Counted from the first letter of the stretch, positions 1 through 28,975 are shown. The stretch is 28,975 nucleotides of DNA from a virus (IMGVR_UViG_3300021255_004131:1-28975), one strand, 5' to 3'. Made by a program: numbers and translations. Notes: generated by a model not told the origin, from the sequence alone.

Positions 1-107
1 ACTTCGAGGACCTGGTCCGCGACCCGGTTCTCGACGAGCGCTATGGAGGGAGCGCCCGTGCATAACGCGGACGCGCGGGTATTGCCGCCCAGGCAGCCCG
101 CGGGCCC
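1..107. repeat. Terminal direct repeat, copy 1 (identical to 28869-28975)
   Basis: Read directly: nt 1-107 (ACTTCGAGGACCTGG...CAGCCCGCGGGCCC) recur exactly as the last 107 nt of the window. Confidence 0.95.
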
Positions 108-119
108 CATCCCCGGGGC

Positions 120-175
120 GGCACCGGTTCCGCAGGTCTCCGTTAGCTAACACTGCGGACGTTCCAGCCGGTGCC
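120..175. repeat. Imperfect palindrome in non-coding region (arms GGCACCGG/CCGGTGCC, inner CCGCAG/CTGCGG, centre GTTAGCTAAC)
   Basis: Read directly. The outer 8-nt arms (120-127 and 168-175) are perfect complements. The centre GTTAGCTAAC (142-151) is a perfect 10-nt palindrome. Function unknown. Confidence 0.6.
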
Positions 176-254
176 GTGCCGGGGGCGGGGCCCCTACACC
201 CGCCCCGCCTCCAGTGAGGGGCCGCGCCCGGCGACTCGATGGCGCGGCCCGGCG

Positions 255-277
255 GCGGGGCAATCGAAACGGAGGAA
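255..277 (+). repeat. 23-nt motif GCGGGGCAATCGAAACGGAGGAA, copy 1 (contains a Shine-Dalgarno-like GGAGGA)
   Basis: Exact 23-nt match to 1091-1113. Both copies end a few nt before an ATG. Confidence 0.8.
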
Positions 278-297
278 GACGAAATGGAGGAGATCGC

Positions 298-552
298 ATG
301 GACGGTAAGTCCGACCGCTACGGCAGCCCGTGGCTCACGCAGTCCGAGGCCGCAGCGTACGCAAGGCTCGGCAAGGAGCGCATCGCGCAGCTCATCGCGA
401 CCGGCAGGCTCCGCGCCTACTGGTCGCCCGGCAGCGACCCGCGCAGCCCTAACCGCGCCAAGCTGGTCAACAAGGCCGACATCGACGAGATGCTGCGCGC
501 CGACGCCGTCGAGGTCCGGGAGGTGTCCCGTGCGCTTTTCGGGGCCGCTTAG
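298..552 (+). CDS. Helix-turn-helix DNA-binding protein, excisionase/MerR-like (HTH_17-like)
   Basis: ATG 298 is preceded by GGAGGAG. The translation SPWLTQSEAAAYARLGKERIAQLIATGRLRAY resembles Xis-type winged HTH proteins. It is the first gene after the non-coding junction region. Confidence 0.6.
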   Translation: MDGKSDRYGSPWLTQSEAAAYARLGKERIAQLIATGRLRAYWSPGSDPRSPNRAKLVNKADIDEMLRADAVEVREVSRALFGAA

Positions 553-664
553 GGCGGTCGGGGCCGCGGCTGGGTTCATAGCCGCCTGCTGGCTCATCGA
601 CTACGTGGTGATGCCGGCGGTGCTATGGACGGTGCTCGCCCTGTTCGGTGCGGTGCCGGCATGA
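530..664 (+). CDS. Possible small membrane peptide (44 aa)
   Basis: A GTG at 530 opens VRFSGPLRAVGAAAGFIAACWLIDYVVMPAVLWTVLALFGAVPA, which is hydrophobic and fills the gap between neighbouring genes. Its TGA overlaps the rusA ATG (ATGA), suggesting coupling. The start codon is uncertain. Confidence 0.3.
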   Translation: MRFSGPLRAVGAAAGFIAACWLIDYVVMPAVLWTVLALFGAVPA

Positions 665-1119
665 CGGCCCGCATCGAGTTCTCGGTGAGCCTGGTGGCCG
701 GCAAGCAGCGCCACAGGCTCGACCGCAGGCACGCGCGGATGTACACGCCCAGCGAGACGCTGAGGGCCGAGCGGGCAATCGCTGCGGCGTGCCGGGAGGC
801 GATGGCCGAGGCGGGCATCCAGCCCCCGGCCTTCGGCCCGCACGTGCCGGTGATCCTCACCGTCGACGCCTACCGGCCGCTGCCGGAGAGCAGGCCGAGG
901 CGCGTGCGATCTGAGCCTGACACCTACAAGCCGGACGCCGACAACGAGGCCAAGCTGGTCATGGACGCGCTCAACGGGCTCGTCTGGGCCGACGACGAGC
1001 AGGTGGTCGACCTGCACGTGGTAAAGCACCCCAGGGCGCGCGGGCAGGCCGAGCGCATGGACATATCGATAGCGCCCGGGTGGTCCGGGCGCGGGGCAAT
1101 CGAAACGGAGGAAATGTAA
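661..1119 (+). CDS. rusA: RusA-family Holliday junction resolvase
   Basis: The translation carries DAYRPLPES...KPDADNEAKLVMDALNGLVWADDEQVVDLHV, the acidic RusA signature. Start taken at ATG 661 (MTARIEF). Confidence 0.85.
   Translation: MTARIEFSVSLVAGKQRHRLDRRHARMYTPSETLRAERAIAAACREAMAEAGIQPPAFGPHVPVILTVDAYRPLPESRPRRVRSEPDTYKPDADNEAKLVMDALNGLVWADDEQVVDLHVVKHPRARGQAERMDISIAPGWSGRGAIETEEM
1091..1113 (+). repeat. 23-nt motif GCGGGGCAATCGAAACGGAGGAA, copy 2
   Basis: Exact match to 255-277. It lies at the 3' end of rusA, 5 nt before ATG 1119. Confidence 0.8.
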
Positions 1120-1484
1120 TGGAATGCAAGAAGAATCCTGAGCCGTGCCGGGCGGACACGTTCATCGGCTACATGGGCGACCTCGGCGTCAACGCGCTGT
1201 TCAATGCCGAGTCCGAGACGTCGGCGACCGGCGTCGACCCCGCCGTGCTGCGCGGCATCGGCTACTGCGCGGGCATCGCGCAGAGCGCGTTCGACGAGCC
1301 TCGCGACTTCACGCCCGAGGAGCTCAACGCCGTGATCTCGTACGCGATGCGCTGCGAGGAGGAATTCAAGAGCAAGGGCGCGGCCGGCGTGCTCGCCCTC
1401 ATGGTGGACGACGACGCTCTCCTCGACGAGGACAACTACACCGTCACGCCCTACGAGTTCGATGAGGTGACCATCAATGGGTAA
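1119..1484 (+). CDS. Hypothetical acidic protein
   Basis: ATG 1119 overlaps the rusA stop (TAATG). The translation (MECKKNPEPCRADTFIGYMGDLG...) has non-shadow-like composition. No family recognised. Confidence 0.6.
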   Translation: MECKKNPEPCRADTFIGYMGDLGVNALFNAESETSATGVDPAVLRGIGYCAGIAQSAFDEPRDFTPEELNAVISYAMRCEEEFKSKGAAGVLALMVDDDALLDEDNYTVTPYEFDEVTING

Positions 1485-2379
1485 CGAGATTATCGAGTTC
1501 AGAGACGATGCGGGCATGCCCGTCAAGTTCACCTCGCAGGACATCCGCGAGAGGCTGTGCCCCAACGCGACCGACAGCGAGCTGGCGCTGTGTATCGAGC
1601 TGTGCAACCGCCAGCACCTGAACCCCTTCACCAAGGAGGTCTACCTGGTGAAGTACAAGGACGCCCCGGCGAGCATCATCACGAGCTACCAGGTGTTCAA
1701 CCGCCGCGCCAACCGCCAGGAGAGCTACGGCGGCATCAAGAGCGGCGTAGTGGTGATGCGCGAGGGGCAGATCGTCAAGAAGCGCGGCAGCGCCGTCTAC
1801 AAGCAGGTGGGCGAGCAGCTGCTCGGCGGCTGGGCCGAGGTCCAGTTCAAGGACGGCAAGGAGCCGGCCTACGTGGAGCTGGCGCTTAGCGACTACAGCA
1901 CCGGAAAGAGCAACTGGGCGAAGATGCCGGGCGTCATGATCGAGAAGTGCGCCAAGGCCGGCGCGTGGCGACTTGCCTACCCCGACGAGTTCGGCGGGAT
2001 GTACACGGGCGAGGAGATGGACCAGAAGGTCGCGCAGGACATGCGCGCCGGCACCCAGGCCGTCGAGGCCGAGAGCGTAGAGCCCGTGGTCGACCCGCTG
2101 CAGCCCGTGCGCGACCTGTTCCGTCCGTTCATGGCGGCGACAGCGCTCGACAGCGCCGGGGCCATGGCGGCCATCTGCGCCGCAGTGGGCTGCACGTCGG
2201 GCAACATGCACGACATGACGGTCTCGCAGGCGCGCCGCGCGGCCTCGTGGATGGAGGAGGAGATCGCGGCCCGCAAGGCGCAGCCCGAGCCCGCCGCCAC
2301 TAAGCCGGAGCCGGCGCCAGCCTATGAGCCCGCGCCCGCCGAGTATGAGACCGACGACGACCTGCTGGGAGGATTCTGA
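1477..2379 (+). CDS. recT: RecT/Bet-type single-strand annealing recombinase
   Basis: The translation carries ELALCIELCNRQHLNPFTKEVYLVKY, SYQVFNRRANRQESYGGIKSGVV and WAKMPGVMIEKCAKAGAWRLAYPDEF, which resemble RecT family blocks. The C-terminal tail is Pro/Ala-rich. Confidence 0.85.
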   Translation: MGNEIIEFRDDAGMPVKFTSQDIRERLCPNATDSELALCIELCNRQHLNPFTKEVYLVKYKDAPASIITSYQVFNRRANRQESYGGIKSGVVVMREGQIVKKRGSAVYKQVGEQLLGGWAEVQFKDGKEPAYVELALSDYSTGKSNWAKMPGVMIEKCAKAGAWRLAYPDEFGGMYTGEEMDQKVAQDMRAGTQAVEAESVEPVVDPLQPVRDLFRPFMAATALDSAGAMAAICAAVGCTSGNMHDMTVSQARRAASWMEEEIAARKAQPEPAATKPEPAPAYEPAPAEYETDDDLLGGF

Positions 2380-3392
2380 TGGCAGACGAGACTACGACAG
2401 TGATGCCCGAGGAGGGCAAGGCCATCGAGAAGAGGGCCGGCGTCGAGGATATCAAGGCTCTGCTCGACGCCGTGACCATCGACGGCGACCTCAAGGGGCA
2501 GCTCGACGCGCTCGCCAATGCGGTCGACGAGGCCCTCGAGGACTACCGCGACCCGAAGCCCATCGAGAGCGGCGAGCGCCTCAAGGAGATGCGCAGGTGG
2601 CGCGCCAACGTCCGCAAGGTCAAGGAGCCCATCGAGGAGAGCCGCAAGGCGTCCAAGAAGCGCTACACCGACCTCATCAAGCAGTTCGACTCGACCATCG
2701 GCCGCATCACGGCGCCCATCGACGAGCTCGACAAGCGCTACAAGGCGCTCATCGACGAGTACGAGGCTCAGTGCCGCGAGAACGTCCGCGCCGAGCTGGA
2801 GGCCCACTATGCGGAGCTGGCGCCCAACCTCGTGCCGGTGCTCCCGGCATCCGCGGTCATCGAGGACGCGTGGCTCAAGCCGGGCCTCGGGACCGAGAAG
2901 GCCAAGAGGGTGCTCGAGGGCGTCGTTGGCAGCCTCGCGCGCCAGTACGAGTCCGTCATGGACATGGAGTACGCCGACGAGGCCGAGCGCTGCTGGGCCG
3001 TGAAGTGGTGGGCCGACAACCGCCCCGACGACTCCGGCGAGGTCGCCCGCGCCGTGAGGCGCCACCGCGAGGATATGGAGCGCGTCGCCGAGCTCAACGC
3101 CGGGTACCGCGCCCCGCGCCCGGCGCCCGAACCGGAGCCCGCACCGGAGCCCGAGCCGCTGCCGCTCGACCCCGAGCCGGTGCCAGCCGAGGAACCCGAG
3201 CCGCCCTTGGGCGTGCCGAGGTGCGTGCGGGTGGTCCCGTCGAACCACGAGCCGGATGCGGCCGAGGATGCGGCCACAGCGCCGCAGAGGGGCTACCGCG
3301 TGGTCATCGAGTGCGCCACGGCGGACGAGATTCGCCGCGTGAGGGCAGTCATGGTCGAGAACGGCATCCACGGACACGTAGAGAGGATGTAG
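2379..3392 (+). CDS. Recombination-module accessory protein, DUF1351-like (tentative)
   Basis: Its ATG overlaps the recT stop (TGATG). The N-terminal part is coiled-coil-rich and is followed by a Pro/Glu linker (APRPAPEPEPAPEPEPLPLDPEP). Its position directly after recT is typical of DUF1351 proteins. The family call is from memory only. Confidence 0.5.
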   Translation: MADETTTVMPEEGKAIEKRAGVEDIKALLDAVTIDGDLKGQLDALANAVDEALEDYRDPKPIESGERLKEMRRWRANVRKVKEPIEESRKASKKRYTDLIKQFDSTIGRITAPIDELDKRYKALIDEYEAQCRENVRAELEAHYAELAPNLVPVLPASAVIEDAWLKPGLGTEKAKRVLEGVVGSLARQYESVMDMEYADEAERCWAVKWWADNRPDDSGEVARAVRRHREDMERVAELNAGYRAPRPAPEPEPAPEPEPLPLDPEPVPAEEPEPPLGVPRCVRVVPSNHEPDAAEDAATAPQRGYRVVIECATADEIRRVRAVMVENGIHGHVERM

Positions 3393-3395
3393 GAC

Positions 3396-3734
3396 ATGGA
3401 GGAGAAGAACCTGCCGCCGCTCCGAACGCCGGAGCAGCGCAAGGAGGCGATGGCGAAGGCCATCCACACGCGCCGCGAGCGCGCCGCGTTCAAGGCGGCG
3501 TGCAAGGCTGGGAACATCCCGCCCGAGACGGCCATCGAGGCGCCCATCGCGGCGAGGCTCAAGGTCGAGGAGTTCGCCCGCTCGTTCCCTGGCATAGGCC
3601 AGGTCACGGCGCAGAAGATCGTAGAGGCGTGCCACATCCGCGACGGCCGCCGCGTGAGCGGCCTGGGCTACATGCAGGGGCCGCGCCTCGTCGAGGCAAT
3701 CAAGAGCCACATGACCGCGAAGGAGGACCAGTGA
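3396..3734 (+). CDS. Actinobacterial-type integration host factor (mIHF/sIHF-like)
   Basis: The translation LPPLRTPEQRKEAMAKAIHTRRERAAFKAACKAG...LKVEEFARSFPGIGQVTAQKIVEACHI...RRVSGLGYMQGPRLVEAI matches my recollection of the mIHF pattern (LPxLTxEQR...KA..AR..RA..K...PGvG.v.A..i......rR..gLG..Q...L). Confidence 0.65.
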   Translation: MEEKNLPPLRTPEQRKEAMAKAIHTRRERAAFKAACKAGNIPPETAIEAPIAARLKVEEFARSFPGIGQVTAQKIVEACHIRDGRRVSGLGYMQGPRLVEAIKSHMTAKEDQ

Positions 3735-4207
3735 GCATCAATCGAGTGAACATCAGCGGCAACCTCACCCGCGACCCGGAGCTTCGCGCCACGGCGGGCG
3801 GGACGCAGGTCCTGTCCTTCGGCGTCGCCGTGAACGACCGCCGCCGCAACGCGCAGACGGGCGAGTGGGAGGACTACCCCAACTTCGTCGACTGCACGAT
3901 GTTCGGCAACCGCGCCGAGGCCGTGAGCCGTTTCCTCGCCAAGGGCATGAAGGTCGCCATCGATGGCAGGCTGCGCTACAGCTCATGGGAGAAGGACGGC
4001 CAGAAGCGCTCGAAGCTCGAGGTCATCGTGGACGAGATCGAGGTCATGGTGCGCCGCGAGGGGCAGACGCAGGCCCAGCCGCAGCAGAGCCTCGCGGACA
4101 CGGTGCCAATGCAGCCACAGGCGCAGGCCGAGCCGCAGTGGAGCGCCCAGCAGGCCTATGCCGCGGCCCCGCAGCCCGAGGTATACGACGAGGACGTGCC
4201 GTTCTGA
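3731..4207 (+). CDS. ssb: Single-stranded DNA-binding protein
   Basis: GTG 3731 overlaps the previous stop. The OB-fold signature is VNISGNLTRDPELR...GTQVLSFGVAVNDRR...DYPNFVDCTMFGNRAE. A Q/P/A-rich linker leads to the acidic tip YDEDVPF, typical of bacterial and phage SSB. Confidence 0.9.
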   Translation: MSINRVNISGNLTRDPELRATAGGTQVLSFGVAVNDRRRNAQTGEWEDYPNFVDCTMFGNRAEAVSRFLAKGMKVAIDGRLRYSSWEKDGQKRSKLEVIVDEIEVMVRREGQTQAQPQQSLADTVPMQPQAQAEPQWSAQQAYAAAPQPEVYDEDVPF

Positions 4208-4317
4208 TGAGGCACGTACCAGACATCATCCGCGACCACTGGGAGGCGGCCCTGTTCGCCGCCTCCTTCGCCGCGGGGTTCCTGTTCTTCTCTTCGATTC
4301 TATGGGGGTGGTTCTGA
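4207..4317 (+). CDS. Small hydrophobic protein (36 aa)
   Basis: Its ATG overlaps the ssb stop (TGATGA) and its TGA overlaps the next ATG (TGATG). It has one predicted TM stretch, AALFAASFAAGFLFFSSILWGWF. Confidence 0.4.
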   Translation: MRHVPDIIRDHWEAALFAASFAAGFLFFSSILWGWF

Positions 4318-5078
4318 TGGCCTTCACTGTGTTCGACAGCTTCGCCGAGGTCTACGACGACTTCGACGCGAGCGACCCCGAGGACCTGCGCGACCGAGCG
4401 ATGCTCGCCGACGCGATCATGATGTACGGACTGCACGGCGTCGAGGCCGACCTCCCGAAGCACCTCCGCCGCGTCTTCAAGGCGATGAAGAACGCCATCG
4501 ACAACTCCAAGGACGCGCGCGGAAGGGGCGGCAAGGGCGGCCGCCCGCGCAAGAAACCATATTCAGACAAAACCGAAACACAGGTTTCCGAAAGTGAAAA
4601 CATAGGTTTTTCAAAAAGGAAACCAGCTTCAGACAAAACCGAAACACAGGTTTCCGAAAGTGAAAACCCTAACCTAACCTACCCTAGCCTGTCCTGTCCT
4701 GAAATGGATTGTGTTGAGCTGTCCTGTGATGGGGGCGATGCCCACGCCGCGCCGCCCGAGTTCGAGCCGCCGTCGCTGGAGGAGGCCCGCGAGTACTTCG
4801 GCGCCAACTGCCTGAGCGGCGACCCGGACGCCTTCTGGGCCTACTTCGAGTCTCAGGGCTGGGTCAAGGGCAACGGCCAGCCGGTGAGCAACTGGGGAGC
4901 CCTCGCGCTCGACTGGTCCAGGCGCCAGAAGCGCATCGACGCCGACGACCGGGCGAGAGGCAAGCCGACATCGGCCGACGTCGAGCGGGCGAAGTTCAAG
5001 CCGGTCGCCAGGAAGACACCTGAGCAGGAGCTGGCCGAGGTCGAGGAGGAGGCGAGGCGCCTTGGAATCGCTATCTAG
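4317..5078 (+). CDS. Replisome organizer / DnaD-like replication initiator (putative), carrying internal iterons
   Basis: The N-terminus is MAFTVFDSFAEVYDDF...AIMMYGLHG. The C-terminus is EEAREYFGANCL...FWAYFESQGWVKGNGQPVSNWGALALDWSRRQ, with the W-rich motif of phage replication organizers. The central part is basic and encoded by an AT-rich repeat. Confidence 0.6.
   Translation: MAFTVFDSFAEVYDDFDASDPEDLRDRAMLADAIMMYGLHGVEADLPKHLRRVFKAMKNAIDNSKDARGRGGKGGRPRKKPYSDKTETQVSESENIGFSKRKPASDKTETQVSESENPNLTYPSLSCPEMDCVELSCDGGDAHAAPPEFEPPSLEEAREYFGANCLSGDPDAFWAYFESQGWVKGNGQPVSNWGALALDWSRRQKRIDADDRARGKPTSADVERAKFKPVARKTPEQELAEVEEEARRLGIAI
4553..4667 (+). repeat. Two-copy direct repeat (66-nt period) inside the organizer gene; candidate origin iterons
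   Basis: The exact 40-mer TTCAGACAAAACCGAAACACAGGTTTCCGAAAGTGAAAAC occurs at 4562-4601 and 4628-4667. With 2 mismatches the repeat extends 9 nt upstream (GAAACCAnnTTCAGAC). Each copy contains the small dyad GAAAC-ACAG-GTTTC. The segment is conspicuously AT-rich relative to its flanks. Confidence 0.85.
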
Positions 5079-5280
5079 GCTCCTGCGTGGGTACGAGCCC
5101 GCGGCCGGGAAGCCCGTGCCGCTCGCGGCGCTCTACGCCGCAAACACGTGCACGGCGGCGGAGTTCATCCGCGAGAGCAAGCGCATCGAGCTCCAGAGCA
5201 GGGCGCGCTACGCCGAATACCAGAGGGCGCTGCGCGAGGACATGGCCGCGGCCGAGTACGCCGCCGCCGGAGGTGAGTGA
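5062..5280 (+). CDS. Hypothetical protein
   Basis: A TTG start follows GAGGAGGAGG. The translation has plausible helical composition (SKRIELQSRARYAEYQRALREDMAAAEY). The start is uncertain. Confidence 0.45.
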   Translation: MESLSRLLRGYEPAAGKPVPLAALYAANTCTAAEFIRESKRIELQSRARYAEYQRALREDMAAAEYAAAGGE

Positions 5281-5504
5281 TCGCCATGGACCTAGAGATG
5301 GACGGGGCGCCGGGCATCCCCGACGGATACGTGAGGTGCTGCGAGACGTGCGACCGGTGGGTGCCGGGCGAAGGGTGCGGCATCTGCGCCCACCGGGCCG
5401 AGTCGTCCGTGCTGCCGCGCGGCGTGGACCTCGACGCGATGGCGGCGAGCATCACGCAGGGCGACCACTCCTGCGGGAGGTGGGAGCCGTGGCGCGGTCT
5501 GTGA
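5277..5504 (+). CDS. Hypothetical Cys-rich small protein
   Basis: GTG 5277 overlaps the previous stop and follows GGAGG. The motif CCETCDRW...GCGICAH suggests a zinc-binding knuckle. Confidence 0.5.
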   Translation: MIAMDLEMDGAPGIPDGYVRCCETCDRWVPGEGCGICAHRAESSVLPRGVDLDAMAASITQGDHSCGRWEPWRGL

Positions 5505-5887
5505 CGCCATGCGCCGGTCAGGCCGCGCTCGACCTGTTCGGCCGGCACGACCGGCGCCCAATAGACGGGTCCCTGCGATGGCTCACGAGGGTCTGGGGAT
5601 GCCGCGAGGAGGACGTCATGCCGCACCTCGAGCGCCTCTACGCCGAGTTCACGACGTGGGATGCGGGCGAGCGCGCGAAGGTGCTCCAGCACGTCTACTG
5701 GCCGCGGCACAAGCCCGGCTTCGAGGTCGTGACGCCATGGGAGCTCGGGATGTACGACAGGACCATCGACTACCACACGGCATTGGACCGCTGCTGGGCA
5801 ATCGAGCGGGGCATTGATCCGCGCGAGGCGTTGCGGGTCGTGTCGTGGGATTACCGGAAAGACAGGCCGTCAGAGACGACGGCCTAG
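5501..5887 (+). CDS. Hypothetical protein
   Basis: GTG 5501 overlaps the previous stop (GTGA). Only the distal 128 codons of ORF 5087..5887 have protein-like composition (LERLYAEFTTWDAGERAKVLQHVYWPRHKPGFEVVTPWELGMYDRTIDYH). Confidence 0.55.
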   Translation: MTPCAGQAALDLFGRHDRRPIDGSLRWLTRVWGCREEDVMPHLERLYAEFTTWDAGERAKVLQHVYWPRHKPGFEVVTPWELGMYDRTIDYHTALDRCWAIERGIDPREALRVVSWDYRKDRPSETTA

Positions 5888-5900
5888 GAGGGAGGAGACC

Positions 5901-6101
5901 ATGAGCACGCCGTACGGCGAGTGGCCGGAGGAGGACGCGAGGCGCTGCGACGGGTGCAGGTTCGCTGAGCGCGTCGGGCGAGTGATGGCTGCGTCGGGCG
6001 ACATCCGCACCGAGTACCGCTGCGCGAGGCTCCCTGAGTTCGTGCACCGCACGCAGGCGGAGGCCCGCTGCAACTACTGGGAGGCGCGACATGAGGGCTG
6101 A
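5901..6101 (+). CDS. Hypothetical small protein with CxxC motif
   Basis: ATG 5901 follows GGAGGGAGGAG. Translation MSTPYGEWPEEDARRCDGCRF...RCARLPEF...ARCNYW. Confidence 0.6.
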   Translation: MSTPYGEWPEEDARRCDGCRFAERVGRVMAASGDIRTEYRCARLPEFVHRTQAEARCNYWEARHEG

Positions 6102-6324
6102 GTCGTGGGACAGGCGCGGGGGCCACGTGCTCAAGTGCAGGCAGTGCGGCAGGTGGTTCCGGGCGATAAGCGCTCGCCAGCGGTACTGCTGCGGCTGGTG
6201 CGAGAACGTGGCGCACAGGAACGCGAGCAAGCGATCCGTGGACGTCTACCTCGGCGCGAGGGGCGAGACGGGCCGAGAGGTCAACGCCATGCGCGCGGCG
6301 CTGGCTGAGGGGAGGCGCATCTGA
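6091..6324 (+). CDS. Zinc-ribbon small protein
   Basis: ATG 6091 follows GGGAGG and overlaps the previous stop. The motif is KCRQCGRWF...YCCGWCENVAHR (CxxC...CxxC). Confidence 0.6.
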   Translation: MRAESWDRRGGHVLKCRQCGRWFRAISARQRYCCGWCENVAHRNASKRSVDVYLGARGETGREVNAMRAALAEGRRI

Positions 6325-6626
6325 TGCGTGACGGTTACCTGCTCAACCTGCGGACGTTCCGCGAGGTGAGGGACGACAAGGCGCAGGCGCTCAAGCCGCT
6401 CGAGGAGGCGGCAGAGGTGTTCGGTGCGTGGCAGAAGTGTGACGACATGCGCTTCAGCCAGGTCATGACGGCGCGCAGGGCGTACCGCGATGACCTCATC
6501 GACGGGTGCCTGGACACCGTGCAGGCGATCGCCAACCTGCTGGCAGCCGTGGGAGCCACGCAGGGCGAGGTCGATGCCGCCATCCGGCGCATGGACGAGA
6601 GGAACTGTGAGAGGGGACGTCTGTGA
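6324..6626 (+). CDS. Hypothetical helical protein (weak MazG-like look)
   Basis: TGATG overlap with the previous gene. The segments KPLEEAAEVFGAW...DDLIDGCLDTVQAIANLL resemble the helical NTP-pyrophosphohydrolase fold, but only weakly. Confidence 0.5.
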   Translation: MRDGYLLNLRTFREVRDDKAQALKPLEEAAEVFGAWQKCDDMRFSQVMTARRAYRDDLIDGCLDTVQAIANLLAAVGATQGEVDAAIRRMDERNCERGRL

Positions 6627-6934
6627 TGGAGACTTTGGAGCAGATCAAGGCCGACGCGGTCGAGGTGTTCCATTTCGACCGCGAGTGCAGGCCGCAGGAC
6701 AGGGCGCACGCCTACCTGGGGAAGTACCGCGTCAGGCGCGGATACAACGACACGGCGATGCAGGTCGCGGTGACAGACATGATCGAGCGCGCCTACGAGG
6801 CTGGAAGGGCGGAGGTCGCCGGCGCGAACCTCGTGCAGAACCTGCGCCGCCAGCTGACGAGCATCGAGGCGACCGTCGGGGATGCCATCGACCTGCTCGA
6901 CGAGAGCACGGGGGCGGTGGAGTGCGATGAGTGA
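6623..6934 (+). CDS. Hypothetical protein
   Basis: The start GTGATG (6623 or 6626) overlaps the previous stop. Composition is protein-like. Confidence 0.55.
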   Translation: MMETLEQIKADAVEVFHFDRECRPQDRAHAYLGKYRVRRGYNDTAMQVAVTDMIERAYEAGRAEVAGANLVQNLRRQLTSIEATVGDAIDLLDESTGAVECDE

Positions 6935-7232
6935 CTCGAGGGTCGGCGGCTACCCGATGGGGGTGACGGATTCCGCCATCGAGCGCCACTTCGGCGGGGC
7001 CTGCGAGCCTCGGATGTGCGGGAACTGCAGGCATTTCTGCGGCTGCGACATCCACGTCGACTACGGCTACTGCCACCTCGAGTTCGAGCGCGCCTTCGAT
7101 GCGGAGGCACCGGAGCGCAAGGAGGGGCGCCGGTGCCTGGCGAAGTGGGCCGCGGCGTGGCTCACGGGGAACCTGCTGTACTGCGAGGACGAGTGCGGCG
7201 AGTGCCGCGACTACGAGGAGTTCGGGTTATGA
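6927..7232 (+). CDS. Hypothetical Cys-rich protein
   Basis: ATG 6927 overlaps the previous gene end. Motifs CGNCRHFCGCD...YCH and YCEDECGECRDY are present. Confidence 0.55.
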   Translation: MSDSRVGGYPMGVTDSAIERHFGGACEPRMCGNCRHFCGCDIHVDYGYCHLEFERAFDAEAPERKEGRRCLAKWAAAWLTGNLLYCEDECGECRDYEEFGL

Positions 7233-7372
7233 GTATCGAGCTACCGAAAGACGCGGAGTGGTAAGGGAGATGCATAGCGAAGTGCGGGGAGAAGATTGAG
7301 CGTCGTCGGTGAGTTGGTCTCCGGCGCTTGATAAGGTTCTGCCGTGGCGGGCGAGCTCTAGGGGGTATGCGA

Positions 7373-7804
7373 ATGGCAGGCAGGACGCCGACGGGAGATG
7401 GGCCTTTTGGCCCATCCACAAATTCAGCACATCCGCTGAGGGACGAGTTGGCGATCCGGAAGGGGCGCTCCTCTTACGTCCTTTGGACGGACGAGATGAT
7501 AGGGCGGATGCAGGCGCACCCGGAGAGGACCGCGGCCGAGATCGCCGCGCAGCTCGGCGTGACGCCGTCGAGCGTGCGCCACGCCCGGCAGCGGTATGGC
7601 CGCTTCGCGCCCAAGTGGAAGGTCCCGCTGTGCCAGAGGTGCGGCGAGCACCCGGTGTGGTCCGAGAGCCGCGACGGCAAGCGGTGGGGCCTGTGTCGTC
7701 AGTGCACGCTCGACGAGCGGGCCTACATCGCGCGCAACGGCGGGCGCATGGCCAGGATAGACAACGCGCAGCGCCAGGCGAGGTGGAAGAGCCGCCACAA
7801 GTGA
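7373..7804 (+). CDS. HTH plus zinc-ribbon DNA-binding protein (possible small terminase or late regulator)
   Basis: ATG 7373 follows AGGGGG; alternative starts are 7328, 7367 and about 7496. The HTH-like segment is TAAEIAAQLGVTPSSVRHARQRYG and the zinc-ribbon segment is CQRCGEHP...GLCRQCT. It lies directly upstream of terminase. Confidence 0.5.
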   Translation: MAGRTPTGDGPFGPSTNSAHPLRDELAIRKGRSSYVLWTDEMIGRMQAHPERTAAEIAAQLGVTPSSVRHARQRYGRFAPKWKVPLCQRCGEHPVWSESRDGKRWGLCRQCTLDERAYIARNGGRMARIDNAQRQARWKSRHK

Positions 7805-7825
7805 GGCCGGGCTGACCATCCAAGC

Positions 7826-9547
7826 ATGGGAAAGAGGACGAACAGAGCGCGCAAGACGAGGGGCCGGGCCGAGAGGGGCGCGGCCCCCGCCGCCGCATGC
7901 GCAAACCTGAAGCCGGTGCGAACCGCGGAGGAAGCGAGGGAGCTCGGGCGCAGGGGAGGCATAGCCTCCGGGGAGGCACGGCGCCGGAAGCGCGACATGG
8001 CCGCCGTCGCGACAGCCATCCTTGCATCCGGCGCCAAGGGGGAGAGCCGCGAGGTCATCGCCGCCGTTGCCCCCGACCTCGCCGACGAGGACGCGACCGT
8101 GGCCGCCGCCGTCGTGGCGGGCCAGATAGCGTCCGCCCAGAGCGGCAACGCCCAGTCGGCCCGCTTCGTGGCAGAGCTCGATGAGCGCGGCAGGCTAGCC
8201 GAGAGGCGCGAGGACGCCCCGTTCTGCCGAGACTTCGGCATGCTGCTCGCACCGCCATACGTCGCGCTCCACCGCGCCGTCGAGATGGACGAGGGGCTTG
8301 AGCGCTGGCTGCACGGCGGCCGCTTCTCGGGCAAGTCATCTGTAATCTCGCTTGAGATCGCCTACGGCCTCATGCGCCATCCAGAGCGCTCGGCGTTCGT
8401 CATGCCGAAAATCGGCAACGACATCGAGGGCGGCGTCTTCGAGCAGATGCTGTGGGCGTTCCGCATGCTCGGCTGCGAGGCCGAGTGGACCGCCACGAAG
8501 CGGCCGTGCAGGCTCTCGCGCCCATCGACGGGGCAGGTCGTGACGTTCAAGGGCGGCGACCGCACCGACAAGACCAAGGCGATCAAGGCTCCGGGCGGCA
8601 CATACTATGCGTACCAGTGGATATCGGAGGTCGACCAGTTCGGCGGCATGCGCGAGGTGCGCACCGTCCTTCAGTCGGTGACACGCGACGCGCCCGAGGG
8701 CGCCGTCTACTTCCGCTTCTTCGACTACAACCCGCCCCGTTCGCGCGACGCATGGGTGAACGGCCACGTGGCCGAGGTCGAGGCGGCCGACCCCGCCGCG
8801 GTGATCTCTACGACCTACCTCGACATGCCGCGAGAGTGGGTCCCGGAACAGGTCTACCGCGACGCCGAGGCGCTGCGCGAGCTCGATCCCGAGAGCTGGG
8901 AGCACGAGTGGGGCGGCGTACCCACCGGATACGGCGCCGAGGTCTTTAGGCGCGCAGAGGTGCGCCCCGTCACCGACGAGGAGCGCCGCTCTATCGAGTA
9001 CCACCTCTACGGCGTCGACTGGGGCTTCTCGACCGACCCGTTCGTCTGGGTCAAGGCAGGGTACGTGCGCTCGACGCGCACGCTCTACGTGCTCGACGAG
9101 ATCAGCGGCACGGGCCTGTCGAACGCCGAGAGCGCGCGCATGGTCGCCGACCGCATGTCTAGGCCCCGCCTAGCGGGCGGCGGGCTCGGGGAGCCGGGGC
9201 AGGACGGCCCCGAGGTGGTCGAGGACGCGGAGCCATACGCCGAGGTGCTGTGCGACTCCGCCGAGCCGAAGAGCGTCGCAGACTTCCGCGCAGAGGGCAT
9301 CGAGGCCTCATCCGTGCCGAAGCAGGGCGCGCACAACGTGCGCAACTCGGTGCGCTGGCTTCAGGACCGCTCCGCCATCGTCATTGACCCGTCTTGTGTG
9401 GTCGCGGCCCGCGAGCTGCCATGCTACCAGTACGCGCTCACGAGGGATGGCAAGCCCACGGGCATGCTGCCCGACGCCGACAACCATGCCATAGACGCCC
9501 TGCGTTACGCCGTCGCGAGACTCATAGACGATCCGACGATGGTATGA
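7826..9547 (+). CDS. terL: Terminase large subunit (PBSX/Terminase_3-like) with about 130-aa basic N-terminal extension
   Basis: A Walker A-like GGRFSGKS lies at aa 164-171. Downstream blocks (YQWISEVDQF, FFDYNPP, CDSAEPKSVADF, DNHAIDALRYA) fit PBSX-family TerL. The N-terminus KPVRTAEEARELGRRGGIASGEARRRKRD looks like small-terminase DNA-binding modules. Confidence 0.85.
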   Translation: MGKRTNRARKTRGRAERGAAPAAACANLKPVRTAEEARELGRRGGIASGEARRRKRDMAAVATAILASGAKGESREVIAAVAPDLADEDATVAAAVVAGQIASAQSGNAQSARFVAELDERGRLAERREDAPFCRDFGMLLAPPYVALHRAVEMDEGLERWLHGGRFSGKSSVISLEIAYGLMRHPERSAFVMPKIGNDIEGGVFEQMLWAFRMLGCEAEWTATKRPCRLSRPSTGQVVTFKGGDRTDKTKAIKAPGGTYYAYQWISEVDQFGGMREVRTVLQSVTRDAPEGAVYFRFFDYNPPRSRDAWVNGHVAEVEAADPAAVISTTYLDMPREWVPEQVYRDAEALRELDPESWEHEWGGVPTGYGAEVFRRAEVRPVTDEERRSIEYHLYGVDWGFSTDPFVWVKAGYVRSTRTLYVLDEISGTGLSNAESARMVADRMSRPRLAGGGLGEPGQDGPEVVEDAEPYAEVLCDSAEPKSVADFRAEGIEASSVPKQGAHNVRNSVRWLQDRSAIVIDPSCVVAARELPCYQYALTRDGKPTGMLPDADNHAIDALRYAVARLIDDPTMV

Positions 9548-9563
9548 CGCTGGGAGGTTTCGA

Positions 9564-10982
9564 GTGAAGAAGGTCACCGGTGTGCCCGGCTGGGCAACGA
9601 GGTTTCTGAAGAGGAAGGGCTACGCGCCCCGCAACAGCATGGATGCGCACATACGCGCGTGGTGGAGCTGGTACCAGACGACCAACGGATTCTACGCCGC
9701 CGACAGGCACGACACCGGTCGGGGCGCCGACCCCGGCGGCCGCCTCTCCATCCGCCCGGCGCGCGCCGTGTGCGACGAGTGGGCGAGCCTCGTCATGGAC
9801 GAGAAGACCGCCATATCGTCGCCGCAGACCGACGTCAACTCATGGCTCGCCGAGCGGGCCGGCGCATTCGTCTCAGAGCAGGCCGACAACCTAGCGCTGG
9901 CCTTCGCACTCGGCTCCGGATGCTGGGCGGTCGGCATCGAGGGCGTGGGCGAGGACGGGCGAGGGGCCGAGGCCGAGGCGACCATCGACTTCTACGACGC
10001 GGGCAAGGTGTGCCCGCTGCTCACCGACGGAACCGAGGCGGTGTCGGTTGCGCTCGTCTCACGCTGCCTCGTCGGCGGCGTGACCTACGACCGCGTGCAG
10101 GTGCACGAGCCTGTCTGCGAGACGGGCGGAACCTACCACATCCGCACATGGCTTTTCGACCCGGCCCGCGAGGGCGCCGAGGTCGTGAGCGACGAGGTCA
10201 TCGGTGACCTCGACACGCGCTCGGCGCTGCCGACCTTCGCGATCGTCCGACCCGCCATATCCAACACCTACGAGGAGATGTGCCCACTCGGGGTCTCCGT
10301 CTTCGACGACGCCGTCGACGCGATCAAGCTCGTCGACGCGACCTTCGACATGATGTACTGGCGCTGCCGACTCGGCCTGCCGCGCATCATCTGCGAGGAG
10401 TCTGGAATCAGGGTAGACCCCAAGACCGGCATGCGCGACCTCGGCTCGACCATCGACCAGAAGCTCTTCAAGGCGGTGCCCGGCAAGGTCGGCCAGTCCA
10501 GCCCGCTCACGATGTACGACCCCGGCATCCGCGCAGACGAGTCCGAGACGGCCATGAACGACGCCCTGTCGATGCTCTCGATCAAGTGCGGCTTCGGCCC
10601 CAACTACTTCAGCTTCACCCGCCAGGGCGGACTCAAGACCGCCCGCGAGGTGGTCTCCGACAACTCGGTGCTCTACCGCAACCTGCGCAAGCACGAGGGC
10701 AAGGTCGGCGAGGCGCTGCGACGCCTCTTCGCTGGCGCGTACTCAGCCGAGGTCGGCGTGAGGTTGGGCGCGGCGCCCGATGGCGTCGAGATCGACGTGA
10801 CGTGGGACGACTCGGTAGTTGAGGACGCCGACGCCGAGCGCGAGACGATGAAGGACGACGTCGCGCGCGGCCTGTGCCCGCGCTGGGTCTACGTGGCCAA
10901 GTACTACGGGATGAGCGACGAGGAGGCGCGGGCCTTCACCGGCGAGACCCTCGGCGCCGCCCCCGGCGACTTCGGGGAGTAG
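9564..10982 (+). CDS. Portal protein (SPP1 gp6-like)
   Basis: GTG 9564 follows GGGAGG. It is 472 aa, sits directly after terminase, has an N-terminal W-rich block (HIRAWWSWYQTTNGFY) and an acidic C-terminus. Confidence 0.8.
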   Translation: MKKVTGVPGWATRFLKRKGYAPRNSMDAHIRAWWSWYQTTNGFYAADRHDTGRGADPGGRLSIRPARAVCDEWASLVMDEKTAISSPQTDVNSWLAERAGAFVSEQADNLALAFALGSGCWAVGIEGVGEDGRGAEAEATIDFYDAGKVCPLLTDGTEAVSVALVSRCLVGGVTYDRVQVHEPVCETGGTYHIRTWLFDPAREGAEVVSDEVIGDLDTRSALPTFAIVRPAISNTYEEMCPLGVSVFDDAVDAIKLVDATFDMMYWRCRLGLPRIICEESGIRVDPKTGMRDLGSTIDQKLFKAVPGKVGQSSPLTMYDPGIRADESETAMNDALSMLSIKCGFGPNYFSFTRQGGLKTAREVVSDNSVLYRNLRKHEGKVGEALRRLFAGAYSAEVGVRLGAAPDGVEIDVTWDDSVVEDADAERETMKDDVARGLCPRWVYVAKYYGMSDEEARAFTGETLGAAPGDFGE

Positions 10983-10985
10983 CCC

Positions 10986-12623
10986 ATGGTGGACTTCCAC
11001 GACCGCCTCGCCGCCGACCTCGTAGGAGGGGCGCAGGAGCGGTTCGTGGCCGAGCTGACCGAGCGCGCCGCCCGCATGCTCGCCGACGCCGTGGCGAACC
11101 CTGACCGCTTCAGGCTGCTCGACAGGCTCTCGCCGCTCGGCGCCATGGGACTCTGGGCGGAATGGCGGGACAGGGTGACCGACGAGTGCCGCGAGGCATG
11201 GGAGAGCGCCTTGTCCGACGAGGACGAGCTGCTCGTCTCATCGCTTGCGCGCTATCTCGGGGGCCGCAGCTACGAGACGTACTACGCGGCGAACGTCGCC
11301 GCCGAGGCTGCGCGCGGCATGGCGGAGATCATGAGGCGCGAGAACGTGGCCCTGGCGTCGAGTGTCGAGCGCGAGTGGTACTCCGCCGTCGCCGATGCCG
11401 TCTCCCGAGTCGAGGCTGGAGAGTCGCGCCGCCGCGTAATGGAGGAGGCCGTGGCCAAGCTCGCCTCCGAGGGGATCACCACGATCGACTACAGGACCGG
11501 GACGCGCATGCCCATCGACGCCGCGCTGCGCCGCCATATCGTGACGCAGGCGAACCAGGCGCGCAACGACCTGCTGTGGCGCCGCATGGACGAGTGGGGC
11601 GCTGACCTCGTGTTCACGTCGGCGCACTACGGCGCCCGCCCGTCCCACGCCGTCTGGCAGGGTCGCGTGTTCAGCCGCTCCGGCACATCGAAGGCGTATC
11701 CCTCGCTGGTCGAGGCGACGGGCTACGGCACGGCTGGCGGCCTGTGCGGCGTGAACTGCCGCCACACCATGACGCCCTACGTCGAGGGCCTCTCGAAGCT
11801 CCCCGACACCGACTACGGCGCGCAGGAGAAGCTGACGGGCCTCAGCTCCGACGAGTACTACGCCGCGACGCAGGCCCAGCGCAGGCTCGAGGCAAAGGTC
11901 CGTGCGACCAAGCGCGAGATAGCGATAGGCGAGGCGAGCGGTGTCGACGAGACTCCGGCCCGCGTGCGCCTAGGGGATCTCCAGGGCAGGCTGCGGGACC
12001 ACTGCGAGGCGAACGGCCTGCGCCGAGATTACGGGCGAGAGCGGGCATATGCCGTGCCCGGCACGGTCCAGCCGAGGGCGCTCAGGGCGACCGCATCCGT
12101 GAAGAGGGTGCTCGGGAGAGGCTCCGGCAGCGTCGCTCCCGGCGAGATACGACTTTGCGAAGGCGTGTTCGTCGACAGGCACGACAGGGTGAGGACGGAG
12201 GAGTTCGTGACCGAGACCCTGCAGGGAATCGTTGGCCTCGAGGTCGAGCACGCGGTCGTCATCCAGAGGGACGGGCGCGTGTTCCATGCGGTTGGAACAA
12301 GGGACTCCGTGACGCTCGAGGGGGCAGACCTAGACGGCGCGATCGTGATGCACAACCACGTCCTGCTTTATGGCGAGCCCTGCTCCTTTGGCAAGGACGA
12401 CTACGTCACGCTTAGGGAGAACCCCAAGATAACGCTGCTCATGGCGTGCAGCGGCGGGTATCGGTACGAGATGAAGGCCGGGCCGAAAATCGCCAAGGTA
12501 GGGTATGATGATGCCATGGGGAGAATACCCCTGAGCGAAGTCGATAGGGACGACTTCCAGCACCTGGTAATGAGGAGACTCAATGATCTCAAGGCGATAC
12601 GTTATAGACGGAAAGACCTATGA
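10986..12623 (+). CDS. MuF / SPP1 gp7-like head morphogenesis (minor capsid) protein with extra C-terminal domain
   Basis: The MuF-type block is FTSAHYGARPSHAVWQGRVFS...TGYGTAGGLCGVNCRHTMTPY. About 170 further residues follow the usual family end and contain E..EH...HNH-x8-S-x3-D. Confidence 0.8.
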   Translation: MVDFHDRLAADLVGGAQERFVAELTERAARMLADAVANPDRFRLLDRLSPLGAMGLWAEWRDRVTDECREAWESALSDEDELLVSSLARYLGGRSYETYYAANVAAEAARGMAEIMRRENVALASSVEREWYSAVADAVSRVEAGESRRRVMEEAVAKLASEGITTIDYRTGTRMPIDAALRRHIVTQANQARNDLLWRRMDEWGADLVFTSAHYGARPSHAVWQGRVFSRSGTSKAYPSLVEATGYGTAGGLCGVNCRHTMTPYVEGLSKLPDTDYGAQEKLTGLSSDEYYAATQAQRRLEAKVRATKREIAIGEASGVDETPARVRLGDLQGRLRDHCEANGLRRDYGRERAYAVPGTVQPRALRATASVKRVLGRGSGSVAPGEIRLCEGVFVDRHDRVRTEEFVTETLQGIVGLEVEHAVVIQRDGRVFHAVGTRDSVTLEGADLDGAIVMHNHVLLYGEPCSFGKDDYVTLRENPKITLLMACSGGYRYEMKAGPKIAKVGYDDAMGRIPLSEVDRDDFQHLVMRRLNDLKAIRYRRKDL

Positions 12624-12810
12624 GCTGCCTGAGGCGAGGCTAGAGGACTACGAGCGCCTCGACGATGAGTTCCATGCGGCGCTTCTGAACGTAGAGTATC
12701 CACCCTTGCCTAAAAACTGCTTGAGCAACAAGTACAACGAGCCGTTGCGGAAGGTCGTGCGAGAGTACCGAGAGAAGTTTCACGACCTGCTCGTCGAGGT
12801 CAAGGAGTAA
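12583..12810 (+). CDS. Small acidic hypothetical protein (75 aa) overlapping the MuF gene end
   Basis: ATG 12583. It lies in a lower-GC patch and is followed by a strong terminator. It is a candidate partner or immunity protein for the MuF C-terminal domain (inference). Confidence 0.5.
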   Translation: MISRRYVIDGKTYELPEARLEDYERLDDEFHAALLNVEYPPLPKNCLSNKYNEPLRKVVREYREKFHDLLVEVKE

Positions 12811-12831
12811 CCGCCCAACATCAGCACCGCC

Positions 12832-12857
12832 AGCCCCGCCACGAGCGGGGCTTTTTC
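12832..12857 (+). terminator. Rho-independent terminator
   Basis: An 8-bp GC stem AGCCCCGC/GCGGGGCT with loop CACGA, followed by a T run (CTTTTTC). Confidence 0.8.
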
Positions 12858-12930
12858 ATGCCGTTACCACGCCGCGAACATGCTTCCCGAGCGGGGGAAT
12901 CGCCCCCGAACGCACAGGGAGGGAGCCTCA

Positions 12931-13458
12931 ATGGCAGAAGAGAACGCGCAGAGCGCCGCGAGCGAGGGCGGCAAGCCCCAAGACCACGCGGTCGAGGCGC
13001 AGCCCCAGGACACGAAGCCGGAGGAGGGCGGCAAGCCCCAAGATTCCGGCGGCGTAGAGGGCAACGACCGCACCCCGAACGTCCACAAGCTGGAGCGCGA
13101 CGTGGCAAACCGCGACAAGACCATCGCGGAGCTGAAGGCCAAGCTCGCCGAGAAGGAGAAGGGCGGAAGCGATCTCGAGGCGCGCCTGGCCGCTCTCGAG
13201 AAGCAGGCATCCGACTCCAAGGCCGAGGCGGACGCCGCCAAGGCGGACGCGAAGCTCGCCGCCGCCGGATGTGTGGACTGCGACCTCGCCCGGGCGGTGC
13301 TCGGTGACTTCGAGGGGGACGTGGCCAAGCTGAAGGAGGCGAAGCCCTACCTGTTCGCGCCGCAGGGAGGCAGCAAGGGTACCGGTGGCCGCGTGTCCGG
13401 CACCTCGGACGGGCCCTGCAAGTCAATCCGCGACGCGCTCGCACAGACCAACCGATAG
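12931..13458 (+). CDS. Scaffolding protein
   Basis: ATG 12931 follows GGGAGGGAG. It is an acidic, coiled-coil protein (KTIAELKAKLAEKEKGGSDLEARLAALEKQASDSKAEADAAKADAKLAAAG) immediately upstream of the major capsid gene. Confidence 0.75.
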   Translation: MAEENAQSAASEGGKPQDHAVEAQPQDTKPEEGGKPQDSGGVEGNDRTPNVHKLERDVANRDKTIAELKAKLAEKEKGGSDLEARLAALEKQASDSKAEADAAKADAKLAAAGCVDCDLARAVLGDFEGDVAKLKEAKPYLFAPQGGSKGTGGRVSGTSDGPCKSIRDALAQTNR

Positions 13459-13471
13459 AAAGGCAAATCAC

Positions 13472-14368
13472 ATGGCCATCACTCTCACGGAGCTCGCAGC
13501 GAACTCCACCGACAAGCTCGTACAGGGCTTCACGAACGAGGTCGTGACCGACTCGTTCCTGCTCGGCGCCATGCCGTTCGACGACTGCATGACCGCCTCG
13601 GGCACCTCCGACCTCGTCTACTCCTACAAGCGCGTGAAGACCCCGGCCGTGGCCGCCTTCCGCGCCCTCGGGGCAGAGCCCGTCGCGAGCGTGCCCAAGA
13701 CCGAGAAGAAGACCACCCGCGTGGCCATCCTCTCCAACTCCTGGAACATGGACCGCGTGGCCAAGGACGCCGCGAGCGACCTCTACGAGCTTTATCTCGA
13801 GGAGTCCAAGAACGCGATCATCCGCAAGTTCAACCAGGCCTTCATCTCCGGCGACACCACCTCCGAGTCCGAAGGCTTCGACGGCCTCGCCAAGGCGCTG
13901 AAGGGATCCTCCACCGAGTCAACCTCCAAGACCGACCTCTCCGTCGTGACGCAGGCAGCCGCCCTCGCCTACCTCGAGGAGCTTGACACCATGCTGTCAG
14001 GCCTCATGCGCACCCCCGACGCCCTCGTCATGGGTTCCGCCCAGCGCGTCAAGCTCAACGCCTGCCTGCGCGCCGTGGGCCTCGGCACCCAGACCATGGA
14101 GACCGCCGGCCGCCAGGTGCCGTCCTACAACGGCATCGCCATCCACGAGATGCGAGACGGGGCAGTTGCCAACGGCGACGTCTACGCCTGCTGCTTCGGC
14201 CTCGACGCCCTTCACGGCGTGACGCTCTCCGGCGGCTCCGCAGTCTCCGTGACCATCCCCGACTGGTCCACCCCCGGTGCCGTCAAGTCAGGCGACTGCG
14301 AGCTCGTCTGCGGCATCGCTCTGAAGGCGACGAAGGCCGCGGGCGTCCTGCACGCCAAGGCCGCCTAG
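13472..14368 (+). CDS. Major capsid protein
   Basis: ATG 13472. It is 298 aa and follows the scaffold gene. The N-terminus MAITLTELAANSTDKLVQGFTNEVV is typical of Gram-positive siphovirus capsid proteins. Confidence 0.8.
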   Translation: MAITLTELAANSTDKLVQGFTNEVVTDSFLLGAMPFDDCMTASGTSDLVYSYKRVKTPAVAAFRALGAEPVASVPKTEKKTTRVAILSNSWNMDRVAKDAASDLYELYLEESKNAIIRKFNQAFISGDTTSESEGFDGLAKALKGSSTESTSKTDLSVVTQAAALAYLEELDTMLSGLMRTPDALVMGSAQRVKLNACLRAVGLGTQTMETAGRQVPSYNGIAIHEMRDGAVANGDVYACCFGLDALHGVTLSGGSAVSVTIPDWSTPGAVKSGDCELVCGIALKATKAAGVLHAKAA

Positions 14369-14369
14369 C

Positions 14370-14702
14370 ATGGCCCCCGAGTTGACGTTCGAGGAGTACT
14401 CTGGCGACCTCTACCGCGGGAGCCTCGAGGAGGAAGCCTTCGGCGCGGCCCTGCCGCGCGCCCGCGCCCGCCTCGTCGAGCTTACCGGGGCCGAGGTCCC
14501 TGAGGTCCACGAGCGGGCGTGGAAGGGCGCCCTGTGCGCCGTCGTCGACCGTGTCGGCGGCGCCGACGAGCCAGGAGTCAGGAGCGAGACCGTGGGATCC
14601 ACCAGCGTCACCTACGACGAGTCCCGATATTCCTCGACCGACCTAGATGCCGTATCGCCATGGCTGGTCGGGACGGGGCTGCTCTACAGGGGGCTGGCGT
14701 GA
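14370..14702 (+). CDS. Head-tail connector/adaptor (putative)
   Basis: Call based on position and size (110 aa) directly after the capsid gene; tightly packed. Confidence 0.55.
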   Translation: MAPELTFEEYSGDLYRGSLEEEAFGAALPRARARLVELTGAEVPEVHERAWKGALCAVVDRVGGADEPGVRSETVGSTSVTYDESRYSSTDLDAVSPWLVGTGLLYRGLA

Positions 14703-14998
14703 TGGGCTGGGAGACCGTGACCACCTGGCACCGCGCTGCGGACGGGTGGGCGCGGTCCGTCTGGTCCAACATCCGGGTCGAGGTCTCGCAGGCTCTCTCC
14801 AACTCGGCCGTCGGGCCGGTCCCAGGAGGGGCCACCAAGGCGTTCTTCTTCTCGGCGCCGGAGCTGGCCCCCGGCGATTGCCTCGTGGTCGGTGTCGACA
14901 CCGGGGCGGAGCCTCCAGATGAGGCGCTCACCATCGAGCGCGTCGACCAGTACAGCATGCGCTCCGCGCACCACCACACGGAGGTCACGGCGCGATGA
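14702..14998 (+). CDS. Head closure / head-tail joining protein (putative)
   Basis: ATG 14702 overlaps the previous stop (GTGATG). It is 98 aa, and the call rests on synteny. Confidence 0.5.
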   Translation: MGWETVTTWHRAADGWARSVWSNIRVEVSQALSNSAVGPVPGGATKAFFFSAPELAPGDCLVVGVDTGAEPPDEALTIERVDQYSMRSAHHHTEVTAR

Positions 14999-15369
14999 GG
15001 CTCAGGCTCCGCAGCGTGGACGTCTCGGCGGCCGTGCCGAAGGTGAGGGCGGCAAACAACGCCGCACTCGGCCTCACCGCCGAGAATGTCCTGTCCGACT
15101 GCCGGGAGTACGTCCCCTACGATTCGGGCGCCCTGCAGGAGTCCGGCCGCACCAGGCTCACGGACGGCAGAGCCTACGTGGAATGGGGCGGCGACTCGGA
15201 CACGTCGCGCTACGCGCGCGAGCAGTACTACAACGCCCACAACCACGCTACCGACCAGAACGCGCTGCACGCCCCGAGGGCGTGCGACCACTGGTACGAT
15301 CGCGCCCGCGCCGACCGCGGCGACGCGTGGCAGCAGATGTACGACAAGGCGCTCAAGGAGAGGATCTGA
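14995..15369 (+). CDS. HK97 gp10-like / minor capsid (neck) protein
   Basis: ATGA overlap with the previous gene. The segments CREYVPYDSGALQES...YVEWGGDSDTSRYAREQYYN resemble gp10-type tail-completion proteins. Confidence 0.55.
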   Translation: MRLRLRSVDVSAAVPKVRAANNAALGLTAENVLSDCREYVPYDSGALQESGRTRLTDGRAYVEWGGDSDTSRYAREQYYNAHNHATDQNALHAPRACDHWYDRARADRGDAWQQMYDKALKERI

Positions 15370-15371
15370 CC

Positions 15372-15761
15372 ATGCAGGACATCGCCAAGAGCACGACGGA
15401 GTTCGTGGCGCAGCGACTCGGCGTCCCGTGCGAGTACGGTGAGTTTCCCGGGAAGGCTGGCTGCTGCATGGTCAAGGCCTCGCCCGGCGAGCCGTGGGTC
15501 CGGCGCTACCTCTCGGGGGGCGGAATCAGGCGCTTCGGGTACGAGGTGTACCTGCGCTGCCTGCCGAGGGGCGACGAGGGCAGGCGCGTGGACGCCTTGG
15601 CACTCCTGCGCGGCCTGCAGTCCGCAATCGACGCTGGCGAGGCGCCCGACGGCGTCCCCGTCCGCACCCACGAGGTCACGAGCCTGCCGTCGCAGTACGG
15701 CGTGCAGGACGACGGCTGCGTGGTATACCAGCTAACCGCTTCACTCACCTACATGGCCTAG
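15372..15761 (+). CDS. Tail terminator-like protein (putative)
   Basis: ATG 15372, 129 aa, positioned just before the major tail gene. Confidence 0.5.
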   Translation: MQDIAKSTTEFVAQRLGVPCEYGEFPGKAGCCMVKASPGEPWVRRYLSGGGIRRFGYEVYLRCLPRGDEGRRVDALALLRGLQSAIDAGEAPDGVPVRTHEVTSLPSQYGVQDDGCVVYQLTASLTYMA

Positions 15762-15777
15762 AGAAAGGACACCGACC

Positions 15778-16293
15778 ATGTCAAACCCCGACGAGCAGAC
15801 GGCAGAGACCGCCCGCAAGCCAGTTTCCATCTACGAGATCCAGCACTGGATCAAGTTCCCGGGCGACACCGCCTACACGCAGGTGACCGAGGACACGAAG
15901 GCCGACCCCAGCCGCGACACGAACACCTACGAGCCGACCTACCTCGACCGCAAGGTGCAGCCGAAGTACATCCTCGGCCGCACCGACACGGTCGAGTTCG
16001 AGATCGACGCGATGGCGCCCGGCGGCATCCAGCAGAAGCTGGCCAAGTACGAGGACGAGGCCGACGTGCCCGTCGAGTACGTCCGAACCATCGGCTACGA
16101 CTTCGAGAAGGGCACGGCGGTCGCGCAGACCGCGCTCGTGGCCAAGCACGCGCAGGCCACGCTCAACATGAACCCCTTCTCCGGCGACGACATCGCCCCG
16201 ATCGTCATGAGCCCGACGCTCACCGTCACCACCGACTACGACCTCGGCACCTTCGACGCGACCAAGGGCACTTTCACGCCCGCCGCGGCGTAG
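15778..16293 (+). CDS. Major tail protein
   Basis: 171 aa, located upstream of the chaperone ORFs and tape measure, and followed by a strong terminator, as expected for a highly expressed gene. Confidence 0.7.
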   Translation: MSNPDEQTAETARKPVSIYEIQHWIKFPGDTAYTQVTEDTKADPSRDTNTYEPTYLDRKVQPKYILGRTDTVEFEIDAMAPGGIQQKLAKYEDEADVPVEYVRTIGYDFEKGTAVAQTALVAKHAQATLNMNPFSGDDIAPIVMSPTLTVTTDYDLGTFDATKGTFTPAAA

Positions 16294-16322
16294 GCCTAGC
16301 CCGAGAACAGGCCCTCCCAGGG

Positions 16323-16352
16323 AAGCCCCGCCCGGACGGACGGGGCTTTTTT
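16323..16352 (+). terminator. Rho-independent terminator
   Basis: Stem AGCCCCG...CGGGGCT followed by TTTTTT. The sequence is closely similar to the terminator at 12832-12857. Confidence 0.8.
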
Positions 16353-16416
16353 CTTGCCGTTACCGGGGCCGGAGAATCCATGGCCAAGACATTGGCCCTG
16401 ACGACTGGGAGGAAAC

Positions 16417-16794
16417 ATGGCCGACGAGATCAAGACCTACGAGCTGCGAAAGAACCCCGAGAAGAGAATCCGCATCGACGGCGGGGAGTACTCCGTCCAG
16501 CTCGGAAACCCGACTTTCGTGCTGCTGGCCGCCGAGTGGCAGGAGCAGCTGCAGGCGATCGCGACGGGTCACGACGACGTCGCCGGGCTCCGCAAGCTCG
16601 CCTCCGACGGCAAGCGACTCGTCGCGAGCGTCGTCGGCGCGGAGGGCGCGGAGAGGCTCATGGGCGGGGACAACGCGCTCAACCTCATCCGCCTCATCGA
16701 CATCGTCGGCATCCTCGCCGAGGTCATCTCGTCCCCGGAGAGCATGGAGGCCGTCCGGGAGGTCGCCGCGAGCGTCGCGACCCTCGACGAGTAG
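16417..16794 (+). CDS. Tail assembly chaperone (G-like)
   Basis: ATG follows GGGAGG. It is 125 aa, acidic, and lies between the major tail and tape measure genes. Confidence 0.65.
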   Translation: MADEIKTYELRKNPEKRIRIDGGEYSVQLGNPTFVLLAAEWQEQLQAIATGHDDVAGLRKLASDGKRLVASVVGAEGAERLMGGDNALNLIRLIDIVGILAEVISSPESMEAVREVAASVATLDE

Positions 16795-17394
16795 ATGGAC
16801 GCGCTCGACGTGATCCTCACGGGGGCGCCCTCGACCGTTGAGGTCGGCGGCGCCCCCGTCCCCGTGAACGCGGGCTTCCGCGCGAACATCCTGGCCGAGA
16901 CGATCGACCGCGGGGACGCATCCGAGCGCCCCAGGCTCCTCATGTGCCTCTTCGCGCGAGGAGGCGAGCTTCCGTCGGAGGTCGCTCGCTCGGCTGGAGA
17001 GGCGCTGGCCGAGGCGGTCTCGTGGCACGACGCGGCCTGGTCCCTAGCCCAGTACGGCAGGGGGCAAAGGGGAGGAGGCGGGAGCGGGCGCGAGCCGAGG
17101 CCCGTGTTCGACTGGAGGGCCGACGCGGCCATCGTGGCCGCCGACTTCCGTCGATTCTACGGCATCGACATCATGGACCCGGCGTGCCAGATGCACTGGT
17201 ACCGCTTCATGGCGCTGTTCCTAGCGCTCACGAGGACCGCCGACGCGCTCGTATCGCAGGCAGTCTCCGCGCGCTCCCCGCTGCGCGGCAGGAGGTCCAA
17301 GGAGGAGAGGGAGCTGAAGTCGGCGCAGGCGTCGTTCTGGGCGTTACCCCCGACAGAACTTGAGCTTATCGAAGAAGCGAAGAGGGCGTTCTAA
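16795..17394 (+). CDS. Gp15-family tail assembly protein (T-like)
   Basis: The segment VFDWRADAAIVAADFRRFYGIDIMDP...MHWYRFMALFLAL resembles the Phage_Gp15 signature. Its ATG directly follows, in the same frame, the TAG of the preceding ORF. Confidence 0.7.
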   Translation: MDALDVILTGAPSTVEVGGAPVPVNAGFRANILAETIDRGDASERPRLLMCLFARGGELPSEVARSAGEALAEAVSWHDAAWSLAQYGRGQRGGGGSGREPRPVFDWRADAAIVAADFRRFYGIDIMDPACQMHWYRFMALFLALTRTADALVSQAVSARSPLRGRRSKEERELKSAQASFWALPPTELELIEEAKRAF

Positions 17395-17403
17395 GGGGAA
17401 GCA

Positions 17404-20124
17404 TTGTCAGAGGGCAGCATCGTAATCGAGATACTCGGAGACGCGTCTGATTTCACCGCGAAGGTGGAGAGCCTCGGCGCGAAGACCCAGTCGGCGCTGA
17501 GTTCCGTTTCATCCTCGCTCACGGCGTGGGGCGCGGGGCTGACCGCCGCCGTCACGCTGCCGCTCGGTGCGGCCGGGGCCAAGGCGATGCAGTGGGCGCT
17601 CACTACGGCGAGCGCGGCCGAGCAGGCGGACATCGCCTTCTCGACCATGCTCGGCCCGGAGCGCGCCAAGCAGATGATTGCCGACCTCACCGAGTTCGCC
17701 AAGAAGACGCCGTTCGAGATGAGCGGCCTCACCGACGCCACGCAGAAGCTGCTCGCCTACGGCTTCGCCGCCGACGACGTCATCCCGACGCTCAGGGCCA
17801 TCGGCGACGCCACCGCCGCCCTCGGATCGGGCCAGGAGGGCATCGACGCGTGCACGCGCGCGATAGGCCAGATGCAGGCGAAGGGCAAGGTCATGTCCGA
17901 GGAGATGCTGCAGCTCACCGAGCAGGGCATCCCGGCCTGGAAGTACCTCGCGGAGGCCCTCGGCACCGACGTCGCGGGCGCGCAGGAGATGGTCACGAAG
18001 GGCAGCGTTGATGCCGCGACGGGCATTGCCGCGCTCAAGGCGGGCATGGAGGGCGACTTCGGCGGCCTCATGGCCGAGCAGTCGAAGACCCTCTCTGGTG
18101 CCCTTTCCAACCTCGGGGACGCGGCCGAGGCGACCATCAAGGAGATCTACAAGACCGACGCCTACAAGGAGCTGGCTTCGGCCGTGGCCGACCTCGCGGA
18201 CCCCGTCGGCGACCTCGTCGGGAACCTCATGCCCGCGCTGGAGGGGTCGCTCTCCGCCGCCTCCGGGGCCGTGGCGGGCCTCTCCTCAACCATTTCCTCG
18301 CTCGACGCCTCGCAGGTCCAGGCGATAGTGGATGCCGTCGGGCTGCTCGCGGGCCTCGGTCCCGCCCTGCTGGTGGCGGGCCGCGCCATCGGCTCGGCGG
18401 GCGATGCGCTCGGGGCGGCATCTGCCGCAGCGGGCGCCGCGTCGAGGGGCCTGGATGCGGCCAAGACGGCGTTCGCGGAGAGCGGCGTCACCGCCGAGAG
18501 CGTCGCCGCCGGCGCGAAGAAGGCCTTCGAGGGGCTGAAGTTCGGGGCCGGTGATGCCGGAGCGGCGATACAGCTCGGTCTGGAGGACCCGCTGCACGCG
18601 GCCGAGGCGGTCGCGGTGTCCGCCGCCTCCGGTATAAGGGAATCCTTCGGCACGGTCCCGCGCGCCATGTCGACGGTCGGCGGTGCGTCGCAGGCCGTCC
18701 TCGGCATCTTCGAGAGGTCCGTCCCAATCGCCCTCGGCGTGGCGAGGGGCTTCGGCGTCGCGACGGTCGTCGCGGGCGCACTCGCCGTCGCGCTCGGCGG
18801 CGCCGCCGTCGCCGGCCAAGCCATGGGCGTCGACATGTCCGCCGCCCTCTCCGGGTTCGCCGGGTCCATCGGCAACCTCGCCCCGCTCGTCGAGTCCGCG
18901 TTCGGGTCCATAGCGCAGGCCGCTCCGCAGGCGGCCGCGGCCCTATCCGGGCAGGCCCCCGCCATAGCCTCGGCGTTCGGTCAGCTGCTCTCCTCCGCCG
19001 TCCAGGGACTCGAAGCCGCCATGCCTGGCCTCGTCGAGGCCGCGTCCTCTGCGGCGGCCGTGCTTAGCGGGACGCTCGCCACGTGCGCCCCGCTGCTCCT
19101 CGAGGGGGCCATGCAGCTCTTCGCGGGCCTTCTCGACGCGCTCTCCGAGACTGCCGGTAGCCTTGCGCAGTCGGCCCCCGAGCTTATCGGCGGGCTCGCC
19201 GAGAGCTTCGCGGCGAACGCCCCGACGCTTCTCGGGGCGGCCGGGAACCTCTTCCTGACCATAGCCCAGGCGCTGCCTCAGGTGCTGCCCGCGCTGGTCT
19301 CCGCCCTGCCCGTCGTGATCGGCGGGCTGACCTCGTCCCTGCCGGCCTTCACCGGCCAGGTCCTCGCCGCCGCGGTGAACCTCTTCCTGGGCATCGCCCG
19401 CGCCCTGCCTCAGGTGCTGCCGTCGGCCATCTCCGCCCTGGCGTCGCTAATCGGGTCCGCCGTATCGTACATCCCGACGCTCATCGGCCAGATCACCGCC
19501 GCCGCATTGAGCCTCTTCCTCGGCATCGCCCATGCGGTGCCGCAGACGGCCGGCTCCCTGCTCGGCGCCATCGGCGATCTTCTCGGGCAGGCCAAGGAGG
19601 CCTTCTCCAGCTTCTCGCTCGTCGACGTCGGCAGGCAGATGATCCAGGGCTTCATCTCCGGCATCCAGTCGGCGGTCGGCGGGCTGGTCGACGCCGCGGC
19701 GGGTGCCGCGTCCAGCGCGCTTGAGGCTGCGAAGAACCTGCTGGGCATCCACTCGCCGTCAAGGGTCTTCCGCGACGAGGTCGGTAGGATGGTAGCCCTC
19801 GGCGCGGCCCTGGGAATCGACGACGAGGCGGACGCCTGGAGGCGCTCTGTTGACGACGCCTTCGGATACATGCCCAAGGTCTCGCTGCCCGCGGCGACGC
19901 TCGGCTCCGTGCCGCTCCCGGTCCAGCCAGGCGTATCCGCGGCGTACGCCGAGTCGGCGCGGTCGGCATCCCCGTCCGAGTCGGATGGCAGGCTCATGGA
20001 GGAGGTCGGCAGGCGCATCGACGCGGCGGCCGAGAGGATAGAGAGGGCGCTCGGCGAACCGGTCTCGCTCAGCGTCGACAGGAGAGAGGCCGGGAAGATC
20101 GTGAGGGGGCTGGTCGGAGCGTGA
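17404..20124 (+). CDS. Tail tape measure protein (TP901-family core)
   Basis: 906 aa with a TTG start. The core block is FAKKTPFEMSGLTDATQKLLAYGFAADDVIPTLRAIGDATAALG...QMQAKGKVMSEEMLQLTEQGIPAWKYL. The protein is Ala/Gly-rich with internal repeats. Confidence 0.9.
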   Translation: MSEGSIVIEILGDASDFTAKVESLGAKTQSALSSVSSSLTAWGAGLTAAVTLPLGAAGAKAMQWALTTASAAEQADIAFSTMLGPERAKQMIADLTEFAKKTPFEMSGLTDATQKLLAYGFAADDVIPTLRAIGDATAALGSGQEGIDACTRAIGQMQAKGKVMSEEMLQLTEQGIPAWKYLAEALGTDVAGAQEMVTKGSVDAATGIAALKAGMEGDFGGLMAEQSKTLSGALSNLGDAAEATIKEIYKTDAYKELASAVADLADPVGDLVGNLMPALEGSLSAASGAVAGLSSTISSLDASQVQAIVDAVGLLAGLGPALLVAGRAIGSAGDALGAASAAAGAASRGLDAAKTAFAESGVTAESVAAGAKKAFEGLKFGAGDAGAAIQLGLEDPLHAAEAVAVSAASGIRESFGTVPRAMSTVGGASQAVLGIFERSVPIALGVARGFGVATVVAGALAVALGGAAVAGQAMGVDMSAALSGFAGSIGNLAPLVESAFGSIAQAAPQAAAALSGQAPAIASAFGQLLSSAVQGLEAAMPGLVEAASSAAAVLSGTLATCAPLLLEGAMQLFAGLLDALSETAGSLAQSAPELIGGLAESFAANAPTLLGAAGNLFLTIAQALPQVLPALVSALPVVIGGLTSSLPAFTGQVLAAAVNLFLGIARALPQVLPSAISALASLIGSAVSYIPTLIGQITAAALSLFLGIAHAVPQTAGSLLGAIGDLLGQAKEAFSSFSLVDVGRQMIQGFISGIQSAVGGLVDAAAGAASSALEAAKNLLGIHSPSRVFRDEVGRMVALGAALGIDDEADAWRRSVDDAFGYMPKVSLPAATLGSVPLPVQPGVSAAYAESARSASPSESDGRLMEEVGRRIDAAAERIERALGEPVSLSVDRREAGKIVRGLVGA
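19245..19560 (+). repeat. In-gene tandem repeat, 132-nt (44-aa) period, about 2.5 diverged copies (approximate bounds)
   Basis: GAACCTCTTCCTG...CTGCCTCAGGTGCTGCC at 19245 and 19377, and GAGCCTCTTCCTC at 19509 (NLFL.IA.ALPQVLP). This is typical tape-measure repetitiveness. Confidence 0.7.
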
Positions 20125-20987
20125 GGACCGACATCACATACACCAACTGCAGGGGCGAGAGCATGACCTTCGGCGGCGCCTCGGACAACGGCCTGCACTA
20201 CCTCGAGCACGAGCTGAGGGACTGGGAGTGGAGCTACTCGACAGGCAAGGGCTCGGGGCGCGTGACGTCGTTCTCCCGCCGTCCCTCAAAGCCGCTGAAG
20301 GTGAAGTTCCCGGTCGGCATCGCCGCCGCTGACGCTTCTGAAGGCCTGAGGCTCAGGAACCGCATCGTCGCGCTCGGCGAGCCGGACGTCGCCTCTGGGA
20401 CCCCCGGCACGCTCTCGATGGGGGAGTGGTCGCTGCGGTGCTGGATCGTATCGGGCGAGCCCGGGAGGTACTGGCAGGACGACCGCTACGCCGAGTTCTC
20501 GCTCAGGCTGCTCGTCGAGGACCCCTCCTGGACGAGGGGGCACGCGAGGACGTTCGTGCCGGAGACGGCGAGTGCGGCCGGGGGCGTGGACTTCCCGCTG
20601 GAGTTCCCCTTCGACCTGCGCCGCGAGAGGGCGTCGACGAGGCTCTCCGTGCCAGGGGAGTTCCCCGCCGAGTTCCTGTGGCGCGTCTACGGCCCCGCAA
20701 CCTCTCCCTACATGAGGGTCGGCGGCAACCTGTACCGCGTGAACGCCGACGTGCCCGATGGCGCCCGCCTCGAGGTCGATTCGCGTGCGAGGACAGTCAT
20801 GCTGATCCTGCGCGACGGCACCGCGTCGAGCGCCTACAGCAAGCGCGAGCGCGGCGCGAGCGGCAGCGGCTCCTACATCTTCGAGCCGCTCCCCTGCGGG
20901 GAGTCGGACCTTGCCTGGGGCAACGACGCCCGGATGGACCTGATCGCCTACGAGGTGCGCAGCGCCGCGCCGTACGAGGAGGGATAG
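20121..20987 (+). CDS. Distal tail protein (Dit)
   Basis: GTG overlaps the tape measure stop. It is 288 aa, and the call rests on synteny. Confidence 0.7.
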   Translation: MRTDITYTNCRGESMTFGGASDNGLHYLEHELRDWEWSYSTGKGSGRVTSFSRRPSKPLKVKFPVGIAAADASEGLRLRNRIVALGEPDVASGTPGTLSMGEWSLRCWIVSGEPGRYWQDDRYAEFSLRLLVEDPSWTRGHARTFVPETASAAGGVDFPLEFPFDLRRERASTRLSVPGEFPAEFLWRVYGPATSPYMRVGGNLYRVNADVPDGARLEVDSRARTVMLILRDGTASSAYSKRERGASGSGSYIFEPLPCGESDLAWGNDARMDLIAYEVRSAAPYEEG

Positions 20988-20990
20988 GCC

Positions 20991-22868
20991 ATGGCCGACA
21001 TCTGCTATACAGACTCGAGGCGCATCGACGCGGGGGTGCTGCTCGGCGCATCCCTGAACGTTGAGTGGGGCGACTCGGGCAACGACTTCGAGCTAACGGT
21101 CGACATATCATCTCCCGTGCGCCTCGATGACGGCGCGCTCGTCTACGTCGAGGGGACCGAGTGGGGAGGCGTGGTCGACGCCCGGGAGGCGAGTGCCACG
21201 GACGGAATCATGCGCTACACGGGGCGCTCGTGGCACGGCGTGCTGAGGGACCGCATCCTGTGCCCGGACGCCGGGGCCGACTACCTGTCCGTATCGGGTG
21301 AGGCGAACTCGGTACTGCTGTCTCTCGTCTCGAGGATGGGCCTCGGTGACGTCATGACCGTCTCTGCCGTCCAGTCCGGCATATCCGTGCGGCACCGGTT
21401 CGACCGCTACACCGACGCATACTCCGGCATCCGCGCGATGCTGGCCGCCTCGGGTGCCAGGCTCGGCATCTCCTACGACTCCCGTGCCGGGCGCGCGGTT
21501 CTCTCCGCCGTAAAGGTCGCCGACTGGTCCGACGGCCCGACATCGGATACCGCCGACGTCGACGTGAAGAGGGTGAGCAGGCCGTACAACCACCTGATCT
21601 GCCTCGGTTCCGGCGAGCTGCGCAACCGCATCGTCCAGCACTGGTACGCCGACGCGGAGGGCCGCGTCTCGAGCAAGCAGAGCCTCTTCGGCATCGACGA
21701 GCGAGCGACGGTGTACGACTACACAAACGCCTCGGCGGAGCAGCTGTCCCAGGACGGCCCCAAGAAGCTCGCGGAGTACCAGACCGCCGACGTCCTCGAG
21801 GCGACGCTCGGCTTCGACGGATCCTATGCCGTAGGCGACGTGGTGCCGGGAGTCGATGAGGACACCGGTACCGAGGTCTCGGTCACGGTCGGGACGGTCG
21901 ACGTGACTGTGACCGCCGACGGGGTGACGGCGACGTACCGCGCGGGCGGGACCGCCTCCTCAGGCTCGTCGGCATCGTCAGCCGAAACGTCCGGCGCCGC
22001 GGCGTCGTACACCGCGGGCGACGGCATCAGCATCGTCGGCCGGACGATCTACGCGGACGTGACCCAGGCGAAGCTGGACGCCGTGTCCGCAACGGCGGCG
22101 AAGGCCTCGTCGGAGGTCACCGGGGTCGCGACCGACCTGTCTAGGGAAGTCGAGGCCAGGCAGGCGGCGGACGAGGAGATCGCCTCGGACGTCGCGTCGC
22201 GCGTCTCCTCCGTCAAGGCCTCGGGGCCGCTCACGGCGCAGACCGACGAGTCGATGGCGGTGGTCGTCGCCCACGACGTCTCCGGCGTCGCGCCGGGGAG
22301 CTACGGCCCGGCTGCCGACTCAGAGCCATCTTTCGGCGGGAGGGTGACGCTTGGCCCGCGCATCTCGGTGGACTCACGCGGGCACGTGACGGCGGCGCAG
22401 GGGAGATCGCTTACCATCCCGGCTGCGACCGCCACGGAATCGGCTGCCGGCCTCATGAGCGCCGCCGACAAGAGGGCTCTCGACGCAGCGCCGACGGCAT
22501 ACCAGCCAGCGGGGGACTACGCGGCGGCCTCCCACGTGCACGACGCGTCGGACGTGGAGACCGGCGTGCTCCCGGTCGAGCGCGGCGGGACCGGTGACGC
22601 GACCGGCAACGCACGCAGCGCTTCTCGCCTTCAGCGGGCGCGGAAGGTGACCCTTGAGGGGGCCGTGACGGGGTCCGCCTACTTCGACGGCTCTTCGGAC
22701 GTGACGATCACCTGCGAGGGGCAGGGCGCCGCCGCGGGATTTCTCGCGGCCCACCCCGTGGGAAGCGTCTTCGAGAGCACGTCCGCCGTTAGCCCGGCGG
22801 GAAGCTACGGCGGTACGTGGAAGAGGGTGCCGAGCCTCGGCCCCTTCAGATGGGAAAGGACGGCATAG
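20991..22868 (+). CDS. Tal-like baseplate / tail fibre protein (Sipho_Gp37-like N-terminus, fibre-repeat C-terminus)
   Basis: 625 aa, following Dit. The C-terminal half has fibre motifs (AAGLMSAADKRALD, GVLPVERGGTGDATG) and Ser/Ala-rich linkers. Confidence 0.75.
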   Translation: MADICYTDSRRIDAGVLLGASLNVEWGDSGNDFELTVDISSPVRLDDGALVYVEGTEWGGVVDAREASATDGIMRYTGRSWHGVLRDRILCPDAGADYLSVSGEANSVLLSLVSRMGLGDVMTVSAVQSGISVRHRFDRYTDAYSGIRAMLAASGARLGISYDSRAGRAVLSAVKVADWSDGPTSDTADVDVKRVSRPYNHLICLGSGELRNRIVQHWYADAEGRVSSKQSLFGIDERATVYDYTNASAEQLSQDGPKKLAEYQTADVLEATLGFDGSYAVGDVVPGVDEDTGTEVSVTVGTVDVTVTADGVTATYRAGGTASSGSSASSAETSGAAASYTAGDGISIVGRTIYADVTQAKLDAVSATAAKASSEVTGVATDLSREVEARQAADEEIASDVASRVSSVKASGPLTAQTDESMAVVVAHDVSGVAPGSYGPAADSEPSFGGRVTLGPRISVDSRGHVTAAQGRSLTIPAATATESAAGLMSAADKRALDAAPTAYQPAGDYAAASHVHDASDVETGVLPVERGGTGDATGNARSASRLQRARKVTLEGAVTGSAYFDGSSDVTITCEGQGAAAGFLAAHPVGSVFESTSAVSPAGSYGGTWKRVPSLGPFRWERTA

Positions 22869-22869
22869 C

Positions 22870-23100
22870 ATGGCCAAGACAAGCGGATACTCCCAACTTG
22901 TGTGCGACAGGTGCTCCAAGACCCTGTACGCGACCGAGAACGCCCCGGAGGCCCAGAGCTGGCGCATCGTGAAGAGATACACGGCGGACGGCACGGAGGT
23001 CTCTCGCCTGCTGTGCCCCGACTGCTACGACGGCTACAGGTCCATGGCGTCCTCGCAGGACTCGGCCTTCGGCGATTTCATGGCCAAGAGGGGTGAGTAG
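22870..23100 (+). CDS. Small zinc-ribbon protein
   Basis: 76 aa with CDRCSK...CPDCYDGY. Confidence 0.55.
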   Translation: MAKTSGYSQLVCDRCSKTLYATENAPEAQSWRIVKRYTADGTEVSRLLCPDCYDGYRSMASSQDSAFGDFMAKRGE

Positions 23101-23911
23101 CGTGGCTTTCGACGGAGTCTTCGCCTTCCAGGGCAAGAACCACATCACCGCCTCGCAGCTCGGCCGCCTTGTGCAGGGCACCGCGGGCGACGGCCGCTAC
23201 GTGCTGCCGACCCAGGACAGGCTCCAGGCCACGATGCAGACGGCAAACAAGGTGGTCATCGGCTCGGGCGACCTCGTCATGGACGGCCGCTATGTGACCA
23301 ACGAGTCAGGAGTCGAGCTGACGGTCGAGTCGGGCACCTCTGGATACAACCGCAACGACATCGTGGCGCTGCGGTACTCTAAGGACGGCTCCACTGGCGT
23401 CGAGAGCTTCGAGCCCGAGGTGATCAAGGGCACGCCCGTGACCGGGACCGCCGCCGACCCGGCGGTGGACGCGGGTGCCATCTCGGACGGCTCGTCAGAG
23501 GCGTTGATGCCTCTATGGCGCATCCCGATCAGGGGCCTCGCGCCCGGGACCCCGGAGCGCATCGCGACGGTCGGCAAGACCCTGAGCGAGATCGGGGATT
23601 CCGTATCCCGGCTTACCTCGCCATGCGTCTTCTCGACCGCGTCGACGTCTTACGTGCCATTCCCGGTCGACCTCTCGTCTGCTACTTTTGTCGTCCTCAC
23701 CACGAGCGTCAACGGCAATGCTCGCGGATTGGCGAGCACGGTTATGACGGCGTCGAGCTTCGTTTCTGAATGCTTATCAGGCGATAAATCGATGCAGGTC
23801 GTATACGCTTCTGAACAAGACAACTATACGGCGTATGCGTATTACTCCAGCGGCAAAGTGTACTTGAAGTCGAGGAGCCAGTACGACAGCGCGGTCTTCA
23901 TCGTGTTGTGA
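23093..23911 (+). CDS. Receptor-binding tail fibre protein: constant N-terminal part (to about 23609) plus currently expressed variable C-terminal cassette (23610-23911)
   Basis: The last + strand structural gene (start GTG 23093 or 23102). It contains the crossover core ATTCCGTATCCC in frame (GAT TCC GTA TCC = D-S-V-S, aa 169-172). GC content visibly drops after the site. Confidence 0.8.
   Translation: MSSVAFDGVFAFQGKNHITASQLGRLVQGTAGDGRYVLPTQDRLQATMQTANKVVIGSGDLVMDGRYVTNESGVELTVESGTSGYNRNDIVALRYSKDGSTGVESFEPEVIKGTPVTGTAADPAVDAGAISDGSSEALMPLWRIPIRGLAPGTPERIATVGKTLSEIGDSVSRLTSPCVFSTASTSYVPFPVDLSSATFVVLTTSVNGNARGLASTVMTASSFVSECLSGDKSMQVVYASEQDNYTAYAYYSSGKVYLKSRSQYDSAVFIVL
23598..23609 (+). 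repeat. Crossover site R0 (ATTCCGTATCCC) inside the expressed fibre gene
   Basis: Read directly. Confidence 0.9.
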
Positions 23912-23981
23912 CGACGACAGCCCGACATACGGTAAGGTCGCTCTTCGGCATCTGGTCTTGGCCCATCGGGTAATGCCTGTC

Positions 23982-24316
23982 TTAAACCCTCAGATACGTG
24001 CAGCAGCTCTTTATCTGACCGAGGATGCCGCCCTGCGGCAGCACGTACTGCTTGATTTTGATCTCGCCCTTGGTGGTGATGCTAATCCAGAAGCTAACCG
24101 GATATGCCGCGGTGGTGAATCCCAACACCGGGAACTCGATGTTCTGATTTCGCGGAGCGAACTCTGCTGGCATCGTCGCAAACGTGACGCCCGTGTTCTT
24201 GTTCGCACTAGTGCCAGCTACTACGTCGAGCCACATCGTGACGCAATCCCCGGCTCGCATGACCTTGCCAGACTGCACGGACCATCCGTTAGCCGGTCTG
24301 AACGCGCCTTGTTTCT
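23982..24316 (-). other. Silent fibre C-terminal cassette A (no own initiation context; in phase with site R1)
   Basis: The - strand reads TCC GTA TCC CAG AAA... = SVS-QKQGAFRPANGWSVQSGKVMRAGD...TYLRV-TAA with no stop. Contains MPAEFAPRN. Confidence 0.8.
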
Positions 24317-24328
24317 GGGATACGGAAT
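24317..24328 (-). repeat. Crossover site R1 (GGGATACGGAAT on + strand)
   Basis: Read directly. The stop TAG of cassette B (24330-24332) lies 1 nt away. Confidence 0.9.
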
Positions 24329-24329
24329 A

Positions 24330-24559
24330 CTAGAAACAGTAAAACATCACATTGACAGACTCGTTGTTGCCAGGATATGGCTGGATTATCATCCAACGCT
24401 GCTTCTCAGCTGTTGAGTTACTCGACGGGCTGATAAATCGCGCGCCTGACAGTGGAAACGCGATCACGAAATTTCGGGCCTTGATGTCCGTATCAAATTC
24501 GTCGTAATAAAGCGAGCCTATTTGCTTGTTGGCAGAAAAGGTCACGTTGCGCATGACAT
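24330..24559 (-). other. Silent fibre C-terminal cassette B
   Basis: The - strand reads SVS-HVMRNVTFSANKQIGSLYYDEF...VMFYCF-TAG in phase with R2. Confidence 0.8.
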
Positions 24560-24571
24560 GGGATACGGAAT
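24560..24571 (-). repeat. Crossover site R2
   Basis: Read directly. The stop TGA of cassette C (24571-24573) overlaps the core by 1 nt. Confidence 0.9.
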
Positions 24572-24860
24572 CACATGCCGATGGGGTAGCTCAGCGAGGC
24601 GAAGTGGTTCTGGCGGTCCGTCTTGCCGCCCATGCTATGCGCATTGATGGTGCCGTCAGGCATAACAACCAGGCGGTACGAGCTGTCCCCGCCGCCGAAC
24701 TCGGTGACCATCGCCGCAGACCAGGCATGGGAGGGCCGCAGCTCCTCTGGAATGACATAAGGACACTTGATGCCCTCAGCAGGATCAGCGATGATCTGTG
24801 TGGCGCGGACGTAGACCGTCATGCCCACGAGAACGACGCTCCAGTTTTTCGTCTCGTACA
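24571..24860 (-). other. Silent fibre C-terminal cassette C
   Basis: The - strand reads SVS-LYETKNWSVVLVGMTVYVRATQ...VIPEELRPSHA...SYPIGM-TGA in phase with R3. Confidence 0.8.
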
Positions 24861-24872
24861 GGGATACGGAAT
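24861..24872 (-). repeat. Crossover site R3 (extended GGGATACGGAATGCTAG)
   Basis: Read directly. Confidence 0.9.
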
Positions 24873-24873
24873 G

Positions 24874-25193
24874 CTAGCCGATAGCCCACGAACAGATACC
24901 TCTGTTTATAGCACCAGATACCGCAGAGGCGACTTGGAATCCAGTATAGCCGGATGTGTTGATGTAGCAGTACGCGCACACGTTGAGCACGTAACCGTCA
25001 GCGTCCGTCACGCACCCCGGCACGTAGATGTTGTCAGCTGGACGCAGCTCCTCCGGGATAAGTATATCCGGCTGCCAAAATGTGGCAGTCTGCTGGATGA
25101 CTCTCCAATTGAGTGTGCATGTGCGTCCAACGCGCTGTACGTAGATGTAAGACGCCTTGCCCGGACATCCGTATAGCACAATCTGGTCGCCGT
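24874..25193 (-). other. Silent fibre C-terminal cassette D
   Basis: The - strand reads SVS-HGDQIVLYGCPGKASYIYVQ...LIPEELRPADN...CSWAIG-TAG in phase with R4. Confidence 0.8.
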
Positions 25194-25205
25194 GGGATAC
25201 GGAAT
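25194..25205 (-). repeat. Crossover site R4 (extended GGGATACGGAATGCTAG)
   Basis: Read directly. Confidence 0.9.
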
Positions 25206-25206
25206 G

Positions 25207-25475
25207 CTAGGCCAGAGCGACCAAATAATTTATTCTTATATCACCGTTCCAAACAGCGCCGAAGGTGGCGTAAATGCTACCTGAATCTCTAAAGTAGATG
25301 CAGCCGTCAACATGCGCCGGAATACCCATACCGTCTCCATTCATCACAAACACGGCATCAGTATTTGGGTCGAAGTCCCTGCCGAACAGATTTTTGAACT
25401 CATCGCGAGAGAACAGAACACTAGAAGAGTCTCTACTATGCAGCACTTTAGTACCAATAAATAGCTGCGGTATGC
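25207..25475 (-). other. Silent fibre C-terminal cassette E
   Basis: The - strand reads SVS-RIPQLFIGTKVLHSRDSSSVLF...INYLVALA-TAG in phase with R5. Confidence 0.8.
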
Positions 25476-25487
25476 GGGATACGGAAT
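25476..25487 (-). repeat. Crossover site R5 (extended GGGATACGGAATGCTAG)
   Basis: Read directly. Confidence 0.9.
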
Positions 25488-25488
25488 G

Positions 25489-25820
25489 CTAGCGGTATCC
25501 AAAAACGGCGTTGATGGCCTGAAGTCCACTCAAGTCGGCCTGAATATCCTTCCCGGAGATAATCAACCGGCCGCAATTGCCCGAGACGGACCGCGCGATG
25601 GACGAACCCGAAACCTCGATCATCTCCGAGGAGATGTAGTGAGCGTTGTTGACCTTTGAATACACATGGTCCGAGAGGATCACTTGACGGTCTCGGCTCG
25701 GGCGCACACGGGTGCTTCGCCCGCGACCGTAAAGGATGTCCACGAACTGGAAGCTGGAGACGGGCTCCGATAGCGAGATGCTCTCGGTCGACCCCCGGTC
25801 GCTCGCGAATAACGTAGTCG
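25489..25820 (-). other. Silent fibre C-terminal cassette F
   Basis: The - strand reads (Y)SVS-PTTLFASDRGSTESISLSEP...AINAVFGYR-TAG in phase with R6. Confidence 0.8.
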
Positions 25821-25832
25821 GTGATACGGAAT
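25821..25832 (-). repeat. Crossover site R6, variant core (GTGATACGGAAT)
   Basis: Read directly. It has one mismatch to the other six cores and lies 3 nt from the recombinase stop codon (TAG, 25836-25838). Confidence 0.85.
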
Positions 25833-25835
25833 ACC

Positions 25836-26801
25836 CTACATCTCCATAGCCGCTGTATACGAATCGCTCGCCCTCGCCACGACCGTGCGGAATGATTGCA
25901 GGTAGTGCGACATAGCTGTATTGACGGTCGAGTGCCCCAGCGCCACGGCTATGTCCTCGATGGCCGAACCGTGCTCCAGCGAGATGGTCGCCCATGAGTG
26001 TCGCAGGCATGTCATCGGCACATGCGGCAGGCTGAATCGCTTACAGAACGCGCGGAACCGTCTAGCCACGGCGTTTGGGTCAAGCAGGCATAGGCGACCA
26101 GACCTGCGCGTCCCGCGTATCGCACGCAGGCGCTCAAGGGCGAATCGAGGGAGTTTCAGCTTGCGGTCCGACAGCTTTGTCTTGCATCCCGTCTCGATGA
26201 CCTCGCCGCCCACCACGTGCAGGCCGCGATGAACGTGCACCCATCCGCTACGCCAATCGATGTCCTCGATTCTCACTGCGCACGCTTCGCATCGGCGCAG
26301 GCCGAGCGCGGCACCAAGCAGGACTGCGGCCTCGAAGGGTTGTCCCACGATGCCCCGCAGCGTCTCGCGCTCCTGCTCGGCCGTGAGCGTCGGTCGGCGC
26401 ACGGCGGGCTTTTTCGGCAGCTCCACGCCTTGCGTCACGTCCCAGATACGCAGCTGGTGGCGGCGAATAACCCATCGGTAAATCTGCCTAAAGGTCTTGT
26501 ATGCCTTCTCGGCGGCACCGGGTAGTGCGAATCCGTCCACCCAATCCTGCACCTCCTCAAAACTGATGCTCTCTATCTCGCGCTTGCCCCACATCGGCAT
26601 CAGATGGCAGCGGATTGCACTCGCGTAACCCTCAATCGTGGTGGCGCGCAGGCGCTTCTTTTTGTCGTCCATGTACTCGGCGGCTGCATCGGAAAACAGC
26701 ATTTTGGCATTCCAATCTCTCGAAAATCCCAGACGTTTCGCATGGTAGCCAGTCGCGTTACTCCTGGGATTTATTACGCATGGGGCGACCGTAATCGACA
26801 T
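25836..26801 (-). CDS. Tyrosine site-specific recombinase (phage integrase family), proposed shufflon invertase
   Basis: The N-terminal SAM-like part is TIEGYASAIRCHLMPMWGKREIESISFEEVQDWV. The catalytic part carries LGLRRCEACA (Arg), a KTKLSDR Lys region, CLRHSWAT (H-x-x-R), ALGHSTVNTAMSHYLQ (His and the Tyr nucleophile). Start is ATG 26801, or the internal ATG 26702. Confidence 0.88.
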   Translation of the reverse strand: MSITVAPCVINPRSNATGYHAKRLGFSRDWNAKMLFSDAAAEYMDDKKKRLRATTIEGYASAIRCHLMPMWGKREIESISFEEVQDWVDGFALPGAAEKAYKTFRQIYRWVIRRHQLRIWDVTQGVELPKKPAVRRPTLTAEQERETLRGIVGQPFEAAVLLGAALGLRRCEACAVRIEDIDWRSGWVHVHRGLHVVGGEVIETGCKTKLSDRKLKLPRFALERLRAIRGTRRSGRLCLLDPNAVARRFRAFCKRFSLPHVPMTCLRHSWATISLEHGSAIEDIAVALGHSTVNTAMSHYLQSFRTVVARASDSYTAAMEM

Positions 26802-26815
26802 GGGAAGGAGGCAGG

Positions 26816-27229
26816 ATGGAAGTGCTCAAGCTCTTTGCGCCTTATGGTCCAGGGTGGCTCGGCGGAGTGCTGCTGGCGCTGATCGCATTCTACTTTGGTA
26901 GGCAATTCCTCGAGGAGTACAAGCGGCAGAACGAGCGCAAGGCCGGAATCGACATGAAGCGCGAGGAGCGAAAGCAGGCCGAGGTGGACGAGCGCGCGCA
27001 GCGGGACCGCGAACGGTCCCAAATGGAGGGCCGCATCGCCGCGCAGATGGAGCGAAGCAACAGCCTCATGGAGGCCATGAAAACCCTCATGGAGTCGGTC
27101 GTGGCATCCAACGAGGTCCTGCACAACGACTTGGCCCACAGCCAAGCGCGCAGCCAGGGCATGGCCGCCAAGGTGGACCACATCTGCGACCGCGTTGATT
27201 TGCTCTACGACAAAGAGGCTGGGAGATAG
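26816..27229 (+). CDS. Membrane-anchored coiled-coil protein of the lysis cassette (function unknown)
   Basis: ATG follows GGAAGGAGG. The N-terminal TM is GWLGGVLLALIAFYFG, followed by a charged coiled coil. Confidence 0.55.
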   Translation: MEVLKLFAPYGPGWLGGVLLALIAFYFGRQFLEEYKRQNERKAGIDMKREERKQAEVDERAQRDRERSQMEGRIAAQMERSNSLMEAMKTLMESVVASNEVLHNDLAHSQARSQGMAAKVDHICDRVDLLYDKEAGR

Positions 27230-27237
27230 GAGAAACA

Positions 27238-27543
27238 ATGACGAACATTCAAGCTGGTCTGACGGTGTGCACGGTGCTTGTCGTGCCGTATATCGTGCAG
27301 GCCATCAAGACGAAGGCCATGACTGGCAACGTGGCGCGCTGGATTGCCATTTCGGTGTCTGCGCTGTGCGGCGTATTGACGGCTATGGCTGGCGGTATGC
27401 CGACCGATGCATCGGCATGGGTAACGTCCATTTTTGCAGCCGTTGGCGGCGTTCAGGTTGCATATGCGGCCTTCAGGAGCGTCGGCGTGACCGACAAGTG
27501 GCTTGACGCTCTTCTGGCGCTCGGCGACATCAAGGAGGACTAA
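27238..27543 (+). CDS. Holin (putative, about 3 TM segments)
   Basis: 101 aa with three hydrophobic stretches and a charged C-terminus (DIKED). It lies directly upstream of the endolysin with a TAATG overlap. Confidence 0.65.
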   Translation: MTNIQAGLTVCTVLVVPYIVQAIKTKAMTGNVARWIAISVSALCGVLTAMAGGMPTDASAWVTSIFAAVGGVQVAYAAFRSVGVTDKWLDALLALGDIKED

Positions 27544-28604
27544 TGGCAGACTTCGCGAACGTCCAACCGGACGAGTACAAGCTTCTGGGTCGCAACTTCT
27601 CCTCAGGCCGCCCGTTCGGCATCAAGGGCGTGACCATCCACCACATGGCCGGCGACCTCAACGCCGGCCAGTGCAACGGCATCTGGGGCGCCAACGGCTG
27701 CTCGGCGCACTACTCGGTAGACCGCAACGGCTACATCGTGCAGCACGTCAACGATCTCGACCGCGCCTACGCCTGCGGCGACGGAATCGGCACCGGACGC
27801 GGTAACGACACGACCATCTCCATCGAGCACGCCAACAGCGGCAGCAACCCGTGGACGGTCCACGAGAAGGCAATCGAGAGCGGCGCACACCTTGTCGCGG
27901 CCCTGTGCCTGTACTACGGCCTCGGCCGCCCCGAGTGGTGCAAGAACGTGTTCCCGCACAGCTACTGGAGCGCCACGGCTTGCCCCGGCGAGCTGGCCGG
28001 CTCCCAGCGCGACCATTACATGCAGCGCGCCAAGGCGTGGTATGACGCGATGAAGGGCGGCAAGGCACCCGCACCATCCACCGCCAAGCCAGCTGCCGCC
28101 AAGCCCGCTCAGGCGGCATCTGGCGGCTTCTCAAAGGCATCTGGCAAGCGCGTACCAGTCCACTACTCCTTGCATCTCAAGGGCGGCGGCTGGCTGGACG
28201 AGGTGACGGACTTCGGCGCCGGTGACAACGGCTTCGCGGGCTACCCGTGCCGCCAGCACGACCTCCTTTGCGCCCGAGTCGATCGCGGCACGCTCAAGTA
28301 TCAGGTGCATACCATCGAGGACGGATGGTTGCCCTACGTGACCAAGGGCAATCGTGCCGACACCGTGAACGGCTGCGCAGGCATCGTTGGCCATACCATC
28401 GACGGCGTGCGCATGTACTACGTGACCCCCGGCGGCGAGGAGTACAAGCAGGCGTGGTACCGCTCGCAGACCACCGCGCGCTCCGGGTGGCTCGGAACCG
28501 TCTGCGATGATGGCTCCACCTACGGCGGCGATGACTTCGCGGGCATGTACGGTGAGCCGCTCGACCGGCTCCAGGTCTGCATCACCGACGGTAACCCGTA
28601 CTAG
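27543..28604 (+). CDS. Endolysin: N-acetylmuramoyl-L-alanine amidase (Amidase_2/PGRP) with three ChW-like wall-binding repeats
   Basis: The catalytic part carries [11 protein letters not shown]...[15 protein letters not shown]...YACGDG...ISIEHAN...[13 protein letters not shown]. An Ala/Pro/Lys linker follows. Three repeats then show the pattern Y..H....GW....(14-20)..G..G...D ([37 protein letters not shown]). Confidence 0.85.
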
Positions 28605-28605
28605 C

Positions 28606-28695
28606 ATGATCGGGTTGGCATTCGTGCTCGGCTCGCTCTTCGGCGGCACCGTGGCGACAATCGGGCTCTGCATCGTGAGCATCAACCGGCATTAG
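28606..28695 (+). CDS. Possible 29-aa membrane peptide after the endolysin
   Basis: ATG lies 1 nt after the endolysin stop. [29 protein letters not shown] is one TM segment and is followed by a terminator. Confidence 0.35.
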
Positions 28696-28700
28696 CAGCA

Positions 28701-28735
28701 GCCCGCTCGGGTCATCCCGGGCGGGCATTTTATTT
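28701..28735 (+). terminator. Rho-independent terminator ending the + strand gene array
   Basis: Stem GCCCGCTCGGG / CCCGGGCGGGC (one mismatch) with loop TCAT, followed by ATTTTATTT. Confidence 0.7.
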
Positions 28736-28826
28736 GATGGCATGGGGCTCGCCCGCGCCGCCCTGCATCCCACAAGGGACGAAACCGCGCAGGTCGGCTG
28801 GGAGTGGCTTTTCGGGACCGAAAATG

Positions 28827-28832
28827 TATAAT
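28827..28832 (+). promoter_or_regulatory. Candidate -10 box (TATAAT) of an early promoter
   Basis: A perfect TATAAT in a locally AT-rich patch (CGAAAATGTATAATGCC) of the non-coding junction region, pointing toward the early genes. No convincing -35 element. Confidence 0.3.
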
Positions 28833-28868
28833 GCCAGCTAGCGGTTCCATGGCAAGGTATTAGAAGAA

Positions 28869-28975
28869 ACTTCGAGGACCTGGTCCGCGACCCGGTTCTC
28901 GACGAGCGCTATGGAGGGAGCGCCCGTGCATAACGCGGACGCGCGGGTATTGCCGCCCAGGCAGCCCGCGGGCCC
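28869..28975. repeat. Terminal direct repeat, copy 2 (identical to 1-107)
   Basis: Read directly. Confidence 0.95.

Follow-up and report, generated by a model that had tools for sequence, protein, structure and literature searches.

Rin shufflons have been described in the dnaJ2-integrated Bifidobacterium breve and Bifidobacterium longum prophages Bb423phi1, Bl157phi1, and Bl30698phi1 (Mavrich et al. 2018, PMC6109161) and, in 2022, in clade 1 prophages of Eggerthella lenta (PMC8778435). We analyzed a viral DNA sequence of 28,975 nucleotides (IMGVR_UViG_3300021255_004131; hereafter, the window), in which the last tail gene, an array of short repeats, and a tyrosine recombinase gene lie side by side. 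Based on this anatomy and on public assemblies, both of which support the reading, the locus is very likely a Rin-type shufflon, that is, a multiple-inversion switch for a receptor-binding protein. The first-pass annotation of the window had guessed that the locus falls outside the standard described systems, which was wrong given the 2018 and 2022 publications, the latter with the same core. The Rin shufflon as a system is already known, and this locus is a further example, and an active one; new here are the Collinsella host, the seven tips, the placement of the crossover within core bases 1–10, and a genome without integrase or repressor. Our literature search found no paper linking Collinsella with a shufflon.

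The Bifidobacterium loci and the window share the order tail-associated protein (37–44% homology), small gene, constant N-terminal part of the target protein (Rc, ~168 aa, 29–45%), tips, and a convergent, armless tyrosine recombinase (Rin). Against 25 IMG/VR loci (60–62% GC) with arrays of the published Bifidobacterium site TTCCCTAACCC, Rc aligned to the gene upstream of the array with E-values of 1e-21 to 1e-35 and alignments ending at aa 169, and Rin aligned over its full length to the flanking recombinase (37–42%, E-values of 1e-53 to 1e-58). The crossover site in the window, TTCCGTATCCC, matches TTCCCTAACCC at nine of 11 bases, and both systems have TP901-1-like tips and inversions that break at the sites (PMC6109161). 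They differ in host, which is Collinsella (Coriobacteriia) for the window, in the lack of a separate integrase in the window's genome, and in the number of tips, with seven here and five variants reported for Bb423phi1 (PMC6109161). In E. lenta, which belongs to the same bacterial class as Collinsella, the 8-bp repeat ttccgtat is identical to core bases 2–9 here and, going by the published description, lies as here within Rc and beside each tip cassette; unlike the phage in the window, these prophages are ~41 kb long, are integrated at tRNA-Leu, and have their own integrase, and some of their tips carry an H-type lectin annotation (PMC8778435).

A nucleotide search of positions 22870–26900 against 50,697 phage records returned nothing, and informative matches were found only at the protein level, to Bifidobacterium thermophilum phage PMBT6 (MK932884). 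PMBT6 encodes an Rc with 42% identity, the alignment ending at aa 172, and a convergent “integrase” at the end of the array with 37% identity to Rin. Its sites read TGGGATTCCGTAACCC and TAGCTTTCCGTAACCC (twice), with one inverted copy; its TTCCGTAACCC is intermediate between TTCCGTATCCC and TTCCCTAACCC. Unlike the window, PMBT6 has just two spare cassettes, and in the sequence as deposited both point the same way as Rc; its record carries no shufflon annotation.

The R64/IncI1 shufflon combines the tyrosine recombinase Rci, many short asymmetric sfx sites, and a constant N terminus with alternative PilV C termini, and its inversions change recognition specificity. The logic is the same as here, whereas the site sequence and the target (pilus adhesin PilV versus phage tail protein) differ. 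The comparison with Rci made in the first-pass annotation is apt as an analogy of logic, but the recombinase itself is not detectably a relative of Rci: using TBLASTN to align Rin against 72,556 plasmids (E ≤ 1e-3), we identified 41 records, none of them enterobacterial or IncI, and no Rci model was among the NCBIfam matches of Rin. The best plasmid matches (22–26% identity) were to Clostridioides, Bacillus, and Streptomyces recombinases. Gin (Mu), Cin (P1), Pin (e14), and Min (p15B, with multiple segments) likewise drive phage-borne inversions that swap tail-fibre C termini; however, they are serine resolvases/invertases acting with Fis and an enhancer, whereas the enzyme here is a tyrosine recombinase, and the ORFs of the genome that were scanned included no resolvase.

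The target gene is the last of a siphovirus tail module, after the genes for the tape measure, the distal tail protein, the tail-associated protein, and p76. Directly upstream of it, and outside the switch, is a small gene encoding 76 aa (22870..23100, + strand), which matches PHROG 28750 (function unknown) and also adjoins Rc in Collinsella/Olsenella loci (91–99% identity) and in Bifidobacterium-type Rin loci (27–29%). Rc, the constant N-terminal part of the receptor-binding tail protein (~166–169 aa), occupies 23093..23597 on the + strand. Its homologues are 50–100% identical across aa 1–172, and similarity ends there; nucleotide homology with relatives stops at 23609–23613, and homology to relatives breaks off exactly at the first and last crossover sites of the array (rix0 and rix6). 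Pfam gave no match in Rc or in any of the seven tips, and a sequence search with an Rc-family profile returned no solved structure. An AlphaFold model of the full-length protein in the window arrangement (Rc-Rv0) was too poor to use (pLDDT 48.6) and was discarded; therefore, the role of Rc is taken from synteny and literature.

A scan of the window located the 12-bp core ATTCCGTATCCC within the target gene on the + strand (rix0, 23598..23609, with the flank GGGAT TCCGT ATCCC) and on the − strand at 24317..24328 (rix1), 24560..24571 (rix2), 24861..24872 (rix3), 25194..25205 (rix4), and 25476..25487 (rix5), whereas the last − strand site carries the variant core ATTCCGTATCAC (rix6, 25821..25832) and lies 3 nt past the recombinase stop codon. 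Allowing at most one mismatch, these are seven copies in the window, compared with 0.02 expected from shuffled sequence. The copy in the gene reads GAT TCC GTA TCC and encodes D-S-V-S at aa 169–172, counted from the GTG at 23093; gene calls in databases begin three codons later, at 23102. All six − strand copies share the S-V-S phase. The first-pass annotation had reported this in-frame core, its six inverted copies, and the start-less, in-phase segments behind them, each with its own stop, and our analysis confirms all three. Most site arrays follow the order rin> [+]n [-]m <Rc, a pattern that inversions keep. A point against the switch is that six directly repeated sites should permit deletions too.

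In the arrangement of the window, the expressed tip is Rv0 (23600..23911, + strand, 103 codons and a stop). The six silent tips on the − strand are open in phase from their cores for 114, 79, 99, 109, 92, and 113 sense codons, respectively, each followed by a stop: Rv1 (23982..24326), Rv2 (24330..24569), Rv3 (24571..24870), Rv4 (24874..25203), Rv5 (25207..25485), and Rv6 (25489..25830). Because the stops of cassettes 2–6 either precede the next core by no more than a few bases or overlap its first base, these cassettes abut head to tail. Rv1 ends at the convergence point with Rv0, and since these two tips lie tail to tail with no rix site between them, they stay linked in every arrangement. 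Counts of promoters, and of terminators at this point, were at chance level, and positions 23905–23990 fold no better than shuffled sequences.

BLASTP found no significant pairwise similarity among the seven tips. The AlphaFold model of Rv4, the single tip modelled out of seven, reached a pLDDT of 90.1, and its top Foldseek matches were the receptor-binding protein heads of TP901-1 (ORF49) and p2 (TM 0.58–0.66, E ~3e-4). Rv4 is thus confidently predicted to adopt the receptor-binding head fold of the lactococcal TP901-1/p2 type. Homologues of other cassettes occur in other settings: Rv2 is inverted and joined to an Rc in locus L003, Rv3 (93% nucleotide identity) has the opposite orientation in L051, and Rv5 has homologues in L002, L011, L025, L060, and others.

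Public assemblies hold the same phage (99.9–100% identical) with the array rearranged. A 5.5-kb contig (L064) corresponds to the window after two rix-to-rix inversions, with breakpoints at rix0, rix2, and rix6, all inside the 12-bp core, and with Rv0 as a silent cassette behind a hybrid site; after these inversions, it differs from the window by one mismatch in 5,312 bases, outside the array. Three further contigs (L065–L067) share the junction of Rc with Rv6 and its breakpoints at rix0 and rix6. The Rc-Rv6 fusion that we built in silico is identical over 279 aa to a called protein, P0003, from five public contigs. The A that distinguishes rix6 at core position 11 stays with the Rv6 flank. The natural recombinants place the crossover within core bases 1–10. 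The window arrangement is also found in six other contigs, whose assembly names suggest the same studies. This strain is recorded in just two arrangements. An exact search for the Rc-core junction in viral and metagenome collections returned one locus each, with no alternative tips, and L062 shows little shared sequence beyond the 24-mer.

Related prophages carry cassettes that are 96–100% identical but differ in order and orientation, with breakpoints at the sites. Five pairs (L004/L008, L004/L037, L011/L055, L038/L060, and L021/L026) have cassettes with 92–100% identity in different orders and orientations; in the last pair, a single inversion of 714 bp, from the in-gene site to the one that follows it, separates L026 from L021, an isolate of Collinsella acetigenes. 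The first-pass annotation had proposed that inversion between the in-gene site and any inverted site fuses a constant part of ~170 aa to one of seven tips. The natural recombinants of this phage, the reordered cassettes of the related prophages, and the head fold of Rv4 support this mechanism.

If the cassettes were instead separate small genes for an extra fibre or chaperone, the 12-mer would be a remnant of duplication and the rearrangements rare evolutionary accidents rather than a programmed switch. Gene callers do annotate internal cassette ORFs of 64–101 aa, and the PMBT6 cassettes are annotated as hypothetical proteins; however, we consider this reading very unlikely. Each cassette has an in-phase open frame that runs from its core to a stop at the next core, and the 12-mer is invariant over 239 distinct site contexts, yet the tips are mutually dissimilar. 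Two inversions separate genomes that otherwise show no more than a few substitutions, and full-length fusions of Rc exist with homologues of Rv2 (76–77%; P0007, P0008, and P0010), of Rv4 (P0020, at 63%, P0012, and others), and of Rv6. A further reading, in which the array is static and short-read assembly produced the alternative arrangements as artefacts at the repeated core, is extremely unlikely. Although the contigs with rearrangements are short (1.6–5.5 kb) and thinly covered (~3–4x, based on record names), assemblers typically use k-mers longer than a 12-bp repeat, and four contigs from independent ENA and Logan records contain the same junction. Once the two precise reciprocal inversions that it requires are applied, L064 agrees base for base, and isolate genomes differ likewise (e.g., L021 versus L026).

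The gene that closes the array, rin (25836..26801, − strand), is a 321-aa ORF predicted to encode an Xer-like tyrosine recombinase without an arm-binding domain. The true start is probably Met34 at 26702, as in most homologues, which would give a protein of 288 aa. The ORF matches Pfam Phage_integrase and Phage_int_SAM_3, NCBIfam gave only sub-threshold Xer/IntI matches, and the closest solved relative is XerC-like 4a8e. Residues R169, K208, R267, H290, and Y300 are present, but the histidine of the “HxxR” motif named in the first-pass annotation is absent from the canonical position (T264-C-L-R267). Based on third-position GC, convincing − strand coding in the window is limited to the recombinase and the cassettes, which agrees with the earlier description of a sole − strand gene beside the array. 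In 60 Coriobacteriia loci, Rin is 83–94% identical beside rix arrays, and it always adjoins such an array.

Rin is the sole recombinase of an apparently complete circular genome, and its homologues carry the database label “integrase”; it could thus be read as a phage integrase acting at attP/attB, with the repeated 12-mers not being its substrates. This is exceedingly improbable, as Rin lacks an arm-binding domain and is always attached to a rix array, the rearrangements break exactly in the core, and relatives with a 93–95% identical RecT have a separate 375–376-aa integrase and a cI-type repressor. A separate integrase is likewise reported for the E. lenta prophages (PMC8778435). Rin may have a dual role as integrase in this integrase-less phage, although nothing speaks in favor of it.

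In the Rin-type shufflon that we favor, the last tail gene consists of Rc (to 23597), rix0 encoding an S-V-S linker, and the expressed tip Rv0. Downstream, on the other strand, are six tips that lack a promoter and a start of their own, and all of them have this site, in one shared phase, at their head. Rin, for which adjacency, conservation, and published analogy suggest the role of inversion catalyst, would pair rix0, or another site of + orientation, with any of the − oriented sites, exchange strands within core bases 1–10, and invert the DNA in between. Every inversion would put a different head domain (~80–115 aa) in frame behind Rc and park the previous tip as a silent cassette, and the array would always retain one convergence point (Rv0/Rv1). 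We infer that different tips recognize different surface receptors of Collinsella, and hence that switching changes host range.

The general picture of how such switches work is unchanged. Collinsella is a common genus of the human gut, and the locus indicates that its phages use the Rin switch, with seven host-recognition heads in 2.2 kb. As two states of one strain are already present in public metagenomes, it offers a system for studying in vivo switching and for mapping the Rin crossover, and it is suited to matching tips with Collinsella surface receptors. More tentatively, and less likely than not in our view, an actively switching Rin shufflon may survive in a complete 28.9-kb Collinsella phage that has lost integrase and repressor, with Rin as its sole recombinase and tip shuffling serving a non-lysogenic lifestyle, and the recombinase and core may have spread across the Coriobacteriia, reaching arrays with as many as 13 sites and at least two constant scaffolds that are unrelated to each other. 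If so, the module would serve gut Actinomycetota phages, beyond those of Bifidobacterium, as a portable and general means of diversifying host range.

The last tail gene of the window (23093/23102-23911) contains one exact copy of the 12-bp core ATTCCGTATCCC at 23598 on the + strand (rix0), which lies in frame, encodes D-S-V-S and joins the constant N-terminal part (Rc) to the expressed tip (Rv0). Five exact copies occur on the - strand at 24317, 24560, 24861, 25194 and 25476, and a sixth with one mismatch (ATTCCGTATCAC, rix6) occurs on the - strand at 25821, compared to 0.02 expected 12-mer matches with ≤1 mismatch in shuffled sequence. All - strand cores share a single phase and encode S-V-S, and each heads a silent tip cassette (Rv1 to Rv6) with 114, 79, 99, 109, 92 and 113 sense codons, respectively, before a stop. 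The Rv0-Rv1 gap is 70 bp, and each of cassettes 2-6 has its stop codon either overlapping the first base of the next core or placed just a few bases before it; therefore, the six cassettes abut head to tail, converging on the expressed tip. The adjoining gene, rin (25836-26801, - strand), encodes a tyrosine recombinase (Rin; Pfam Phage_integrase and Phage_int_SAM_3), and outside rin and the array, every convincing gene in the window is on the + strand based on third-position GC. Motif counts, reading frames, Pfam and third-position GC thus agree with the sites, phase, cassettes and recombinase described in the first-pass annotation. The GC content of the array (window 23500-26000) is 51-58%, whereas it is 65-73% elsewhere in the genome, suggesting that the cassettes may be exchanged among phages or may evolve under different constraints.

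Natural recombinants of the same phage support inversion as the mechanism, as first proposed from the sites, and the finding is real. Using the target protein as a query, we identified a 279-aa protein (P0003) in which residues 1-166 are the constant part of the window protein and the last 113 are cassette 6; it is identical to the Rc-Rv6 fusion that we built in silico for a rix0 x rix6 inversion, and its coding sequence is present on five public contigs. The longest of these, L064 (ENA ERZ12302851, 5,506 bp), aligns to the window in four collinear blocks with 99.9-100% identity (22469-23607 forward, 25836-24560 inverted, 23597-24571 forward and 25823-27780 forward), and adjacent blocks share 10-14 bases, precisely at the core. 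Two simulated inversions of the window yield L064 1-5312 with one mismatch, which is outside the array; either rix0 x rix6 followed by former rix2 x rix6, or rix0 x rix2 followed by rix0 x rix6, reaches this arrangement. All hybrid sites have swapped flanks, as reciprocal exchange predicts, and because the A at core position 11 of rix6 moved along with the Rv6 flank, the exchange occurred within core bases 1-10. The Rc-Rv6 state was also found in ERZ12302815, ERZ28612959 and Logan SRR873597, and the window state in ERZ28612978, JGI 3300002641, ERZ12302819, ERZ28612943, ERZ28612948 and SRR873603; according to the record names, both states probably derive from the same studies, and one pair appears under a single BioSample label. 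The identity of L064 to the window reaches as far as 27780, whereas its last 194 bases (5313-5506), inside the endolysin gene, diverge sharply, which could stem from recombination in the lysis gene or from a chimera at the end of the contig.

Using TTCCGTATC as a search seed, we compiled 239 distinct site contexts from related loci. CC follows TTCCGTATC in >90% of them, and A precedes it in 81%, along with a partly conserved (T/G)(A/G)G(C/G); no conservation was found further out in the flanks. At rix0, the bases GGGAT TCCGT ATCCC form an imperfect dyad, whereas cassette sites have TAGCAT in place of the left arm, with TAG being the stop codon of the preceding cassette. Therefore, one short sequence has three roles: crossover site, linker coding sequence and part of a stop codon. 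The asymmetry of the sites is reminiscent of R64 sfx sites. Within the Rv2-like cassettes of relatives (L002 2320, L021 7352, L026 7033 and L043 2206) lies a TTCCGTATC 9-mer in the opposite orientation, which would split the cassette if used; at this place in the window (about 24487), the sequence has diverged to GTCCGTATCAA. A silent site in L026 (7197-7208) has a 1-bp core deletion (ATTCCGT-TCCC), which would either shift the reading frame of that tip on inversion or bar it from switching.

Related arrays with other cassette orders, which the first-pass annotation had proposed to look for, were found. Nucleotide homology between the window and its relatives ends at 23609-23613 and 25818-25823, corresponding to rix0 and rix6, and several pairs of related prophages have cassettes with 92-100% identity in differing order and orientation. 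In L021 (a Collinsella acetigenes isolate) and L026, the constant parts are 96-97% identical to that of the window, and the two loci differ by one 714-bp inversion, from the in-gene site to the next site, that swaps the expressed tip. Most multi-site loci have the pattern rin> [+]n [-]m <Rc, which is conserved by inversions between sites in opposite orientation. Many Collinsella loci (L011 6940-10900, L033, L022, L004, L006 and L008) carry 10-13 sites at intervals of 140-300 bp, and their target differs and is very short: in L011 it is a 139-aa protein with a constant part of only about 45 aa, ending in the same ...LGDSVS junction. At least two unrelated scaffolds are therefore served by this recombinase and core. 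In L053 (1091-3040), L054, L058 and L059, rin is truncated (only residues 26-225 or 32-131) and is followed by sites in one orientation only, which may reflect a deletion or inversion reaching into rin, or chimeric assembly.

The seven tips have no significant similarity to one another by BLASTP, and none matched a Pfam family. Rv4, modelled using eight homologous tips, gave a confident structure (pLDDT 90.1, pTM 0.83) that best matched the receptor-binding head of ORF49 from the lactococcal phage TP901-1 (2f0c, 4hep, 4ios, 4hem and 3ejc) and that of the p2 RBP (2bse), with adenovirus fibre knobs ranking next. Mavrich et al. obtained the same set of structures with HHpred for Bifidobacterium tips (PMC6109161). 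Thus, the Rv4 fold resembles known receptor-binding heads. The full-length model was poor, and the role assigned to Rc therefore rests on synteny and the literature. In other phages, homologues of Rv2, Rv3, Rv4, Rv5 and Rv6 are fused to Rc-family N-termini.

Relatives with 93-95% identical RecT carry a separate 375-376-aa tyrosine integrase; therefore, we rejected Rin as the phage integrase and consider it an additional enzyme in this phage group. The likeness to the R64 shufflon drawn in the first-pass annotation does not extend to the recombinase: no IncI plasmid matched Rin among 72,556 plasmid records, Rin has weak Xer/IntI similarity in NCBIfam and PDB, and it appears to lie outside the R64 Rci family. 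The recombinase ORF is 321 aa long, but its 5' end (window 26702-26801) points to Met34 as the probable start, giving 288 aa. A length of 288-291 aa is usual among homologues, and relatives have the first 33 codons in a different frame. A start at Met34 leaves a 113-bp divergent intergenic region before a 137-aa gene at 26816, which is roomy enough for putative promoters.

The window is a siphovirus genome that encodes an excisionase-type HTH protein, RusA, RecT and SSB, then terminase, portal and capsid, and then the tape measure and distal tail protein, tail-associated and small proteins of 625 aa and 76 aa, and the target protein. Beyond the target gene come the array and the recombinase, then genes for two small membrane-type proteins and an amidase endolysin. 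Recombinase homologues with 83-94% identity were identified in 30 IMG/VR loci and 30 genome loci; the latter are nearly all from Collinsella, and Olsenella, Slackia and Coriobacteriaceae contribute one record each, so the host is a Collinsella or closely related to it. The two ends of the window share a direct repeat of 107 bp (1-107 and 28869-28975), which points to a circular genome of 28,868 bp. ORF and domain scans found no integrase or repressor in the window. In relatives with 93-95% identical RecT, the HTH gene is preceded by a 4-6 kb module on the - strand (L137 369-1499, L139 2188-6460), which encodes the integrase, a T5orf172/DUF4041 protein and an HTH_3 and Peptidase_S24 (LexA-like) repressor. 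Window bases 1-50 match an internal part of a 202-aa ORF, which relatives (L139) have intact. A related C. acetigenes prophage ends about 340 bp past its endolysin. The window phage looks like a derivative that has lost the lysogeny module; an assembly artefact may also explain the absence.

The first-pass annotation had considered this not to be a standard described system; however, the same system was published in 2018 and 2022. The Rin shufflon was described in Bifidobacterium prophages by Mavrich et al. in 2018 (PMC6109161): Rc is 168 residues long and the tips 95-100, the site has 11 bp (TTCCCTAACCC), the recombinase is an armless tyrosine recombinase, and inversions were detected in both prophage and virion reads. 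A 2022 study (PMC8778435) described this system in Eggerthella lenta prophages too; the 8-bp repeat given there, ttccgtat, corresponds to bases 2-9 of the window core. We used the published site to retrieve 60 Bifidobacterium-type loci and compared the 25 with both ends to the window; the homologous parts occur in the window's order, with the tail-associated protein at 37-44% identity, the small gene at 27-29% where detected, Rc at 29-45% (the alignment ends at aa 169), a site array, and full-length Rin at 37-42%. Phage PMBT6, with the site TTCCGTAACCC, is an intermediate. Based on the homology and order of all parts and this intermediate, the window belongs to the Rin shufflon system. No mention of Collinsella together with a shufflon was found in the literature searched. 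Relative to the published Rin shufflons, the Collinsella host and the seven tips are new, and the window locus extends the 2018/2022 system accordingly.
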